This document shows, piece after piece, positions 1-64,000 of a DNA stretch of 64,000 nt. The DNA comes from Desulfovibrionaceae bacterium (GTDB lineage Bacteria; Desulfobacterota; Desulfovibrionia; Desulfovibrionales; Desulfovibrionaceae): NCBI GenBank assembly GCA_019421865.1, contig JAHZEL010000015.1, positions 32,892 to 96,891 on the forward strand, read 5' to 3'. The notes below the pieces were generated by a model. The model did no database searches. It worked only from the letters and a program-made list of their open reading frames with translations, and was not told where the DNA came from. Position 1 is the stretch's first letter. Each line of letters starts with the position of its first letter. The translations under genes were made by a program, and so were the position numbers.

Positions 1-95
1 GCGTCAAGATGCCCAGCTTCTTCGGCTACATGGCATGGTCCGTCGGTATTCTCTGCCCGCTCTTCGCCCTGATCACCTTCCTGTTCTTCATGTAG
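1..95 (+). CDS. 3' end of an integral-membrane (transporter-like) protein gene; start lies upstream of the window
   Basis: Open frame from the window edge (codons from nt 3) reads ..VKMPSFFGYMAWSVGILCPLFALITFLFFM, then TAG at 93-95. The tail is hydrophobic and TM-like, and a hairpin plus T-run follows. Confidence 0.4.
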   Translation, partial: VKMPSFFGYMAWSVGILCPLFALITFLFFM

Positions 96-120
96 GCCAT
101 CAGGCTGAACGCCTTTCAAG

Positions 121-152
121 GGGTCGCGCCTTCCGGGGCGCGGCCCTTTTTT
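121..152 (+). terminator. Rho-independent terminator
   Basis: 10-bp GC-rich stem (121-130 / 137-146, one G-U), loop TTCCGG, then TTTTTT at 147-152. Confidence 0.6.
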
Positions 153-640
153 GTTCCCCGGCGCAGGGAACGTGCCCTGCTGGTAGCAGTAAAAGAAAGA
201 GAGGGAGGGAGAGAGATCCCAGCCGCGCCCAAGCGCGCATGCTCTCCTGCCCTCGATGTCGGTATCCCCGACGACATGCCTGCCCCCCATCCTCCGCAGT
301 CTCAGCAGGTTCTCCCCCTCTGTCTGCAGGCCTGTGTTCTGCCGCCCTCAAGACCAAAAGTGACGAAAAGCGGGACTACCGCGGTCATTCACTCATCATC
401 AAAACCATGACGCGCCTGTGGCAAGTCCATCCCGCAGCTGCGGCATGTTCTCTCCGATTTCTTACCGCCGGTGCCGCCTCCTCGCCCCTCCTGCTTTTCC
501 GAAGACGTGCGTCCATCCTTTTGCCGACAGGAATTCTGCAAAGGAATCCCGTCAGGACGACAAACACATAGTCCCCCGAAGCCAAGAAGCTGCCCCTTCC
601 CGACTCGAAGAAGCCCCGGCTCCGGGCGGACATGAACGCA

Positions 641-678
641 GAAAGGCCCTCTTTTCCGAAAAGAAAAGAGGGCCTTTC
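641..678 (-). terminator. Hairpin terminator downstream of yebC (possibly bidirectional)
   Basis: Near-perfect inverted repeat GAAAGGCCCTCTTTT / AAAAGAGGGCCTTTC, 25 nt after the yebC stop. Confidence 0.6.
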
Positions 679-702
679 TGAGAAATTTCCCGAACGTCGG
701 AC

Positions 703-1446
703 TTACGCTTCAGGATCGAAGTCTTCAGGGAAGTCGGCGTTGGTGTACACGTTCTGCACGTCGTCCAGCTCTTCCAGAGCATCGGTGAGACGCACCAGCT
801 TCTTGGCGGTTTCCGCGTCCACGGGAACGAGCATGCGGGGCACCATGGCAAGCTGAGCTTCCATCATTTCCACGCTCTGACCTTCCAGCGCTTCGCGCAC
901 GGTGTTGAAGTCGGACATGGAAGTACGCACTTCCCAGGTGTCGTCGTTGTCCTGCACGTCGTCGGCACCGGCTTCGAGCACCATGTTCATCACGGTTTCC
1001 TCGTCGGCATACTTTTCCTTATCCAGGGTGATGACGCCCATGCGATCGAACTGGAAGGCCACGGAGCCGCTTTCGCCCATGGTTCCGCCGTACTTGGTGA
1101 ACACGTGGCGAACTTCGGCCACGGTACGGTTCTTGTTGTCGGTAGCAGTTTCCACAATGATGGCCACGCCGCCGTTGCCGTAGCCTTCGTACATGATTTC
1201 GCTCAGATCGCCGCCCGCATCCTGACCGGTACCCTTGCGGATGGCGGCCTCGATCTTATCCTTGGGCAGGTTCACGGCCTTGGCGGCAGCAATGGCGGAA
1301 CGAAGACGGGCATTGCCGGCAGGGTCCCCACCGCTCTTGGCGGCGATGATGATTTCCTTGGCGGCCTTGGTGAATGCCTTGCCTCGCTTGGCGTCCTGAG
1401 CACCCTTGCGAAGTCTGATGTTTGCCCATTTGTTATGTCCCGACAT
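703..1446 (-). CDS. yebC: YebC/PmpR family DNA-binding transcriptional regulator
   Basis: 247-aa [30 protein letters not shown]... The N-terminal HNKW motif and the length are typical of the YebC (DUF28) family. Confidence 0.93.
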
Positions 1447-1470
1447 GTATGCCTCCGAACAAAAAAGTGT

Positions 1471-2118
1471 TTACCCCTGCTGAACAGGGCCTTTGAATCC
1501 CATGCCGACTTCAAATATTTCCTTGCTCTCGGCGCGGGAACTCTTGGGTTTGAATGTTTTTACCGTGGCGAAACGCGCACGCAGAGCCTTTGCCAGCTCC
1601 TGAAAATCAGGTCCCATGAAAATCTTGGCGATGAAGCCTCCGCCCGGCTTGAGATAGCGGTCCGCCACCTCCACGGCCTCCAGACACAGTTCCAGAGAGC
1701 GCGCCTGATCGGTGAACTTCGTTCCGGTGGTACGCGGAGCCATGTCGCTGATGACCATGTCGAAAGGCCCCTTCTCCTCGAGAAGCGCCTCGAACTCCGG
1801 CGTACGCTCGAATACGTTTTCCTGCAGGAACGTCACGTTCGAAGGAAACACCGTATCCGTGCTCTGCAGATCGCAGGAAAGCACCAGGCCCTTCTGGCCC
1901 ACACGCTCCGCGGCGTACAAAGACCAGGAGCCGGGAGCAGCGCCCAGATCAAGCACCTTCATGCCGGGCTTGAAAAGGCGGAAAGCCCTGTCCATCTCCT
2001 TCAGCTTATATACGGAGCGGGCAGGGTAATGTTCCTCTTTGGCCTTGAGAAAATAATAATCGCGATATACTTTCATGGCAGCTCGGGACTGTGTATCGTA
2101 TTTCCTGACGATCGCCAA
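1471..2118 (-). CDS. rlmE: 23S rRNA (uridine-2'-O)-methyltransferase RlmE/FtsJ
   Basis: AdoMet motif VLDLGAAPGSWS and N-terminal ..RSVYKLKEMD.. as in RlmE. The ORF-track start at 2118 is TTG; an alternative ATG lies at 2076. Confidence 0.88.
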   Translation of the reverse strand: MAIVRKYDTQSRAAMKVYRDYYFLKAKEEHYPARSVYKLKEMDRAFRLFKPGMKVLDLGAAPGSWSLYAAERVGQKGLVLSCDLQSTDTVFPSNVTFLQENVFERTPEFEALLEEKGPFDMVISDMAPRTTGTKFTDQARSLELCLEAVEVADRYLKPGGGFIAKIFMGPDFQELAKALRARFATVKTFKPKSSRAESKEIFEVGMGFKGPVQQG

Positions 2119-2372
2119 GAGAAATTCAGGCGGGAATTTTTTGCGGGAAATTTTATATCACAAACCTTTTTACTTTTCCAGTCATTAATAGGGAGATTCC
2201 CCGGGCGCCCGAACGCCACCCTTCCTTTCTCATCGTCAGGCCGGATTTTCCCTCTCTGCCTGCTTCCCCCTGAAATTTGAACTTGACTTCTTATCAAGAA
2301 TAATTATTATTTATTCGCCGTCGGGAGGAAGACTCCCGACAACTTAACGCCACTATCATCAGGAGAACCATC

Positions 2373-2759
2373 ATGCCTGCAAGATTTGAAGTATATCAGT
2401 GCAAACATTGCGGAAATATTGTTGAAGTGCTGCACGGCGGCGCTGCTCCCCTCGTCTGCTGCGGCGAGCCCATGAAGCTCCTGCGCGAAGGCTCCACCGA
2501 CGGCGCGAGCGAAAAGCACGTTCCCGTCATTGAAAAGACCGAAAACGGCTACAAGGTGAAGGTCGGCTCCGCCGCCCATCCCATGGCCGAAGACCATTAC
2601 ATCGAATGGATCGAACTGCTGGCCGACGGCGTTTCCCACATCGCCTTCCTCAACCCCGGCGATGCTCCCGAAGCTGAATTCTGCGTGAAGGCCGACAAGG
2701 TTACCGCCCGCGAATTCTGCAACAAGCACGGCCTGTGGAAGGCCGAATTCCAGGGCTAG
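2373..2759 (+). CDS. dfx: Desulfoferrodoxin (2Fe superoxide reductase)
   Basis: 128 aa. N-terminal desulforedoxin-type Cys cluster ([10 protein letters not shown]...LVCCGEPM) plus a C-terminal SOR domain ([14 protein letters not shown]). Confidence 0.95.
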
Positions 2760-2761
2760 TC

Positions 2762-3115
2762 ATGAAGAAGTACGTCTGCAACGTCTGCGGTTACGAATAC
2801 GATCCCGCCAAGGGTGATCCCGATTCCGGCATCGCTCCCGGCACCGCCTTTGAAGACATCCCCGAAGACTGGGTCTGCCCCGTCTGCGGCGCTTCCAAGG
2901 CCGACTTCGAGGCCGTTGAGGAAGAAGCCCCCAAGGGTGAAAGCGATATGGCCATGTGGCAGTGCCAGGTAGGCAACTGCGGCTATATCTACCGTCCGGA
3001 AAAGGGCGACCGCAAGGGCAAGATTCCCGCCGGAACCGCCTTCGAGGACCTGCCCGACGACTGGCACTGCCCCGTCTGCGGCGCAAGCAAAAAAATGTTC
3101 AAGAAGCTCGCCTAG
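2762..3115 (+). CDS. Two-domain rubredoxin: canonical rubredoxin fused to an Rdl-like (CX4C) rubredoxin domain
   Basis: 117 aa from ATG 2762. Domain 1 is CNVCGY...CPVCGA. A linker [13 protein letters not shown] follows. Domain 2 is [15 protein letters not shown]...CPVCGA. Confidence 0.85.
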
Positions 3116-3133
3116 CGGGCGGAGAGAAAACAC

Positions 3134-3319
3134 ATGGTCCACTGCAAGACTTCCGCGTCTTCCTGCTCCGAACAGATCATGCTCGGAACCGGAGTGAAAT
3201 TCGAACGCATACGCCGCATCACCGGCTATCTTGTAGGAACGCTCGACCGCTTCAACGACGGCAAGCGCGCGGAAGAACACGACCGGGTCAAACACTGCAA
3301 CATGGAAAACTGGCGCTGA
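3134..3319 (+). CDS. Stand-alone NrdD C-terminal glycyl-radical-domain-like small protein
   Basis: 61-aa ORF with SD GGAGAG about 7 nt upstream. Residues 24-54 (ERIRRITGYLVGTLDRFNDGKRAEEHDRVKH) resemble the extreme C-terminus of class III RNR NrdD (RRVCGYLG...FNAGKQEE..RRVKH, from memory). Confidence 0.6.
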   Translation: MVHCKTSASSCSEQIMLGTGVKFERIRRITGYLVGTLDRFNDGKRAEEHDRVKHCNMENWR

Positions 3320-3343
3320 GCCGCTTCCCAAGGAGACCATCTC

Positions 3344-3502
3344 ATGGAAAAGTACATCTGCAACGTCTGCGGTTACGAATATGATCCCGCCAAGGGCGAC
3401 CCCGATTCCGGCATCGCTCCCGGCACCGCCTTTGAAGACATCCCCGAAGACTGGGTCTGCCCCGTCTGCGGCGCTTCCAAGGCCGACTTTGAAGCCGCGT
3501 AA
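3344..3502 (+). CDS. rub: Rubredoxin (52 aa; below the ORF-track length cutoff)
   Basis: ATG 3344 to TAA 3500-3502 encodes [52 protein letters not shown], with SD AAGGAG upstream. Near-identical in nucleotide sequence to 2762-2920. Confidence 0.9.
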
Positions 3503-3520
3503 GAAAAGACAAGCGTAGTC

Positions 3521-3557
3521 GCGGGCAGCCTTCTTCGGAAGGCTTCCCGCTTTTTTT
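3521..3557 (+). terminator. Rho-independent terminator after rub
   Basis: Stem GCGGGCAGCCTTC / GAAGGCTTCCCGC with loop TTCG, followed by TTTTTTT. Confidence 0.7.
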
Positions 3558-3579
3558 GTTTTACCCCGCCGAGGAAATC

Positions 3580-4788
3580 ATGAGACCTGTTGAACTGAAA
3601 AAGGACATCTACTGGGTCGGATCCGTCGACTTCGACATCCGCAACTTCCATCACTACAGCCGCTCTCCCGAGGGCAGCACCTACAACGCCTATCTCGTGT
3701 GCGACGAGAAGAAGGTGCTTTTCGATACCGTGAACGCCCACAGCTTCGACGAGCTGGTGAAGCACATTTCCGAAATCACCGATCCGGAAAGCATCGACTA
3801 CATCGTGTGCAACCATCTCGAACAGGATCATTCCGGCGCTCTTCCCCGCATCGTGAAGCTGTGCAAGCCCGAAAAGATCTTCTGCTCCCCCATGGGCTAC
3901 AAGTCCATGACCAACATTTATAATACCGAAGGATGGCCCATCGAGATCGTCAAGGACGGCGACCGCCTGAACATCGGCAAGCGCAACATCACCTTCCTTG
4001 AAACCCGCATGCTGCACTGGCCCGACAGCATGGTCTCCTACCTGGAAGAAGACCGCGTGCTCTTCAGCAACGACGCCTTCGGTCAGAACATCGCCAGCTC
4101 CTTCCGCTTCGCCGACGAGTGCGACCGCACCACGCTTTATGACTCCATGAAGCGCTACTACTACAACATCGTGCTGCCCTACTCTCCGCAGGTGCTCAAG
4201 ACTCTGAAGCGTGTGACCGATCTCGGCCTCGTCTTCGACGTCATCGCTCCCGACCACGGCCTCATCTTCCGCACGCCCGAAGACGTGAAGTTCGTCATCG
4301 ACTCCTATCAGGCCTTTGCCGAACAGAAGCCTCAGCTGCGTGCCGTGATCGCCTATGAAAGCATGTGGAACGGCACGGCCAAGATGGCCGAAGCCGTGGC
4401 CGACGGTCTGGAAGCCGAAAACGTGCCCTACGTGCTCGTGAACCTGCAGAACAGCCACTGCAGCGACGTGATGACCGAACTTGCTGACAGCGGCGCGCTC
4501 ATTCTCGGTTCCGCCACGCGCAACAACATGCCCATGGTGAACATGATGGCCTGCCTCGCTCATGTGAAGGGACTGCGTCCGCAGAACCTCGTGGGCGCCA
4601 CCTTCGGCACCTACGGCTGGTCCGGCGAAGCCCCCAAGATGATGGCCGACGCCCTTGCCGAAATGAAGGTCGAACTCGTGGGCGAACCGCTCAAGTGCTA
4701 TTTCAATCCCAAGAAGGAAGACCTTGAGAAGTGCCGCGAACTCGGCGCCGCCGTGGCCCGCACCCTCAAGGAAAAGTGCGGAGCCTAA
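3580..4788 (+). CDS. roo: Rubredoxin:oxygen oxidoreductase (class A flavodiiron protein)
   Basis: 402 aa from ATG 3580 (SD GAGGAA). MBL-like di-iron motif HLEQDHSG and a flavodoxin-like C-terminal half. Sits next to rubredoxin as in the known rbo-rub-roo arrangement. Confidence 0.9.
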   Translation: MRPVELKKDIYWVGSVDFDIRNFHHYSRSPEGSTYNAYLVCDEKKVLFDTVNAHSFDELVKHISEITDPESIDYIVCNHLEQDHSGALPRIVKLCKPEKIFCSPMGYKSMTNIYNTEGWPIEIVKDGDRLNIGKRNITFLETRMLHWPDSMVSYLEEDRVLFSNDAFGQNIASSFRFADECDRTTLYDSMKRYYYNIVLPYSPQVLKTLKRVTDLGLVFDVIAPDHGLIFRTPEDVKFVIDSYQAFAEQKPQLRAVIAYESMWNGTAKMAEAVADGLEAENVPYVLVNLQNSHCSDVMTELADSGALILGSATRNNMPMVNMMACLAHVKGLRPQNLVGATFGTYGWSGEAPKMMADALAEMKVELVGEPLKCYFNPKKEDLEKCRELGAAVARTLKEKCGA

Positions 4789-4908
4789 TCTCCGGATCTT
4801 CTAACGTCCGGCGGGCGTCTCCCCTGAGAGGCGCCCTGCCGGGCGACATGGCCGATTACGGCAGAGACTCGTCCCTTCGACGCACAGACGAGCACCAAGG
4901 AGCTATCT

Positions 4909-6231
4909 ATGGATCTCATCCTCCTCTCCCGCCTTCAGTTCGCCATGACCGTCTTCTTCCACTTCATCTTCGTGCCGCTCACGCTGGGCCTTTCCGTGCT
5001 GCTCGCCATCATGGAAACCCTCTATGTGCGCACGGGAGATGAAGACTACAAGAGGATGGTCAAATTCTGGGGCAAACTCTTCCTCATCAACTTCGTGCTT
5101 GGCGTGGTGACGGGCATCACGCTCGAATTCCAGTTCGGCACCAACTGGTCCCGCTATTCCTCCTACGTCGGCGACATTTTCGGCTCTCTGCTGGCCATTG
5201 AAGCCACCGTGGCCTTCTTCCTCGAATCCACGTTCGTGGCCGTGTGGACCTTCGGCTGGGAACGCGTGAGCAAGAAGGTGCACTGCTTCGCCATCTGGAT
5301 GGTGGCCATTGCCGGCAACATTTCCGCGCTGTGGATCATCCTTGCCAACGGCTTCATGCAGCATCCCGTAGGCTACGTCATCCGCAACGGACGCGCGGAA
5401 CTCGACGACTTCTTCGCCGTGGTCACCAACCCCTATGCCTGGGGAGAATATTTCCACACCGTTTCCTCCGCCTGGATGCTGGGCGGCTTCTTCGTGCTGG
5501 GCGTGGCCGCATGGCACCTTGCCCGCAAGAATGAAGTCTCCCTGTTCACCAAGGCCGTGCGCGTCGCCGCGCCCTTCACGCTCATCATGGCTCTGCTCGT
5601 CGGCCTTGCCGGTCATCAGCAGGGCATGAACGTGGCCGAATACCAGCCCGCCAAGATGGCGGCCATGGAATCCCACTGGACCACCCAGACCAGAGCTCCC
5701 ATGTATCTCCTGGCCTGGCCCGATCAGGAAAACGGCCGCAATGCCATTGAAGCTCTGCCCATTCCCGGCCTCATGAGCTTCATCGCCTTCAACGACATCA
5801 ACGCCGAGGTCAAGGGTCTCAGCGACTTCGCGCCCGAAGACATTCCTCCGGTTCTGCCCACCTTCCTGTCCTTCCGCCTCATGGTGGCCCTGGGCTGCCT
5901 GTTCATCGCCGTGGCCGCCTGGGCCTGGTGGCGCCGCAAGGACATCGCCGCCGACACCCGTCTGGCGAAGATCCTGCCCTGGATGATTCCGCTGCCCTAC
6001 ATCACCATCATGCTCGGCTGGACCGTGGCGGAAATGGGTCGCCAGCCCTGGATCGTCTACAACCTCATGCGCACTTCGGACGCCGTTTCCCCCGTGCCCA
6101 CGAGTTCCGTTCTGATTTCCGTCCTCGCCTTCCTTGTCATCTACACGCTGCTCGGACTCATCGACATCTGGCTGCTGTATACCAACTCCCGCAAGGGGCC
6201 CGAACCTGTCAAAGCCGCTGAGGAGGCGTAA
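4909..6231 (+). CDS. cydA: Cytochrome bd-type quinol oxidase subunit I
   Basis: 440-aa polytopic ORF MDLILLSRLQFAMTVFFHFIFVPLTLG... with a typical CydA N-terminus. Confidence 0.93.
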   Translation: MDLILLSRLQFAMTVFFHFIFVPLTLGLSVLLAIMETLYVRTGDEDYKRMVKFWGKLFLINFVLGVVTGITLEFQFGTNWSRYSSYVGDIFGSLLAIEATVAFFLESTFVAVWTFGWERVSKKVHCFAIWMVAIAGNISALWIILANGFMQHPVGYVIRNGRAELDDFFAVVTNPYAWGEYFHTVSSAWMLGGFFVLGVAAWHLARKNEVSLFTKAVRVAAPFTLIMALLVGLAGHQQGMNVAEYQPAKMAAMESHWTTQTRAPMYLLAWPDQENGRNAIEALPIPGLMSFIAFNDINAEVKGLSDFAPEDIPPVLPTFLSFRLMVALGCLFIAVAAWAWWRRKDIAADTRLAKILPWMIPLPYITIMLGWTVAEMGRQPWIVYNLMRTSDAVSPVPTSSVLISVLAFLVIYTLLGLIDIWLLYTNSRKGPEPVKAAEEA

Positions 6232-7251
6232 ATGGAAACGATCTGGTTCTTCCTCTGGACGCTTTTGTGGGCCGTGTACTTCATTCTCGACGGCTTCGAC
6301 CTCGGCATGGGCACCCTCATGCCCTTCGTGGCCTCCAACGACCATGAACGCCGCGTCATATACAACGCCCAGGGCCCCTACTGGGACGGCAACGAAGTAT
6401 GGCTCATCACGGCCGGCGGCGTGACCTTCGCCGCCTTCCCCAACGCCTATGCCGTCATGTTCAGCGCCCTGTACGCGCCCCTGCTCATCCTGCTCTTCTG
6501 CCTGATCTTCCGCGCCGTGGCCTTCGAGTTCCGCGGCAAGGGCGATTCCTGCACCTGGATCTTCAGCTGGGACGTATGCATGACCCTCGGCAGCTTCCTG
6601 CCCGCTCTTCTGCTCGGCGTGGCCTTCGCCAACCTCTTCATGGGCATCCCCATTGATGCGGACGGCGTGTACCACGGCAACATTCTGAAGCTCCTCAACC
6701 CCTACGGTCTCGCCGGCGGCGTGCTCTTCGTGATCATGTTCTGCTACCACGGCGCCCTCTGGCTGGAGCTGAAGTCCGAAGGCAACCTGCAGGCCAAGGC
6801 CTTCCGCGCCGCCCGTGCGCTCTGGCCCGTGCTGCTGTCCCTCGTGCTGCTCTTCCTCGCCCTGACCGCCCACTACACCGAAAGCTTCGAGCGCCTCGCC
6901 CAGCATCCCGCTGCCTACGCCGCGCTTGCTCTTGCCGTCATCGGTCTTGTGGCCAGCCGTCTCGCCATCTGCAGCAGCACGCTCGTCGCCTGGCTGTGCA
7001 GCGCCCTGTTCATTCTCGGCCTCACCTTCTTCGGCGTGTTCGGCATGTATCCCGGCATCATTCTTTCCAGCATTGATCCGGCCTACAGCATCACCGTGTT
7101 CAACGCCGCCTCCAGCCCCCTCACCCTGAAGATCATGCTCACCGTCACGCTCTGCGCCGTGCCCGTGGTTCTGCTCTATCAGGCCTGGGTTTACTGGACC
7201 TTCGCCCATAAGGTGACGAAGGAAGTGCTCAAGGACGAACACTCCTACTAA
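6232..7251 (+). CDS. cydB: Cytochrome bd-type quinol oxidase subunit II
   Basis: 339 aa. Its ATG directly abuts the cydA stop (TAAATG). Polytopic, with FILDGFDLG near the N-terminus. Confidence 0.92.
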   Translation: METIWFFLWTLLWAVYFILDGFDLGMGTLMPFVASNDHERRVIYNAQGPYWDGNEVWLITAGGVTFAAFPNAYAVMFSALYAPLLILLFCLIFRAVAFEFRGKGDSCTWIFSWDVCMTLGSFLPALLLGVAFANLFMGIPIDADGVYHGNILKLLNPYGLAGGVLFVIMFCYHGALWLELKSEGNLQAKAFRAARALWPVLLSLVLLFLALTAHYTESFERLAQHPAAYAALALAVIGLVASRLAICSSTLVAWLCSALFILGLTFFGVFGMYPGIILSSIDPAYSITVFNAASSPLTLKIMLTVTLCAVPVVLLYQAWVYWTFAHKVTKEVLKDEHSY

Positions 7252-7272
7252 TCGACCCTATCCGCCTCTTTG

Positions 7273-7314
7273 AAGGCCTGCGCGAGGCAGAACGCCACGC
7301 GCAGGCCTTTTTTT
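7273..7314 (+). terminator. Rho-independent terminator after cydB
   Basis: 12-bp stem AAGGCCTGCGCG / CGCGCAGGCCTT followed by a T-run. Confidence 0.7.
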
Positions 7315-7509
7315 GCGTCTTGTTTCCTCCGCTTCCCGCCGCCAGCGCAACAGCTCCGCCTTCGGCATACGGCGGCAGACAAAGCCGGATCCGCCATAAA
7401 AAAATAAAGGAATCCGCACTCTCCCCGTTTCCGGCCTTGCCAAGTCGGAACAAAAGGTTATCGTATAAGGAAACAGCCCTTCCGGCACTCCATGCAAAAC
7501 GAGGACACC

Positions 7510-7821
7510 ATGCCGCCATCCAGTGAAGACGCGCCCAGGCCGAACCTTCAGGTCGCCGCCAGAGTGGAGGAGCTTCTGCGGGAACAGCTTGAAGAAATGG
7601 GAGTGAATCCCCGCAAGCTCGCCCCCGAAGAAATCGCCGCCAACATGACCTGTCATATCGCGCCCGACAACAGTATGACCTACCTGTGGAAAAACGAGCC
7701 GATTCTCCACGTCACGCCCGAAAAACGCGAGCACGACGGAGAATCCTCCGTGCTCTGGCGCATGTTCACCAGAGACGATATGCCCTCCGACACCTCCGAG
7801 GTATCCCATGAACATTCTTGA
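7510..7821 (+). CDS. Hypothetical acidic protein
   Basis: ORF overlaps the cysK start by 14 nt. ATG 7510 has a GAGGA SD (the ORF-track ATG is 7492). No recognisable motif. Confidence 0.4.
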   Translation: MPPSSEDAPRPNLQVAARVEELLREQLEEMGVNPRKLAPEEIAANMTCHIAPDNSMTYLWKNEPILHVTPEKREHDGESSVLWRMFTRDDMPSDTSEVSHEHS

Positions 7822-8731
7822 AACCATAGGACACACGCCGCTTATTTTTCTGGATACCCTTTCCGCAGACCTGCCGGCGAAGATTCATGTCAAATATGAA
7901 GCCCGCAATCCCGGCGGCTCCATCAAGGACAGAGCGGCATACGGCTACATCAGCGCGGCTCTTGAAAGCGGCGCTCTTGCGCCCGGAGGCACCGTTGTGG
8001 AAGCCACCAGCGGCAACCTCGGCATCGGCCTTGCCGTGATCTGCGCCAAGAAGGGACTCAGACTCATGCTGGCCATTCCCGCCTCCGCCAGCCAGGAACG
8101 CATCGCGCTTTTGCGCGCTCTCGGCGCAGAAGTGCTGCTCACGCCTGCGGCACGCGGCATGCAGGGCGCCCAGGACAAGGTCGACGAGCTTCTGCGCACC
8201 CTTCCCGGCGCATTCCGTCCCGATCAGTTCGGGAATCCCGTAGGTCCGCAGGTGCACTACGAAACGACCGGCGCGGAAATTCTGGAAGACTGCCGGAAGG
8301 AAGGCTTTGCTCCGGCCGCATTCGTGGCGGGCGTAGGTTCCGGCGCCACGCTCATGGGCGTGAGCCGCAGACTCAAGGAAGCCGATCCTTCCATCCGCTG
8401 CTTTGCCGTGGAGCCTGAGGAATCTCCCGTGCTCTCCAAGGGCCGCAGCGGTGCCCACGGCATACAGGGCATCGGGGCGAACTTCGTTCCTTCCGTCTTC
8501 GACCGCGACATCATCGACGGCATTCTCACGGTCAGCACCGAAGAAGCCATGAAAACGGCCCGCGACCTCATGGCCAGAGAAGCCATGAGCTGCGGCATCA
8601 CTTCCGGCGCCAACGTGAAGGCCGCCGTGATGCTGGCCATGCAGCCGGAATTTGCGGGCAAACACATCGTCACCGTCGCGCCCGACACCGGCGAGCGCTA
8701 TCTTTCCACTCCTCTCTTTTCCAAGGACTGA
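7808..8731 (+). CDS. cysK: Cysteine synthase A (O-acetylserine sulfhydrylase)
   Basis: 307 aa. PLP-lysine motif NPGGSIKDR, SGNLGIGLA and the overall CysK pattern. Confidence 0.95.
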   Translation: MNILETIGHTPLIFLDTLSADLPAKIHVKYEARNPGGSIKDRAAYGYISAALESGALAPGGTVVEATSGNLGIGLAVICAKKGLRLMLAIPASASQERIALLRALGAEVLLTPAARGMQGAQDKVDELLRTLPGAFRPDQFGNPVGPQVHYETTGAEILEDCRKEGFAPAAFVAGVGSGATLMGVSRRLKEADPSIRCFAVEPEESPVLSKGRSGAHGIQGIGANFVPSVFDRDIIDGILTVSTEEAMKTARDLMAREAMSCGITSGANVKAAVMLAMQPEFAGKHIVTVAPDTGERYLSTPLFSKD

Positions 8732-8737
8732 TCTTCC

Positions 8738-9733
8738 ATGACTCCCTGCTGCCCCTCCCCCGACCAGGAACTGGCCCTCTCCCGCATGCGCGAACTCGAC
8801 GAGGTGACCGACGCGCTCTGCCGCCCCGAGTCCCTCTCCAGAGTGCTCAACGCCAAGGACTGCGCCACGCCTCTTCCCTCTCAGGAAACGCTGAAGGAAG
8901 TGATGGAACGCCTCAAGGCCGTGCTTTTCCCCGGCTACTTCGGGCCTTCCCAGGTGCACCGCGAGTCGCTGCGCTATCACATCGCCGCCAATCTCGATTC
9001 CATCTTCCGCCTGCTCAGCGAGCAGATCCGCCGCGGCGGCTGCTTTGCCTGCGCCGACTATGTGAACGACTGCCGCGGCTGCGACGTGGCCTCCAAGGAA
9101 ATGGCCATGAAGTTCATGCAGCGTATTCCCGCCATCCGTGAAATGCTCGCCGGAGACGCCCGCGCCGCCTACGAGGGCGATCCCGCCGCCACGAGCCCGG
9201 GGGAAACGGTGTTCTGCTACCCCTCCATGCTCACCATGATCCATCACCGCATCGCCCACGAGCTGTACGAGCTTCATGTGCCCATCATTCCGCGCATCAT
9301 CGCGGAAATGGCTCACTCCCGCACGGGCATCGACATTCATCCCGGCGCTCAGATCGGCGAAAACTTCTTCATTGATCACGGCACGGGCGTGGTCATCGGT
9401 GAAACCTGCATCATCGGCAAGGGCTGCCGCCTCTATCAGGGCGTGACGCTGGGCGCGCTCTCCTTCTCCAAGAACGCCGACGGCACGCTGGTCAAGGGCA
9501 TTCCCCGCCATCCCATTCTGGAAGACAACGTCACCGTGTACGCCGGAGCCTCCATCCTCGGCCGCATCACCATCGGCAAGGGTTCGGTCATCGGCGGCAA
9601 CGTCTGGCTCACGCACAGCGTGCCGGAAGGCAGCCGCATCGTGCAGAGCGGCCCCAAGGCCAAGCCCGGCGAAGCTCTTACCGGCAAAAACGACAAGAAG
9701 CAGGCCGACACGGCGGAAAAGAAGAACGCCTGA
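8738..9733 (+). CDS. cysE: Serine O-acetyltransferase (long form)
   Basis: 331 aa. Hexapeptide-repeat region HPGAQIGENFFIDHGTGVVIGETCIIG. Immediately downstream of cysK. Confidence 0.9.
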   Translation: MTPCCPSPDQELALSRMRELDEVTDALCRPESLSRVLNAKDCATPLPSQETLKEVMERLKAVLFPGYFGPSQVHRESLRYHIAANLDSIFRLLSEQIRRGGCFACADYVNDCRGCDVASKEMAMKFMQRIPAIREMLAGDARAAYEGDPAATSPGETVFCYPSMLTMIHHRIAHELYELHVPIIPRIIAEMAHSRTGIDIHPGAQIGENFFIDHGTGVVIGETCIIGKGCRLYQGVTLGALSFSKNADGTLVKGIPRHPILEDNVTVYAGASILGRITIGKGSVIGGNVWLTHSVPEGSRIVQSGPKAKPGEALTGKNDKKQADTAEKKNA

Positions 9734-9822
9734 TCGCTTTTCCCGTCAAACTGCGGCCTGGGAGGCTCATTTTCCGCCCTGCCGCAGAACCGCCGCGCCC
9801 ATGCGGAAGCCACCTATCTGAA

Positions 9823-9846
9823 AAAAGCGCCTTCGGGCGCTTTTTC
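9823..9846 (+). terminator. Rho-independent terminator after cysE
   Basis: AAAAGCGCC-TTCG-GGCGCTTTTT. Confidence 0.7.
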
Positions 9847-9911
9847 ATTATTCTTTCTGCCATGATGCCGTCACATTGCCCGGGCATACTGCCCCGGAAA
9901 AGGAGCGTTCC

Positions 9912-10919
9912 ATGACAGCATCAGCAAAACTTCGCGTTGCCGTTGCCGGCGGCGGGAGTTGGGGATCGGCGCTGGCCCATGTTCTGGCCACGGCCGGACA
10001 CGACGTGACCCTCGTTCTCAGGGATGAATCCGTAGCCCGCGCCGTGGAAGAACGGCACGAAAATCCGCGCTACCTTCCCGGCAGGCGTCTGCACGAAGGC
10101 GTCAAAGCCTCCACCTCTTCCGAAACGCTGAAGGACTGCGACGTTCTGGTGCTGGCCGTGCCCTGTCAGCATCAGCGCCTCTGGCTGCGCGATGCAAAGC
10201 CCTTCATCGCGGAGAAAGCCGTTATCGTGAACGCCTCCAAGGGGCTGGAAACCGGCAGCTGCCTGCCCATGAGTAAAGTGGCCGCGGAAGAACTTTCTCT
10301 CGCTCCGTCACGCTATGCCGTATTATCCGGACCTTCCTTTGCCGCAGAAGTCGTGGACGGTCAGCCCACGGCCGTGGTGCTCGGCTGCGAGGACGAAAAG
10401 GTGGGCGCCCGGCTCAGAAGCATTTTTTCCACGCCCTTCTTCCGCTGTTACTCCAGCACCGACGTCACGGGCGTGGAAACGGGCGGCGCGCTCAAGAACG
10501 TCATGGCCATCGCCGCCGGCGTATGCGACGGGCTGGGCTTCGGATCCAATGCCAGAGCTGCACTCATCACGAGAGGTCTTGCTGAGCTCAGCCGTCTCGG
10601 CACGGCCATGGGCGCGCGGCCTCTCACCTTCATGGGACTCTCCGGACTGGGCGATCTCGTGCTTACCTGCACGGGCGGCCTTTCCCGCAACAGGCAGGTA
10701 GGACTCAGACTCGGCAAGGGAGAACGACTGGACGATATCGTCGCGTCTCTGGGCATGGTGGCCGAAGGCGTGAAAACCGCCGAAGCCGCACGGACGCTGG
10801 CCGGACGTCTTCACGTTTCCGCGCCGGTCACCGAGGCCGTGTGCCGCATTCTTCAGGACGACGCCACCGCGGCCGACGCCGTGCGCGAGCTCATGGACCG
10901 TCCGCTGAAGGAAGAATAA
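9912..10919 (+). CDS. gpsA: NAD(P)H-dependent glycerol-3-phosphate dehydrogenase
   Basis: Rossmann motif VAVAGGGSWGSALA and GALKNVMAIAAG. ATG 9912 is preceded by AAAGGAG (ORF-track start 9876 is TTG). Confidence 0.93.
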   Translation: MTASAKLRVAVAGGGSWGSALAHVLATAGHDVTLVLRDESVARAVEERHENPRYLPGRRLHEGVKASTSSETLKDCDVLVLAVPCQHQRLWLRDAKPFIAEKAVIVNASKGLETGSCLPMSKVAAEELSLAPSRYAVLSGPSFAAEVVDGQPTAVVLGCEDEKVGARLRSIFSTPFFRCYSSTDVTGVETGGALKNVMAIAAGVCDGLGFGSNARAALITRGLAELSRLGTAMGARPLTFMGLSGLGDLVLTCTGGLSRNRQVGLRLGKGERLDDIVASLGMVAEGVKTAEAARTLAGRLHVSAPVTEAVCRILQDDATAADAVRELMDRPLKEE

Positions 10920-10922
10920 CGG

Positions 10923-11834
10923 CTACCGGCTGCCGGACTGCGTATTTCTCAGCCGGGTAATGTTGCGATGCGGCGGCTCGCCGAAGAGCCGCTTGTATTC
11001 CCTGTTGAACTGCGTGGGACTTTCATAGCCCACGGCAAGTCCTGCGCTTGCCGCATCTATTCTCTCGGAAAGCATGAGGCGCTGCGCTTCAAACAGACGC
11101 AGGCGCTTGTGGAACTGAAGCGGACTCAGGCTGGTGACTTCCTTGAAATGCCTGTGAAAGGTGGAGGTGGCCATGTTCACCCGCCGGGCCAGTTCTTCGA
11201 CCTGAAGCGGAGAGCGGTAATTGTCACGCAGCCACGTCACGGCCTGCGCTATCTGCATGCTCTGGGAACCGAGCGTATGAAAACGCCGCAGAAATTCGCC
11301 CTGCGGACCTATGAGCATGCGATAATAGATCTCTCTTATAATCATGGGGGCAAGCACCGGAATCTGCTCCGGCCTGTCCAGAAGCTCCATCAGGCGCAGA
11401 AAGGCGTCCAGCACGGAAATGTCCACGGTATCCACGGAAACGCCGCGCAGACACTCTTCGGAGGACGGCGCGGAAGACGGCGGTACCTCCAGCGCGAGAC
11501 GGGCCAGCTGAAAACGGTCCACATCCAGAGAAAGGCACAGAAACGGCGCATCCTTCGTGCCGTCCACGACATGGAACGAGCTCGGCACGTCCACGCCCAC
11601 CACCAGGCACTGGCCCTCGCCGTAGACGTATTCCTCCGTGCCGATCACGGACTTCTTTCTGCCCTGAAGCATGACGCCGATGCAGGGCGTATACAGACTG
11701 TTTTCCAGAACGTCGTTGGCCAGACGGCGGGAAATGGACAGGCCCGGAATGTCGGTCTTGCCTGCGCCGGGTTCCGGCATGTGCTTCATGGCCAGTTCCT
11801 TGAGCCGGTCGTTGATACGCTTCCAGTCTTCCAT
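10923..11834 (-). CDS. AraC family transcriptional regulator
   Basis: C-terminal AraC HTH (STFHRHFKEVTSLSPLQFHKRLRLFEAQRLM..REYKRLFGEPP). ATG 11834 has a GGAGG SD (longer ORF reaches 11864). Confidence 0.88.
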   Translation of the reverse strand: MEDWKRINDRLKELAMKHMPEPGAGKTDIPGLSISRRLANDVLENSLYTPCIGVMLQGRKKSVIGTEEYVYGEGQCLVVGVDVPSSFHVVDGTKDAPFLCLSLDVDRFQLARLALEVPPSSAPSSEECLRGVSVDTVDISVLDAFLRLMELLDRPEQIPVLAPMIIREIYYRMLIGPQGEFLRRFHTLGSQSMQIAQAVTWLRDNYRSPLQVEELARRVNMATSTFHRHFKEVTSLSPLQFHKRLRLFEAQRLMLSERIDAASAGLAVGYESPTQFNREYKRLFGEPPHRNITRLRNTQSGSR

Positions 11835-11990
11835 GCGAACCTCCGATTCTCCGCCCGGCAGCATCCCCTGAAAAGTTATGCCGCCTTTTTCTGCCTGCCG
11901 GGAGTTTCTTTCACATTACTCTTCCGAAGGACCTTTCCCCAGATACGATTTCCTCTTTTTCTTGCCTGATTCTCTCATTTTTCAGCAGGA

Positions 11991-12827
11991 ATGTCCCTTT
12001 TCGACAAAAGAAGCTTTTTCGACTACAACGACCTTTCCCGAAACTTCAATAAGGTCTCTGTCATGGAACTTTCCCTGCTCATCATTCTTGTCCTGTGCCT
12101 GTTCTTCTTTCTCGCCGGTTTTGTGGATTCCGTAGCCGGAGGCGGAGGACTCATTTCCGTACCGGCCATGCTTCTGTGCGGTCTGCCCCCGCATATCGCC
12201 CTCGGCACCGGAAAGTTCGCCAGTACGCTGGGATCGCTTACCTCGCTGTGGACCTTTGCCAGAAATCATCTGGTCGTTCTGCGCATCGCCCCCGCAGGCT
12301 TTCTTTCGGCCTTTGCCGGAGGCATGGCCGGCTCCGCGCTTGCCATGCATCTCGACAGCGCCGTGCTGGGCAAGATCCTCATCTTTCTGCTGCCCGTAGG
12401 CATGCTCATCTCCCTTTTCTCCGGCCGCCTCGCCACGGAGGAAGGCGAACTGCCGGAACGGCATCTCTGGATCAGAGTCATTCTCATGGGTTTTCTCATC
12501 GGCTCCTATGACGGCTTCTTCGGCCCCGGAACCGGCAGCTTCTTCATCATCGCCCAGCATCTTGTCCTGCGCATGGGCCTTGTGCGCGCATCGGCCACGG
12601 CCAAGGTCTTCAATCTCGCCTCCAACGCCGGAGCCTTCGCCGTATTCGCCTCCGGAGGTGCTGCTCTCTATTCCCTCGGCATTCCTCTTGCCGTGGCCAA
12701 CATTCTCGGTAATCAGCTCGGCACGCGCCTTGCCATACGCATAGGCGCGCGCATGGTCAGAAACTTTCTTTATATTGCGCTCACTCTGCTGCTCATCAGT
12801 CTGATCTACCGGTTCTTCTTTGCATAG
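11991..12827 (+). CDS. TauE/SafE (DUF81) family sulfite/anion exporter
   Basis: Polytopic, with the motif FVDSVAGGGGLISVP. An alternative start at ATG 12063 lies just before TM1. Confidence 0.8.
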   Translation: MSLFDKRSFFDYNDLSRNFNKVSVMELSLLIILVLCLFFFLAGFVDSVAGGGGLISVPAMLLCGLPPHIALGTGKFASTLGSLTSLWTFARNHLVVLRIAPAGFLSAFAGGMAGSALAMHLDSAVLGKILIFLLPVGMLISLFSGRLATEEGELPERHLWIRVILMGFLIGSYDGFFGPGTGSFFIIAQHLVLRMGLVRASATAKVFNLASNAGAFAVFASGGAALYSLGIPLAVANILGNQLGTRLAIRIGARMVRNFLYIALTLLLISLIYRFFFA

Positions 12828-12920
12828 AAGAGGCCCGATAAGCATAGCCCTCTGGACAGCCTTCGCGAAGACTGCCATAATCAGTAACGATAACACTTCT
12901 TACCAGTATACGGAAGGACT

Positions 12921-14375
12921 ATGCTCTTTATCGAAAAATGCAGGGAGGCGGTCGTCTCGGTCGTTCCGATCGTCCTTCTCGTCCTCCTGCTTCATCTGAC
13001 CGTTTCGCCCCTCGGCGACGATCTGCCGCGCTTTCTGGCAGGCGCGGTGCTTTTCGTGGCAGGGCTCGGCCTCTTTCTCGTGGGCGCCGACATCGGCGTT
13101 CTGCCGGTAGGACAGAAAGTCGGCTCCACGCTTACCGAAAAGCGTAATCTTGCCCTCATGCTGGCCGTGGGATTCACGGTGGGGTTCATCATCACCGTGG
13201 CCGAGCCGGATGTGCAGGTGCTTGCCGCGCAGGTCACGGGAGTTGCGCCGGTCATGGCGCCCATGGCGCTTGTAAGCATCATTGCGGCGGGCGTAGGATT
13301 CTTCGTGGCCGTGGCCATGGGGCGCATCATCTTTCAGCTCTCGCTCAAGACGCTGCTTTTTCTTTGCTACGCCGCCGTGTTTCTCTGCGCGTGCTTCACG
13401 CAGGATCTCTTTCTCGGCATAGGCTTCGATGCAGGCGGAGCCACCACCGGCCCCATGACCGTACCGTTCATCATGGCCCTCGGCGTCGGTGTGGCCGCCG
13501 TGCGCGGCGGAAGTCATGCCGGTGACGACAGCTTCGGCTTCGTAGGGCTGGCTTCCGTAGGTCCCATTCTGGCCGTGCTCATGCTCGGCCTGTTCGCCTC
13601 CCCCGCCGCCCCGGATGCGGCATCCGCCGCAGAAACGGCATCCCGCGGGCTTGTCGCCCACTTCATCGCCCTTCTGCCCGAAGTCACCCATGAGGTCGCC
13701 ACGGCTCTCGGTCCGCTGGCCATGCTGTTCCTGCTGTTCCGGCTCTTTCTCATCCGGCTCTCCCGCAGGCAGACGCTGCGCATGGTCATGGGCCTCATCT
13801 ACACCTTCATCGGCGTCATTCTCTTCTTTCTCGGCGTGAAGGGCGGCTTCATGCCCGCAGGCGACGCGCTCGGCGCGCTGCTCTCCGCTCCGGAGCACCG
13901 CTTTCTGCTCATTCCCGTGGCGCTCATCCTCGGCGCGGTCGTCGTCTGTGCCGAACCTGCCGTATGGATTCTCACCGAACAGGTGGAACAGGTCTCCGGC
14001 GGCGCCATCCGCCGCAGACTCATGCTGGCGGCTCTTTCCGCAGGTGTCTCCCTGGCCGTGGGCATGGCCATGTACCGGGTGATCTCGGGAACGAGCCTCT
14101 GGTATTTCCTTATTCCGGGCTACGCGGCCGCCATGCTGCTCATGCGATTCTGCCCGAACATGTTCACGGCCATAGCCTTCGACTCGGGCGGCGTGGCGTC
14201 CGGCCCCATGGCCTCAACCTTCATCCTTGCCTTCATGCTGGGCGTATCCAAGGGCGTAGGCGGCAATCCCGCCGTGGACGCCTTCGGCTGCATCGCCATG
14301 ATCGCCATGACGCCGCTCATCGCCATTCAGCTTCTGGGTATTGTTTTCAGCCGCAAGACAGAGGATCGCGCATGA
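12921..14375 (+). CDS. DUF1538-type polytopic membrane protein (internally duplicated)
   Basis: 484 aa with SD GGAAGG. Internal repeat motifs GFDAGGATTGPMTVPF and AFDSGGVASGPMASTF. The DUF1538 family assignment is from memory. Confidence 0.7.
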   Translation: MLFIEKCREAVVSVVPIVLLVLLLHLTVSPLGDDLPRFLAGAVLFVAGLGLFLVGADIGVLPVGQKVGSTLTEKRNLALMLAVGFTVGFIITVAEPDVQVLAAQVTGVAPVMAPMALVSIIAAGVGFFVAVAMGRIIFQLSLKTLLFLCYAAVFLCACFTQDLFLGIGFDAGGATTGPMTVPFIMALGVGVAAVRGGSHAGDDSFGFVGLASVGPILAVLMLGLFASPAAPDAASAAETASRGLVAHFIALLPEVTHEVATALGPLAMLFLLFRLFLIRLSRRQTLRMVMGLIYTFIGVILFFLGVKGGFMPAGDALGALLSAPEHRFLLIPVALILGAVVVCAEPAVWILTEQVEQVSGGAIRRRLMLAALSAGVSLAVGMAMYRVISGTSLWYFLIPGYAAAMLLMRFCPNMFTAIAFDSGGVASGPMASTFILAFMLGVSKGVGGNPAVDAFGCIAMIAMTPLIAIQLLGIVFSRKTEDRA

Positions 14376-15055
14376 ATACGTCTTTCAAGCAAAGCGCAGG
14401 CAAACTGCTCATCGCCGTTGTGGAAAAGCACAGGTGCGACGCGGCGGTGAAGGCGGCCAGAACCGCCGGCGCTCCCGGCGGAACCGTGCTCATGGGACGC
14501 GGTACGGCACAGAACAAGTGGCTCCGTCTTCTCGGTCTGGACGACGTGGAAAAGGAGCTGCTCTATACGCTGCTGCCCGCCCATCTTGTCCGCCCCGTCA
14601 AGGATGCCCTTCGCCATGCCCTGACCAGATCCCGGGGAATTCTCTTCACCATCGACGTGCTTGAGGCCGTTCGTCCGTCCACCCCGGAAGCCTTTCTTCC
14701 CCAGTCCCAGGAGGACCGTATGTCTGATCACCGCCCGGATACGTCCGGATACGAACTTCTTTCCGTCATCGTCAACAACGGCAGCGCCGATCAGGTCATG
14801 GATGCGGCCAGAAACGCCGGAGCGACGGGCGGTACCGTCATCCACGCGCGCGGCACGGCGCGTCCCGGCGACGCCGGATTCTTCGGCATCACCATCGTGC
14901 CGGAAAAGGAATTCGTCATGATTCTCTGCCCCGCCGACAAAAGCGAGCGCATCATGGAAAGCATCCGGACCGAATTCAGGGATGCCGATCCCGGCTCGGG
15001 CATCGCCTTCCGCACCGCCGTGGAATCCTTTGAAACGCTGGGCACGAAGGACTGA
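14372..15055 (+). CDS. Tandem (fused) PII/GlnB-like signal-transduction protein
   Basis: 227 aa. ATGA start/stop overlap with the upstream gene. Two repeats of about 100 aa: KLLIAVVEKHRCDAAVKAARTAGAPGGTVLMGRGTA and ELLSVIVNNGSADQVMDAARNAGATGGTVIHARGTA. Confidence 0.7.
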   Translation: MNTSFKQSAGKLLIAVVEKHRCDAAVKAARTAGAPGGTVLMGRGTAQNKWLRLLGLDDVEKELLYTLLPAHLVRPVKDALRHALTRSRGILFTIDVLEAVRPSTPEAFLPQSQEDRMSDHRPDTSGYELLSVIVNNGSADQVMDAARNAGATGGTVIHARGTARPGDAGFFGITIVPEKEFVMILCPADKSERIMESIRTEFRDADPGSGIAFRTAVESFETLGTKD

Positions 15056-15077
15056 GAAGTCCCGCACTTTTTCCGAG

Positions 15078-15112
15078 GCCCCTGCCGGAATCCGCTCCGG
15101 CAGGGGCTTTTT
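15078..15112 (+). terminator. Rho-independent terminator
   Basis: GCCCCTGCCGGA / TCCGGCAGGGGC stem followed by TTTTT. Confidence 0.75.
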
Positions 15113-15141
15113 GCATCTTCCTCAGCTTGCAGGGCGGGACG

Positions 15142-15190
15142 TTGACAGGCGGCGCTCCACCTTTTACTTAAGTATTTACTTAATTAAAAT
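15142..15190 (+). promoter_or_regulatory. Candidate sigma70 promoter with overlapping ArsR-type operator
   Basis: TTGACA at 15142, a 17-nt spacer, then TACTTA. Direct repeat TTTACTTAA at 15163-15171 and 15175-15183, with embedded palindromes ACTTAAGT and TTAATTAA. Confidence 0.4.
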
Positions 15191-15203
15191 TACAGGAGTC
15201 ATC

Positions 15204-15647
15204 ATGGCAGCTGTGCACACAGGATCAAAGGTCGCGTCCCTTCCGACAGCGCCGGAAACCGAAACGGATACGGCGCTTCTGTACCGCGCCCTTGCGGATG
15301 AAACCCGGCGCAACATCATAAGGCTGCTTCTTCAGCACAACCTCTGCGTATCCGCGCTTGCAGGACGCCTGAACATCAGCGAAAGCGCCGTATCGCAGCA
15401 CCTGAAAATTCTCAGGCAGGCCCGACTTCTGCATGGCGAAAAGCGCGGCTACTTCATGCATTACGACATCGACCGGGAAAGACTGCGCACGCTGGGGAAG
15501 GAAATCCTCGACATGGCAGACCTCACGAGGGCAGACGGCGCGCCGGGCCAGGCAAGGAAGACCTGCGCCGGAACGACGCCCGGATTTTCTGATGTATCGG
15601 AAAAAATTCTCCTTCCTCTCGCCCCTGTTTCCGAAACAAGGAGCTGA
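15204..15647 (+). CDS. ArsR/SmtB family transcriptional regulator
   Basis: 147 aa from ATG 15204 (SD AGGAG). HTH core LADETRRNIIRLLLQHNLCVSALAGRLNISESAVSQHLKILRQARLL. Confidence 0.88.
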   Translation: MAAVHTGSKVASLPTAPETETDTALLYRALADETRRNIIRLLLQHNLCVSALAGRLNISESAVSQHLKILRQARLLHGEKRGYFMHYDIDRERLRTLGKEILDMADLTRADGAPGQARKTCAGTTPGFSDVSEKILLPLAPVSETRS

Positions 15648-15649
15648 CC

Positions 15650-16129
15650 ATGTCCACAGTCGCCCTTTATCTCATGACGTTTCTGCTGCTGACCCTTTCC
15701 TTTTCCAAAGACAGAAAGAAAACCGTTCAGGCACTGAAAAAGGCCTGGAAGTCCTTTGAAGGAATCCTTCCCCAGTTTCTGTCCATTCTCATTCTGGTCG
15801 GCCTCATGCTCGCCGTACTGGATGAATCCGTCATCAGCCGCCTGCTCGGCGCGGAATCCGGTCTTGTCGGCATGGCCATCGCCGCGATTACGGGATCCGT
15901 CACGCTCATTCCGGGCTTCATCGCCTTTCCTCTGGCGGCGTCTCTGCTGGCTGCCGGAGCCGGTTACGAGCAGATCGCCATGTTCCTGACCACGCTCATG
16001 ATGGTCGGCATCGTCACGCTGCCGCTGGAGGCAACCTATTTCGGCAAACGTCTGGCCATACAGAGAAACCTTCTGGCCTTCCTCTACGCCGTCATTTCTT
16101 CCCTTCTGCTCGGAGGACTGCTGTCATGA
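15650..16129 (+). CDS. Half-size permease (ArsP/DUF318-like), subunit 1
   Basis: 159-aa polytopic ORF starting 3 nt after the arsR-like stop, with SD AAGGAG. Confidence 0.65.
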   Translation: MSTVALYLMTFLLLTLSFSKDRKKTVQALKKAWKSFEGILPQFLSILILVGLMLAVLDESVISRLLGAESGLVGMAIAAITGSVTLIPGFIAFPLAASLLAAGAGYEQIAMFLTTLMMVGIVTLPLEATYFGKRLAIQRNLLAFLYAVISSLLLGGLLS

Positions 16130-16638
16130 AGAACGTCTTTCTCCGCTACCGGATGTTTCTGCTCTTTTTTGCCGTCAACATCGCGCTGCTGTTTCTTGAG
16201 CCTTCCACTGGATGGAAAGCGCTCGAGCTTACCGGGGACAATGTGGTGGAAATGCTTTCCTTTCTGCCGCCCATCTTCGTGCTGCTCGGCCTTCTGGACG
16301 TCTGGGTGGATAGGGAAACCATGATGAAGTACATGGGCGAAAAATCAGGCCTGCGGGGTATGCTTCTGGCCTTTATTCTGGGCTCCGCCGCGGCCGGTCC
16401 TCTGTACGCCGCCTTCCCCATGTCCGGCGTCATGATGAAAAAAGGCGCCAGTCTGCTCAATGTCTTCATCTTCATCGGGGCATGGTCGACCACGAAAATT
16501 CCGCTCATCATGTTTGAAACCGCCACGCTGGGGTTCCACTTCATGCTCATGCGGCTCATGCTGAATATCATCGGCATTCTGCTTATTGCCGTGATTCTGT
16601 CCCGAAGCACGTCCGGCATTCCGCAGCAGAACGCCTGA
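16126..16638 (+). CDS. Half-size permease (ArsP/DUF318-like), subunit 2
   Basis: 170-aa polytopic ORF with ATGA overlap to the upstream permease. Confidence 0.65.
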   Translation: MKNVFLRYRMFLLFFAVNIALLFLEPSTGWKALELTGDNVVEMLSFLPPIFVLLGLLDVWVDRETMMKYMGEKSGLRGMLLAFILGSAAAGPLYAAFPMSGVMMKKGASLLNVFIFIGAWSTTKIPLIMFETATLGFHFMLMRLMLNIIGILLIAVILSRSTSGIPQQNA

Positions 16639-16741
16639 AAACGCCGCACATCTCACTCAAAAACGCTCCGCTTCTCCCGAATCCTCATTGTGCGGCTTCC
16701 CGAAATCCGGCATGATGCCGTCATTCCCCTGCGGAGAAATT

Positions 16742-17323
16742 ATGCGCGGCAGACTCATCTATGTCATGGGCCCTTCGGGGGCCGGAAAGGACTCGCTTCT
16801 TCTCGCTCTGCGTCCGCTGCTTGAGGGTGAGCCCGTAGCCTTCGTGCGGCGCTGCATCACGCGCCCGGCCTCCGCCGGAGGAGAACGGCATATTGCCGTC
16901 AGCCATGAGCGTTTCGAGGAACTTTCCGCCCGGGGGCATTTCTCCCTTCAGTGGAAAAGCCACGGACTCAGATACGGCATTCCGGCCGCCTGGGAACGCC
17001 TGCTGGAGAGGGGCACCTCTCTTATCGTCAACGGATCGCGCGCCGCCTTTCCCGAAGCCCGGCGCCGCCATCCCGATCTCATTCCCGTGCTTGTCTGCGC
17101 GCCTGTTTCCGTGCTGCGGGCAAGGCTGATCGCCCGGGGCCGGGAATCCGGCAGCGATCTGGAAGAGAGGCTGCAAAGCGCGCTCGCGCCCGTTCCCGGT
17201 GAAGCATCCGCCTCCGGCTGGATACGCATCGACAATTCCGGCTGCCTGGAAGACGCCGCCGACGCGCTGGCGCAAGCCATCAGAAACGCGCTGCCCCGGC
17301 GAAAGCCCGGACAAAAAGCCTGA
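16742..17323 (+). CDS. phnN: Ribose 1,5-bisphosphokinase PhnN-like (guanylate-kinase fold)
   Basis: 193 aa from ATG 16742. P-loop YVMGPSGAGKDSLL. Length and pattern match PhnN. Confidence 0.7.
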   Translation: MRGRLIYVMGPSGAGKDSLLLALRPLLEGEPVAFVRRCITRPASAGGERHIAVSHERFEELSARGHFSLQWKSHGLRYGIPAAWERLLERGTSLIVNGSRAAFPEARRRHPDLIPVLVCAPVSVLRARLIARGRESGSDLEERLQSALAPVPGEASASGWIRIDNSGCLEDAADALAQAIRNALPRRKPGQKA

Positions 17324-17524
17324 CGCTTTCCGGCCTGTTGCTCCTTCACCAGTCCCCTCATAACACACCGGAAACGCCGCGTTTCCCTCTGAAATCGGTT
17401 ATCCGCGCGCTGCTTTCCGCCCCCCGGCCGCAGAATTCCGCCTCTCTCTTCCTGAAAACGTGAAGAGAACAGTCAATTCTCCGCACCTGCTTGACAAAGA
17501 AGAACCGCTTGTCTATTTCAAAAG

Positions 17525-17650
17525 TAAGTTTTCGAGTCGGTCCGGCTAAAGCGTGCGCCACGCCGTTCCGACCTGAGTTTCTGCTCACAGGGTGGTTCTG
17601 GAAACGGTGCCGCCTCCCGTAATGCCTCCCGGCATGGAAAGAAAACGCTT
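17525..17650 (+). ncRNA. Candidate Moco/Tuco-type riboswitch in the modA leader
   Basis: Putative promoter TTGACA (17490), 17-nt spacer, TATTTC. Closing helix GUUUUC (17529-34) / GAAAAC (17641-46). The 3' element GCCGCCUCCCGUAAUG...GGAAAG resembles the conserved CGCCUCCCGUAUCUGGAAAGG of the E. coli moaA Moco motif (from memory). Confidence 0.5.
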
Positions 17651-17747
17651 CGCTTGAGCCGTACCCGGCCTTCATGCCGTCATGGTTCTGGTGTTTTCGT
17701 CTGTGAGCAACACCGGAATCGCGCTTCGGCGCGGCATGGAGAATCGC

Positions 17748-18485
17748 ATGAAAAGATTTCCCCTCATTCTTTGTGTTGCAGCGGCCCTTTTTCTCTCGCA
17801 TCCCGGCATCTCCCGGGCCGAACAGTCTCTGCACGTCTACTGCGGCGCGGGCATGACAAAGCCTTTCGGTGAAATTGCCGAAGCCTTCACGAAAAAGACA
17901 CAGGTGAACATGGAAGTCACCTATGCCAATGCCGGTCAGATCCAGTCCCAGATCAACACCGCGCAGGAAGGCGACTTCTTCATCGCCGGAGCCGTGGAAG
18001 AACTCAAGCCCGTGGAAAAATACGTGTCCGCCAGACGCGACCTCGTCAAACACATTCCCGTTCTTGCCGTGGCCAAAGGCAATCCCAAGGGCATCAGCGG
18101 CGTCAAGGACCTCGGCCGGAGCGATCTCCGCGTCGTGCTCGGCGATGCCAAGGCCACGCCCATAGGCAAAATCGCGGACAAGGCCATTGCCGACGCCGGA
18201 CTGACCGGCAAGGTGAACGTGGTCAGCCGCGGCGTAACAGCACCGTCCATCTTCAACGCCCTGAAAGTGGGCGAATGCGACGCCATCATCGTGTGGAAGG
18301 AAAACGTTTCCCCCGACATGGACATCGTGGCCGATCCGGCCATGGACGCCTATGTGAAAACCATTCCCGCCGCCTCGCTTTCCGTTTCCGACAATCCCGA
18401 AGGCCAGAAGAAGCTGCTGGACTTCCTGAATTCCGACGACGCGCATGCCATCTGGAAAAAGCACGGCTACGTGGTTCTGAACTGA
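17748..18485 (+). CDS. modA: Molybdate/tungstate-family ABC transporter substrate-binding protein
   Basis: 245 aa from ATG 17748. Signal peptide MKRFPLILCVAAALFLS. ModA-like LHVYCGAGMTKPF..YANAGQI. Confidence 0.8.
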   Translation: MKRFPLILCVAAALFLSHPGISRAEQSLHVYCGAGMTKPFGEIAEAFTKKTQVNMEVTYANAGQIQSQINTAQEGDFFIAGAVEELKPVEKYVSARRDLVKHIPVLAVAKGNPKGISGVKDLGRSDLRVVLGDAKATPIGKIADKAIADAGLTGKVNVVSRGVTAPSIFNALKVGECDAIIVWKENVSPDMDIVADPAMDAYVKTIPAASLSVSDNPEGQKKLLDFLNSDDAHAIWKKHGYVVLN

Positions 18486-18577
18486 CGAACCGGGAAGCTC
18501 TCCCAAGGGGGGAGCTTCCTTTTCTCCCCGTTCCTTTTCCTCCCCCGCCTTCCGCAGAGGGCGCAGGACTGCGCGCC

Positions 18578-19387
18578 ATGAAACAGAAGTTCTCCCTCTT
18601 TGACGGCGCAAGCCTTCTCATTGCCTTTCTGACCATCTTTTTCCTTACGGCATCCGTCTGCACCATCGTCATCGGCGGACTGCCCTTTCTGCCTGCGGCC
18701 TTCCAGTCGAAGGAAGTGCTCTTTTCCATCCGGCTGAGTCTGGTCACCTCCACGCTCTCCACCCTGCTCTGCTTTCTGGTGGGCATTCCCTGCGCCTATG
18801 CGCTGGCCCGCTGCCGCATGCCGCTGCGCAATCTCTGCCGCATCATTCTGGAACTTCCCCTCTCTCTGCCCTATCTGGTGCTCGGCCTTTGCCTGCTCAT
18901 GATGTTTTCCTCGGAAGCGGGCAAAATGCTCAGAGACATGGGCATACGCGTCATCTTTGAACCGGCCGGCATCGTCATGGCCCAGTGGATGGTAAACATT
19001 CCCTTCGTGATCAGGCTCATGCGCACCGCGCTGGAGGAAATGGACGGCAGGCTGGAATTCATTGCCGGAACGCTCGGCGCTTCCCGCTGGCAGCGCTTTC
19101 TCACCATCACCCTGCCGCTGTGCCGCAATGCCATTCTCATGGCCGCCATTCTCACATGGTCGCGCGCCATAGGCGAATTCGGCGCCACGCTCATGCTGGT
19201 GGGAGTCACCCGCATGAAAACGGAAACGCTTCCGGCAAGCATCTATCTCAACATCAGTACGGGCGACAACGGCATGGCTATGGCTTCCGCCATCATCCTT
19301 CTCGGCATTTCCGGAGCGGCGCTTCTGCTCTCCACGCTGCTGCACAAACGCGCCGCCAGCCGCATGGAAGGAGTGTCGTGGTCATGA
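18578..19387 (+). CDS. modB: Molybdate/tungstate ABC transporter permease
   Basis: 269 aa from ATG 18578. Polytopic, with an EAA-like loop (SRAIGEFGATLMLVG). Confidence 0.82.
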   Translation: MKQKFSLFDGASLLIAFLTIFFLTASVCTIVIGGLPFLPAAFQSKEVLFSIRLSLVTSTLSTLLCFLVGIPCAYALARCRMPLRNLCRIILELPLSLPYLVLGLCLLMMFSSEAGKMLRDMGIRVIFEPAGIVMAQWMVNIPFVIRLMRTALEEMDGRLEFIAGTLGASRWQRFLTITLPLCRNAILMAAILTWSRAIGEFGATLMLVGVTRMKTETLPASIYLNISTGDNGMAMASAIILLGISGAALLLSTLLHKRAASRMEGVSWS

Positions 19388-20100
19388 CGCCCCTCGTCTT
19401 CGATCATTTCTGCCTCACCCGGGGAAGCATGCACATCAGGGACATTTCCTTTTCCCTGCAGGAGAAGGAAATGTTCGCCATTCTCGGCCGCACCGGCGCG
19501 GGCAAGACACTTCTTCTGGAATCCGCAGCAGGCTTTTATCCGCCGGAAAAAGGCCAGGTGCTTCTCTACGGCACCCCGGTTCAGGACATTCCCCTGGCGG
19601 AACGGCGCATCGGATTCGTGTATCAGGACTACGCCCTCTTTCCTCACATGACCGTGCAGGACAACGTGGCCTACGGTCTTCGCGTGCGCCGCATCCCCAG
19701 AAAGGAACAAGAAGAGCAGGTCAAGGCCATTACCGATCTTCTCGGCATAGGGCACGCCCTCAGGCAGTATCCGCAGACCCTGAGCGGCGGGGAGCGCCAG
19801 CGCGCGGCCCTGGCCCGTGCCCTGATCCTCAAACCGAATCTGCTGCTGCTCGACGAACCGTTCTCCTCGCTGGATCCGGCAACAAAAAAACGTCTTTACG
19901 AGGAACTGGAAGGAATTCCCAAAAAATTCAACTGCGCCGTGCTCTTCGTCACGCATGATTTCAGAGAAGCCCAGTGTCTGGCCTCGCGCATCGGCATCAT
20001 GGCCGGGGGGAGCATGCTCTGCATCCGCTCGTCGGAAGATCTTTTCGAGCACAGCAGCAATACCGAACTCAACGCCTTTCTCGGGCTGGAGGACGCATGA
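19384..20100 (+). CDS. modC: ABC transporter ATP-binding protein (short ModC-like, no TOBE domain)
   Basis: 238 aa. ATGA overlap with modB. Walker A GRTGAGKT, signature LSGGERQR, Walker B LLLLDEP. Confidence 0.85.
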   Translation: MTPLVFDHFCLTRGSMHIRDISFSLQEKEMFAILGRTGAGKTLLLESAAGFYPPEKGQVLLYGTPVQDIPLAERRIGFVYQDYALFPHMTVQDNVAYGLRVRRIPRKEQEEQVKAITDLLGIGHALRQYPQTLSGGERQRAALARALILKPNLLLLDEPFSSLDPATKKRLYEELEGIPKKFNCAVLFVTHDFREAQCLASRIGIMAGGSMLCIRSSEDLFEHSSNTELNAFLGLEDA

Positions 20101-20840
20101 CCACACAGGAACTCTACCGACGCCTCAGGCAGGAACTCGAAAACCTCGTCAAACGCCACCACCTGGAGCAAAGCCCCATCCGGCTGAAAAGTCGGGGCCT
20201 TTCTCCAGAGGAAGCCATCGGCAACACCCGCCGCAGGGATTATCCCATTCTTGCGGGCAAAGAGGTCATGCTGCAGGCGGAGTTCGGGCAGGCCTTCGGA
20301 CAGGCCTTTACCGATGCCCCTTCGGACTTCGACGGCACGCTGGAAGACATTCTGAGCCTCGATCCCGAGCGCGACTCCCACAGCCGGGGGCTTCTCGTGG
20401 CATCGCTCAACGCCGTCATGCGCTACACGGGCGACATCGACCATACCGTGCACTGCCGCAACGATGAGCTGGAACAGTGCGCCGAAGCCCATGCCGCCCA
20501 CATTCGGGAACATTTCGGTTCGCCCCGCATCACGCTGATCGGCTACCAGCCCGCGCTCACGGCGCGCCTGTCGCAGGAGTTTTCCCTGCGCGTGCTGGAC
20601 ATGAACCCTCAGTTCGTGGGCAGCGTTCGTTCCGGCATCACCATAGAGCACGGAACAGCCGCGTACCAAAGCGCCGTACTGGAATGGCCCGAGCTCATTC
20701 TCTGCACCGGCAGCACACTGTGCAACGGCACCTTCGTCAACTATCTGGACACAGGCCGGCCCGTCATCTTTTTCGGCATCTCGGGAGCGGCGGCCGCACG
20801 CATCTTCCATCTGCCCCGCTTCTGCCCGATGGCGCACTGA
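20097..20840 (+). CDS. DUF364/DUF4213-type putative metal-chelation (Rossmann-like) protein
   Basis: 247 aa with ATGA overlap to modC. The family assignment is from memory of DUF364 proteins next to metal ABC transporters. Confidence 0.55.
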   Translation: MTTQELYRRLRQELENLVKRHHLEQSPIRLKSRGLSPEEAIGNTRRRDYPILAGKEVMLQAEFGQAFGQAFTDAPSDFDGTLEDILSLDPERDSHSRGLLVASLNAVMRYTGDIDHTVHCRNDELEQCAEAHAAHIREHFGSPRITLIGYQPALTARLSQEFSLRVLDMNPQFVGSVRSGITIEHGTAAYQSAVLEWPELILCTGSTLCNGTFVNYLDTGRPVIFFGISGAAAARIFHLPRFCPMAH

Positions 20841-20892
20841 AAAAAGGGGCGGGCCTTTTCCCGCTCCGCGCCCGAGCCTCGCAGCCCTTTTC

Positions 20893-20921
20893 ACGCCCCT
20901 TGCCGAGGGGCGTTATTTTTT
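20893..20921 (+). terminator. Rho-independent terminator
   Basis: ACGCCCCT-TGCCG-AGGGGCGT followed by TATTTTTT. Confidence 0.75.
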
Positions 20922-21036
20922 CAGAAAAAGGAAAAAATTTTTCTGATGTAAGGAGCCTGTAAGTTTCCGGTGCTTTACTGAACTCAACTGGAAAAGGTTA
21001 CCACACTAAACAACATATACGTTTCCGGAGGAAACC

Positions 21037-21480
21037 ATGACTATGCATCCCGTTACCCTTACCCGCAAGAATCTTCCCGCCCTTTCCCGCCGCACCTCCC
21101 GCCTGCCGCTTGCCCTCAGCGCCGCGCTCGCCCTCATGCTTACCCTCGGCGTTTCGAGCGCCCTTGCCAAGGGCCCGGACGGAGGCTACACCCATAGAAA
21201 CGGCGGCTACACCGGCCCCGGCCCTTCCATCAATACCGTTGAGCAGGCCAAGGACATGCGCGACGATGCCCACGTGGCTCTCAGAGGCCGCATCATTCAG
21301 CACCTCGGCGGAAAGCACTATGTTTTCCAGGATGAAACCGGCACCATCAACGTGGATATCGACGACAAGCACTGGCGCGGTCAGAGCGTCGGCCCCAACG
21401 ACGTGGTGGAAATCTACGGTGAAGTGGAAAAGGACTGGCACGAACTGGAAATAGACGTTGACCGCATCGTCAAGAAGTAG
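21037..21480 (+). CDS. ygiW: YgiW/YdeI family periplasmic OB-fold (BOF) stress protein
   Basis: 147 aa with a signal peptide. C-terminal OB region VALRGRIIQHLGGKHYVFQDETGTINVDIDDKHW. Confidence 0.85.
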   Translation: MTMHPVTLTRKNLPALSRRTSRLPLALSAALALMLTLGVSSALAKGPDGGYTHRNGGYTGPGPSINTVEQAKDMRDDAHVALRGRIIQHLGGKHYVFQDETGTINVDIDDKHWRGQSVGPNDVVEIYGEVEKDWHELEIDVDRIVKK

Positions 21481-21539
21481 GAAAACGCCGGCGCATTTCC
21501 TTCCCCGGAAATGCGCCGGAAATGTAAGAGGGGAGATCC

Positions 21540-22199
21540 ATGCGCATTCTTCTGATCGAGGATGATGTTCTCATTGGCAACGGTCTAAAAATGGGACTTC
21601 CGGCTCTGGGCTTCGCCGTAGACTGGTTTCAGGACGGCACGCTGGGGCAGAAGGCCCTTTCTTCGGCGGAATACGACGCCGCCATCCTCGATCTCGGTCT
21701 TCCCGGCATGGACGGACTCGACATTCTGAAAAGCTGGCGAGGTTCAGGCAGCGACATACCGGTTCTGATCCTTACGGCGCGGGATGCCATCAGCCAGCGT
21801 GTGGAAGGCCTGAATCTCGGCGCGGACGACTATCTCGGCAAGCCCTTTGATCTGGATGAGGTGGCGGCAAGGCTTCGCGCCCTTGTCCGCCGCAGACACG
21901 GGGTGACAAGCCATCAGCTCGTCCACGGCGCCGTCAGCTTCGATCCGCTGACAAGAACCGTTTCCCTGAACGGACAGCCCGTCGCGCTGGGTCAGAAGGA
22001 AGTCATGCTCGTGGAGCTGCTTCTTCTGAACAGGCAAAGCGTTCTTTCCCGCAGCGCCATTGAGGAAAAGCTGTATCCCTGGGGCGAGGAAGTCAGCAGC
22101 AACTCCGTGGAAGTACTGGTTCACCGCATACGCCGCAAGCTGGGAAGCGGCTTCATCAAAACCGTTCATGCCGTAGGATACACCCTGGGAGAAGCCTGA
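21540..22199 (+). CDS. OmpR/PhoB-family response regulator (QseB/BasR-like)
   Basis: 219 aa. Receiver ([27 protein letters not shown]) plus a winged-helix C-terminus. Confidence 0.92.
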
Positions 22200-23740
22200 T
22201 GTCACCCTGCCCTGCCCGACTGAAGAAAATGGCTGCCGGAGCAGCGGCAATTCTGCTTCGCGCCTTCCGCATGCTGAAAAAACTCCTGCCTTCCGCAGGT
22301 GTTCGGGCAGGGAGCCTCGCCGGTTCGGCATGGGGGCACATCATGGCTCTGCCCGTAAGCCGCAGAAGTCTGCGACTCAGGCTGAGTCTGTTCTTTTCCC
22401 TTTTCATGCTCGTTGCCTGGCTTACCGCGGCGCTCTTTGCCTGGCACATCTGCCGTGACTACATCAACGAATTTTTCGACTCCCAGCAGATGCTCGTCAC
22501 CAGAACGCTTGCCGTGGCCGATCTGACGCGCACCCCGGAAAAGCTGCCCCGCATCGAGGCCATGTTGCCCGGCGTCAAAAAGCATTCCTTCGGCGATCTG
22601 GAAGAGGAAGCCATCTCCTTTGCGGTCTTCTCCCGTGACGGCGCCCTGCTGCTTGCCGACAGCAAAAAAGGGCAGCGCTTTCCGTTCGAGCCTCACCGCC
22701 GGGGATTCGTCAATGTGCCTCTGCACGGCAAGAACGACATGTGGCGCATCCTGTGGATGAACTCCAGCGACGGCAGCCATGTCATCGCCGTAGGGCAGGA
22801 GCTGGAGTACAGACAGGACATGGCGCTGGAAATGCTGGAAGGACAGATTCTTCCGTGGCTGCTGCTCATTCCCGTTCTTCTGGCAGGCCTTTTCATCATT
22901 CTGACCAGAGAGCTGGCCCCGCTTCACTCCATTGCCGACAGGCTGCGTTCCCGCACGCCTGAAGACACCACGCCGCTGGATCTGCAGCGTCTGCCGTCGG
23001 AAGTGCTGCCCATGGCCGAATCCCTGAACGGATTCTTCATACGCACCAGAGAGATGCTGACAAGGGAGCGTTCCTTCATTTCCGATGCGGCGCATGAGCT
23101 GCGCACCCCTCTGGCCGGACTTCGCATTCAGGCTCAGGTGGCGGCGCAGCCGGGCCTTGACGGGGAAACCCGCATGGCGGCGCTGTCCTTCCTCAGACAG
23201 GGCATCGACCGCTGCTCACGCCTTATCGACCAGCTGCTCGCCCTTTCCAGACTTGAGGCAAACTATGCGGAAGGCCGGGTTCCGCAGAATGATCTTACCC
23301 CGGTCAACTGGACACAGCTTCTGGAAGACTATCTGCCGGACTACCGTCTCCGTCTCGAAGCCGAAGGCATCCACCTGGAGTCCCGGATAAGTTCTCTGAA
23401 CAACGATGTGCCGGGCAATCCCACGCTGCTCTCTATGCTTCTGCGCAACCTTCTGGAAAATGCGGCGTCCTATACAACGCAAGGCGGTCTCATCCGGATT
23501 ACGCTGGAAGAACATCACCTCACCGTGCAGAACGACTGCACGCCTCTTCCCGACGAGTATATCTCACGCCTCGGCGAACGATTCTTCCGCCCGCCGGGAC
23601 AGACAAAAAACGGCAGCGGACTGGGACTTTCCATCGTAAGACGCATTGCCGCCATTCATGGCTTCCCTCTGGACATCCGGGTGGAAACAGATGCTCCCGG
23701 ATTCTCAGACTGCTCATTTCGGATTTCACTGAGCTGGTAA
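22199..23740 (+). CDS. Sensor histidine kinase (QseC-like)
   Basis: H-box SDAAHELRTPL, N-box LLRNLLENAASYT, G-box GSGLGLSIV. ATG 22199 overlaps the RR stop by 1 nt; an alternative ATG at 22343 lies just before TM1. Confidence 0.9.
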   Translation: MSPCPARLKKMAAGAAAILLRAFRMLKKLLPSAGVRAGSLAGSAWGHIMALPVSRRSLRLRLSLFFSLFMLVAWLTAALFAWHICRDYINEFFDSQQMLVTRTLAVADLTRTPEKLPRIEAMLPGVKKHSFGDLEEEAISFAVFSRDGALLLADSKKGQRFPFEPHRRGFVNVPLHGKNDMWRILWMNSSDGSHVIAVGQELEYRQDMALEMLEGQILPWLLLIPVLLAGLFIILTRELAPLHSIADRLRSRTPEDTTPLDLQRLPSEVLPMAESLNGFFIRTREMLTRERSFISDAAHELRTPLAGLRIQAQVAAQPGLDGETRMAALSFLRQGIDRCSRLIDQLLALSRLEANYAEGRVPQNDLTPVNWTQLLEDYLPDYRLRLEAEGIHLESRISSLNNDVPGNPTLLSMLLRNLLENAASYTTQGGLIRITLEEHHLTVQNDCTPLPDEYISRLGERFFRPPGQTKNGSGLGLSIVRRIAAIHGFPLDIRVETDAPGFSDCSFRISLSW

Positions 23741-23757
23741 CTCCTCTCTCTTCAAGC

Positions 23758-23796
23758 GCTGCCTGCGGCAACCTACTGCGGGCAGCTCTTTTTTTA
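23758..23796 (+). terminator. Rho-independent terminator after the kinase gene
   Basis: 9-bp stem (23758-66 / 23778-86) followed by TCTTTTTTT. Sequence composition turns AT-rich immediately afterwards. Confidence 0.65.
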
Positions 23797-24282
23797 TTCA
23801 TTTCACACCTTTTTACAGTGTTATCACCAGGTGTTTCACAAAACAAACGACACTGTAGAAAAAATATTCCACGAAACGTCTACATTTTCACAGCTCGATT
23901 CTCTGCCCGAAACACTCAGGGAATGAATGCTCCGTACTAAAAACAAGACACATGAACAATGAACACACAAACCGAAGCTATCTTTCAAATTGTAACATAT
24001 GCTTGACTTTTGGCACCGTTTAAAGAACTGATAAAAATATGTTACCGTCTTGAGTTCTTCTATCATAACTTATGTTATATATTATCTGAAAAATAATTAG
24101 TATACAAAAATGAACATAATTTCATAAAATTTATATTAATTTTTAATAATAAGAAACATGATAAAACAATTTTTTTATATACAACAAGAAAAATACTTTT
24201 CTATTGATCATAAAAAACGCTGATACCGTTTTTCTTTCAAGAAATACGACATCAGCGCTATGCAGGAGGAAAATCAATACCG

Positions 24283-24993
24283 CTAGGGCATATTCGTCAA
24301 ACGAAAACCCACCCGCGGAACTGTTTTCAAAATCGGCTTATTCTGCTGTTCCAGACGAGAGCGTAATGTATGGATATAGGTACGAAGCGCATCACTATTG
24401 GGAGGTGTATCGCCATAAAGCTCACTCTGCAGTTCACTGCGGCTGACGACATTGGGAGCCGACTTCATGAGACGAGCTAAAATGGTAAATGCCATAGGAG
24501 GCAGATGAAGATTATTACCATCACAGGTGACGGTATGCTTTTGCAAATCGAGCTCTATTCCTGCCCAGGTCAGTCGGTCTGAAGCGAAATGTGCCTTTGC
24601 AAGGCGTATGGCTGCAAGAACTCTTGCCTCAAGCTCCAGAAGATGCAGAGGGCTGGTCACAATATCATCGGCACCGCAGTTCAAATAGCGCGGCAGATTT
24701 TCCAAAGTGTTCTCTGGAACCAGCAGAATGATGGGACAACTGACCCGGTCTATGCGGAGGCAGGTATAAAGAGGGATGCCATTAAGATCCGTAAACTGCG
24801 CATCTATAATAAGCGCGTCATAAGAGGATGTCTTAAGGCAGTTTCTGACCTCTTCACTGTCCACGGCACTGTCAAGCTGATAGCCCATTGGCTCCAGATA
24901 CGAAAAAATATTTCTCATCACCGCTGTATCGGAGGTGGCGATAAGCAGATGAAGATCAGGAACAGAAAGCTGTTTTTTCAGGCTGTATAGCAT
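24283..24993 (-). CDS. Orphan OmpR-family regulator with degenerate (pseudo-)receiver domain
   Basis: 236 aa. The winged-helix C-terminus is intact (..LHLPPMAFTILARLM..LRTYIHTLRSRL..VPRVGFRL). The receiver keeps the Asp (ALIIDAQ), but the acidic pocket is TSD, not DD, and the conserved Thr and Lys positions read LLVPE and VTSP. Confidence 0.8.
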   Translation of the reverse strand: MLYSLKKQLSVPDLHLLIATSDTAVMRNIFSYLEPMGYQLDSAVDSEEVRNCLKTSSYDALIIDAQFTDLNGIPLYTCLRIDRVSCPIILLVPENTLENLPRYLNCGADDIVTSPLHLLELEARVLAAIRLAKAHFASDRLTWAGIELDLQKHTVTCDGNNLHLPPMAFTILARLMKSAPNVVSRSELQSELYGDTPPNSDALRTYIHTLRSRLEQQNKPILKTVPRVGFRLTNMP

Positions 24994-25110
24994 AGAGCAG
25001 CTCTCAGATCGTTTTTTGTTTTATGAATGGAGGAACGAGCTGCAGGAACTTGACCGGATAAGAACAACGAGCCCAGACACATCCGGTGCTTATTGGCCTT
25101 ATGTCCATTC

Positions 25111-25132
25111 ATACTAGGTTATGGCCTAGTAT
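25111..25132. promoter_or_regulatory. Perfect 8-6-8 inverted repeat, candidate operator upstream of the XRE gene
   Basis: ATACTAGG-TTATGG-CCTAGTAT, about 40 nt upstream of ATG 25172, in the divergent RR/XRE intergenic region. Confidence 0.45.
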
Positions 25133-25171
25133 CCGTCAAGAGCTCCCGACTTCTCCCCAAACGGAGGTTGT

Positions 25172-25417
25172 ATGCCTATTATCAGTAATCTCGGAATAAT
25201 AATGAAAAAAAAGAATATGACCTATGAAGATCTGCAACTTTTGTCACAGGTTGCTCCCGACACCATCGCCAGAGCACGAGACGGCAGAATCTCCACATGC
25301 AAGCTGGCTACGCTGGAAAAACTGGCCTGTGCTCTGGATGTCGATATCTGCCAGCTATTCCGGCATATACGCCCCCCGGAGGAAGCAAACATACAAAACA
25401 GACATCAACCCTCATGA
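25172..25417 (+). CDS. XRE-family helix-turn-helix protein
   Basis: 81 aa with SD GGAGG. HTH_3-like MTYEDLQLLSQVAPDTIARARDGRISTCKLATLEKLACALDVDICQLF. Confidence 0.8.
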   Translation: MPIISNLGIIMKKKNMTYEDLQLLSQVAPDTIARARDGRISTCKLATLEKLACALDVDICQLFRHIRPPEEANIQNRHQPS

Positions 25418-25440
25418 GCTACAAAAGCTGATACTAAAAC

Positions 25441-25466
25441 GGGAGAGGACTTGCATCCTCTCCCGT
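25441..25466 (-). terminator. Hairpin terminator downstream of the porin gene
   Basis: GGGAGAGGA-CTTGCAT-CCTCTCCC. On the minus strand it is followed by GTTTT. Confidence 0.55.
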
Positions 25467-25507
25467 GTAAACCGGTTCAGTTCAACACGGGGCAGCCCCG
25501 TATCGAA

Positions 25508-26851
25508 TTAGAACTTGTAAGCGAAGCTGAGAGCAGCGCTCCAGGAGTCTTCGTCAATCTTCTTGAGGCCAGCATGATCGTCCTTATCAAAGTCATTGAT
25601 GATGTAGGCGAGCTGCAGGTTGGCGGCCAGGTTCTTGTAGATCATATAGGTCGTATCGAGGTTGAAGTCGATAGCGGTATCGGAGTAGGTCATGTACGTA
25701 ATGGGATTCTCATTCAGAGAGTTACCGTCGCTGTTGGTACCCTTGTACATGGTCACGGAGAAAGCGTGGGTCAGGTCTTCGAGGAAGCTCACTTCCTTGA
25801 TACCGGCGCTCACGCCCCAGGTGCCACCGATGGCATGATGAGCAGTGAGCTGGGTGTCATACAGACCGTATTCACCGGGAACAAAGCCGAAGGAAGGATG
25901 GAAACGACCGGCCACAGTGGGAATCCAGCCCTGCTTGGCATACTGAGCATCGCGGTCGTCACCGGAACCGTACCAGGCACCCAAGAAAGGAGTACCATAG
26001 GCAGTCTTGTAGGAAGACATAGCCTGCACATACCAGCCGGAACGATCATTGTCGCCGTAGGAGCTGTCGAGGTTGGCCACACCATAGGCGCCGGAGAGCT
26101 TCAGTTCGAAGGGATCGAAATAGCTCAGGGTGCTGGTCACACCGAACCAGTAGGTATCAGCAGAAGCATTGTTCTCAGACACGGCATCATCATGGAACTT
26201 AGTGCCATGATCCATGGCGCCATACATAACATAGGGGGTCACGGCAAAGCCGTCGAACTTCATGGCAGCGGAAGCTGCGAACACGTCAGCCTTGTTAGCC
26301 TTGGAGGTATCGTTATCGTAAGACTGGACTTTCTCGCCGTCAAGCCAGTTGTTGTAGCCGGTGCGCACCCAGAAGGCGGTCACGTCGAGCCAGTCAGTCA
26401 CGGGGCTGGAGAGCACCACACCGTCACGGCTGTTCACGCCGGGATGCATGATAGCGTTCTTGCCGAAGGCGTCCATGGGAAGACCAACGAGCTGCTTACC
26501 CATACGAACCTTGACGGTGGTCTGAGGAATCATCCAGTCGATGTAAGCCTGACGAACGCCGATCTTGGTGTTGGCGTTGTTGCTGGTGCCCCAGTCGTTG
26601 GCGGCAGCGCTGTCAGCACCGATACCGGCCTGCATCTGCACATAACCGGAGAGATCTTCAGAAGCGGTGAAGGTCATGCCGAGACGGAAGCGCTGACCAG
26701 CAGCGTCAAAGTTGTCGCCGGAGAGGAGACGTTCACCGGTGATGAAGGTGAACACATATTCGCCGTCCATCTTCACGTCAACAGCGGACGCAGGAGCGGA
26801 AGCGGCAACAACCATGCCGGCAGCCAGAAGAAGAGTAGCAAGCTTTTTCAT
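25508..26851 (-). CDS. Outer-membrane beta-barrel porin
   Basis: 447 aa from ATG 26851 (SD AAGGA). Signal peptide MKKLATLLLAAGMVVAASAPASA, alternating beta-strand pattern, Gly/Asp/Tyr-rich, C-terminal ..ALSFAYKF. Confidence 0.85.
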   Translation of the reverse strand: MKKLATLLLAAGMVVAASAPASAVDVKMDGEYVFTFITGERLLSGDNFDAAGQRFRLGMTFTASEDLSGYVQMQAGIGADSAAANDWGTSNNANTKIGVRQAYIDWMIPQTTVKVRMGKQLVGLPMDAFGKNAIMHPGVNSRDGVVLSSPVTDWLDVTAFWVRTGYNNWLDGEKVQSYDNDTSKANKADVFAASAAMKFDGFAVTPYVMYGAMDHGTKFHDDAVSENNASADTYWFGVTSTLSYFDPFELKLSGAYGVANLDSSYGDNDRSGWYVQAMSSYKTAYGTPFLGAWYGSGDDRDAQYAKQGWIPTVAGRFHPSFGFVPGEYGLYDTQLTAHHAIGGTWGVSAGIKEVSFLEDLTHAFSVTMYKGTNSDGNSLNENPITYMTYSDTAIDFNLDTTYMIYKNLAANLQLAYIINDFDKDDHAGLKKIDEDSWSAALSFAYKF

Positions 26852-26892
26852 TGCAGTCATTCCTTTGAAAAAAGTGGTTGGTAACACCAGTG

Positions 26893-26913
26893 TGGAAAAT
26901 CCCTCTTTTTCCA
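26893..26913. promoter_or_regulatory. 7-7-7 inverted repeat in the porin leader/promoter
   Basis: TGGAAAA-TCCCTCT-TTTTCCA, 42-62 nt upstream of the porin start. It overlaps a 12-mer that recurs at 23867. Confidence 0.4.
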
Positions 26914-27757
26914 CGAAACGACACTGCAACAAGGCTTGATAATAAAATGTTAAAAATTCATTAGGTTTTAATAAAAAAACAGATACAATTTACTAATATT
27001 ATTATAATAAAAAAATTTTTACATTATCATTTACCAGTACTCAAAAAGCTAATCAGTTCCTGAAAAGCTCTCGAAATAAGTATCTGCGGTTTATAAAAAA
27101 TATTTACTATCAATATATTACACATAAAAAAGCTATTGCTCTTCTAGGCTTCCCCGCTCTTTCTACAGCCGCCCAAAAGCCTCCGCCGCTTCCAAGCAGA
27201 CTTTAATGGGGGGAGCCTCAGTTTTCAAAAAAAACACAAAATATATATTTATTATATTGAATTAATTATATTTTATTGCTATCAACCGATATATCTTCTC
27301 CTCTGAGCCCACAACGTTCCTCCTTATTTTTTTATTCTTGCCAAGGAACAATTTTTTTTACCCCTGCTCCGTGCCAACGGCCCGACACACCATCCCAAAC
27401 CGCCTTTACCGAACTCCCGGCGGCATAAAATGTTCTCACAGACGCTGTCGCATCATGGAGCGAACAAGGTGTACTGCGAGACGACCTCATAAAAAGTCCA
27501 CCTCCAGTGTCGACGTGAAGAGATGGTCTGTCATTTTCAATTTTTTGCAAAACAATATATAAGACGAAAATACTCAATAAAACCGATTACATTGTAAAAA
27601 TCATCATACATAAATATTACTACATATTTTCATCATCAAAGACAAAAGAATCACATAAAATCGTAATTCTTTGAATATATACACATTACCACCATAATAT
27701 CAAAAGGTTATATATTATTAATATTATATCATGCATCATGAAATATCTAGTTTAGAC

Positions 27758-30481
27758 TCATATCAAGCATAAAATATCACGAAGCATATTTTTCAGTCGC
27801 TCTTTCTCTCCTGAGCCTGTAGTGCTGAAACGAAAAAGAGGTATACCGTACCGCCTGCAAATACTATTTTTAAGAGCGTCCCGTTCTGCCTGCATGCCGT
27901 CCGGCCGATGAAAAGCCCAGCCATCGACCTCCACGGCAGCCACAATAGCTCGGCTCATCTTTTCAAAGATAAGAAAGTCCACATGCGTAAGGTCATTCAT
28001 GGCATACCGGCGCTCACGCTCCGATTCAAGCAGAGACATATCCCGCAAAAGCATACGAAGCGGAACATGTACATGGATGCCGTAGTCAGCAAGCCCCTCT
28101 TCCTTCAACACTTCCTCAATAAGGCCGAACATCAGATTCTCACTATCCATCTGAGACACCTTTTTCATACGTGCCAAAGTCTGACGGCGAATATCTGCGT
28201 ACTGCCGATAAAGGACATCAAACACGGAGCAGACCTTGCTGTCCGTTACTTCCATATTGTGATAACCGACATAATTGATCAGGTCGCCGATACTGGTATG
28301 CCGTCTGGGTCTGTTGCCGCTGGTAACGACAATAAGCCTGTCCACGGCACGGGAAACAGCGACATTCAACCGATGATCATCATCGGCGAAGTCCGAAATA
28401 TCATTATCCACCGTAGACAGAATGATCGTACTCCGTTCCTGCCCCTGAAATTTGTCCACAGTATCCGCAGCGGCTTTGCACAACGAAGCTTCCCGCTGGA
28501 GAGCATCCGCCTGGGCCCGGTAAGGGGTAACGATTCCCACGGTGTCAGCTCTGCCGCAAAGCCCGAAACGAGGAAAAATCTCCTGAGCTATGACATCTAT
28601 TTCTCTCTGATTCAGGTGATCTCGGGCGTGATTTCCAGGCACCGTGCGGAAAACCTGCAAGGGAACGTCATCTTCGTGACCGGTCGTCAGAACGATAAGC
28701 TCTCCGTTGTAAAATTTTTCATTGCAGAACCCTATGATGGCCGGATGGCAGCGGTAATGTTCCCGAAGAAGCGTACGCGGAATATCCGGAAAGCGTCTGG
28801 CGGCAAAACGAAGAAGGCTGTACTCGGAGACACGGAACTCTTCAGGTACGCCATATTGACGAAAAAGCGTATCCGTCATCCGACGCGCAGGTCCATCCAC
28901 AACATTCGGCAGCTGCTTCAGGTCGCCCACAATGACGGCCCGCCTGGCACACGATAATGCCAGCATGCCGGAGCAGAGACTCACCTGTGAAGATTCATCC
29001 ACAATAACGTACTCGTAGACAACGCTCTCTCCCAGGCTGCTCCGTAAAGAATGCGTCGTACTGAGAACTACGGGGTAATCCTTGATAAAGTCAGACGCTT
29101 CCCGCTGGAGATGAGCATAGACTCTGCGCGGCACCTTCCGATATCGCTCTGCCAGCATATGCTTGAACAGAATCATGGACCCGGCGGCATACTCATCCAT
29201 CTTCTTTCGGAAGCCCCATCCGTCCAGTTCCGCTTCCAGCTTTGCTATGCCTGACCGTATCTCTGAAAGTCGACGTTCATAAAAAAGTCTTCGGAGCCAT
29301 GTGCCGATGGCTGCAGGACTTTTCTTGAAAAACTCACCATCCCAAATACGGAAGCGAAGAAAAAAGAGTACCCGTCTCCACAGAGAAATTGACGCCGAGG
29401 TTTCAAATTCCGCCTCACACGACGCCAGAAGGCGAAGAACCGTATCGGAGTCGAGTTTACGAAACGCCGTACGAGCGTTCTCACTACTCTCCTCAAAAGA
29501 AAAGCAGTCAAGAAAGTGCGCCTGCTCCGTGCTGAGAGCCGCAAGCTCCGCCCGGAGCTCCGCCAGCCGGTTCTGCTTTGCCAGCTTCTCATTCAACGCC
29601 TTATGCAGAGAAGCAAGCTCTCCCTCCAGAGCCCTTTTTGCTCTCAGGTCCAGAGTCCAGCCCGACATATCCGGGAGCATCTTCTGACTTTCAAGAAACT
29701 TTTTCTTGTTTTCCTGACTGCCGAGAAAGGCACAAATAAATCCTACCCCGTACTTCTCAAGCTTTTCCTCCACATTACGAGTTGCAGAGTTATTGCTGGA
29801 AACGACGGCGGCGTTCAGTCCGCGCATGATAATATTGGCAAGAATATTGAGAATGGTCTGCGTCTTACCGGTTCCTGGAGGACCTTCGATAACGCTCATT
29901 TTGTTTGAAAGAGCATTCTCCACGGCCTTCTTCTGCGACTCATTAAAACCAAACGGATAATAAACAGGCGAGCTGCATGTCTGCTCTTCTTCAAGAATGG
30001 ATCCCTGCAGGCAATAAGAAAGAACCGTATGCTCCGAAACCAGATTCAGTTTCTCATACTGCCTGCCGAGAAAACTGGCCCCTCCATCGATCTTCAGACT
30101 ATCGTGAAACGCCAGCGCCTTGAGATACTCGAACAGCATCTTGTTTTTCGCATTGCCGAGACAGGAATGAATAACCTCCGTCTCACTTTGTTTCAGACAA
30201 ATCGACTTACCGTTCTGCCGAAAAAGACGCCAGTGTTCGGCAAACTTCTGGACTCTCACAAGATCAGTATAATGATATCCCCTCGACAGAAAGGCATACT
30301 CTTCGGCGGGAAGCTCTTCCGGATCGGCAAAGACGGAGGCCTTGTCGGCACCGCAGGTATAGATCGTGGGGTTGCCGCAAAACTTAAGCTTGATATATCG
30401 GCATTCCCTCGAGAATGATTCGATGTCGCAAGTCCGATCTTTTCCATGAAAAAGAATAAGATATTTGCTTATATCAGCCAC
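27758..30481 (-). CDS. SF1 (Upf1/DNA2-like, AAA_11/AAA_12) helicase fused to a C-terminal PD-(D/E)xK DUF2726/Vsr-like nuclease domain
   Basis: 907 aa with a GTG start and GGGAG SD. Motif I GPPGTGKT, II YVIVDESSQ, III VIVGDLKQLP, V DKFQGQERSTIILS, VI RLNVAVSRAVDRLIVV. C-terminus HVDFLIFEK..AAVEVDGWAFH..RDALKNSICRRYGIPLFRF. The N-terminal domain of about 170 aa is unassigned. Confidence 0.85.
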   Translation of the reverse strand: MADISKYLILFHGKDRTCDIESFSRECRYIKLKFCGNPTIYTCGADKASVFADPEELPAEEYAFLSRGYHYTDLVRVQKFAEHWRLFRQNGKSICLKQSETEVIHSCLGNAKNKMLFEYLKALAFHDSLKIDGGASFLGRQYEKLNLVSEHTVLSYCLQGSILEEEQTCSSPVYYPFGFNESQKKAVENALSNKMSVIEGPPGTGKTQTILNILANIIMRGLNAAVVSSNNSATRNVEEKLEKYGVGFICAFLGSQENKKKFLESQKMLPDMSGWTLDLRAKRALEGELASLHKALNEKLAKQNRLAELRAELAALSTEQAHFLDCFSFEESSENARTAFRKLDSDTVLRLLASCEAEFETSASISLWRRVLFFLRFRIWDGEFFKKSPAAIGTWLRRLFYERRLSEIRSGIAKLEAELDGWGFRKKMDEYAAGSMILFKHMLAERYRKVPRRVYAHLQREASDFIKDYPVVLSTTHSLRSSLGESVVYEYVIVDESSQVSLCSGMLALSCARRAVIVGDLKQLPNVVDGPARRMTDTLFRQYGVPEEFRVSEYSLLRFAARRFPDIPRTLLREHYRCHPAIIGFCNEKFYNGELIVLTTGHEDDVPLQVFRTVPGNHARDHLNQREIDVIAQEIFPRFGLCGRADTVGIVTPYRAQADALQREASLCKAAADTVDKFQGQERSTIILSTVDNDISDFADDDHRLNVAVSRAVDRLIVVTSGNRPRRHTSIGDLINYVGYHNMEVTDSKVCSVFDVLYRQYADIRRQTLARMKKVSQMDSENLMFGLIEEVLKEEGLADYGIHVHVPLRMLLRDMSLLESERERRYAMNDLTHVDFLIFEKMSRAIVAAVEVDGWAFHRPDGMQAERDALKNSICRRYGIPLFRFSTTGSGEKERLKNMLRDILCLI

Positions 30482-30732
30482 GACGAAACTCCCGACATAA
30501 TGTGACGACGTTATGTTATTTCATATAAAAAAATAACGACCTGTCAAACCGATAACTCGTAATACTCTTATCCTGAACACGCTATCTTCATTTAATACGT
30601 ATCATTTCGCGCTTTTTTCCGCAAACATCTTACACTCTTCCCCTCTCCTGCCCCTTTTTTCTCTTGAGAGAAAGACAGGAAAATTAAAAAGAAAAAGGGA
30701 TTACGATTTTCATCGTAAGCCCTTGAGCTTTC

Positions 30733-30776
30733 TGGTTGCGGGGAAAGGATTTGAACCAATGACCTTCGGGTTATGA
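30733..30776 (-). repeat. Displaced 3' 44 nt of tRNA-fMet (att-type direct repeat)
   Basis: Identical to 34372-34415 (TGGTTGCGGGGAAAGGATTTGAACCAATGACCTTCGGGTTATGA). Flanked at 30683-30732 by a diverged copy of the tRNA terminator. Confidence 0.9.
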
Positions 30777-31751
30777 AAACTTCTGTATGACAAGCCCTAT
30801 GAGGACAAGAAAAAAGTCCGAGTCTCCGGTCCATTTACCGTAGAAAGCCTCTCTCCGCATCGCGTTCTCGGCATAGGAGCCGACGGGGAGCTGCTCGACC
30901 CCGCCGCCGACAAGGCGGGAGAAGACGGTCGCGACTTTGTCGCCATGATTCTGGACAACCTGAAGACCGCCGGAGTGCAGCAGTCGCATAAGGAAGACAA
31001 AATAGACTTCATCAGTCTGACGCCCTGGCCCGGAGACATGATCTGCGCCGAAGGCCGCTACATGGAAGGCGATGTTGAACGCCGCGCCGGCATTTTCATC
31101 GGTCCGGAGTTCGGCACGGTCAGCCGTGAGGATCTGGTTCAGGCTTCGCGTGAAGTGGCCGATGCCGGATTCGACCTGCTCATAGCCTGCGCATTCAACT
31201 ACGAGGCTTCCGCTTCCGAGTTCCGCAAGCTCGGCAGGGTTCCCGTACTCAAGGCCCGCATGAATGCGGATCTGCACATGGGTGAATAGCTGAAGGCGAA
31301 CGGCAAAGGCAATCTGTTTGTGGTCTTCGGAGAGCCTGATATTTCCATTCTTCAGGAAACCGATGCCAACGGCAAGGAAACGGGAAACATCAAAGTCCAG
31401 ATCAACGGCGTGGATGTGTTCTATCCCAATACCGGCGAAATCCGCTCCGATAATGCGGACGGCATCGCCTGCTGGTTTGTGGACACGGATTATAACGAAG
31501 AGAGCTTCTTTGTGCGTCAGGCTTACTTCCTCGGCGCCAGCTCTGACCCTTATAAGGCACTCAAAACTTCCCTGAGGGCTGAAATCGACAAAAGCACCTG
31601 GGAAACACTTTGCAGCGCTACCTCTCGCCCCTTCCCCAAACCCGAAAGCGGTCGCATTGCCGTTAAGGTCATCAACCACCTGGGCGATGAAGTCATGAAG
31701 GTGTTAGGGTGGAATAAGAAATACATATACAGACAACTACATAATATATAA
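30777..31751 (+). pseudogene. 5'-truncated, stop-interrupted C-terminal part of a large site-specific DNA methyltransferase
   Basis: The frame opens exactly at the repeat junction (KLLYDKPYEDKKKVRVSGPFTVESLSPHRV..). In-frame TAG at 31287-31289. It continues ..GNLFVVFGEPDI..IACWFVDTDYNEESFFVRQAYFLGA..RIAVKVINHLGDEVMKV. There is no N-terminal catalytic domain. Confidence 0.75.
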
Positions 31752-31791
31752 AAGTGGCGCGTATAACATATAGTTTATACGCGCCACTTTT
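31750..31791. terminator. 17-bp perfect inverted repeat, bidirectional terminator between the methylase relic and ptuB
   Basis: AAAAGTGGCGCGTATAA ... TTATACGCGCCACTTTT. Confidence 0.7.
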
Positions 31792-31849
31792 ATATATAAA
31801 ATATACAGCACTTATTAAATTAGTTATATGTATTAAATCAAAAATATAT

Positions 31850-32449
31850 CTATAATAATCCTTGACGTTGTGCTTCTATCCATACAAATGGGGAATATTT
31901 TTGAAGATGAATTTCTGTCACCTCTTGCTCACAATATTCCTGATAATGCCTAGCTCGCATTTCCCGATTGTCGGGATCATCCAAGCCAAGCCGATCTATA
32001 GTTTCTTGAACTCGCTGTCTCAATCTTTCGGGTAAATGCGGATTAGGGAAAATACGCCCGCTGACAAATTCCAGGCGAAACCAGTCGTCTTTCACGTCAA
32101 AAGGATCAAGCACATCGCTAAAATCTCTCTTGCGACTGTTCATCCGCGAGCAGGCCAGCCGGTAATTGCTCCACTCATAGGCCTGATCAGCTCGGAGGGA
32201 TTTGGGGGCAAAATGATCCACCGTCCCCCCTCCTGTCGTCCATTCAAAAAAAACCGCAAGATACGCACAGCATTTACCATATACCGTGTATAACTCATTT
32301 AGTTCATCTCTCCAGTACGCAGGCAGCTTAGTTCTCTCGGGCAACGCTGCATTAGGGTCAATCCCCTTTTCCCGCAACCAGGCAAGCCCCTTCTGGCGGA
32401 CTTTTCTATCAAAGTCTTCTGGTTCAGGCTGTGGAGTGACATGAATCAT
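31850..32449 (-). CDS. ptuB: PtuB-like HNH-family nuclease (Septu-like system, component B)
   Basis: 199 aa from ATG 32449, with ATGA overlap to the upstream ATPase gene. HNH-like core ..CCAYLAVFF..GTVDHFAPKS..WSNYRLACSRMNSRK. Confidence 0.65.
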   Translation of the reverse strand: MIHVTPQPEPEDFDRKVRQKGLAWLREKGIDPNAALPERTKLPAYWRDELNELYTVYGKCCAYLAVFFEWTTGGGTVDHFAPKSLRADQAYEWSNYRLACSRMNSRKRDFSDVLDPFDVKDDWFRLEFVSGRIFPNPHLPERLRQRVQETIDRLGLDDPDNREMRARHYQEYCEQEVTEIHLQKYSPFVWIEAQRQGLL

Positions 32450-33726
32450 TGCAGCCACCCCTTTTTCTTTGCTACAAACCTCCAACGTATCCAGAAAGGA
32501 TCCGTTTCTGACAATACAGTGCGCAACTGCTGGTCCAACTTCTGGGCATCATCAGGACCAAAATTTTCATCACTCAGTGCAAGACTCGCATTTTCCAAGA
32601 CCTGTTCCGCCTCTTTAGAATAGCCCTGCTTCAGGTCAAAAGCCTTGCTGGTCAACCAATTATTGATATTCCCTAGTCGAATGAAATCCCGCTTTGTAAG
32701 CGTCACCTTGTCATCTGTCAAATCCAGGTCAAACCAGGCATCTTTTTTGCTGTCAAATAATGTTTCCACCGAGGCCATGATCAAAGGAGAATGAGTTGCG
32801 ACTATGAGCTGAATCTGCTCACTGGCACTAAGGGTCCCCATAACTTTCATCAAAGCCGGAATTACTGTTCGCTGCCACTTAGGATGCAGATGCGCTTCGA
32901 CCTCATCGACAAGAAAGACTGCCCTACTTTCTGCTTCTTCCCCCAACAACTCCTTAGCTTTTATATGCTCGTCCCAACACCAGACTAAAAAATAGGCCAA
33001 GGATATGATACGCCGCATACCGGAAGAAGCATGCAAGACGGGAACTTCCTGACCATAAGGCATGCTCAGAGTAGGCATATCCCGTGCATCATCCAGACTG
33101 ATTCGTGTCAACCGGCCAGGAACAAGCCTTTCCTCTTCCGAAGGTGACAAAACTTCAAGCACAGACTTCAGCGAGGCAAAGGCCTGACCATTTTCTTTCT
33201 GCCAGCTGGCCCAGTCCCGGATAAGCCCATTGCAAAGCCAAGCTCCTTCAGCAGTCTGTAACCCATCCCAAACTTCCGAAGGGCTGAACACATAGGCTGC
33301 GGGACGCGAATTTCCTTCTTCCCCTTTGGATTTCCAATAGTTGCGAGCAGGATCCCAAACCGCAAAGCTACCATCAGCCATGGCATAAAAAATCAGCCCA
33401 GGATTTGCAGGACGCCCTTGTTTGATTGTCCAATTCTGCATACGGGCATTGAAACTGCTCTTATGCTCCATAGACCTGGAAACCGCAGAAAACGATGTAC
33501 TGATAGTAGCTGCTTGTTTTTTATCCGTAGGCAAAGCAACCTTGCCTGCCGTCAAATGAGGATTCACTTCTGCTGGCCACTTGCGTGTCATAGACCACCA
33601 AATGATGTCCAACAAAAAACTCTTGCCTAACCCGTTATCTCCGGTAAGCAAATTCAAGCGACTGCCAAAATTCAGCTCCATGTTGGAGGCTGGTCCCACA
33701 TTGGACATAATGAGACGCGATATCAT
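32446..33726 (-). CDS. ptuA: PtuA-like ABC/SMC-type AAA ATPase (Septu-like system, component A)
   Basis: 426 aa. Walker A LLTGDNGLGKS, signature-like ASSGMRR, Walker B VFLVDEVEAHLHP, H-loop VATHSP. Confidence 0.7.
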   Translation of the reverse strand: MISRLIMSNVGPASNMELNFGSRLNLLTGDNGLGKSFLLDIIWWSMTRKWPAEVNPHLTAGKVALPTDKKQAATISTSFSAVSRSMEHKSSFNARMQNWTIKQGRPANPGLIFYAMADGSFAVWDPARNYWKSKGEEGNSRPAAYVFSPSEVWDGLQTAEGAWLCNGLIRDWASWQKENGQAFASLKSVLEVLSPSEEERLVPGRLTRISLDDARDMPTLSMPYGQEVPVLHASSGMRRIISLAYFLVWCWDEHIKAKELLGEEAESRAVFLVDEVEAHLHPKWQRTVIPALMKVMGTLSASEQIQLIVATHSPLIMASVETLFDSKKDAWFDLDLTDDKVTLTKRDFIRLGNINNWLTSKAFDLKQGYSKEAEQVLENASLALSDENFGPDDAQKLDQQLRTVLSETDPFWIRWRFVAKKKGWLQ

Positions 33727-34293
33727 ACTAAGGCTCCTCTTGCTCCCCGGATTTGCTTCTCCATCAGGGATGGGGCAAATAGTCGTTTACTATCATCCCC
33801 CTTAATATCGTTTTTTACCATAAAGGAAGCTACATCTCTTGGACCACCTCATTCGCAATAACGTGAGACGGATGTCCGTGCTCTAGCCATCGCCCCGCCC
33901 CAGAGACCCATGGATGCAAAACACTCTTTGCCTGTGCCCGATCAGATTTTCCGCCCTTCCTGTCAAAGCTTTCTATCTCTCATTTTTAACCTTTAATCCA
34001 GCCTCAAAATCCTATGTAATAAAAATTTTCAATAGTTATGATGTAAATTCAATTTATTTATCATTTAAAAATATGCATTAATCACCATTTATAACTTTCA
34101 TTTTATAGTATTATATTAGTATAGATTATTCAATTCATTTTAAAATATTCATATATACTATACAAATACTAAAATTTGCACTTTTTAATTATATCATTAA
34201 TTTTGTAAAAATTATAATTAACAAAGATATCTCAAAAAAAACTTATTTGATACGTGCCTTAAATAAAAAATTCCCCTGCACTCTCCAATTCTC

Positions 34294-34317
34294 TTGGTGG
34301 GAATATTGGTGGGAATA
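34294..34317 (+). repeat. Tandem 12-mer TTGGTGGGAATA x2
   Basis: Exact tandem duplication, 5 nt from the tRNA-fMet terminator on the island side. Confidence 0.8.
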
Positions 34318-34321
34318 AAAT

Positions 34322-34363
34322 TAAAAAAAGGAAAAGCCCTTACGATTTTCACCGTAAGGGCTT
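34322..34363 (-). terminator. Rho-independent terminator of tRNA-fMet
   Basis: Stem AAGCCCTTACG / CGTAAGGGCTT. On the minus strand it is followed by a T-run. Confidence 0.75.
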
Positions 34364-34371
34364 GATTTTAC

Positions 34372-34448
<77 letters not shown>

Positions 34449-34460
34449 TCGTGTTCGTTA

Positions 34461-34489
34461 TCTATATCTCCGAGCGTTCGAGCTGTCAA
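34461..34489 (-). promoter_or_regulatory. Sigma70-type promoter of tRNA-fMet
   Basis: Minus strand: TTGACA, 17-nt spacer, TATAGA, ending 12 nt before the tRNA 5' end. Confidence 0.6.
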
Positions 34490-34615
34490 CAAATTTTTTT
34501 TCGATTTTCTGAAATTTTTTTCCATGATTTTTATCCGTAAATAAAAGTCTGCTGACTTCTGTCGACTTTTATGCTAGACTTTCGGGCACACCATCAAATA
34601 TATGGGTCTAACACC

Positions 34616-35128
34616 ATGAAATTCTGGGAAATATCCGATTCTTTCTGGGAAGCCGTCAAACCTCTTATCCCGGAAAACGTCCGTGATCCGGAAAAAGTGT
34701 ACCAGCGCATCGCCGGCGGCGGACGCAAACCGCTCGACTACCGCAAAGTCTTTTCAGCCATCGTTTATGTTCTGAAAACCGGCACGCAATGGAAAGCGCT
34801 CCCCAAGGAATTCTACGGGAGCCCCAGCTCCATTCACGCCTACTTTAAAAAGTGGGAAGCGCAGGGACTGTTCAGCGAACTGTGGAAGAAAGGCCTTGCA
34901 GAATTTGAAGAAATGAAGGGCATTGCCTGGGAGTGGACCCTTGATACCACCCGCAGCGCCAAGGCGGCCGCCGAAGGCGCAGGCAAAATGAGAACGGATG
35001 CCGACGGCAATACCCCCTCGGAAGACTGCCGCATCTGGCGACCCGTCATCAGTCGCAGAAGCAGGGAACGGGCCAAGGCGCTCTGCGATAAGGCCACGGC
35101 ATTATTTACGGATAAGTTCAAATCTTGA
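34616..35128 (+). mobile_element. IS5-family (DUF4096 N-terminal) transposase remnant, lacking the DDE domain
   Basis: MKFWEISDSFWEAVKPLIPE..GGRKPLDYRKVFSAIVYVLKTGTQWKALPKEF..IHAYFKKWEAQGLF matches the IS5/IS4-like OrfA pattern. Similarity decays after about 140 aa. No catalytic domain and no terminal inverted repeats were seen. Confidence 0.65.
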
Positions 35129-35212
35129 TTTAACTTGGCGGGACATCCTATTATTCGGCGCATGGCTTTCCTCAGCCTGTCTCATGTTCACAGCGGCAGC
35201 AGGAGTTATGCA

Positions 35213-36505
35213 ATGTTCCGTCCTTCGCTCAGCACACGCCTCTCCGGGGTGTTGTGCCTTCTTTTTTGTCTGTCCATCATTCTTCCCACATCTCAGGCCC
35301 GCGCTGAAGGCTTTGCCATCATGGAAAACAGCGCGCGCGGCATGGGCCTGGCCGGCGGACTCATTGCCCGCGGCGGCGACGCCTCCACCCTTGCCTACAA
35401 CCCTGCTGCCATGACCATGCTGGAAGGCACGCAGATGCAGGCCAATCTTGCCGTCTCCCAGTTTTACTGGGGCGTGGATACCCGCAACGCTGCGGGCGAA
35501 CACACCGGCAACTATCACAGCGCGCATCAGACCTGGCCTATTCCCGCTTTTTACGTCACGCATCAGCTCAACGACGAATGGTGGCTCGGCATCGCCTCCT
35601 ACACCCGCTTCGGACTGGGCGTGAAATATCCCCACAACTGGCCCGGCGGAGCCAATCTGCACAGCGTGCAGCTCATCACGAACTCCTTCAATCCGAGCAT
35701 CGCCTATAAGATCAATGATCACCTTTCCGTAGCCGTCGGCGCAGAAATGATGATGGCATCCATGCAGATGCGCAAGAACCTCGATGTGCAGGCTCCCGGT
35801 CTCGGCGACGTGAACATCAACGGACACGGCGTTTCCTTCGGCGGCAACGTGGCCGTACACGCCAGACTCAACGATCAGTGGTCGCTCGGCCTTACCTACC
35901 GCGCGCCCATGAGCCTCAAGGTCAGCGGCAAAACGAGGTACGACAATCAGATCGGAGCAACGGCCATCGGTCAGGCGCTCGGTCTCAGCAAAATCCAGAA
36001 CTCCCGCCTGCGCGGCACGCTTCATCTGCCGGATTCCATCGGTTTCGGTGTAGCCTATAAGCCTTTGGAAAACCTGAGCTTTGAAGCGGACGCCGTTTAT
36101 ACTCTCTGGAGCCGTTTCCGCGACTTCAACATGTATATGAAGGATCCTGTCAACGACTGGCAGAACACCGACAGGCACTGGAAGAACAGCTGGACGCTGG
36201 GCATTTCCGCCGAATACAAGCCTGTGGACTGGATGGCCCTTCGCCTCGGCTTCATGTACGAGACCTCGCCCATGAATATCGGCAATGCCGACTACATGGT
36301 GCCTTCCAACGGCAGAAACTACTACACCGCGGGCGTAGGCTTCTTCTACAAGAACTGGACCTTCGACCTTGCCTATATGTATATCCACAACCATGTACTG
36401 GACTACACGCTGGCGTCTCAAAACAAGGATAGCGGCATAGTGGCCGGTCGTACCACCCATCCGCATGCCCACAACTTCGGCATCGGCATCGGTTACAAGT
36501 TCTAA
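35213..36505 (+). CDS. fadL: OmpP1/FadL/TodX family outer-membrane hydrophobic-compound channel
   Basis: 430 aa from ATG 35213 (SD AGGAG). Signal peptide, hatch motif EGFAIMENSARGMGLAG, C-terminal GIGIGYKF. Confidence 0.85.
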   Translation: MFRPSLSTRLSGVLCLLFCLSIILPTSQARAEGFAIMENSARGMGLAGGLIARGGDASTLAYNPAAMTMLEGTQMQANLAVSQFYWGVDTRNAAGEHTGNYHSAHQTWPIPAFYVTHQLNDEWWLGIASYTRFGLGVKYPHNWPGGANLHSVQLITNSFNPSIAYKINDHLSVAVGAEMMMASMQMRKNLDVQAPGLGDVNINGHGVSFGGNVAVHARLNDQWSLGLTYRAPMSLKVSGKTRYDNQIGATAIGQALGLSKIQNSRLRGTLHLPDSIGFGVAYKPLENLSFEADAVYTLWSRFRDFNMYMKDPVNDWQNTDRHWKNSWTLGISAEYKPVDWMALRLGFMYETSPMNIGNADYMVPSNGRNYYTAGVGFFYKNWTFDLAYMYIHNHVLDYTLASQNKDSGIVAGRTTHPHAHNFGIGIGYKF

Positions 36506-36522
36506 CGCGATACCTCAAAAAA

Positions 36523-36570
36523 AGTCCGGCGCAGGAAAAGTCTTTCCTCTTCCCGCGCCGGACTCTTTCA
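36523..36570 (+). terminator. Hairpin terminator after the fadL-like gene
   Basis: AGTCCGGCGC ... GCGCCGGACT with inner AGGAAA/TTTCCT pairing, followed by CTTTCATT. Confidence 0.6.
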
Positions 36571-36730
36571 TTCGCCGTCACGCCGGACGGCTCATTCTCT
36601 TCTCTCTTCGTTCCGAAAAAATCGCCGCCTCAGTCGGACTTCGGCGGCAGTTCCTGTAACGCCGCACCGCGTTTTTTTCTCCAGAAGTCGCTTCCCCGTC
36701 CGCCCAAAACGATGAACAGGAAAACAGCTC

Positions 36731-37474
36731 TCACGCCCCCTGCCGGGCCAAAAGTTCCGCAAACTGCTTGAGCTTTGCCTCGTCATAGAAGTTGACCATG
36801 CGCAGAGGAACGGTGGCCACTTCTCCCAGTTCGCCGTTTTCACGAAGTTCCAGGAACAGAAGCACAACGTCCCAGGGTGCAAAGCAGCGCGACCCGTCAG
36901 GCATGTTCAGCCCCTCCTTGGCCAGAGCAAAGCAGAACGCGGAAAACTTCGCCGCCCCGGTGCGGTACGGACCGGACATCATGGCGCAGCGCCCGTCATA
37001 CTCGGCATACTGTTCGGCAAAGGAACGATACAGCTCCTCCATCTGCGCATCGGTATAGGGAGGCGTCAGGGCAGCCAGCGAATCACAGTACGGCAGGCAG
37101 TAGTCCCTGGCACAGAACATATCCGTCCATTCCTCGTTTCCGGAAGGGGAAGAACTCTGCACGGCCTTCTCTTCCGCCATGCCGATGAAGGGACGATAGC
37201 TGTCTTCCTTGTCGAACATATGCTCGGGAAAAGCCTTGAGCGCATAACCTCCGTTCTCCTCCCGCAGGAAAAGGCGCACTTTCTCTCCCGGAGTGAACAG
37301 CCCATCCACGCCGTCTTTGGCCACGGCTCTAACCATGAGAGGATACCGCCCCCAGAGACTGCGCCGGGCGGCTTCAAGCAGCGAATACGGTCCCACGGTA
37401 CCATAAAACGCGGCAATCTCCTCCACGGAAAATTCCTCGCCTTCCTTAACATTCTCCCATCCGGTAAATGCCAT
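36731..37474 (-). CDS. Hypothetical protein
   Basis: 247 aa from ATG 37474 (SD GGAGGA). Coding-like composition, no recognisable motif. Confidence 0.55.
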   Translation of the reverse strand: MAFTGWENVKEGEEFSVEEIAAFYGTVGPYSLLEAARRSLWGRYPLMVRAVAKDGVDGLFTPGEKVRLFLREENGGYALKAFPEHMFDKEDSYRPFIGMAEEKAVQSSSPSGNEEWTDMFCARDYCLPYCDSLAALTPPYTDAQMEELYRSFAEQYAEYDGRCAMMSGPYRTGAAKFSAFCFALAKEGLNMPDGSRCFAPWDVVLLFLELRENGELGEVATVPLRMVNFYDEAKLKQFAELLARQGA

Positions 37475-37686
37475 ATATCCTCCGTTGCGGACGGTCTTCC
37501 CGCCCGCTGTCGTTTCGAGTTTCGTCAAAGAACAAGCATTCCGTCTTTTTGCCGAAGACTCAAGAAGAAAAACAGCGCATCGCACGGAAGCCCCTTCCCG
37601 CGATCCTTTCTTCCCGGATACGCAGATGCCACCAAAAGCCCCCACACACAGCCCCGGAACCGTAAGCGGCCGCTCCGGCTTTTAAT

Positions 37687-37718
37687 GCAAAAAAGCACCT
37701 GCATCGCTGCAAGTGCTT
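37687..37718 (-). terminator. Rho-independent terminator of tRNA-Leu
   Basis: Minus strand: 11-bp stem AAGCACTTGCA / TGCAGGTGCTT with a GCGA tetraloop, then TTTTT. Confidence 0.75.
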
Positions 37719-37726
37719 GAAATTTC

Positions 37727-37813
37727 TGGTACCGGAAGTGGGACTTGAACCCACAAGGTGTTGCCACCGGCGGATTTTGAGTCCGCTGCGTCTACCAATT
37801 CCACCATTCCGGC
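37727..37813 (-). tRNA. tRNA-Leu (anticodon CAA)
   Basis: 87-nt class II tRNA. The reverse complement reads GCCGGAATGGTGGAATTGGTAGACGC..GACTCAAAATCC..long variable arm..GGTTCAAGTCCCACTTCCGGTACCA. Confidence 0.92.
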
Positions 37814-37822
37814 ACAGCTGCA

Positions 37823-37853
37823 TCTATATAGATTTCAGGGCGCAAGGTCAACC
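37823..37853 (-). promoter_or_regulatory. Sigma70-type promoter of tRNA-Leu
   Basis: Minus strand: TTGACC, spacer of about 16 nt, TATATA, ending about 10 nt before the tRNA 5' end. Confidence 0.55.
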
Positions 37854-38233
37854 TTCGGCGGCGTCTGACGGGGCCGGAAAACGCCTGATTCTGCGGCTTC
37901 AGCTTGCCTTTTTACGCTGAAAAGGCTAGGCTGAGCGTCAAATACGGATTCTGATATGAACGATACCTGTCCCACCATCGCGCAAAAAAGCGACAGTCCG
38001 CTTCCCGAGAAGGAGGAAGCAGGCTGTCAGTCTTCCGACGTTCCCCTTGCTGCGTGGCTGAAGGCAGTTTCGTCCGTCATGTTCCGCTGCCGCACTCTCT
38101 GCGGAAGCCTTTTGTTTTTCCCGTCATGTACGCCCGTTCTGCGGGCCTTTTTTGTGCCGGAGCCGACGTGTTCGGCAGGCGCCGTGCGTCACGGCTGCCT
38201 CCCGGCCTGAACCCTATTTGAAGGAGTATCGTC

Positions 38234-39055
38234 TTGGACGGCGAATCCCACAGTACCGTGTGGTCCAAACTTGGTTCTTTCTTTTCCGGCAAATCCTCGG
38301 AAGATCATCTGGAGCAGGCCATCCGCGAAGCCCGCGAAGACGGCGAGCTGAAGGCGGAAGAAGGCTCCATGCTGCTTTCCATCCTCTCTCTGGACGAGCT
38401 TCAGGTGCAGGACATCATGACTCCCCGTACCGACATCGACTGCCTGCCCTCCGGCACGACCATTCTCGATGCGGCGGGAGCCATCGTGGAAACCGGACAC
38501 TCCCGTCTGCCCGTCTATAAGGATACGCGCGACAACATCATCGGCATCGTTCACGCCAAGGACATGCTGAGCTCGCTCATGAAGGCAGAGCTGCAGACCT
38601 CGCCGGTGGACAACATCATGAGTCCGCCTTTCTTTGTTCCGGAAACCAAGATTGCCAGCGAACTTCTTCAGGAATTCCGCAGCCGCAAGAATCATCTGGC
38701 CATCGTGGTGGACGAGTACGGCGGCACGTCCGGTCTGGCCACCATCGAAGACCTGCTGGAAGTCATCGTGGGCGACATCGAAGATGAACACGACGCGCCC
38801 AAGGAAGAGGACATCCGTCCCCTTGAGGAAGGCAAGTACGAACTTTCCGGCCGTGCCTATCTGGAAGAGCTGGAAGAGCTGGGCATTCATCTGGAATCGG
38901 ATGAGGTGGACACCATCGGCGGTTATCTCAGCCTCGATGCCGGACACGTGCCGCAGAAGGACGAGGAATTCCGCATCGCCGGCTGGCTGTTCACCATAGC
39001 CGATGCCGACGCAAAGCAGATACACACCGTCATCGCCAGGCGCGACGAAGAATGA
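38234..39055 (+). CDS. corC: CBS-pair / CorC_HlyC domain protein (Mg/Co efflux CorC, TlyC-like)
   Basis: 273 aa. TTG start with AAGGAG SD. ..[11 protein letters not shown].. CBS pair, then C-terminal ..TIGGYL..G..P..G transporter-associated domain. Confidence 0.88.
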
Positions 39056-39329
39056 TTTCAAGGGGCCGCGGGAACTTCCCGCGGCCCCTTTCCGTTCTCC
39101 GGGTCTCTCATCCTGCCGGATCGCCCCTGCTGAAAGCGGGAAAAAACAGCGTAATTTCAGGCGGATTTTACCCGTCACGACCGGGACTTCCCGCCGATGT
39201 TAAAACAAATCTCATAAAAAAGAACGAAGTAAAACAGTCAGTTCCGCTTTAAATCCCCTGTTCGACGCTTGATTATCTCGGGGCAACGTGTAATCATACG
39301 CAAGTTTAAACCCACTTTAGGAGCGGAAT

Positions 39330-42583
<3,254 letters not shown>

Positions 42584-42587
<4 letters not shown>

Positions 42588-43723
42588 AAGCTCTGCTCGC
42601 CCTCGAAGACGGCTTCGTCCTTGAAGGGGAATCCTTCACCGGCCCCATTGAACTGACCGGCGGCGAAGTCATTTTCAATACCGCCATGGCCGGATATCAG
42701 GAACTGCTCACCGACCCCTCCTATGCAGGTCAGATGGTGTGCCTCACCTATCCGCTCATCGGCAACTACGGCATCAATCCCGACGACATGGAATCCGAAA
42801 AGGTTCACATGTCGGCCCTCATCGTCAAGGAATGCTGCAAGGAACCTTCCAACTGGCGCGCCACCGAAAGTCTGCCCGACTTTCTCATGCGTCAGGGCGT
42901 GCCCGGCATCGAAGGCATCGACACCCGTGCGCTCACCCTGCACCTGCGCAAGAACGGCGCCATGCGCGGCTGCATTTCCACCAGCATTCTCGATCCCGAG
43001 GAACTGGTGAAGAAGGCACAAGCGCTGCCCTCCATGGAAGGCCAGAACCTCGTCACCCGCGTGGCTCCCGACAAGCCCTACCGCTGGGACGAAGCCGCAG
43101 GCCGCCCCGCCCCGATCACGCTGAATGCCGACGGCTCCTATGACTGGCCCGCCGGAAAGGCGCTCAAGGTCGTGGTGTACGACTTCGGCATCAAGTGGAA
43201 CATCCTGCGCCTGCTTTCCGCTCAGGACATGGAACTTCTCGTCGTGCCCCCGGCCTTCACCTGTGAACAGGTCAAGGCCGCCGCTCCCGACGGCGTGTTC
43301 CTCTCCAACGGCCCCGGCGACCCCGCCACGCTGAAGGCGGAAATCGCCGAAATCGCCAAGATGGCGGAAATCTTCCCCATCGGCGCCATCTGCCTCGGCC
43401 ATCAGCTCCTCGGTCACGCCCTCGGCGGCACCACCACCAAGCTGAAGTTCGGCCATCACGGCGTGAACCATCCGGTCAAGAACCTGCTGACCGGCCGCAT
43501 CGAAATCTCTTCCCAGAACCACGGCTTCTGCGTCATTCCGCCCGAAGGCGTGGAAAAGGTGTATGTGAACCTCAATGACGGCACGCTGGAAGGCTTCCGC
43601 CATCCTGAAAAGCCCATCATGACCGTTCAGCATCATCCCGAAGCCGCCGCCGGTCCTACCGACAGCCGCACCTTCTTCACCGACTTCAAGGCCATGGTGA
43701 TGAAGGCGAAGGCCGGAAAGTAA
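42584..43723 (+). CDS. carA: Carbamoyl-phosphate synthase small (glutaminase) subunit
   Basis: 379 aa from ATG 42584 (ATGA overlap with the carB stop). ..[13 protein letters not shown].., catalytic Cys region [10 protein letters not shown]. Confidence 0.95.
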
Positions 43724-43771
43724 TCGACGCCGAGGCCCTGCCCTGAGGCAGAGCCGATCATTCCGCTCCTG

Positions 43772-43805
43772 AAGGCTCCCCCGATTCCGGGGGAGCCTTT
43801 TTTCA
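43772..43805 (+). terminator. Rho-independent terminator after carA
   Basis: AAGGCTCCCCCG-ATTC-CGGGGGAGCCTT followed by TTTTT. Confidence 0.8.
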
Positions 43806-43948
43806 TGCCCGAAGGGCGACGGCACCTTCCGTCCCGCCGCAGCCTTTTGTTTTTTCAGAAAAAGCCTTATGGTTGCGCCATTCCTGATGAAGGCGGCCCA
43901 CGCCTCCGCAGCGCCGGCGCGTCTTCCTCTACCTGAAAAGGACACATC

Positions 43949-45439
43949 ATGCTGACTTCCGACAAACGTCTCTTCATAGCCGCCGCAGAAAACCCCGCCT
44001 CTCTTGAACCGGACGGGCGCGCGCTGTGCATGGAAGCCTCCATGCTCTGCCGCCACGGCCTCATCACCGGAGCCACGGGCACGGGCAAGACCATCACGCT
44101 GCAGACCATGGCCGAAAGCTTCAGCGCCGCAGGCATCCCGGTTCTTCTGACCGACGTGAAGGGCGATCTTGCCGCCGTATGCCATCCCGGAACGCCCGGC
44201 GGAAGCATCAAGGCGCGCATCGAAGCGCTCGGACTGCACGCGCTCGGCTACGTCAACCGGGGGTATCCGGTATGCTTCTGGGACGTGGAAGGACGACAGG
44301 GAACGCCGCTTCGCGCCACCATCAGCGACCTGGGACCGGATCTTCTTGCCCGCCTGCTGAAGCTGAACGACGTGCAGAGCGGCATTCTGCGCCTCGTGTT
44401 CCGCGTGGCGGATGAAAACGGCCTTCTGCTGCTCGACCTCAAGGATCTGCGCGCCATGCTGGTCTGGATAACGGAACACCGGGCCGACTTTGCCGCATCA
44501 TACGGCCACATCTCCCCGGCCAGCACGGGCGCCATCCAGCGCAGCCTGCTGCGCCTGGAAGACGAAGGAGCCGGAGCCTTCTTCGGCGAACCTGCGCTGA
44601 ACATCGAAGACCTGTTCCGCACCGATATTTCCGGCCGGGGCCATCTCAACATTCTTGCCGCCGACAAACTTCTGCAGAAGCCCGGCCTCTACGCCGCCGT
44701 GCTGCTGTGGCTGCTCTCCGAGCTGTATGAACGCCTCCCGGAACGGGGCGATGCCGACAAGCCCCGGCTCGTGCTCATGTTCGACGAAGCGCACCTTCTT
44801 TTCGACGATATGCCGGACATCCTGCTGCAGAAGGTGGAGCAGGTGGTCCGCCTCATCCGCTCGCGCGGCGTGGGCGTTTATTTCGTCACGCAGAACCCTG
44901 CGGACATTCCGGACGGCATACTCTCCCAGCTCGGCAACCGCGTGCAGCACGCGCTGCGTGCCTTCACCCCGCGGGATCAGAAGGCCGTACGGGCCGCCGC
45001 CGAAACCTTCCGGGCCAATCCGGCCCTGGATACCGAAGCAGTAATTTCCTCCCTGCGTACGGGCGAAGCGCTGGTTTCCTTTCTGGATGCCGACGGCGCG
45101 CCCTGCATGGTGGAGCGGGCGCTCATTCTGCCGCCGGAGGGAGGCATCGGAGCCATAGGCGAAGAAGAGCGCCGCGGCATCATCGAGGCCTCCGCCGTGC
45201 AGAAGCTGTACGGCACCGCCGTGGACAGAACATCCGCCCACGAAGTGCTGAGCGGCCAAAAGGCGGAACAGGAGCAGAGTGCGGAAGAGGAAGAATATGA
45301 CGCTCCCGCGCCGTGGGAAGAAATGCTCGGCGCCGTCGTGAAGCAGGCGGGACGCACCATCGGCAGCACGGTGGGCCGGGAACTCGGACGCGCCGTGATG
45401 CGCGGCCTTCTTGGCGGCATTTTCGGCAAAAGACGTTGA
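43949..45439 (+). CDS. DUF853 / HerA-like (YjgR family) P-loop NTPase
   Basis: 496 aa. Walker A GATGTGKT, Walker B-like [10 protein letters not shown]. Confidence 0.8.
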
Positions 45440-45507
45440 CCATACATGCAACAGTGACGGAGCACACGCTCCTTTCATGCGTCGGAAGGCGCAACAGCGA
45501 GGACACC

Positions 45508-46587
45508 ATGACCAAGGAAATCTTTGAAGCCCGCAGAGAAAAGCTGCGCCGCCTCATGCACGAGGAGGGGCTGGATGCTCTTCTGATCTCCCAGCCCGCC
45601 AACCGCTTCTATCTTTCCGGCTTTGAACTGCATGACTGCCAGTGCAACGAAAGCTCAGGCTGCCTCATCATCACGAAGGACGGCCGGGACTGGCTCTGCA
45701 CCGACTCCCGCTACGAGGAAGCAGCCGCCCAGCTCTGGGACAGGGAACGAGTGCTCATCTACCGCGGCGCATCCTCCGAAGCGATCAATCTGCTTCTCAA
45801 GAAGCTCTGCGGCAGCACGGGCGTCACGGGTATGGAAGCCGAACATCTGGCATGGAACTATGTTCAGCGTCTGGAACCCGGCCTCACGCTCAAGGCGGCC
45901 GACGGGCTGGTGGAAAAGCTCCGCGAAATCAAGGACGATGCGGAAATTCAGCTCATTGCCGAATCCGTGGCGCTCAATCACCGCATGCTGGAATGGCTCC
46001 CCTCCGTGCTCGTTCCGGGGCAGGACGAAGGTTCCGTGGCCTGGGCCATTGAAAAATACTACCGCGAGCACGGCGCTTCCGAACTGAGCTTCCCGTCCAT
46101 CGTAGCCATGAACGCCAACGCCGCGCTGCCGCACTACGTTCCGGAAAAACCCGCCGTGTTCACCGACGAATGCATGGTGCTCGTGGATGAAGGCTGCCGC
46201 CTGAACCGCTACTGCTCCGATCAGACCCGCACCTACTGGATCGGCCAAAAGCCCTCTCCCCGCTTCACGGAAATGCTGGAGAGAGTGCAGGAAGCCCAGC
46301 GCCGCGCCATCGCCGTTCTGCGGCCGGGCATCACGGGCAAGGAAGTGCATCAGGTGGCCGTGGACTACTTCGCCTCCTGCGGCATGGACCGTTACTTCAC
46401 TCATTCTCTGGGCCACGGCGTCGGTCTGGAGACGCACGAAGGGCCGAGACTGAGCCCGACCAGCATAAAACCCCTGCAGCCCGGCATGATCGTCACCATC
46501 GAACCGGGACTCTACTTCCCCGGATGGGGCGGCGCGCGCTGGGAGTACATGGCCGTCATCACCGAGGACGGGTGCAGAATATTCTGA
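45508..46587 (+). CDS. M24 family Xaa-Pro aminopeptidase/dipeptidase
   Basis: 359 aa from ATG 45508. Creatinase-like N-domain plus M24 metal ligands (..DEGC..CSDQTRT.., HSLGHGVGLETHE, ..TIEPGLY..). Confidence 0.88.
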   Translation: MTKEIFEARREKLRRLMHEEGLDALLISQPANRFYLSGFELHDCQCNESSGCLIITKDGRDWLCTDSRYEEAAAQLWDRERVLIYRGASSEAINLLLKKLCGSTGVTGMEAEHLAWNYVQRLEPGLTLKAADGLVEKLREIKDDAEIQLIAESVALNHRMLEWLPSVLVPGQDEGSVAWAIEKYYREHGASELSFPSIVAMNANAALPHYVPEKPAVFTDECMVLVDEGCRLNRYCSDQTRTYWIGQKPSPRFTEMLERVQEAQRRAIAVLRPGITGKEVHQVAVDYFASCGMDRYFTHSLGHGVGLETHEGPRLSPTSIKPLQPGMIVTIEPGLYFPGWGGARWEYMAVITEDGCRIF

Positions 46588-46732
46588 TCCGGCGGCGACC
46601 GGATGTACGCCCTGATCCGGCTGCCTTTCCCGCCGATCTGGACGGATGCGGAAACATGATTATGTTCATGGAACCGGCGGAAACGTTCCGCCATCATGAT
46701 TCCGCTCCAAAACCACTCTTCAGGAGACTCGC

Positions 46733-47647
46733 ATGATTCACCCCGAAAAGCGGCATTTCATCATCGTAGCCAAAACGCTCGGCATTCAGGTGCTGCTGTT
46801 TGTCGGCATTCTGTTCACGGTATGGGGCTCGCAGAAGCTCTATACCTTTATCGATCCCGTCAAATTCCCCGTCTATCAGGCGGAAATCAAGGAAAACATG
46901 ACGGAGCAGGAAAAGGGCGCGGCTCTGCTTTCCGCCCTGACGAACCGCATGAACGCGGAACTTGATTCCACCTTCGGCTGGACGGCCAACGACATTCTGT
47001 TCAACCGCTGGCTCATCGACAACCGCGCCTATCGCCAGTTCGGCACCTATGTGGCCACCAAGATGCTCTTCGACCACTACTCCACGGTCATCGCCAAGCT
47101 CGGCAACAACGACCGGGAAAACGATCTGCTCTACAACGCCCGCCTCAACTACTTCGCCATCAGCCCCCAGCGCTGGGGCATGCTGTTCATTCCTTCGGCG
47201 GAAGGCTCCTTCAAGAAGGCCCTTTCCATGACCGAGCAGTACAAGAAGGATCTCCTTGCCGACAAGGCCGTGTACAACTGCCGCACCGACGACATCTATT
47301 CCGCCTTCAATCTGATTCTGGGCGAAACGGTGTTCGGCTACGCCCTCGGTCTGCTCAACGACAGCCAGGATCTGCCCTTCTACACACTCGACAACCGCAT
47401 CTACGAAGCGCAGGGCGTCATTCTCGTGGTACGCGACTACCTCAAGGCCCTGTACGAGCTGTATCCCGAAATCGGCAACAAGAACAACGAGCAGAACATG
47501 GCCGAAGCCATGCGCTACATGGACCTCATCTGCAACTATGATCCCATGTACATCACCTCGTCGTTCAACTCCGGCGAGCTCATCATTTCCTACCTGCTCT
47601 TTGCCCGCAACCGTCTCACCGACATACGGGACAGTCTGAGAATCTGA
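46733..47647 (+). CDS. DUF2333-like membrane-anchored protein
   Basis: 304 aa with SD AGGAG and one N-terminal TM. The family assignment is from memory only. Confidence 0.5.
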   Translation: MIHPEKRHFIIVAKTLGIQVLLFVGILFTVWGSQKLYTFIDPVKFPVYQAEIKENMTEQEKGAALLSALTNRMNAELDSTFGWTANDILFNRWLIDNRAYRQFGTYVATKMLFDHYSTVIAKLGNNDRENDLLYNARLNYFAISPQRWGMLFIPSAEGSFKKALSMTEQYKKDLLADKAVYNCRTDDIYSAFNLILGETVFGYALGLLNDSQDLPFYTLDNRIYEAQGVILVVRDYLKALYELYPEIGNKNNEQNMAEAMRYMDLICNYDPMYITSSFNSGELIISYLLFARNRLTDIRDSLRI

Positions 47648-47701
47648 ACCGACTGAACACGCCCGGGGAAGGCCAGCCTTCCCCGGGTTCTTTTTTCTGC
47701 C

Positions 47702-48997
47702 ATGAACGCCTTCACTCCTCTTATTTCTCAGGAAACGCTGACAGCCTTCCGCAGGCTGTTTCACCGGCATGCCGAAACCGGCATGGCGGAATTCTGGACC
47801 ACGGCCCGCATTGCGGAGGAACTGGAAAAATTCGGCCTTTCTCCCGTCCTGGGCGAGAGAGTCTGCGCCGCCGGGGCCCGTATGGGCATGCCGGATCCGG
47901 ACAGGCTGCGCGACGCGGAGCGCCGAGCGGAAGCGGAAGGAGCCTCGCCCCGCATGCTGGCGCGCATGAACGGCTGCACGGGCCTGGTCGTGGACATAAG
48001 GCCCGATCTTCCGCTGCATACCGTCCTTCGTTTCGACATCGACGCCGTCGACGTGCAGGAAAGCGAAGAGCCGGAGCACAGCCCTGCCCGGGAAGGCTTC
48101 GTCTCCCTGCATGAAGGCATCAGTCATGCCTGCGGCCATGACGGACACATTGCCATCGGACTGGGACTCGCTCACGAGCTTGCGCGTCTGCGCTCAGATC
48201 TCAGGCACAACGTCCGGCTGCTCTTCCAGCCCGGCGAGGAAGGATGCCGGGGAGCAAAAGCCATGACCGCCGCCGGATGGCTGAACGGCGCGCATCATTT
48301 TCTGGCGGCCCATATCGGCATGCGGGCCGATGAGGATCATGCTCTGGTCTGCGGTGCGCACGGCTTTCTTGCCACCACGAAATTCGACGTGGAATTTCTC
48401 GGGCGTGCCGCCCATGCCGGAGCGGAACCGCACAAGGGAGCCAATTCCCTGCTTGCCGCGGCCGGAGCCGCGCTGGCCATGCACGCCCTGCCGCGGCACG
48501 GGGACGGCGACTCCCGCATCACCGTAGGCACGCTTGAAGCCGGAAGCGGACGCAACATCATTCCCGATCATGCCTTCATGCGCTGCGAAACGCGCGGAGC
48601 CACCACCGCCATCAACGAGTACATGTTCGAACACTGCCGCAGCATCATCGAGCATACGGCCGCCATGTATGATCAGACCTGCCGGATCCGCCTCATGGGC
48701 AGCGCAGACAGCGCAGACAGCGATGAAAGCCTGACCAAGCTTGTCCGCAGCATGGCGGAAAACGTGTCGTGGTTCCGGCGTGATCTCATTCGCGACACGG
48801 CGACAGGCTACGGAAGCGACGATGCCTGCACGCCCATGGCCGCCGTTCAGAAGCAGGGCGGAGATGCCGCCTACATCATGCTGGGCAGTGCTCTGGCGGC
48901 GGGACACCACGCTCCGAACTTCGATTTCCATGAAGACGTGCTGCTTCCCTCCGTGGATCTTCTGTGCAGAACCGTCCTTGCGCTCGACACAAAATAA
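47702..48997 (+). CDS. M20D family amidohydrolase/aminoacylase
   Basis: 431 aa with the HACGHDGH motif typical of M20D (hippurate hydrolase-like) enzymes. Confidence 0.82.
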   Translation: MNAFTPLISQETLTAFRRLFHRHAETGMAEFWTTARIAEELEKFGLSPVLGERVCAAGARMGMPDPDRLRDAERRAEAEGASPRMLARMNGCTGLVVDIRPDLPLHTVLRFDIDAVDVQESEEPEHSPAREGFVSLHEGISHACGHDGHIAIGLGLAHELARLRSDLRHNVRLLFQPGEEGCRGAKAMTAAGWLNGAHHFLAAHIGMRADEDHALVCGAHGFLATTKFDVEFLGRAAHAGAEPHKGANSLLAAAGAALAMHALPRHGDGDSRITVGTLEAGSGRNIIPDHAFMRCETRGATTAINEYMFEHCRSIIEHTAAMYDQTCRIRLMGSADSADSDESLTKLVRSMAENVSWFRRDLIRDTATGYGSDDACTPMAAVQKQGGDAAYIMLGSALAAGHHAPNFDFHEDVLLPSVDLLCRTVLALDTK

Positions 48998-49183
48998 AAC
49001 GCCCTCATTTTATCATCATATTCTGTAATATAAACAGGTTAGAAAAAAATATTGACTTTGAAAAAAAACGTCGTCATGGTTGTAGAACGACGCTTTTCCG
49101 TGAAGGAGCATTTCGTTCCCGAAAAAGAAACGCGCTTTTTCCGTGCCGGTACGGACCGATGCACGCCGATAAAAGGAGCCAAT

Positions 49184-49666
49184 ATGACGAAGCTCATGAC
49201 TTTTCTGACCAGCGGACTTATGAGCGTCCTTCTCTTTGCTTCCGTTGCTCTTGCCGAGGAAGTAAAGACCGACTATTTCACCCTCAATCTTGACGAGGAA
49301 TGGACGCAGCCTCAGCCCGTCCAGTCCGCGAACGGCGCCGTGCTCGCCATAGTTCAGCATACTTCCGACAAGTCCGTCCTGAGCGTGGCCATCTCTCCCA
49401 TCGCACTTCCTGCAAAGGACGTGGCCGAGCAGACGCTCGCCAACATGAAGACCAACGGCTTCACCGTTTCCGAACTCAAGCCCTTCGGCGATTCCTACAT
49501 GGCGGAATTCTCCCAGAATCAGTCGAGCGGCGTCAGCTACTTCACCTCCAACGGCAAGGTGAACAGCGTCGTCACCATCATCGGCAAGAATACCGATGCG
49601 GGCAAAGAATTCATGAACAAGCACTTCAAGGCCGCCGACGCCAAGCTCTTCCCGGCCAAATTCTAA
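49184..49666 (+). CDS. Secreted hypothetical protein
   Basis: 160 aa from ATG 49184 (SD AAAGGAG). Signal peptide MTKLMTFLTSGLMSVLLFASVALA. Confidence 0.6.
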   Translation: MTKLMTFLTSGLMSVLLFASVALAEEVKTDYFTLNLDEEWTQPQPVQSANGAVLAIVQHTSDKSVLSVAISPIALPAKDVAEQTLANMKTNGFTVSELKPFGDSYMAEFSQNQSSGVSYFTSNGKVNSVVTIIGKNTDAGKEFMNKHFKAADAKLFPAKF

Positions 49667-49870
49667 CCGATGCCGGTAAACCGGCCTTCATTCCGGGGCA
49701 GCCGTGCTCCATGCACGGATGATGCCGCCAGACCCAATCTTTTCCACAAAATACGCAAACAGAACGGGGAATGACGCCTTCCATGAGAAGAGTCATTCCC
49801 CGTTTTCTTACAGAACCATGCAGAGGTAGCAGCATCGCCGGTTAAAGAGCTCCGCCGTCGCGCCTGCCCG

Positions 49871-50332
49871 CTACGCTCTTATCTCAAAAATCGCTTCGAT
49901 TTCCACCGTCTGACCGTTGGGGAGAGATCCCATGCCCACCGCCGAGCGGGCATGCCTGCCGCCTTCGCCGAACACTTCCACCATCAGATCGGAAAAGCCG
50001 TTGATCACGCGGGGATGATCGGCAAATTCCGGCACGGCGTTCACCATGCCGAGCACCTTCACGCAGCGGACGATTCTGTCCAGATCGCCGAGAGCCGCTC
50101 TGGCCGCCGCCAGAAGATTGAGACCGGTCTGCCTTGCATCCGCATAGGCCTGTTCCACGGAAACCTCTCCCCCCACCTTGCCGAGCGAAACATGCCCGTC
50201 GGGATACAGCGGGCCCTGCCCCGACAGGTAGAGCAGATTGCCCGTTATCACGAAAGGCACATAGTTGGCCACAGAGGCGGGAACCTCCGGCAGAGAAATG
50301 CCAAGTTCCTTGAGTTTCTGTTCCGCGTTCAT
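49871..50332 (-). CDS. RidA/YjgF family enamine/imine deaminase-like protein
   Basis: 153 aa with the YjgF/UK114 fold pattern (..GNLLYLSGQ.. , ..SAVGMGSLPNGQTVEIEAIFEI). Confidence 0.82.
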   Translation of the reverse strand: MNAEQKLKELGISLPEVPASVANYVPFVITGNLLYLSGQGPLYPDGHVSLGKVGGEVSVEQAYADARQTGLNLLAAARAALGDLDRIVRCVKVLGMVNAVPEFADHPRVINGFSDLMVEVFGEGGRHARSAVGMGSLPNGQTVEIEAIFEIRA

Positions 50333-50403
50333 GGTCGCTCCTTTTACTTTTACGTTAAATAAACAAAAAAACAGTTCGCCTGCGTCTTATCGCACCAACG
50401 TCG

Positions 50404-51459
50404 TCAGCGCTTCGGATGCGCCTCTCTGCTGGCGGAATCCTCATGAAGGGAAACGGGCAGCACGACATCGCAACTCTCAAAGCTGCCCTGCTCCAGTCTG
50501 TGAAGAAGCGCCTGCGCCGTCTGCACGCCCAGCTCATAGGACGGCAGCACCACGGAAGAACAGAAGGATTCCATATAGTTCCATGGGCTGTTGATATCGT
50601 AGGTGGCCAGCATGATGTCGTCTACGGCTATGCCCCTGCGCTGCAGGAGCTGCGTGGTGATGAAGGCCAGCTGATTGTTCGAGGCAATGACGGCATCGGG
50701 CATGCCCGGAGCGTCGATACGTTCCTGAATGCGGGCCAGCGCGCCCTCGTAATCTTCGGGCACGGACAGAAGTTCCAAAGAACAGAAGCCCGCACTTTCC
50801 AGAACCGCCGCCTCCAGTCCGCGTATTCTGGCCCGCAGGGAAGGCCACGATACGGCCGGTATGATCATGAGCATCTTGCGGGCACCACGGGCGATGAACT
50901 TGCGGGCCATCTGCAGGCTGCCGCCGTACTCATCCATGCGCAGCGTGCACACGTCGCGCCTCGGCGAAGGCAGCTCCATCTGAAGCAGTGCCAGCGGCTG
51001 CCCCTGCGCGGCAAAGAAGTCCACAATGCTGTCGCGCTGTTCCACCGAGGCCGCCGCAATCACGCAGAGGGCGTCGGTAAGCTGATGCAGCAGCACGGGA
51101 GAGTTCCCCATGGCCGAAGGCCGGACACTCTGCACCGTAAGCGAGTAGCCGTTGTCGTTCAACTGCCGGGCAAGACCTGCCACTATGCTGCCGATGACCT
51201 GTCGGGTGAGGAAGTAGGGAGAGTCGTCGACAACGATGAGGCCGATGGAAAAAGATCGCGAAAGCCTGAGATTCCGTGCGCTCCCATGGGGTCTGTACGG
51301 GTACTTCTGCAGGATTTTGCCAAGTTTTTCACGAGTTTCCGCGCTCATGGTATGAAATTTACCATTAATGAAGTTGGAAACCGTCATGCTGGAAACGTCG
51401 GCCATGGCCGCGATATCTTTTAATGTGGCAGTATGTCGATGGTTGTCATCGAGCGCCAT
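50404..51459 (-). CDS. LacI family transcriptional regulator
   Basis: 351 aa. N-terminal HTH TLKDIAAMADVSSMTVSNFING and a periplasmic-binding-like effector domain. Confidence 0.9.
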   Translation of the reverse strand: MALDDNHRHTATLKDIAAMADVSSMTVSNFINGKFHTMSAETREKLGKILQKYPYRPHGSARNLRLSRSFSIGLIVVDDSPYFLTRQVIGSIVAGLARQLNDNGYSLTVQSVRPSAMGNSPVLLHQLTDALCVIAAASVEQRDSIVDFFAAQGQPLALLQMELPSPRRDVCTLRMDEYGGSLQMARKFIARGARKMLMIIPAVSWPSLRARIRGLEAAVLESAGFCSLELLSVPEDYEGALARIQERIDAPGMPDAVIASNNQLAFITTQLLQRRGIAVDDIMLATYDINSPWNYMESFCSSVVLPSYELGVQTAQALLHRLEQGSFESCDVVLPVSLHEDSASREAHPKR

Positions 51460-51814
51460 GATGAACCCTCCGTTCTGTCGACTCTCTGTGCAGGCAAGAG
51501 AACCTAGCCTTTGAGAACTCCGGAGTCAAATCTTCAGAGCTGCAGAGGTCTGACTTCGAAAGCGGCGTGACTTGGGCACGTCGGAGTAGTCCGGTCATGG
51601 CCGCATATCTATTTTACGATAAACTAACCATACATATTAAATCAAGATAAAATGAAGCATCATCTCAAAAAAATTATTAATTTGACACATTTTATTTTTT
51701 GGCATTATAACTTTAACGAAAAATAAACTCCAGGGCACACGCAAGCCGGGAATATTTTTCGGGTTCTCCGGGAGGGAGGACTCCACCTTCAACCTGTAAC
51801 CGAGAGAGGTCATC

Positions 51815-52843
51815 ATGAACAAGCTCAGCGGTCTGCTCCTTGCGGCCATTCTGGCCATGACCGGTTCCGTTTCCGTCGCTTCCGCCGCGCAGGCTCCCAT
51901 CACCCTGCGCTTCGCCGCGGACGAACCGACCGGCTCCGTGGAGGATCAGGGAAATCTCGCCTTCATCAAGGAAGTGGAGGAACGCAGCAACGGTCGTATC
52001 AAGGTGGAATACTTCCCCGGCGCACAGCTGGGATCGGACAAGCAGTGCCTGCCCTCCCTGCTGGCCGGCGCGCTGGACATCTCCTTCATTGCCGCAGGCA
52101 ACCTGGCCGAATTCACCCCGGCCATGAACTTCACCGATCTGCCCGGCATCGTGAACTCGCCTGAACAGCTCCGCCGCGTCTGGCAGAGCCCCGTGCGCGA
52201 CATGGTGGCCGAAAAGATCTACGCCGATCTCAAGCTCCGTCCCATCATGTTCGACGTGGCGGGCGGCGCCGCCCGCGCCATCTTCTACAACGGCAAGCCC
52301 ATCGTCCGTCCCGAAGACGCCAAGAACTTCAAGTTCCGTACCACTGGCTCCCCCATCGAAGTGGCCCTGTTCCAGTCCTGGGGCGCCGCTCCCACGCCCA
52401 TGGCCTACAGCGAACTCTACTCCAGCCTGAGCCAGAAGGTCGTGGACGGCATCTACGTGCATCCCATCGGCGCCTATGACCAGAAGCTGACTGAAGTGGT
52501 CAAGAACGCCACCGTCATCAACCTGTCCTACATCTCCCAGGTCAAGCTCATCAGCGAAGCGGCCGTGGCCAAGCTCGGCGGTGTGGATTCCGACCTGTAC
52601 AAGATCGTGCTCGAAGCCGGCAGAAACGCCGAACTGCTCAAGGACAAGCTGTACGCCGAACGCGTGAAGAGCGTGTACGACGAACTGGCCAAGGTAGGCG
52701 TGAAGGTCATCCAGCCTCAGGGCGACGACCTCAAGGCCTGGCAGGACAAGGCGCAGGCGCTGTGGCCTTCCATCATCAACGATCCCAAGTACAACATCGA
52801 TCCTGAAGTTCTCAAGATCGTGGAAGAAATCCGCAACAAATAG
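51815..52843 (+). CDS. dctP: TRAP transporter substrate-binding protein (DctP family)
   Basis: 342 aa with a signal peptide and DctP-like pattern. Followed by the Q and M subunits. Confidence 0.88.
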   Translation: MNKLSGLLLAAILAMTGSVSVASAAQAPITLRFAADEPTGSVEDQGNLAFIKEVEERSNGRIKVEYFPGAQLGSDKQCLPSLLAGALDISFIAAGNLAEFTPAMNFTDLPGIVNSPEQLRRVWQSPVRDMVAEKIYADLKLRPIMFDVAGGAARAIFYNGKPIVRPEDAKNFKFRTTGSPIEVALFQSWGAAPTPMAYSELYSSLSQKVVDGIYVHPIGAYDQKLTEVVKNATVINLSYISQVKLISEAAVAKLGGVDSDLYKIVLEAGRNAELLKDKLYAERVKSVYDELAKVGVKVIQPQGDDLKAWQDKAQALWPSIINDPKYNIDPEVLKIVEEIRNK

Positions 52844-52906
52844 CCTTTCCGGGAGTCGGCGCCTCCGGGCGCCGGCTCTTGCTCACGTTCCCCGCCCGGA
52901 GGCCTC

Positions 52907-53476
52907 ATGTCTCATCCCGCCCCTGTTCCTTCCGCCGTTCGGATACTGGAAAAGACCCTGGCCGGCATCAGCGCCGCGCTGGAAAAGCTCTGCGACGTCG
53001 CCTGCATCATTCTCGGCTTCGTCGTTCTCGGCTGCATGGTGCTTGCCATCACCACCAGATACATCGACGGCCTGACCCCCTTCCTCTGGACCGATGAACT
53101 GGCCCGCTACGCCATGATCTGGTGCGCCTTCCTCGCCGCCAGCTCCGCCCTGAAAAAGGGACAGTTCCTCCGCTTCGACCTTTTCGTGAAGGCGCTTCCC
53201 GAGCGCTTCATCCGAACGGCGGCCCTCGTGTCCGACGTTCTCATGCTCATATTCATCTTCTTCTTTCTTTCCTACGGCTACGCCATCACTCCCATTACCT
53301 TCCTGCAGAAAAGCTCGGCCATGCAGCTGCCCATGTTCTACCCCTATCTTGCACTCATGACGGGCACGGCGTTCATGGCTGTTCACATACTCCTGCACCT
53401 GATCTGCGAATGCCGCTTTCTCCTCTGGGGAGGCGATGATCCGGATGTCCGCCCTGCGGAAAACGAAGAAGTCTAG
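52907..53476 (+). CDS. dctQ: TRAP transporter small permease (DctQ family)
   Basis: 189 aa, 4 TM, positioned between the P and M genes. Confidence 0.85.
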   Translation: MSHPAPVPSAVRILEKTLAGISAALEKLCDVACIILGFVVLGCMVLAITTRYIDGLTPFLWTDELARYAMIWCAFLAASSALKKGQFLRFDLFVKALPERFIRTAALVSDVLMLIFIFFFLSYGYAITPITFLQKSSAMQLPMFYPYLALMTGTAFMAVHILLHLICECRFLLWGGDDPDVRPAENEEV

Positions 53477-53485
53477 GAGCGCGTC

Positions 53486-54778
53486 ATGAGTCTCGCCGTC
53501 ATCATCATTCTCTTCATGGTCCTTTTCTTTCTGTCGGGCACTCCCATCTTCTTCGCCCTGGGACTCACCGTGGTCTTCAGCATTCTCTGCTGGGGACAGG
53601 TGCCTGCGCAGATCATCTTTCAGCAGACCTTCCAGGGCATAGACTCCTTCGGCATGCTGGCCATTCCGCTGTTCATGCTGATGGGTGAAATCATGACCCG
53701 CACCAAGGTCGTGGACGACCTGCTCTTCGTGTGCAACATCATTCTCGGCCACATCCGCGGTGCGCTGGCCCACGTGAACATCGTGGTATCCGTGCTCTTC
53801 GCCGGCATTTCCGGCTCCGCCGTGGCCGACACGGCCACCGTGGGCGGCATTCTCATTCCCGCCATGAAGAAAAACGGCTACGATGCCGAATTCTCCGTCG
53901 CGGTCACGGCCGCAAGCTCCGTCATCTCGCCCATCATTCCGCCCAGCATCTGCATGGTCATGTACGGCGCCCTCATTCCGGGCGTCTCCATTGCGGCCCT
54001 TTTTGCCGGCGGCATCATTCCCGGACTTCTGCTCGCCGCCGCCATGATGTTCGTCACCGCCGTTCTTTCCTCCAAGCGCAAGTATCCCAAGTCCACCATC
54101 ACCTATACCCCCCGCCAGGTGGTGAACGCCGTCGTGCGCGCCATCCCCGCGCTCATGCTGCCCTTCATCATCCGCTTCGGCGTGGTGAACGGCATCTTCA
54201 CCCCCACCGAATGCGCCGCCGTCGCCGTGCTCTACGCCATGGCGCTGGGCTTCTTCTACTACCGCAACTTCACCTTCCGTGATCTGTGCATCTGCATGAA
54301 GCGCTCCATGCTCACCTCCGGCGCCGTGCTCGTCATCATCGCCATGGTGCAGCCCTTCGGCTGGCTGGTCGCGCTGGGCCAGATCCCGGTCACGCTCTCC
54401 AACGCCATTCTGTCCCTTTCGGACCATCCGTACATCATTCTCGCGGCCATCACCGTGCTGCTTCTCATCCTCGGCGCCGTCATGGATGCCAACATCATCG
54501 TGCTCGTGTTTGCGCCCATTCTGGCTCCCATCGCGGCCCAGCTCGGCATCCACCCCGTGCACTTCGGCGTGTTCTACTGCCTCGCCGCCATCGTGGGCCT
54601 GTCCACGCCGCCGTACGGCATGTGCATATTCATTGCCGCAGCCATAGGCGAAGTGCCCGTGGGCGCCGCCATGAAGGCCATGCTGCCCTTCGTGATCAGC
54701 ATCTTCGTCGTGGTGTTCATGGTCGCCTTCATTCCCGAACTGACCCTCTGGATGCCCCGTTCCTCGGGCCTGCTCTGA
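53486..54778 (+). CDS. dctM: TRAP transporter large permease (DctM family)
   Basis: 430-aa polytopic ORF with typical DctM N-terminus MSLAVIIILFMVLFFLSGTPIFFALGL. Confidence 0.9.
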   Translation: MSLAVIIILFMVLFFLSGTPIFFALGLTVVFSILCWGQVPAQIIFQQTFQGIDSFGMLAIPLFMLMGEIMTRTKVVDDLLFVCNIILGHIRGALAHVNIVVSVLFAGISGSAVADTATVGGILIPAMKKNGYDAEFSVAVTAASSVISPIIPPSICMVMYGALIPGVSIAALFAGGIIPGLLLAAAMMFVTAVLSSKRKYPKSTITYTPRQVVNAVVRAIPALMLPFIIRFGVVNGIFTPTECAAVAVLYAMALGFFYYRNFTFRDLCICMKRSMLTSGAVLVIIAMVQPFGWLVALGQIPVTLSNAILSLSDHPYIILAAITVLLLILGAVMDANIIVLVFAPILAPIAAQLGIHPVHFGVFYCLAAIVGLSTPPYGMCIFIAAAIGEVPVGAAMKAMLPFVISIFVVVFMVAFIPELTLWMPRSSGLL

Positions 54779-55021
54779 TTCCTGCATCCGCACGGCCGCT
54801 TCCGGATTTTCCTCTGGAGCGGCCGTGACTCTCCACCCCGAACTTCCTTCAACCGGCACGGCGGTTCCTTTCCTCCTCCGCCCCGCCACAGCCGCCCGTT
54901 CGCCGGCCGCCGTCTGACGACACCCGGACGCTTCGGAATTTCCCCTGATTCCGAAACGCGGCGCGGCACGGACGCTCTCACAAAGGCGCCTCTGCAGGCA
55001 GAGGCGCAACAAGGCATCATC

Positions 55022-55750
55022 ATGAAACTCACCGACATCGTTTACTGGGTTGGCAGCGGAGAATTCGGTCTCTCCCACTACAAGGACTGCCATGTCTATC
55101 TCATCCATGACGGCGAACACAGCGTGCTCATCGACAGCGGCTGCGGCATCGACATCACGGAACTAAAGCACAACATCGAACAGGTAACGCCGCTCTCCTC
55201 CATCACCGATCTCTTTCTTACGCACGGGCACGGCGATCACAGCGGCGGAGCGGCGGCACTGCAGAAGCACGCCTCCTTCCGCATCCATGCCAGCGCCGGT
55301 GAAAAGGCGCTCGTGGAAAGCGGCGACGAATGGGGACTCGGCCTGACGCTGGCCAAGAAAAAGGGCGCCTATCCCCAGGATTACCGCTTTCCCGTCTGCC
55401 ATGTGGACGACGTCGTGGAAGACGGCGCCGTCTACGAGTTCGGCAGCTGGAGCCTGCGCGCCGTCAAGGTGCCCGGACACAGCGTGGACGGCGTCTGCTA
55501 CGTTCTGGAAACGCCCGCCGGACGCGCGCTCTTCTCCGGAGACACCGCCTTTCTGAACGGATACGTCAGCATCATCAACTGCCCCGGCTGCGAGCTCGGC
55601 ACCTACAGAGACAACATCGGCAAACTTGCCGGTCTCGGCATCGACTGTCTCTTCCCCGGCCACGGATCCTGGACGCTGAAGGACGGCCAGAAGCATCTCG
55701 ATGCCGCCGTCAGCCATTTCTCCACCTCCGCCCTGCCTCTCATGCGCTGA
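55022..55750 (+). CDS. MBL-fold metallo-hydrolase
   Basis: 242 aa with the HxHxDH motif (THGHGDHSGG). Confidence 0.85.
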   Translation: MKLTDIVYWVGSGEFGLSHYKDCHVYLIHDGEHSVLIDSGCGIDITELKHNIEQVTPLSSITDLFLTHGHGDHSGGAAALQKHASFRIHASAGEKALVESGDEWGLGLTLAKKKGAYPQDYRFPVCHVDDVVEDGAVYEFGSWSLRAVKVPGHSVDGVCYVLETPAGRALFSGDTAFLNGYVSIINCPGCELGTYRDNIGKLAGLGIDCLFPGHGSWTLKDGQKHLDAAVSHFSTSALPLMR

Positions 55751-55776
55751 GAACAGGTGAAGCAAAGGAACAATTC

Positions 55777-56796
55777 ATGATCAATCTCGGAATGATAGGG
55801 TTCGGCAATTTCGGCCGTCAGCTTGCCAAGGGCTTCCATGACACCGGCTTCTGCCGCCTCAAGACCATAGCCGTGGGCAATCCCGCCAAGCACGCCGGTC
55901 ACGAAACCTTCGGCGCTCAGCTCTGCGACGACTATCACGACCTTCTTCGCGACAACGACCTCGACGCCATAGCCGTGGCCGGTCCTCTTCAGATGCAGGC
56001 TCAGCTTGTGGAAGAGGCGCTCGCTGCCGGCAAGCATGTGTTCATGGAAAAGCCCCTCGCCCCCACGCTGGAGGACGCCCTGCGCATCAAGGCCGCCGCC
56101 GATGCCTCCGACAAAATCGCCATGGTCGGCTTCATTGAACGATTCAATCCCGCCCTGCGCCGCGTCAAGGCGCTTCTGCGCAACGACTATCTGGGCAATC
56201 TGTTCCGTCTTTCCATCAAGCGCGGCTCCCGCAACTCCGATCGTACGCCCTGGATGTGGGAAGTAGGCATGTTCGTGCACATTCTCGGCCACAACATCGA
56301 CATTCTGCGCTGGTTCCTGGAAGACGAAGTGGAACACGTCTTTGCGGAATCCGACTCCTACATGCGCCGCAAGAGCGGAGAAGACGACAACATCTGCGCC
56401 ATTCTGCGCTTCCGCAACGGTGCTCTCGGCGTCATGGAGGATTCCTGGACGCTTTCTCCCAGCATGCCCATGGAAGAAAACGACACCCGCATGGATCTCA
56501 TCGGCGACAAGGGTAATCTCAGCTTCAACGGTCTGAACCAGATGCTCTCCCTCTACAACACGAACGGCGTGTTCTATCCCGGCCTTCTGCGCTGGCCCGG
56601 CGGTCTTACCGAAGAAAGCGGTCTGGAATCCTACGCCCTCAAGGACGAGTGCCTGCACTTCATCCGCTGCGTGGAAAATCCCGGCATCGCGCCCATCTCC
56701 ACGGTGGACAGCGCGCTGGAAAACCTGCGCGTGGCTCTGGCCTGCCGCCTTTCCGCCAAGGAAGGCCGCGTCGTGCATCTTTCGGAAATCTGCTGA
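55777..56796 (+). CDS. Gfo/Idh/MocA family NAD(P)-dependent oxidoreductase
   Basis: 339 aa from ATG 55777. N-terminal Rossmann MINLGMIGFGNFG, and ..GKHVFMEKPLA.. typical of the family. Confidence 0.85.
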   Translation: MINLGMIGFGNFGRQLAKGFHDTGFCRLKTIAVGNPAKHAGHETFGAQLCDDYHDLLRDNDLDAIAVAGPLQMQAQLVEEALAAGKHVFMEKPLAPTLEDALRIKAAADASDKIAMVGFIERFNPALRRVKALLRNDYLGNLFRLSIKRGSRNSDRTPWMWEVGMFVHILGHNIDILRWFLEDEVEHVFAESDSYMRRKSGEDDNICAILRFRNGALGVMEDSWTLSPSMPMEENDTRMDLIGDKGNLSFNGLNQMLSLYNTNGVFYPGLLRWPGGLTEESGLESYALKDECLHFIRCVENPGIAPISTVDSALENLRVALACRLSAKEGRVVHLSEIC

Positions 56797-56804
56797 GGTC
56801 CGCT

Positions 56805-57221
56805 ATGTTTGAAATCCATCACGTCGGCATTGTGGTCTCCGATCTGGAGGAAAGCGTCGGCTTTTACTGCCGCAACTTCGGCTTCCGCGTGGTCGCCAGG
56901 GATACCAACCCCGTGAAGAAGGCCAGAGCCGCCATGATCGACAACGGCAGCTTCATGATCGAGCTCATCGAGTACGCCGAACATCTTTATGACGACATCC
57001 CCATCAATCACGTCGCCTACCGCGTCGACGACGTGGAACGCGCCGCAGCGAGACTGCACGCGCAGGGTTACGATTTTATGGATGAAACACCGCGCATCAT
57101 CTTTCAGGGCCGCAGCAAGATCATGTTCCTGTTCGGCCCCGATCGTGAACGCATAGAACTGCATCAGGTCCTTCAGGAACTGAATGCGCCAAACGAGGTT
57201 CAGCATGAAAACCATTGTTAA
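56805..57221 (+). CDS. VOC (glyoxalase/bleomycin-resistance/dioxygenase) family protein
   Basis: 138 aa from ATG 56805, with HHVGIVVSDLEESVGFY. Confidence 0.8.
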   Translation: MFEIHHVGIVVSDLEESVGFYCRNFGFRVVARDTNPVKKARAAMIDNGSFMIELIEYAEHLYDDIPINHVAYRVDDVERAAARLHAQGYDFMDETPRIIFQGRSKIMFLFGPDRERIELHQVLQELNAPNEVQHENHC

Positions 57222-58449
57222 AGTGAAGGCCGCCATTCCCCAGCCGGGCAACGGTCAGGTAATGGAGCACGCCGCTCTTGTTCTTCATGATGACCGCATC
57301 ATCGACCTTCTCTCGTGGGAAGAGGCCGAAGCGGCCTATCCCGACGCCGCCGTGGACTTCCGCCCCGAAGCCTGGGCCGTGCCCGGATTCATCGACGCTC
57401 ACGTCCATCTGAGCTTCAGCTGCCGGAATGATCCCTATCTCGACATGCTGGAAGAAATGAACAGCGAACCGCTCATGATGCTGCGCCTCGTGCGCAACGC
57501 CCAGGCCTCCATTCTGGCGGGCGTCACCACCGTGCGCGACTGCGGCGCCGCCACCGACGGCATCTTTCAGCTGCGCGACGCCATCCGCAAAGGCACCATG
57601 CGCGGCAGCAGCATCGTGGCCAGCGGCAGACCCTTCACCGTCACGGGCGGCCACTGCTGGTATCTGAACAGAGAGGTGGAAGGCGAAGAAAACGTGCGCA
57701 GAGAAGCCCGTCAGACCATCAAGGACGGCGCCGACTTCCTGAAAATGATGATCTCCGGCGGCAACATGACGCCGAACTCCGGTTCCGGCGTGCTTCAGTA
57801 CAATCAGGCCGAAGTGAACGCCTTTGCCTCGGAGGCCCGCATGCGCGGCAAGATGACCTCCGTACACGTGCACAGCACCGACTCCATCCGCATTGCCGTC
57901 AAGGCCGGCGTGTCCACGGTGGAACACTGCAGCTTCCGCGGTTCGGACGGCACCATCGACTATGACGCCGCCATCGTGGATGAAATGGCGAAGAAAGGCA
58001 TCATTCTCTGCCCTGCCTTCAGCGCCTCCTACCGCACGCCCGTGACGAACTTCCCTGTGGAACAGCAGGAATTCTGGCGCGTCTTCCGCAAGGAACGCAT
58101 GGACGTGACCGCCCGCATCATCAATCAGGGCGTACGCTTCGCCCTCGGTACGGACGCAGGCTGCCATCTCACCGAGTTCAGCGACTATGCCCTCTGCTTC
58201 GGCATTCTCAAGGAATATCTCGACATGTCCAACAGCGCCATTCTCGACTGCGCCACCGGCGTTGCCGCCGCATGCTGCGGTCTGGAAAAGGAAATCGGCA
58301 GCCTTGAGCGCGGCAAGCGTGCCGACATCACGCTTCTCGGCGGCAATCCGCTGGACGACCTTGCCTTCGGAAGCGACGTCCGGGCCGTGTATCAGTACGG
58401 ACGCCTCGTCGTCGACGACGGCAAGGTCACGCCCGTCGTTGCCGGGTAA
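57205..58449 (+). CDS. Amidohydrolase-superfamily metal-dependent hydrolase
   Basis: 414 aa from ATG 57205 (alternative 57184). PGFIDAHVHL metal-binding motif and C-terminal ..GKRADITLL... Confidence 0.82.
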   Translation: MKTIVKVKAAIPQPGNGQVMEHAALVLHDDRIIDLLSWEEAEAAYPDAAVDFRPEAWAVPGFIDAHVHLSFSCRNDPYLDMLEEMNSEPLMMLRLVRNAQASILAGVTTVRDCGAATDGIFQLRDAIRKGTMRGSSIVASGRPFTVTGGHCWYLNREVEGEENVRREARQTIKDGADFLKMMISGGNMTPNSGSGVLQYNQAEVNAFASEARMRGKMTSVHVHSTDSIRIAVKAGVSTVEHCSFRGSDGTIDYDAAIVDEMAKKGIILCPAFSASYRTPVTNFPVEQQEFWRVFRKERMDVTARIINQGVRFALGTDAGCHLTEFSDYALCFGILKEYLDMSNSAILDCATGVAAACCGLEKEIGSLERGKRADITLLGGNPLDDLAFGSDVRAVYQYGRLVVDDGKVTPVVAG

Positions 58450-58521
58450 GCCGGGTGCTGCCGGATCTAGTCCTCTCCGGCAGCCCCTTTTTCGTTTTTC
58501 CGATCACGGGAGAAGATTTCC

Positions 58522-59706
58522 ATGCTTTTCGACAGGACACAGTTCAATCTCGACATTCCGGCCATCGCCCGCTTCGACTTTCTGAATACGGCGGATCAGG
58601 GCCCCAAGCTGGCCTGCGTGCACTACGCCGTGCAGGAACTGGAAAACGACGTTTTCTACAACAGCCCCAGCCGCGCCGACGTGTATGACAGGCTTCATGC
58701 CGCCACCGAAGAGTCCCGCCGCCGTCTCGCGGCGTTCTTCCACACGCCGGTGGCGCAGACCGCCTTTGTCCGCGGCATTGCCGACGGTCTCAATCTGCTT
58801 CTGCCCCATTTCGCCCTCGGCCCCGGCGACGAGGTCGTCACCACCGACCAGGAAAATCCCGCCGTACTGCTTCCTCTGCTCGAAGGAGCGCGTCGTCTGG
58901 GATACACCGTGCGCTACGTGAAGGTGGGCAAAACCATGCAGGAAGCGCTGGACAACATGGAACAGACCTGCAACGAGCACACCCGCCTTGCCGTCATGAG
59001 CCATGTGAGTCACATCGCCGGCTTCTGCCAGCCCGTCAGGGAAATCTCCGAAATCGTGCACAGGCACGGCGGATGCATCATCTGGGACGGCGCCCAGTCG
59101 GCCGGACAGATTCCGGTGGACTTTCCCGCCCTCGGCTGCGACGTCTACATCGCCGCAGGCTACAAGTGGATGCTCGGCCTGCACGGCACCGCCGTCATGC
59201 TGCTCGATGAGGAATTTCTGCACAGCGTCCGCCCCCAGGCCATAGGCGTGGGCTCAGAAACCGCCTTCAGCTACACCGACTATTCCTACGACATCAGAAG
59301 CGACGCCAGGAAGTTCGAATACGGTTCCCGCCAGCTTCCGCCCTTTGCCGCGCTCGGCAACGCCGCCACCTATCTTAGCCTGCTCGGTGTGGAAAACATC
59401 ATGAAGCGCAACCGTGCGCTTCAGGCCTCGCTCATGGAGAAACTGGCCGAACTGCCCGAAATCGTGCGCCTCTCCCCCGAAGAGGAGCAGGTTTCCTCCG
59501 GCATCGTGGGCTTCACCTTCCCCGGGCTCGACGCCGACGATCTGGTGAAGTTCGCCTGGCAGCGCAACATCCTCATCAAAACCCGCAACCTCGCCGCCGG
59601 CATGCCGAGCCGCAAGAGCATCCGCGTATCCCTGCACTTCTTCAACACCGAAGACGAGATTCTGCGCCTCATGGACTGCCTGCGCGCCTACAGGGGGATC
59701 GCCTGA
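58522..59706 (+). CDS. Class V (fold type I) PLP-dependent enzyme (aminotransferase/desulfurase/lyase-like)
   Basis: 394 aa. The PLP-lysine region AAGYKWMLG, and ..SHVSHIAG.. as in class V enzymes. Confidence 0.8.
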   Translation: MLFDRTQFNLDIPAIARFDFLNTADQGPKLACVHYAVQELENDVFYNSPSRADVYDRLHAATEESRRRLAAFFHTPVAQTAFVRGIADGLNLLLPHFALGPGDEVVTTDQENPAVLLPLLEGARRLGYTVRYVKVGKTMQEALDNMEQTCNEHTRLAVMSHVSHIAGFCQPVREISEIVHRHGGCIIWDGAQSAGQIPVDFPALGCDVYIAAGYKWMLGLHGTAVMLLDEEFLHSVRPQAIGVGSETAFSYTDYSYDIRSDARKFEYGSRQLPPFAALGNAATYLSLLGVENIMKRNRALQASLMEKLAELPEIVRLSPEEEQVSSGIVGFTFPGLDADDLVKFAWQRNILIKTRNLAAGMPSRKSIRVSLHFFNTEDEILRLMDCLRAYRGIA

Positions 59707-60671
59707 TGTCCCGCCGTCCCCGCATCGCCGTCACGGGCGAATGCATGGTCGAGCTTCTGCCCGTGAACGGCCCGGAAAAAGGACTCTTCCGACAGAGCTT
59801 CAGCGGCGACACCCTCAACACCGCCGTGTACCTTTCACGGCTGGGCGGACTGGACGTCTCCTACCTGTCCGCCGCAGGAACCGATCCGCTGAGCGACGCC
59901 ATGCTCGACTTCTGGGCCGGGGAAGGCATCGACGCCTCCCTCACCCGGAGACTGCCCGATGCCGTTCCCGGCCTGTACATGATACAGCTCGACGAGCGCG
60001 GGGAGCGCTCCTTCCAGTACTGGCGTTCCGCCTCCGCCGCCCGCTCATGCTATTCGGGCGAGGGGGCGGACGCCCTTCTCGAAAAGCTCGCCTCGTTCGA
60101 CGTCATCTATCTGAGCGGCATCAGTCTGGCCGTCTTTCTGGAAGACGGCAGAGAGCGCCTTCTGCGACGGCTGGAGGAACTGGCCGGAAGCGTATCCGTA
60201 TGCTTCGACGCCAATTTCCGGCCGCGCCTGTGGGGCTCAGACCGCAGCATCGCGCTTTCCCGGGCCGAAGCCTGGTATCGTCGCATGCTTCCGCTCTGCT
60301 CCATGATCTTTCTTTCCCCGGAAGAGGCGGAAGCCTTCGGCGTGAAGGCCTCCAGCCCGGAGGACGCGGCGGCCATGCTCGTCCGCGCCGTAAGGCCGGG
60401 CGCGGAAATCGTCATGAAGGACGGCCCCAACCCATGTCTTGTATGGGACGGAAGGATCATGCGTCGCGTTACGCCCCGGCCTGCGGAAAAAGTCGTCGAC
60501 ACCACGGCCGCAGGAGACTCCTTTGCCGCGGCCTATGTGCACGCCCGCCTGCACGGTCTGAGACCGGAGGAATCCGTCGCCAGAGGTCATGTTCTCGCGG
60601 CGGCCGTCATAGGCGAACCGGGCGCCGTCATCCCTGCCAACCGTATGCCTGCGGAGCTGCTCCATGAGTGA
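59706..60671 (+). CDS. kdgK: PfkB-family sugar kinase, 2-dehydro-3-deoxygluconokinase-like
   Basis: 321 aa. Start overlaps the upstream stop. C-terminal VVDTTAAGDSFAAAY motif. Confidence 0.82.
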   Translation: MSRRPRIAVTGECMVELLPVNGPEKGLFRQSFSGDTLNTAVYLSRLGGLDVSYLSAAGTDPLSDAMLDFWAGEGIDASLTRRLPDAVPGLYMIQLDERGERSFQYWRSASAARSCYSGEGADALLEKLASFDVIYLSGISLAVFLEDGRERLLRRLEELAGSVSVCFDANFRPRLWGSDRSIALSRAEAWYRRMLPLCSMIFLSPEEAEAFGVKASSPEDAAAMLVRAVRPGAEIVMKDGPNPCLVWDGRIMRRVTPRPAEKVVDTTAAGDSFAAAYVHARLHGLRPEESVARGHVLAAAVIGEPGAVIPANRMPAELLHE

Positions 60672-61284
60672 ATTCCAGGATCTGTGCCGGGCGCAGCGCG
60701 TCATTCCCGTGCTCGCGCTCGAAGACAACGAAACATCCCTTCAGATCTGCCGCGCCCTGGTGAAGGGCGGACTGCGTCTTCTTGAAATCACCCTTCGCAC
60801 GCCCTCGGCCTGGGCCGTGGCGGAACGGGTGAAAAACGAAGTGCCCGGCAGCCTTGTGGGCATAGGCACCGTGCTTTCCGCCTCCGACATGGAAAAGGCC
60901 GCTGCTCTCGGATTCCGCTTTGCGGTCAGCCCGGGCATGACGCCGTCGCTTCTGGCCTGCCGGAAGGAAACCGGCATCGACTATCTGCCCGGCGTCGCCA
61001 CGGCGTCCGAGGTCATGACTGCCCGGGAAAACGGTCTCACCTTTCTCAAATTCTTTCCGGCCGAGCAGAACGGCGGAGCTGCTCGTCTGAAAGCCTATGC
61101 CTCCCCGTTCGCCGGCGTGACCTTCTGCCCCACGGGCGGCATCAATGCTCAGAACGTGCGCTCCTATCTTACGCTGCCCAATGTATGCTGCGTCGGAGGA
61201 ACCTGGGTCATCAGCAAGGAAGATGTTGCCGCCGGACGCTGGGATGCCATAGCGGCACAGGCGGAGCTCTGTCGAACGTTGTAG
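60664..61284 (+). CDS. eda: KDPG/KHG aldolase
   Basis: 206 aa, overlapping kdgK by 8 nt. ..LRLLEITLRTP.., ..FLKFFPAE.., ..FCPTGGI... Confidence 0.9.
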   Translation: MSEFQDLCRAQRVIPVLALEDNETSLQICRALVKGGLRLLEITLRTPSAWAVAERVKNEVPGSLVGIGTVLSASDMEKAAALGFRFAVSPGMTPSLLACRKETGIDYLPGVATASEVMTARENGLTFLKFFPAEQNGGAARLKAYASPFAGVTFCPTGGINAQNVRSYLTLPNVCCVGGTWVISKEDVAAGRWDAIAAQAELCRTL

Positions 61285-61369
61285 CCTGTACCCCTCTCAC
61301 AACTGACATTCCCCAGGCTTCATAAAAAACAGCGCTTTCTCTTTCTGCCGATTATTTTCGCTCTATCTT

Positions 61370-61406
61370 GCAGGAAGGACGATATGTCGTCCTTCCTGCT
61401 TCTTTT
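61370..61406 (+). terminator. Rho-independent terminator after eda
   Basis: 13-bp perfect stem GCAGGAAGGACGA / TCGTCCTTCCTGC with loop TATG, followed by TTCTTTT. Confidence 0.85.
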
Positions 61407-61868
61407 AATCCAAGCAACGACTAAAATACCTGTATATGCTCGATAAAATAAACAATCACGGAAATTATCCGCAATATTTCATAAAACATAGCCATCATGC
61501 TGCTGATATGAACTATCGCAAACTCCATAATAATGAATTTTCCACAAATATATAATTACCTGTTTTATATTTTAACATACTCTTCTTCTCGATATATATC
61601 TTTACCTGCAGGCGATTTTGTCTCGACATCGGAGACTGGGGTAAAACACAAGCCAACTCGTACACTTGTGGCGTTTTTATTCCCCGCAGCGTTCATGCGG
61701 AAATTACATAAAATTTTTCCCTGTTTTGAGAAAAAAAGAACTACACGGTAAAGTGCTCGCTTTTCCCCAAAAAAACCTTGCGTTGCTTGTGGTTTTATCA
61801 TTATCTTAGTACCGTAAAATTTGTACCTGTTCTTTCCGTTTTTTATAACCCTTCGGGGAGGGGATGTC

Positions 61869-63254
61869 ATGATCAGTCCGAATTTAATCAAAGACCTGAG
61901 TGCTCTGCTTGGTGCCGAAAACGTGTTCACCAGCGAAGCCGACCGGCAGTGCTACTCCTACGACAGCGCCGTGCTGCCCCCCAAGGTACCGGCGCTGGTT
62001 CTGCGTCCTACCCAGACGGAACAGATCGGTGAAATCATCCGCCTCTGCTACGAGGCCGGACTTGCCATCACCGTGCGGGGCGCCGGTTCCAACCTTTCCG
62101 GCGGAACCGTGCCGGACACCGTGGACAGCGCCGTCATTCTGACCAACAGCCTGCAGAAGATTCTCGAAATCAACAGCGAAGACCTGTACGCCGTGGTGCA
62201 GCCCGGCGTGGTCACCGCCCAGTTCGCCGCCGCCGTGGAGGCCAAGGGCCTCTTCTATCCGCCCGATCCCGGTTCCATGTCCGTCTCCACGCTGGCCGGC
62301 AACATTGCCGAAAACGCCGGCGGTCTGCGCGGCCTGAAGTACGGCGTGACCAAGGACTACGTCATGGGGCTGGAATTCTACGACTATGAAGGCAACCTGG
62401 TGAAGACTGGCTCCCGCACCGTAAAGTGCGTGACCGGCTTCAACCTCGCCGGTCTCATGGTCGGTTCCGAAGGCACGATGGGCGTCATCAGCAAGGCCAT
62501 CCTCAAGCTGGTTCCCCCGCCCCGCGCCTCCCGCGCCATCACCGCCGAATTTGCCGACGTGCAGGATGCCGCCGACGCCGTAGCCGCCATGATCGCCGCC
62601 CATGTCGTGCCCTGCACGCTGGAACTTCTCGATCAGGCCACCCTCAAGTACGTGGAAGCCGACCAGAAGATCGGCCTGCCCGTGGAAGCCGCCGCCATGC
62701 TGCTCATCGAAGTGGACGGCCATCCCGGCCAGGTGGCCGATGAAGCCGCCATCGTGGAAGAAGTGCTCAAGAAGTGCAACGCCACCGGCATTCACATTCC
62801 CAAGGACGCCGAAGAAAAGAACAAGCTCTGGGCCGCCCGCCGCAACGCGCTGCCCGCGCTTGCCCGCGCCCGTCCCACCTGCGTACTGGAAGACGCCACC
62901 GTGCCCCGCTCCCAGATTCCTGCCATGATCAGGAACCTCAACGAGATCGCGGCCAAGTACAAGCTCGACATGGGTACCTTCGGTCATGCCGGCGACGGCA
63001 ACCTGCATCCCACCATCCTGTGCGACAAGCGCGACAAGGAAGAATTCGCCCGCGTGGAAGCCGCCGTGGATGAAATCTTCGACGTGGCGCTCAAGCTCGG
63101 CGGCACGCTTTCCGGCGAGCACGGCATCGGTACCGCCAAGGCCAAATGGATGGAAAAGGAAACCAGCAAGGGCACCATTCTCTTCTCCCAGCGCATGCGC
63201 CGGGCCATTGATCCCAAGGGCCTCTTCAACGCCTGCAAGATCACGGGGATATAA
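61869..63254 (+). CDS. glcD: FAD-linked oxidase (GlcD / D-lactate dehydrogenase-like)
   Basis: 461 aa from ATG 61869 (SD GGGGAGGGG). FAD_binding_4 pattern ..AITVRGAGSNLSGG.., C-terminal ..GEHGIG... Confidence 0.88.
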   Translation: MISPNLIKDLSALLGAENVFTSEADRQCYSYDSAVLPPKVPALVLRPTQTEQIGEIIRLCYEAGLAITVRGAGSNLSGGTVPDTVDSAVILTNSLQKILEINSEDLYAVVQPGVVTAQFAAAVEAKGLFYPPDPGSMSVSTLAGNIAENAGGLRGLKYGVTKDYVMGLEFYDYEGNLVKTGSRTVKCVTGFNLAGLMVGSEGTMGVISKAILKLVPPPRASRAITAEFADVQDAADAVAAMIAAHVVPCTLELLDQATLKYVEADQKIGLPVEAAAMLLIEVDGHPGQVADEAAIVEEVLKKCNATGIHIPKDAEEKNKLWAARRNALPALARARPTCVLEDATVPRSQIPAMIRNLNEIAAKYKLDMGTFGHAGDGNLHPTILCDKRDKEEFARVEAAVDEIFDVALKLGGTLSGEHGIGTAKAKWMEKETSKGTILFSQRMRRAIDPKGLFNACKITGI

Positions 63255-63256
63255 CC

Positions 63257-64000
63257 ATGAGCGACATTTCCCGTCTTGCAAGAATACTGATGAAGCTGGA
63301 CGACAGACTGGCCGACTGCATGCGCTGCGGTCTGTGCCAGGCGGTCTGCCCGGTATTCGGCGTCACCCATAAGGAAGCCGACGTAAGCCGCGGCAAGCTC
63401 GCACTGCTCGACAATCTTGCCCACAAGATGATCGAGGATGCCGACGCCGTGGAAGAAAAGCTGAACCGCTGCCTGCTGTGCGGTTCCTGCCAGGCGAACT
63501 GCCCGTCCGGCGTCTCCATTCTGGAAATCTTCATGGAAGCCCGCCAGGCGCTGGCGGAATATCGCGGCCTCAATCCCATCAAGAAGCTGGTGTTCCGCGA
63601 ACTGCTCGCCCATCCGCAGCTGTTCAGCGCCATGATGCGCACCGCCGCCCCCTTCCAGGGACTGGTCATGCGCAAGCAGGGAGCCAAAACCTACGACATG
63701 CCGCTTCTGAGCAAGCTCGTAGGCTCCCGCCACATCGCCAAGCTTCCGTCCAAGTCTCTCCATGCCAAGTACGGCGACCTGCACACCGAAAGCCGCATCG
63801 GCATCAAGGTGCTGTTCTTTGCCGGCTGCATGGCCGACAAGTATTATACCCAGCTCGGCGAGGCCTGCCTCAAGGTGCTCAAGCATCACGGCGTGGGCGT
63901 GGTCATGCCCTCGGACCTCACCTGCTGCGGCATTCCCGCTCTGGCTTCCGGCGACCGCAAGGGCTTCGTGCTGGAAACGCAGAAGAATCTCGACGTCATC
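63257..64000 (+). CDS. (Fe-S)-binding / CCG-domain oxidoreductase subunit (GlcF/LldE-like), 3'-truncated by the window end
   Basis: ATG 63257 lies 3 nt after the glcD stop. Two ferredoxin-type motifs (CMRCGLCQAVCP, CLLCGSCQANCP), then ..FFAGCM.. and ..CCGIPA... Open to the window edge. Confidence 0.85.
   Translation, partial: MSDISRLARILMKLDDRLADCMRCGLCQAVCPVFGVTHKEADVSRGKLALLDNLAHKMIEDADAVEEKLNRCLLCGSCQANCPSGVSILEIFMEARQALAEYRGLNPIKKLVFRELLAHPQLFSAMMRTAAPFQGLVMRKQGAKTYDMPLLSKLVGSRHIAKLPSKSLHAKYGDLHTESRIGIKVLFFAGCMADKYYTQLGEACLKVLKHHGVGVVMPSDLTCCGIPALASGDRKGFVLETQKNLDVI

Follow-up and report, generated by a model that had tools for sequence, protein, structure and literature searches.

The window analyzed here, a stretch of 64,000 nucleotides, originates from a gut Mailhella (family Desulfovibrionaceae), whose genome (G000; 2.6 Mb, 98.5% complete) has Mailhella species as its nearest named relatives. 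It contains an oxygen-defense operon in the order dfx, double rubredoxin, small ORF, rubredoxin, roo, cydA, and cydB. The neighbors named for the small ORF in an earlier note on this DNA, namely dfx, rubredoxins, roo, and cydAB, were confirmed by Pfam matches and by the gene calls of relatives. The following features were assigned (positions within the window):

2283..2310, plus strand: promoter-like site (TTGACT, 16 nt, TATTAT; 10/12 matches) upstream of dfx
2299..2311, no strand: perfect palindrome (6-1-6) AATAATTATTATT, covering the -10 hexamer; putative Fur-family-like operator
2373..2759, plus strand: desulfoferrodoxin (superoxide reductase), 128 aa; Pfam Desulfoferrod_N and Desulfoferrodox
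2762..3115, plus strand: two-domain rubredoxin (Rd-Rd), ending in TAG and sharing its frame with the small ORF; Pfam Rubredoxin twice, 159.6 bits
3119..3124, plus strand: predicted Shine-Dalgarno sequence GGAGAG, 9 nt upstream of the ATG of the small ORF
3134..3319, plus strand: predicted stand-alone glycyl-radical protein of NrdD type, 61 aa, representing the small-subunit paralogue of the dfx operon; codon of G31 at 3224-3226
3344..3502, plus strand: rubredoxin, 52 aa; 95% nucleotide identity to the first domain of Rd-Rd
3580..4788, plus strand: flavodiiron protein (rubredoxin:oxygen oxidoreductase type), about 402 aa; Pfam ODP, Lactamase_B, and Flavodoxin_1, relatives 402 aa
4909..6231, plus strand: cytochrome bd oxidase subunit I; ORF, and Pfam Cyt_bd_oxida_I in syntenic relatives
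6232..7251, plus strand: cytochrome bd oxidase subunit II; ORF, and Pfam Cyt_bd_oxida_II in relatives
7299..7318, plus strand: terminator-like hairpin followed by a T-run, 3' of cydB

The promoter-like element in front of dfx was kept in four out of five Mailhella upstream regions, and comparable promoter- or terminator-like sites were not found in the intergenic gaps between dfx and cydB. The palindrome AATAATTATTATT may represent a Fur-family-type operator; it was kept in some Mailhella and was absent in the congener G058 and in the sister genera. Since no second exact copy of the site exists in the genome and its near matches fall into AT-rich islands, no regulon could be defined, and the attempt was dropped. 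The dfx-rub-roo genes of Desulfovibrio are largely constitutive, and operon membership of the small ORF is no proof of induction by O2.

Three rubredoxin units of 156 nt each are located at positions 2760-2915, 2952-3107, and 3342-3497 of the window. The 95%-identical repeats, represented by domain 1 of Rd-Rd and the single rubredoxin, bracket the second rubredoxin domain together with the small ORF, and their nucleotide identity points to a recent duplication or gene conversion. Rd-Rd and the small ORF share a reading frame and are separated by the TAG and 18 nt (positions 3113-3133), and the six-frame Pfam NRDD match extends past the TAG into the CPVCG knuckle of the rubredoxin. Read-through of this stop codon was considered and rejected: the two genes are in frame in four out of six lineages with a mixture of TAG and TAA stops, which is probably due to chance.

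The window ORF (plus strand) encodes a protein of 61 aa (MVHCKTSASSCSEQIMLGTGVKFERIRRITGYLVGTLDRFNDGKRAEEHDRVKHCNMENWR) and is flanked by intergenic gaps of 18 nt on the 5' side and 24 nt on the 3' side. Its GC3 value of 0.73 falls into the range of its neighbors (0.72-0.88), compared to 0.58 for a long antisense ORF. The ORF is very short, and a non-functional remnant or a mis-called frame therefore had to be weighed. However, the Shine-Dalgarno sequence claimed for it was indeed present, its GC3 is neighbor-like, its profile score exceeds the curated cut-off, and its core does not vary across dozens of distinct orthologues. For the operon-copy orthologues, the 39-codon core featured dN/dS values of 0.05-0.24, with dS near saturation and RRITGY invariant, indicating that the ORF is under purifying selection and does not represent a decaying fragment. 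Moreover, a full nrdD was not found at this position in relatives, so that the pseudogene origin named in the earlier note as a possible refutation can hardly be upheld; we regard a remnant or mis-call as extremely unlikely.

Assignment of the ORF to the anaerobic ribonucleotide reductase NrdD was based on profile and structure matches. The Pfam family NRDD (PF13597) matched with 33.5 bits (E 2.5e-8; curated cut-off 26.2 bits), residues 22-54 corresponding to profile positions 532-562 out of 562, and the extreme C-termini of three NCBIfam NrdD equivalog models matched with E-values between 1e-12 and 4e-9. The sole solved structure recovered was the NrdD of Prevotella copri (8P23, residues 707-740, E 1e-8), in the region holding the radical glycine loop. 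The segment RRITG31YLVGTLDRFNDGKRAEEHDRVKH aligns with these residues and is invariant among the orthologues, which is in agreement with the original proposal of a free NrdD-type glycyl-radical module resembling roughly the last 30 residues of NrdD. G31 in the R-x-x-G-Y loop is the candidate radical glycine. In contrast to PF13597, the profile PF01228 (Gly_radical) did not match the ORF even at E-values up to 1. Judged by its sequence, the protein belongs to the NrdD radical-domain family, and we consider it very probable that it functions as an NrdD-type radical protein acting in trans. Proteins of this kind with 61 aa are publicly annotated as "anaerobic ribonucleoside-triphosphate reductase".

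Two features of a canonical NrdD radical domain are missing from this chain, namely the zinc knuckle and the covalent attachment to a barrel, the protein being stand-alone with 61 aa. The two cysteines reported to precede the loop (C4 and C11) are present, but a third one, C55, had been overlooked. Among the orthologues, C4 is mostly kept and C11 is not conserved; by sequence, C4/C11 are not the NrdD zinc site, which resides on the large subunit. Likewise, the statement that no NrdD barrel is encoded nearby holds for the window and its contig, but not for the genome, whose only RNR barrel is located on another contig (C21).

Four places in the genome were recovered with the NRDD profile. Contig C21 holds two of them, a gene of full size and, just downstream of this gene, a small frame; the others are the window ORF and another small frame, located on contig C19. 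Coordinates of the large nrdD and of the third small ORF are as follows:

G000 contig C21:146432-148720 (L005 6432-8720), minus strand: large nrdD
G000 contig C19:24957-25127 (L006 5958-6128), plus strand: third small NrdD-type radical ORF, 56 aa, lacking the N-terminal HCK

The large NrdD comprises 762 aa with ATP-cone, barrel, MGCR finger loop, and the knuckle CGY...CPRCG, and matches 8P23 with 615 bits, ATP-cone and MGCR finger loop included. The sequence following the knuckle (RHDGEGIPLSVLKQIKGYIHDSRSSDERSEAPDRIANIKL) was aligned by HMMER with the canonical LQRITGYLVGTTDRWNSGKLAELHDRVTH of 8P23 and is diverged except for G-Y; accordingly, the large-subunit tail of 40 aa (LKQIKGYIHDSRSSDERSEAPDRIANIKL) can be aligned to the canonical tail, yet is diverged. 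A further ORF of 61 aa (MIHCKSDVAAATDQILVGTNVKFERIRRITGYLVGTLDRFNDGKAAEERDRVKHCSMDSWK) begins 11 nt past the nrdD stop codon. It is 70% identical to the window ORF and holds the canonical loop FERIRRITGYLVGTLDRFN.GK.AEE.DRVKH. Within the core (residues 17-55), the window ORF differs from this adjacent copy at four positions only (L17V, G20N, R45A, and H49R). Thus, the search for nrdD and nrdG and the comparison of C-termini, as suggested previously, uncovered both genes, a diverged nrdD tail, and a small gene directly downstream; it is the C21 paralogue that occupies the place behind nrdD, and not the window ORF, which resides on another contig within the dfx operon. The activase gene nrdG was detected 35 kb from nrdD (C21:182455-182889; TIGR02491, 139.2 bits, above cut-off). 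The catalytic domain of class I and II enzymes (PF02867) yielded no match in G000, while control genomes responded in the same search, and class III is therefore the only RNR detected.

These results modify the initial idea of a GrcA-like rescue module for a full-length NrdD. The free radical module stands, but the reductase is already a two-piece enzyme, consisting of the 762-aa protein with diverged tail and the adjacent 61-aa gene product; hence, the window ORF would be a second copy of an exchangeable subunit rather than a stand-in for a resident domain. The pseudo radical-domain tail of the large NrdD (LKQIKGYIHD...IANIKL) is a conserved stretch of 40 aa featuring the length of a real domain, and might serve as a plug, a docking element, or a residual radical site. 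An inter-subunit zinc site, formed by three cysteines of the large knuckle together with C4/C55 of the small protein, was considered and dropped, because fused relatives of the clade also have three cysteines, and C55 is missing outside Mailhella-like lineages.

Structure prediction was carried out for two constructs. For the G143 large and small pair joined via an in-frame TAA (P0121, 828 aa; unpaired alignment A4), AlphaFold2 reached a pTM of 0.72 with a moderate barrel, and residues 725-828, covering the tail and the small protein, obtained pLDDT values of 26-36 that hold no docking information. The own large subunit with 44 split-type homologues (A5) was modeled with a mean pLDDT of 66 (tail 45-54). 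The MAFFT alignments A1 and A2, which set the small proteins and fused tails on the large-subunit pseudo-tail, were excluded from folding.

The split arrangement is prevalent among relatives. Matches to the small protein were obtained in 29 out of 151 Desulfovibrionaceae genomes; in approximately 25 of these 29, a small frame of 56-150 aa is located directly behind the large nrdD, and in four the genes are fused. Among the nearest large homologues in the protein collection, the canonical loop is missing in 54 out of 120, and the remaining 66 are fused proteins whose C-terminus reads FERIRRITGYLVGTLDRFN.AK.AEE.DRVKH, nearly letter-identical to the core of the small ORFs. Large tails of the Desulfovibrionaceae form two groups, namely the Mailhella type with K-G-Y and a shorter type without any glycine (e.g., KEGEAVSQETLKMLRRKYPHMPNCCR); many large subunits of the family end Gly-less, as exemplified by LRRKYPHMPNCCR. 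Since the canonical, constrained domain is the small protein, while the large tail has drifted, an obligate two-subunit enzyme is favored over a resident domain supplemented by a spare.

Nevertheless, G739 and Y740 are conserved to at least 90% among 45 Mailhella-type large subunits, which keeps alive an explanation modeled on GrcA: the tail of the large NrdD (IKG739Y) would still work, and both small genes would replace it after cleavage by O2. A large subunit that retains the G-Y in its tail might hold the radical itself. In addition, the length of this tail equals that of a canonical radical domain, and the pattern basic-basic-aliphatic-x-G-Y-aliphatic is retained. Beyond G-Y, however, the tail is unlike the canonical one, whereas the small ORFs match fused NrdDs almost residue-for-residue. 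Other large tails of the Desulfovibrionaceae lack the glycine, yet the small gene is always there, and a resident domain that has to meet both NrdG and the barrel is not expected to diverge while its spare stays canonical. We consider a working resident tail unlikely and retain the two-subunit reading.

In Mailhella, the small protein occurs in two sequence types. The nrdD-adjacent type is represented by ...SDVAAATDQ...GKAAEERDRVKHCSMD.WK and the operon type by ...TSASSCSEQ...GKRAEEHDRVKHCNMENWR, with paralogue-specific peptides such as TSASSCSEQIMLGTGVK and HCNMENWR. The full order dfx, Rd-Rd, small ORF, Rd, roo, and cydAB was found in G000 (window), G143, G109, M. massiliensis contigs, and P0014 contigs, and a P0018 contig features the same order, visible from Rd-Rd onward. 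The arrangement thus covers at least six Mailhella lineages. In a small tree, the operon copies and the Mailhella adjacent copies form one group (support 88/95) that excludes the phage-side copy, and both types have the N-terminus M.HCK in common, indicating that the operon copy arose via duplication within the lineage. Sister genera possessing a split NrdD encode dfx, rd, roo, and cydAB with a single rubredoxin and without the small ORF; accordingly, insertion of the rubredoxin domain and the small gene is specific to Mailhella. C55 is absent from the operon copy of G109.

With regard to co-occurrence with dfx-rub-roo, the place of the ORF in the operon is conserved, and its presence tracks dependence on class III RNR. 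The genomes G000, G109, and G143 possess NrdD and the operon copy and have no PF02867 match; the congener G058 encodes a class I/II-type enzyme (PF02867), gave no NRDD match, and features a plain dfx-rd-roo-cydAB operon without the ORF. Such a phyletic pattern, observed in four genomes from a single genus, would be expected if the gene brings a benefit only to cells whose DNA synthesis relies on the oxygen-sensitive enzyme. In a phylum-wide scan, matches besides those of the own genome came from one other genus, likewise of the Desulfovibrionaceae, and no independent case of an oxygen-operon copy was found.

The evolutionary rate of the operon copy leaves room for a less specific interpretation. 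In the same genomes, its core dN ranges between 0.07 and 0.18, compared to 0-0.023 for the nrdD-adjacent copy, which might be as expected for an accessory copy. A redundant paralogue without oxygen-specific role, brought in by the rubredoxin duplication and enlarging the pool of small subunits, would agree with this faster evolution, with the location of the ORF between two rubredoxin repeats of 95% nucleotide identity, and with the lack of an operon copy in sister genera. On the other hand, bracketing direct repeats should favor deletion of the segment, yet it has been retained across the genus, in at least six lineages and with dN/dS well below 1, and the ORF is missing exactly where NrdD is missing. 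Mere redundancy is thus considered improbable.

The explanation we lean towards, with modest confidence, is that the ORF encodes a radical subunit that can be exchanged in a split class III RNR, is co-expressed with the oxygen defense, and re-arms NrdD after O2 damage. It is established that NrdG generates the glycyl radical, that this radical is transferred to the finger-loop cysteine, and that exposure of glycyl radical enzymes to O2 breaks the chain at the radical glycine. In the proposed mechanism, NrdG would install the radical on the small protein at G31, and this protein would dock in the NrdD barrel beside the finger-loop cysteine (MGCR). A cut by O2 in such a two-piece enzyme would lead to the loss of the 61-aa part only. 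The operon copy, presumably co-transcribed with dfx, the rubredoxins, roo, and cydAB, would provide fresh subunit whenever the oxygen defense is expressed, and NrdD could be re-armed with it after removal of O2. Re-arming would matter because the cell is without a class I or II fallback enzyme. It counts against a replacement part that the operon copy evolves faster than the adjacent one, and that sister genera whose NrdD is split in this way get by without a small gene in the operon.

The operon context would also suit a regulator or decoy that, under oxygen stress, occupies NrdD or NrdG without catalysis, thereby shutting down the reductase or soaking up the activase for as long as the stress persists. 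Paralogue-specific residues (R45, H49, N56, and often C11) could be taken as signs of such a specialization. However, both the radical loop and the residues flanking it are canonical and do not vary, fused NrdDs of the active type likewise have R45, and the sequence bears no mark of inactivity. We attribute only a slim chance to a decoy, and the exchangeable subunit remains the preferred reading.

Autonomous glycyl radical cofactors serving as spare part for pyruvate formate-lyase are represented by GrcA/YfiD of E. coli and Y06I of phage T4 (PMC8683613, PMC13450708). Like GrcA/YfiD, the window ORF encodes a small protein consisting of little more than a free glycyl-radical domain, its setting is stress-linked (in this case by operon context), and phage-borne copies exist. 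GrcA presumably revives an enzyme after O2 has destroyed its radical domain; for the window ORF, operon position and phyletic pattern speak for such a role. However, GrcA is of the PFL type (PF01228), whereas the window ORF is of the NrdD type (PF13597 only), and GrcA comprises about 127 aa, compared to 61 aa. Furthermore, the target of GrcA keeps its own working domain, whereas that of the window ORF has a diverged tail and a sister small gene behind nrdD.

With the single-chain NrdDs of P. copri (8P23), phage T4 (1H79), and E. coli, the protein shares the same loop and helix (RITGYLVGT.DR.N.GK.AE.HDRV.H), and the nrdG activase known from these systems is present in the genome of the window; unlike them, the loop resides on a separate polypeptide encoded in three genomic copies, one of them in the oxygen-defense operon and one by a phage endolysin. 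A split class II RNR has been described for Pseudomonas aeruginosa (NrdJa/NrdJb; PMC4520616; PMC9669993). Similar to the present case, an RNR C-terminal module is placed on a second polypeptide, but NrdJa/NrdJb is a class II enzyme dependent on adenosylcobalamin, without glycyl radical and with a large second piece, and no extra copies in stress operons or phages have been reported for it. Small polypeptides bound to a glycyl radical enzyme, as proposed here, are also represented by the beta and gamma subunits of benzylsuccinate synthase and by the gamma subunit of 4-hydroxyphenylacetate decarboxylase; these, however, carry no radical glycine, the radical being located on the large subunit.

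A review from June 2026 states that, apart from formate lyases, no glycyl radical enzyme is known to have a spare-part protein, and that the existence of such proteins for other members is "yet to be determined" (PMC13450708). In publications dealing with the phylogeny of class III RNR and with C-terminal extensions, split class II enzymes are described and split class III enzymes are not, and in the literature combining NrdD with spare-part, GrcA, or YfiD, nothing was found on a stand-alone NrdD radical protein. The assumption that this protein had not been characterized thus agrees with the literature searched. If confirmed, this would be the first spare-part system beyond pyruvate formate-lyase among glycyl radical enzymes, and no other enzyme of this kind would be known to have its radical domain encoded, as a rule, by a gene of its own. 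The proposed function bears on the recovery of DNA synthesis after O2 exposure in strict anaerobes depending on class III RNR, and would add a repair step to the oxygen-tolerance model of gut sulfidogens. It would also change NrdD annotation, as 61-aa ORFs and large subunits with non-canonical tails now both carry the full enzyme name. The locus makes the spare-part question testable, with class III as sole RNR, a two-piece enzyme, and an extra radical piece in a well-understood oxygen-defense operon, and Mailhella massiliensis is a cultured relative with the same arrangement.

Stand-alone copies were also detected in phage-type surroundings, and an exchangeable subunit, if true, would explain them. 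The copy on C19 directly follows a phage-type endolysin gene (phrog_315) in otherwise chromosomal surroundings (ribBA, methyltransferase), probably as the remnant of a prophage. Further copies in other Desulfovibrionaceae are located among genes for Mu Gam-like, head-closure, tape-measure, and endolysin proteins. P0111 (64 aa, 70% identical to the window ORF) lies in a phage block of a metagenome contig (L089 4009-5195), where it adjoins an Amidase_2 lysis gene upstream of capsid genes, with no large nrdD within 5 kb. In the GenBank phage collection, no stand-alone copies were found, the best matches being unverified faecal contigs; the one checked (H1) encodes a full fused NrdD among bacterial-looking genes. 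C. difficile phages encode a full nrdD-nrdG.

A library of representatives at 50% identity yielded 1,999 matching proteins (E ≤0.001); the best 150 of these 1,999 are all 51-120 aa long, and a few matches among the representatives are gene-call fragments (P0378). Two out of three sampled distant representatives are located in phage-like blocks, one by RusA and one by DUF4406, and the third belongs to a cluster in the order nrdD ... small ... HD - nrdG. A broader interpretation, for which we see a little less than an even chance, is that class III RNR is a two-component enzyme in many anaerobes, with the radical on a consumable subunit of 6-7 kDa, that the dfx-roo-cytochrome bd copy of Mailhella restocks this subunit with each O2 encounter, and that phage copies keep the host reductase armed while infection proceeds.

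A different gene arrangement was observed on the metagenome contig carrying P0260 (L092 301-5467). Here, a 472-aa DUF4379 protein and a 103-aa ORF lie between a 548-aa NrdD and a 73-aa radical-loop ORF, and genes for an HD protein and NrdG come next. This may represent a different route to a split nrdD, perhaps by insertion of a mobile element.

What the first reader, a model, noticed from the sequence alone, without database searches (positions are those of the whole stretch)
27758..30481. Single-gene helicase-nuclease candidate defence system (SF1 helicase + DUF2726/Vsr-like PD-(D/E)xK) with an unassigned N-terminal domain
This is a 907-aa protein, AT-richer than the core genome, isolated between long AT-rich spacers and immediately next to a tRNA-derived att repeat. 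It has a complete Upf1/DNA2-like SF1 helicase motif set (GPPGTGKT, VDESSQ, GDLKQLP, QGQERSTIILS, VAVSRAVDRLIVV) with a coiled-coil insertion. The C-terminal module of about 110 aa (HVDFLIF...VEVDGWAFH...RYGIPLFRF) is typical of DUF2726/DUF559/Vsr-type restriction-endonuclease-fold domains. The first 170 aa or so (ILFHGKDRTCDIESF...YHYTDLVRVQKF...) match nothing I recognise. Helicase-plus-nuclease single polypeptides are a recurring anti-phage architecture. From memory, comparable families are Nhi, Hhe, and type II Mokosh with a PLD nuclease. This domain order with an extra N-terminal sensor-like domain may be an undescribed variant. It is translated from GTG with a GGGAG SD.
Basis: partly seen in the sequence, partly recalled or inferred. 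Interest (0 to 1): 0.7.

Follow-up and report, generated by a model that had tools for sequence, protein, structure and literature searches.

The report
Uncatalogued helicase–nuclease candidate defence gene
This is a real 907-residue gene that joins a Upf1-type motor to a restriction-enzyme-like DNA cutter and an unrecognised N-terminal module; it belongs to a large, horizontally spread, unnamed family that often sits beside known anti-phage systems, so it is probably an undescribed relative of single-gene helicase–nuclease immune proteins, but nobody has tested that.

Summary
ORF 27758–30481 (−) encodes a 907-aa protein with GTG start, GGGAG Shine-Dalgarno site, GC 0.50 against 0.60 for the core genome, a complete Upf1-like SF1B helicase core, and a C-terminal DUF2726 PD-(D/E)xK nuclease whose putative catalytic residues are invariant across the family.

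The N-terminus is two small β-barrel modules plus a helical stalk. It has no sequence or fold match. It is confined to this family and is among its fastest-evolving parts.

The family is large, with over 5,000 clusters in at least seven phyla and copies in 12% of complete E. coli genomes. It carries only generic names. It has no partner gene and no conserved synteny.

About half of the inspected contexts contain defence or mobile-element genes. These include Septu in this window, AbiE, Shango, bSEFIR, type IIG R-M and integrases.

In this lineage the gene lies directly downstream of a tRNA-Met integration hotspot. The Septu islet inserted there later, so the helicase lies outside the att-bounded segment.

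PADLOC and NCBIfam match only the helicase core (MkoC, MkoA, Hhe). The protein is therefore not a member of Mokosh, Hhe or Nhi, but a nuclease-swapped analogue of type II Mokosh.

Verdict: a plausible, untested new variant of a known kind. Interest is moderate.

The parts
27758..30481 (-). Helicase–nuclease gene, 907 aa, GTG start, stop codon included
   Evidence: ORF list. Full-length homologues at 44–96% identity.
30489..30493 (-). Shine-Dalgarno GGGAG, 7 nt upstream of the GTG
   Evidence: Read from the sequence. Conserved in L106, L107 and L092.
30152..30481 (-). N-terminal family-specific module (res 1–110): two small all-β SH3-like barrels (strands at 7–52 and 55–106)
   Evidence: AF2 model with pLDDT 89. 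No significant PDB fold match: best E 9e-3, TM ≤ 0.2. No Pfam, PADLOC or NCBIfam hit. The profile finds 886 representatives, almost all with the module at the N-terminus of this family. Mean pairwise identity is 0.35.
29957..30151 (-). Helical stalk (res 111–175) leading into RecA1
   Evidence: AF2 helices at 111–127, 137–143 and 153–159. Positional equivalence to the Upf1/IGHMBP2 stalk is inferred from PDB sequence matches that begin at query residue ~178, chain residue ~189.
29696..29956 (-). RecA1 first half (res 176–262) with Walker A GPPGTGKT (K206)
   Evidence: Pfam AAA_11, AAA_19 and AAA_30. Invariant columns 198–212.
29123..29695 (-). ~190-aa helical insertion in RecA1 (res 263–453), at the position of the Upf1 1C 'prong'; probably coiled coil
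   Evidence: AAA_11 is split in the Pfam match. Only weak hits to coiled-coil families. Fast-evolving, mean identity 0.35. The structure itself was not predicted.
28802..29122 (-). RecA1 second half (res 454–560) with motif II VDESSQ and motif III GDLKQLP
   Evidence: Pfam AAA_11 at 454–528. D495, E496, Q499, G519, D520 and Q523 are invariant.
28319..28801 (-). RecA2 (res 561–721) with motifs IV–VI (QGQER, VAVSRA)
   Evidence: Pfam AAA_12, E 6e-26. PDB sequence matches to DNA2, IGHMBP2, Sen1 and Upf1.
28115..28318 (-). Helical linker (res 722–789)
   Evidence: AF2 helices. Sub-threshold HTH_60 hit, E 3.5e-4.
27761..28114 (-). DUF2726 PD-(D/E)xK nuclease (res 790–907); conserved D835, E851-x-D853, H858, Q864, R867-D868, K871
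   Evidence: Pfam DUF2726, E 3.9e-15. The residues are invariant. Best structural neighbours are BstEII, TnsA and PA endonuclease.
30686..30776 (-). Displaced 3' part of tRNA-Met (30733–30776) plus its terminator hairpin (30686–30732); the old attB side
   Evidence: Direct repeat with 34325–34415. The same fragment lies upstream of the helicase in L092 and L105, and an intact tRNA-Met lies there in L001.
30777..34371 (.). 3.6-kb att-bounded islet inserted into tRNA-Met (context, not part of the helicase unit). It holds a methyltransferase remnant (30777–31751, +), PtuB (31850–32485, −) and PtuA (32446–33726, −)
   Evidence: PADLOC PtuA E 4e-183, PtuB E 4e-75, MTase_III model positions 717–981 of 983.
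34372..34448 (-). Intact tRNA-Met(CAT), the integration target
   Evidence: ARAGORN and Rfam.

Best explanation
The gene encodes a stand-alone nucleic-acid-targeting immune enzyme against invading DNA, either phage or plasmid.

**Inferred from homology.**
- The Upf1-like SF1B core is an ATP-driven 5'→3' translocase. It would load on single-stranded tails, forks or RNA–DNA intermediates of a replicating invader.
- The covalently attached DUF2726 (Vsr-like PD-(D/E)xK) domain is a Mg2+-dependent DNase that cuts the DNA being tracked.

**Inferred from the evolutionary pattern.**
- The family-specific N-terminal tandem β-barrel module and the long helical insertion are the fast-evolving parts.
- They are proposed to set specificity or autoinhibition, by recognising an invader cue or mediating oligomerisation.
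- Nuclease activity would then be licensed only on foreign substrates.

**Shown computationally.**
- The domain architecture.
- Intact catalytic motifs across the family.
- The single-gene organisation.
- The accessory, horizontally transferred distribution.
- Frequent residence in defence or integration hotspots.

**Not shown.** Any phenotype, substrate, polarity or trigger.
For: **Architecture and catalytic residues.** All helicase motifs are present and the nuclease D/ExD/H/RD/K residues are invariant. The helicase class is the same as the validated defence helicases MkoC and MkoA (E 4e-51 and 3e-44). The helicase-then-C-terminal-nuclease order matches type II Mokosh, where Walker A and nuclease mutants abolish defence (paper 10.1101/2022.05.11.491447).

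**No partner gene, no synteny.** In 81 non-redundant loci, no neighbour family recurs in more than 6 loci.

**Patchy distribution.** The family spans at least seven phyla and is present in only 648 of 5,426 complete E. coli genomes.

**Composition.** Gene GC is 0.50 against 0.60 for the core genome.

**Defence or mobile-element neighbours.**
- Septu in this window.
- AbiEii twice, and an integrase with a SLFN_AlbA_2 protein.
- An integrase element carrying WYL, HIRAN and PemK genes.
- Shango SngB/SngC and a NERD+UvrD candidate in E. coli.
- bSEFIR, a type IIG R-M enzyme, a DrmD-like protein, YoeB and an integrase in Parabacteroides.

**Flanking versus distal ORFs.** Flanking ORFs include type I, III and IV restriction enzymes, PbeA and several PDC candidates. 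By a lower-bound tally that assumes the top-25 listed families hit non-overlapping proteins, that is at least ~14% of 132 flanking ORFs, against at least ~7% of 150 distal ORFs.

**Integration hotspot.** In this lineage the gene sits directly 3' of a tRNA-Met that has repeatedly received islands.

**Evolutionary rates.** The N-terminal module and the insertion evolve fastest (identity 0.35, against 0.66–0.76 for the RecA domains).
Against: - No experiment has been done.
- No PADLOC, NCBIfam or literature entry covers this architecture.
- Several copies are solitary between ordinary housekeeping genes (L001, L005, L006, L097, L101, L106).
- The near-versus-far enrichment is modest and only semi-quantitative, because the tallies show only the top 25 families.
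- The family is rare on plasmids (18 of 72,556 records) and almost absent from phages.
- The N-terminal module occupies the position of the ordinary Upf1-type 1B barrel and stalk, so it may not be a sensor at all.
- Upf1-like helicases also act on RNA, so the true substrate is open.
Confidence: 0.55

Rival explanations
1. Abortive-infection or toxin-type effector. The protein is held inactive until infection is sensed. The helicase-coupled nuclease then degrades host and invader DNA indiscriminately, killing or arresting the cell rather than selectively clearing the invader.
For: It is a single polypeptide with no methylase or other self-marking partner. Copies lie beside AbiE, PemK and YoeB toxin modules. 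From my own knowledge, not checked with a paper here, the single-gene helicase–nuclease Hna is reported to act by abortive infection.
Against: Nothing in the sequence distinguishes this from selective targeting. No antitoxin-like neighbour recurs. The frameshifted O157:H7 allele shows that loss is tolerated, but says nothing about toxicity.
Confidence: 0.2
2. RNA-directed or RNA/DNA-hybrid-directed surveillance. The Upf1-like motor tracks phage transcripts or R-loops, as proposed for Mokosh, and the nuclease cuts the associated nucleic acid.
For: The closest solved relatives include the RNA helicases Upf1, Sen1 and IGHMBP2. [quoted passage not shown]
Against: DNA2, a DNA helicase, is the top PDB sequence match. 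DUF2726 and Vsr-type domains are grouped with DNases such as Vsr and homing endonucleases (PMC3424549). The fold neighbours BstEII and TnsA are DNases.
Confidence: 0.12
3. Housekeeping DNA repair or replication helicase–nuclease, a bacterial DNA2-like enzyme, that merely happens to lie near an island.
For: The helicase core is most similar in sequence to DNA2. Some copies lie among core genes such as def-fmt, leuA and NAPRTase.
Against: There is no conserved synteny. Distribution is patchy: 12% of E. coli genomes and scattered phyla. GC is atypical. The gene is frameshifted without consequence across the O157:H7 lineage. The domain order is the opposite of DNA2. Defence genes are frequent neighbours.
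Confidence: 0.07
4. Selfish mobile cassette. The nuclease, from a superfamily that includes homing endonucleases, and the helicase together promote the gene's own spread into new intergenic sites, without benefit to the host.
For: Relatives of 70–96% identity occupy several different loci, with AT-rich flanks and usually no adjacent integrase or transposase. The Vsr/DUF559/DUF2726 group includes a group I intron homing endonuclease (PMC3424549).
Against: No terminal repeats flank the gene. Homology between relatives at different loci ends at or inside the ORF, except where the shared tRNA-Met explains it. A 907-aa helicase is atypical for homing endonuclease genes.
Confidence: 0.06

Closest known systems
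Type II Mokosh (MkoC)
   Same: Single polypeptide. COG1112/Upf1-like SF1 helicase followed by a C-terminal nuclease. It gives the best PADLOC hit (MkoC E 4e-51, MkoA E 3e-44, over the helicase core). Found in defence islands.
   Different: The nuclease is a PD-(D/E)xK DUF2726 domain, not PLD. No PLD hit appears in Pfam. The N-terminal, insertion and C-terminal regions match no PADLOC model at E ≤ 1. The protein is shorter: 907 aa against a 1,136-position model. It is untested experimentally.
Hhe (Gao_Hhe / HheA)
   Same: Single-gene system with an AAA_11/AAA_12 helicase. From my own knowledge, Hhe also carries a C-terminal Vsr-like restriction-fold nuclease. Some homologues of the window protein, and the protein itself weakly (E 0.0097, below the cut-off), hit Pfam MTES_1575.
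   Different: About half the size. No DUF4011. It scores 90.6 bits against NCBIfam Hhe_antiphage, whose cut-off is 2000. The PADLOC Hhe match covers only residues 181–264. The C-terminal region does not hit the Hhe model.
Nhi (nuclease-helicase immunity)
   Same: Single multifunctional nuclease plus SF1 helicase protein, proposed to act on phage nucleic acid.
   Different: From my own knowledge, the domain order is the opposite (nuclease N-terminal). The PADLOC Nhi match is E 0.003 and covers only the Walker A region.
Eukaryotic DNA2 and the Upf1/IGHMBP2/Sen1 helicases
   Same: SF1B helicase core, giving the top PDB sequence matches. An N-terminal accessory region precedes RecA1 and an insertion lies within RecA1, at the positions of the 1B/stalk and 1C domains.
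   Different: DNA2 carries its nuclease N-terminal to the helicase. No 1B, CH or other accessory-domain Pfam families match, and the fold search of the N-terminus recovers none of these proteins.
Helicase-coupled nucleases of two-component systems (Hachiman HamAB, Druantia DruE–DruH)
   Same: The general logic, in which a helicase surveys DNA structure and licenses an attached or partnered nuclease (abstracts seen).
   Different: Those use SF2 helicases, multi-protein complexes and unrelated nuclease domains.

Membership tests
Type II Mokosh | COG1112/Upf1-like helicase domain | tested here: met
   PADLOC MkoC E 4.1e-51 (res 465–720 aligned to model 634–942) and MkoA E 2.6e-44. PDB sequence hits to Upf1.
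Type II Mokosh | PLD-family nuclease at the C-terminus | tested here: not met
   The C-terminus is DUF2726. There is no PLD family hit. The C-terminal 186 aa hit no PADLOC model at E ≤ 1.
Type II Mokosh | Helicase and nuclease in one gene, with the helicase N-terminal to the nuclease | tested here: met
   Domain order from Pfam. Family definition.
Type II Mokosh | Anti-phage phenotype dependent on the Walker A motif and the nuclease active site | not testable with these tools
   Needs phage challenge of wild type against K206A and D835/E851/D853 mutants.
Hhe | Score above the NCBIfam equivalog cut-off (NF042953, 2000 bits), full-length ~1,800 aa | tested here: not met
   90.6 bits, matching only helicase stretches. 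The protein is 907 aa.
Hhe | DUF4011 N-terminal region | tested here: not met
   No DUF4011 hit in Pfam at E ≤ 1.
Hhe | C-terminal Vsr-like/MTES_1575 nuclease | tested here: inconclusive
   MTES_1575 gives E 0.0097 and 16 bits against a cut-off of 38. Some homologues carry PF18741. The PADLOC Hhe model does not match the C-terminus.
Nhi | Nhi-type nuclease plus SF1 helicase, matching the Nhi model | tested here: not met
   PADLOC Nhi E 0.0032, covering only res 182–233.
DUF2726 (PF10881) PD-(D/E)xK nucleases | Pfam gathering score and conserved acidic and lysine catalytic residues | tested here: met
   52–56 bits against a cut-off of 24.7. D835, E851, D853, H858, R867, D868 and K871 are invariant. 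Restriction-fold structural neighbours.
Upf1-like SF1B helicases | AAA_11 plus AAA_12 with motifs I–VI | tested here: met
   Pfam E 5e-25 and 6e-26. Motifs are invariant.
Upf1-like SF1B helicases | 5'→3' polarity and nucleic-acid-stimulated ATPase | not testable with these tools
   Needs a biochemical assay.
Defence-island gene (operational definition) | Most homologues lie within ~10 genes of known defence genes | tested here: inconclusive
   7 of 13 individually inspected contexts have defence or mobile-element neighbours. Tallies on 81 loci show a modest excess near the gene. No genome-wide background could be computed.

The most novel reading that the evidence does not exclude
This is a widespread but unrecognised single-protein immune system, with over 5,000 sequence clusters, copies in at least seven phyla, and presence in 12% of complete E. 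coli genomes including EHEC and O104:H4 islands. In this reading, a family-specific, fast-evolving tandem β-barrel N-terminal module with no known fold relative is the invader sensor or autoinhibitor. It licenses a Upf1-like translocase coupled to a Vsr-like DNase. The rare natural 'mini' proteins that join the N-terminal module directly to the nuclease without the helicase (P0170, P0218, P0140) would then be a minimal sensor–effector pair.
Probability: 0.3. Interest if true: 0.65.

Novelty: new variant of a known kind. Interest (0 to 1): 0.5.

Why it matters
If the protein does defend, it would add a common and compact member (one gene, 2.7 kb) to the helicase–nuclease class of bacterial immunity. 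It is present in many gut anaerobes and in pathogenic E. coli islands, yet invisible to the versions of the defence-annotation resources tested here.

It would also show that the Mokosh-type Upf1-like motor can be paired with interchangeable nuclease folds, which is an instance of modular effector swapping.

The unmatched N-terminal module would be a candidate new sensing domain.

E. coli supplies a ready natural experiment, because intact alleles can be compared with the frameshifted O157:H7 allele.

If the protein does not defend, the family is still a large and uncharacterised group of accessory helicase–nucleases.

Tried and rejected
1. **A conserved partner gene.** Rejected. Clustering 755 neighbour ORFs from 81 loci found no family in more than 6 loci.
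2. **A third tRNA-Met att copy bounding the helicase segment.** None found, even with 3 mismatches allowed.
3. **Terminal repeats flanking the gene, as a discrete mobile cassette would have.** Only short, chance-level repeats were found.
4. **The E. coli 171-aa plus 722-aa pair as a genuine two-gene variant.** Rejected. Most E. coli genomes annotate one intact 893-aa ORF that is 1 bp longer, so the O157:H7 split is a frameshift.
5. **The N-terminus as a recognisable Upf1/IGHMBP2 1B barrel.** No Pfam 1B family matched, and no such protein appeared among the top fold hits. The idea survives only as positional equivalence.
6. **The N-terminal module in other protein architectures.** The exhaustive profile search found it essentially only in this family. 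Most short hits are contig-end fragments.
7. **Rfam scan of the island.** Only the two tRNAs were found, plus one sub-threshold miRNA match (31.1 bits against an 81-bit gathering score, E 0.019) taken as chance.
8. **tblastx synteny between the window and relatives.** Too noisy to use. The blastn results were used instead.
9. **Literature searches** for DUF2726, AAA_11/AAA_12 and Upf1-like helicase defence systems. Nothing describes this architecture.
10. **The host organism could not be named.** The exact-sequence look-up carried no names. Relatives and context suggest a Desulfovibrionaceae-like, GC-rich anaerobe, but that is a guess.
Full report
**1. The observation.**

The ORF exists exactly as reported. 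It spans 27758–30481 on the minus strand, encodes 907 aa, and starts at GTG. The sequence shows GGGAG at 30489–30493, 7 nt upstream of the GTG. The same arrangement is kept in a related strain, and close homologues start at the same residues.

The gene has GC 0.503, against 0.60 for the rest of the window. It lies inside a low-GC stretch running from about 23.7 to 34.8 kb. It is flanked by AT-rich non-coding DNA at 26933–27757 and 30482–30685.

About 250 nt upstream of the start lies an exact 44-nt copy of the 3' part of tRNA-Met(CAT), at 30733–30776. The full gene is at 34372–34448. The copy is embedded in a 91-nt direct repeat that also covers the downstream terminator hairpin.

**2. Anatomy of the protein.**

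Pfam assigns three regions:
- AAA_11, split into residues 180–260 and 454–528.
- AAA_12, at residues 566–721.
- DUF2726, at residues 779–900 (E 7.6e-14, above the curated cut-off).

The solved structures closest in sequence are DNA2, IGHMBP2, Sen1 and Upf1, so this is an SF1B Upf1-like core.

In a 37-sequence alignment, identity to the window protein ranges from 44% to 87%. Two sets of residues are invariant or nearly so:
- The helicase motifs: Walker A (GPPGTGKT, with K206), DE(A/S)SQ, GD(L)KQL, QG(Q)E and SRA.
- The putative nuclease residues: D835, E851, D853, H858, Q864, R867, D868 and K871.

A model of the C-terminal 186 residues has pLDDT of about 90 in the nuclease core. Its best structural neighbours are all PD-(D/E)xK enzymes: the restriction enzyme BstEII (probability 0.98), TnsA and influenza PA endonuclease.

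The ~190-residue insertion in RecA1 (residues 263–453) is real. I could not model it, so its coiled-coil character rests only on composition and weak matches.

**3. The N-terminus.**

Nothing in Pfam, PADLOC or NCBIfam matches residues 1–175, even at E ≤ 1.

An AlphaFold model built on 110 homologues is confident, with pLDDT 89. It shows two consecutive small all-β modules (strands at 7–52 and 55–106), followed by helices at 111–159.

Foldseek against the PDB finds nothing significant: best E is 9e-3 and TM is at most 0.2. The weak hits are tandem Tudor, SH3b and KOW barrels.

A profile of residues 1–112 was searched against 1.84 billion representative proteins. It finds 886 hits at E ≤ 1e-3. 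In all but one of the 150 best hits the module lies at or within ~30 residues of the N-terminus, and most of them are full-length or truncated members of this family.

Some members lack the module:
- P0107 and P0117 lack it.
- In many genome loci the alignment begins only at residue 80–157.

Per-domain mean pairwise identity is as follows:

| Region | Mean pairwise identity |
|---|---|
| N-terminal module | 0.35 |
| RecA1 insertion | 0.35 |
| RecA domains | 0.66–0.76 |
| Nuclease | 0.53 |

The accessory parts are therefore the fast-evolving ones.

A caveat applies. The N-terminal region occupies the position where Upf1-like helicases carry their 1B barrel and stalk (one search gives the register). 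Part of it may therefore be an ordinary helicase accessory domain that has diverged beyond recognition.

**4. The family and its genomic behaviour.**

The word-indexed search returned over 5,000 proteins at E ≤ 1e-5. The top 120 are nearly all ~900 aa (813–949), all with DUF2726. They are named only 'AAA domain-containing protein' or 'DUF2726 domain-containing protein'.

Reference genomes place the family in Bacillota, Bacteroidota, Spirochaetota, Campylobacterota, Chlorobiota, Fibrobacterota and Melainabacteria. A Desulfovibrionaceae MAG copy appears in the protein search (P0117).

Clustering 755 neighbour ORFs from 81 non-redundant loci found no family present in more than 6 loci. So there is no partner gene and no conserved synteny.

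The contexts I inspected individually fall into two groups.

*Contexts with defence or mobile-element genes:*
- Septu, in this window.
- An integrase element carrying WYL, HIRAN, HD and PemK genes.
- An integrase with a SLFN_AlbA_2 protein.
- AbiEii, twice.
- In E. coli islands, IbrAB, a bona fide Shango system (SngB and SngC, E ≤ 1e-186) and a NERD+UvrD candidate.
- In Parabacteroides, a bSEFIR, type IIG R-M, DrmD-like, YoeB and integrase cluster.

*Solitary copies among housekeeping genes:*.

Family tallies on ORFs immediately flanking the gene show type I, III and IV restriction enzymes, Mrr, DUF1016, Fic, PbeA and several PADLOC candidate families. ORFs more than 7 kb away are mostly metabolic or regulatory, with scattered single defence hits. 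That is an excess, but a modest and only semi-quantitative one.

In E. coli the gene is present in 648 of 5,426 complete genomes. It is rare on plasmids (18 records) and nearly absent from phage records.

**5. The tRNA-Met relationship, refined.**

The helicase is not inside the att-bounded segment. The 3.6 kb between the two repeat copies (30777–34371) carries three things:
- PtuA and PtuB, which make up a Septu system.
- The last third of a methyltransferase, cut exactly at the repeat edge and also frameshifted.
- No integrase.

The helicase begins 205 nt beyond the displaced tRNA 3' end and its hairpin.

Comparison with relatives explains this arrangement:
- In L001 (77% protein identity), an intact tRNA-Met lies directly upstream of the helicase.
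- In L092 (87% identity), the same displaced tRNA fragment and hairpin precede the helicase, with an integrase-bearing element on the other side.
- Nucleotide homology between the window and both of these loci ends exactly at 30776.
- In L106 (same 90% cluster), the tRNA part has been replaced from about 150 nt upstream of the start. The porin, HTH, response-regulator and kinase side is shared at 97% identity.

So 'tRNA-Met, then terminator, then helicase–nuclease' is the older arrangement in this lineage. The tRNA has since served as a repeated integration site, which is a typical way for a defence island to grow. More distant relatives (70–79% identity) sit at unrelated loci without a tRNA.

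**6. Comparison with known systems.**

PADLOC's best hits all cover only the helicase core:

| PADLOC model | E-value |
|---|---|
| MkoC | 4e-51 |
| MkoA | 3e-44 |
| PDC-S37 | 2e-36 |
| Hhe | 1e-17 |

The N-terminal, insertion and C-terminal regions each hit no PADLOC model at E ≤ 1. No NCBIfam model approaches its cut-off: Hhe scores 91 bits against 2000, and ProA scores 122 against 1500. The E. coli family member behaves identically.

Mokosh is defined as a COG1112/Upf1-like helicase plus a PLD nuclease. In type II the two are fused in that order, and defence is abolished by ATP-site and PLD-site mutations.

The present protein shares the helicase class, the single-gene format and the domain order. 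It has a PD-(D/E)xK nuclease instead of PLD, so it works like type II Mokosh but fails a defining feature.

It is not Hhe: the size is wrong, DUF4011 is absent, and the model is not met. It is not Nhi either. No paper in the library describes a helicase–DUF2726 defence protein.

**7. Mechanism.**

My best reading, with confidence about 0.55, is a stand-alone immune enzyme. Its three proposed components rest on different kinds of evidence:
- An SF1B motor that loads on single-stranded or forked intermediates of an invading replicon and translocates 5'→3'. This is inferred from the family.
- A tethered Vsr-like DNase that cleaves the tracked DNA. This is inferred from conserved residues and fold.
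- Specificity or autoinhibition supplied by the fast-evolving N-terminal β modules and the helical insertion. This is inferred from rates and modularity.

Rival readings are listed separately: abortive toxin, RNA-directed action, housekeeping repair and selfish cassette.

**8. Verdict.**

The defence interpretation is plausible and moderately supported by context, but untested.

It is best described as a new variant of a known kind, namely single-gene Upf1-like helicase–nuclease immunity. Three features go beyond that description:
- A family-specific N-terminal module.
- A wide distribution.
- Absence from the defence catalogues I could query.

Noticed in passing
window 31850–33726 (−): A complete Septu system: PtuA at 32446–33726 (E 4e-183) and PtuB at 31850–32485 (E 4e-75). 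It sits in a 3.6-kb islet bounded by tRNA-Met att repeats, and the islet contains no integrase.
   Followed up: partly
window 30777–31751 (+): Remnant of a large methyltransferase (PADLOC MTase_III model positions ~717–981 of 983). Its 5' two-thirds are missing, with the break exactly at the edge of the tRNA repeat (30776/30777). A further frameshift lies between the ORFs at 30945–31289 and 31320–31751.
   Followed up: partly
window 30686–30732 vs 34325–34371: The two copies of the hairpin downstream of the tRNA differ by swapped stem halves (GGGATTACGA…TCGTAAGCCC against GCCCTTACGA…CCGTAAGGGC). The structure is kept while the sequence is exchanged, so the islet seems to have brought its own tRNA 3' end and terminator from a related genome.
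   Followed up: no
window 34571–35128 (+): A fragment of an IS4/IS5-family transposase (DUF4096, E 5e-20) immediately beside the intact tRNA-Met.
   Followed up: no
window 27037–27782: The 746-bp spacer downstream of the helicase has no counterpart in the otherwise 95–97% identical strain L106, which has an unrelated 267 bp there. It contains a GC-richer piece (~27130–27560) with only short overlapping ORFs and no Rfam match. Its origin is unknown.
   Followed up: partly
window 24283–26932: The low-GC stretch also carries an OmpR-type response regulator (24283–24993, −), an XRE/HTH_26 protein (25172–25417, +) and a 474-aa porin-like protein with no confident Pfam match (25508–26932, −). These are shared with strain L106. 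A paralogous porin-like gene is present in L001.
   Followed up: no
proteins P0170, P0218, P0140, P0257: Rare cluster representatives of 257–456 aa join the family's N-terminal β module directly to the linker and DUF2726 nuclease, with no helicase or only a fragment of it. They could be in-frame deletion derivatives or genuine minimal variants. P0221 and P0235 instead fuse the N-terminal module to an ABC/SMC-like ATPase C-terminus and may be chimeras.
   Followed up: partly
L100 9483–12163; L103 9001–11682; L104: The E. coli family member is intact (893 aa) in most carriers, such as O104:H4. In O157:H7 genomes it is split by a 1-bp frameshift into 171-aa and 722-aa ORFs, exactly at the boundary between the N-terminal region and the helicase. 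It lies in IS-rich islands next to ibrA/ibrB, and in strain 2015C-3905 next to Shango and a NERD+UvrD candidate.
   Followed up: partly
L106 8764–9848: In the related strain, the tRNA-Met region is replaced by ~1.1 kb of non-coding DNA next to a phn (C-P lyase) operon that is absent from this 64-kb window. This indicates a rearrangement with a breakpoint about 150 nt upstream of the helicase start.
   Followed up: no
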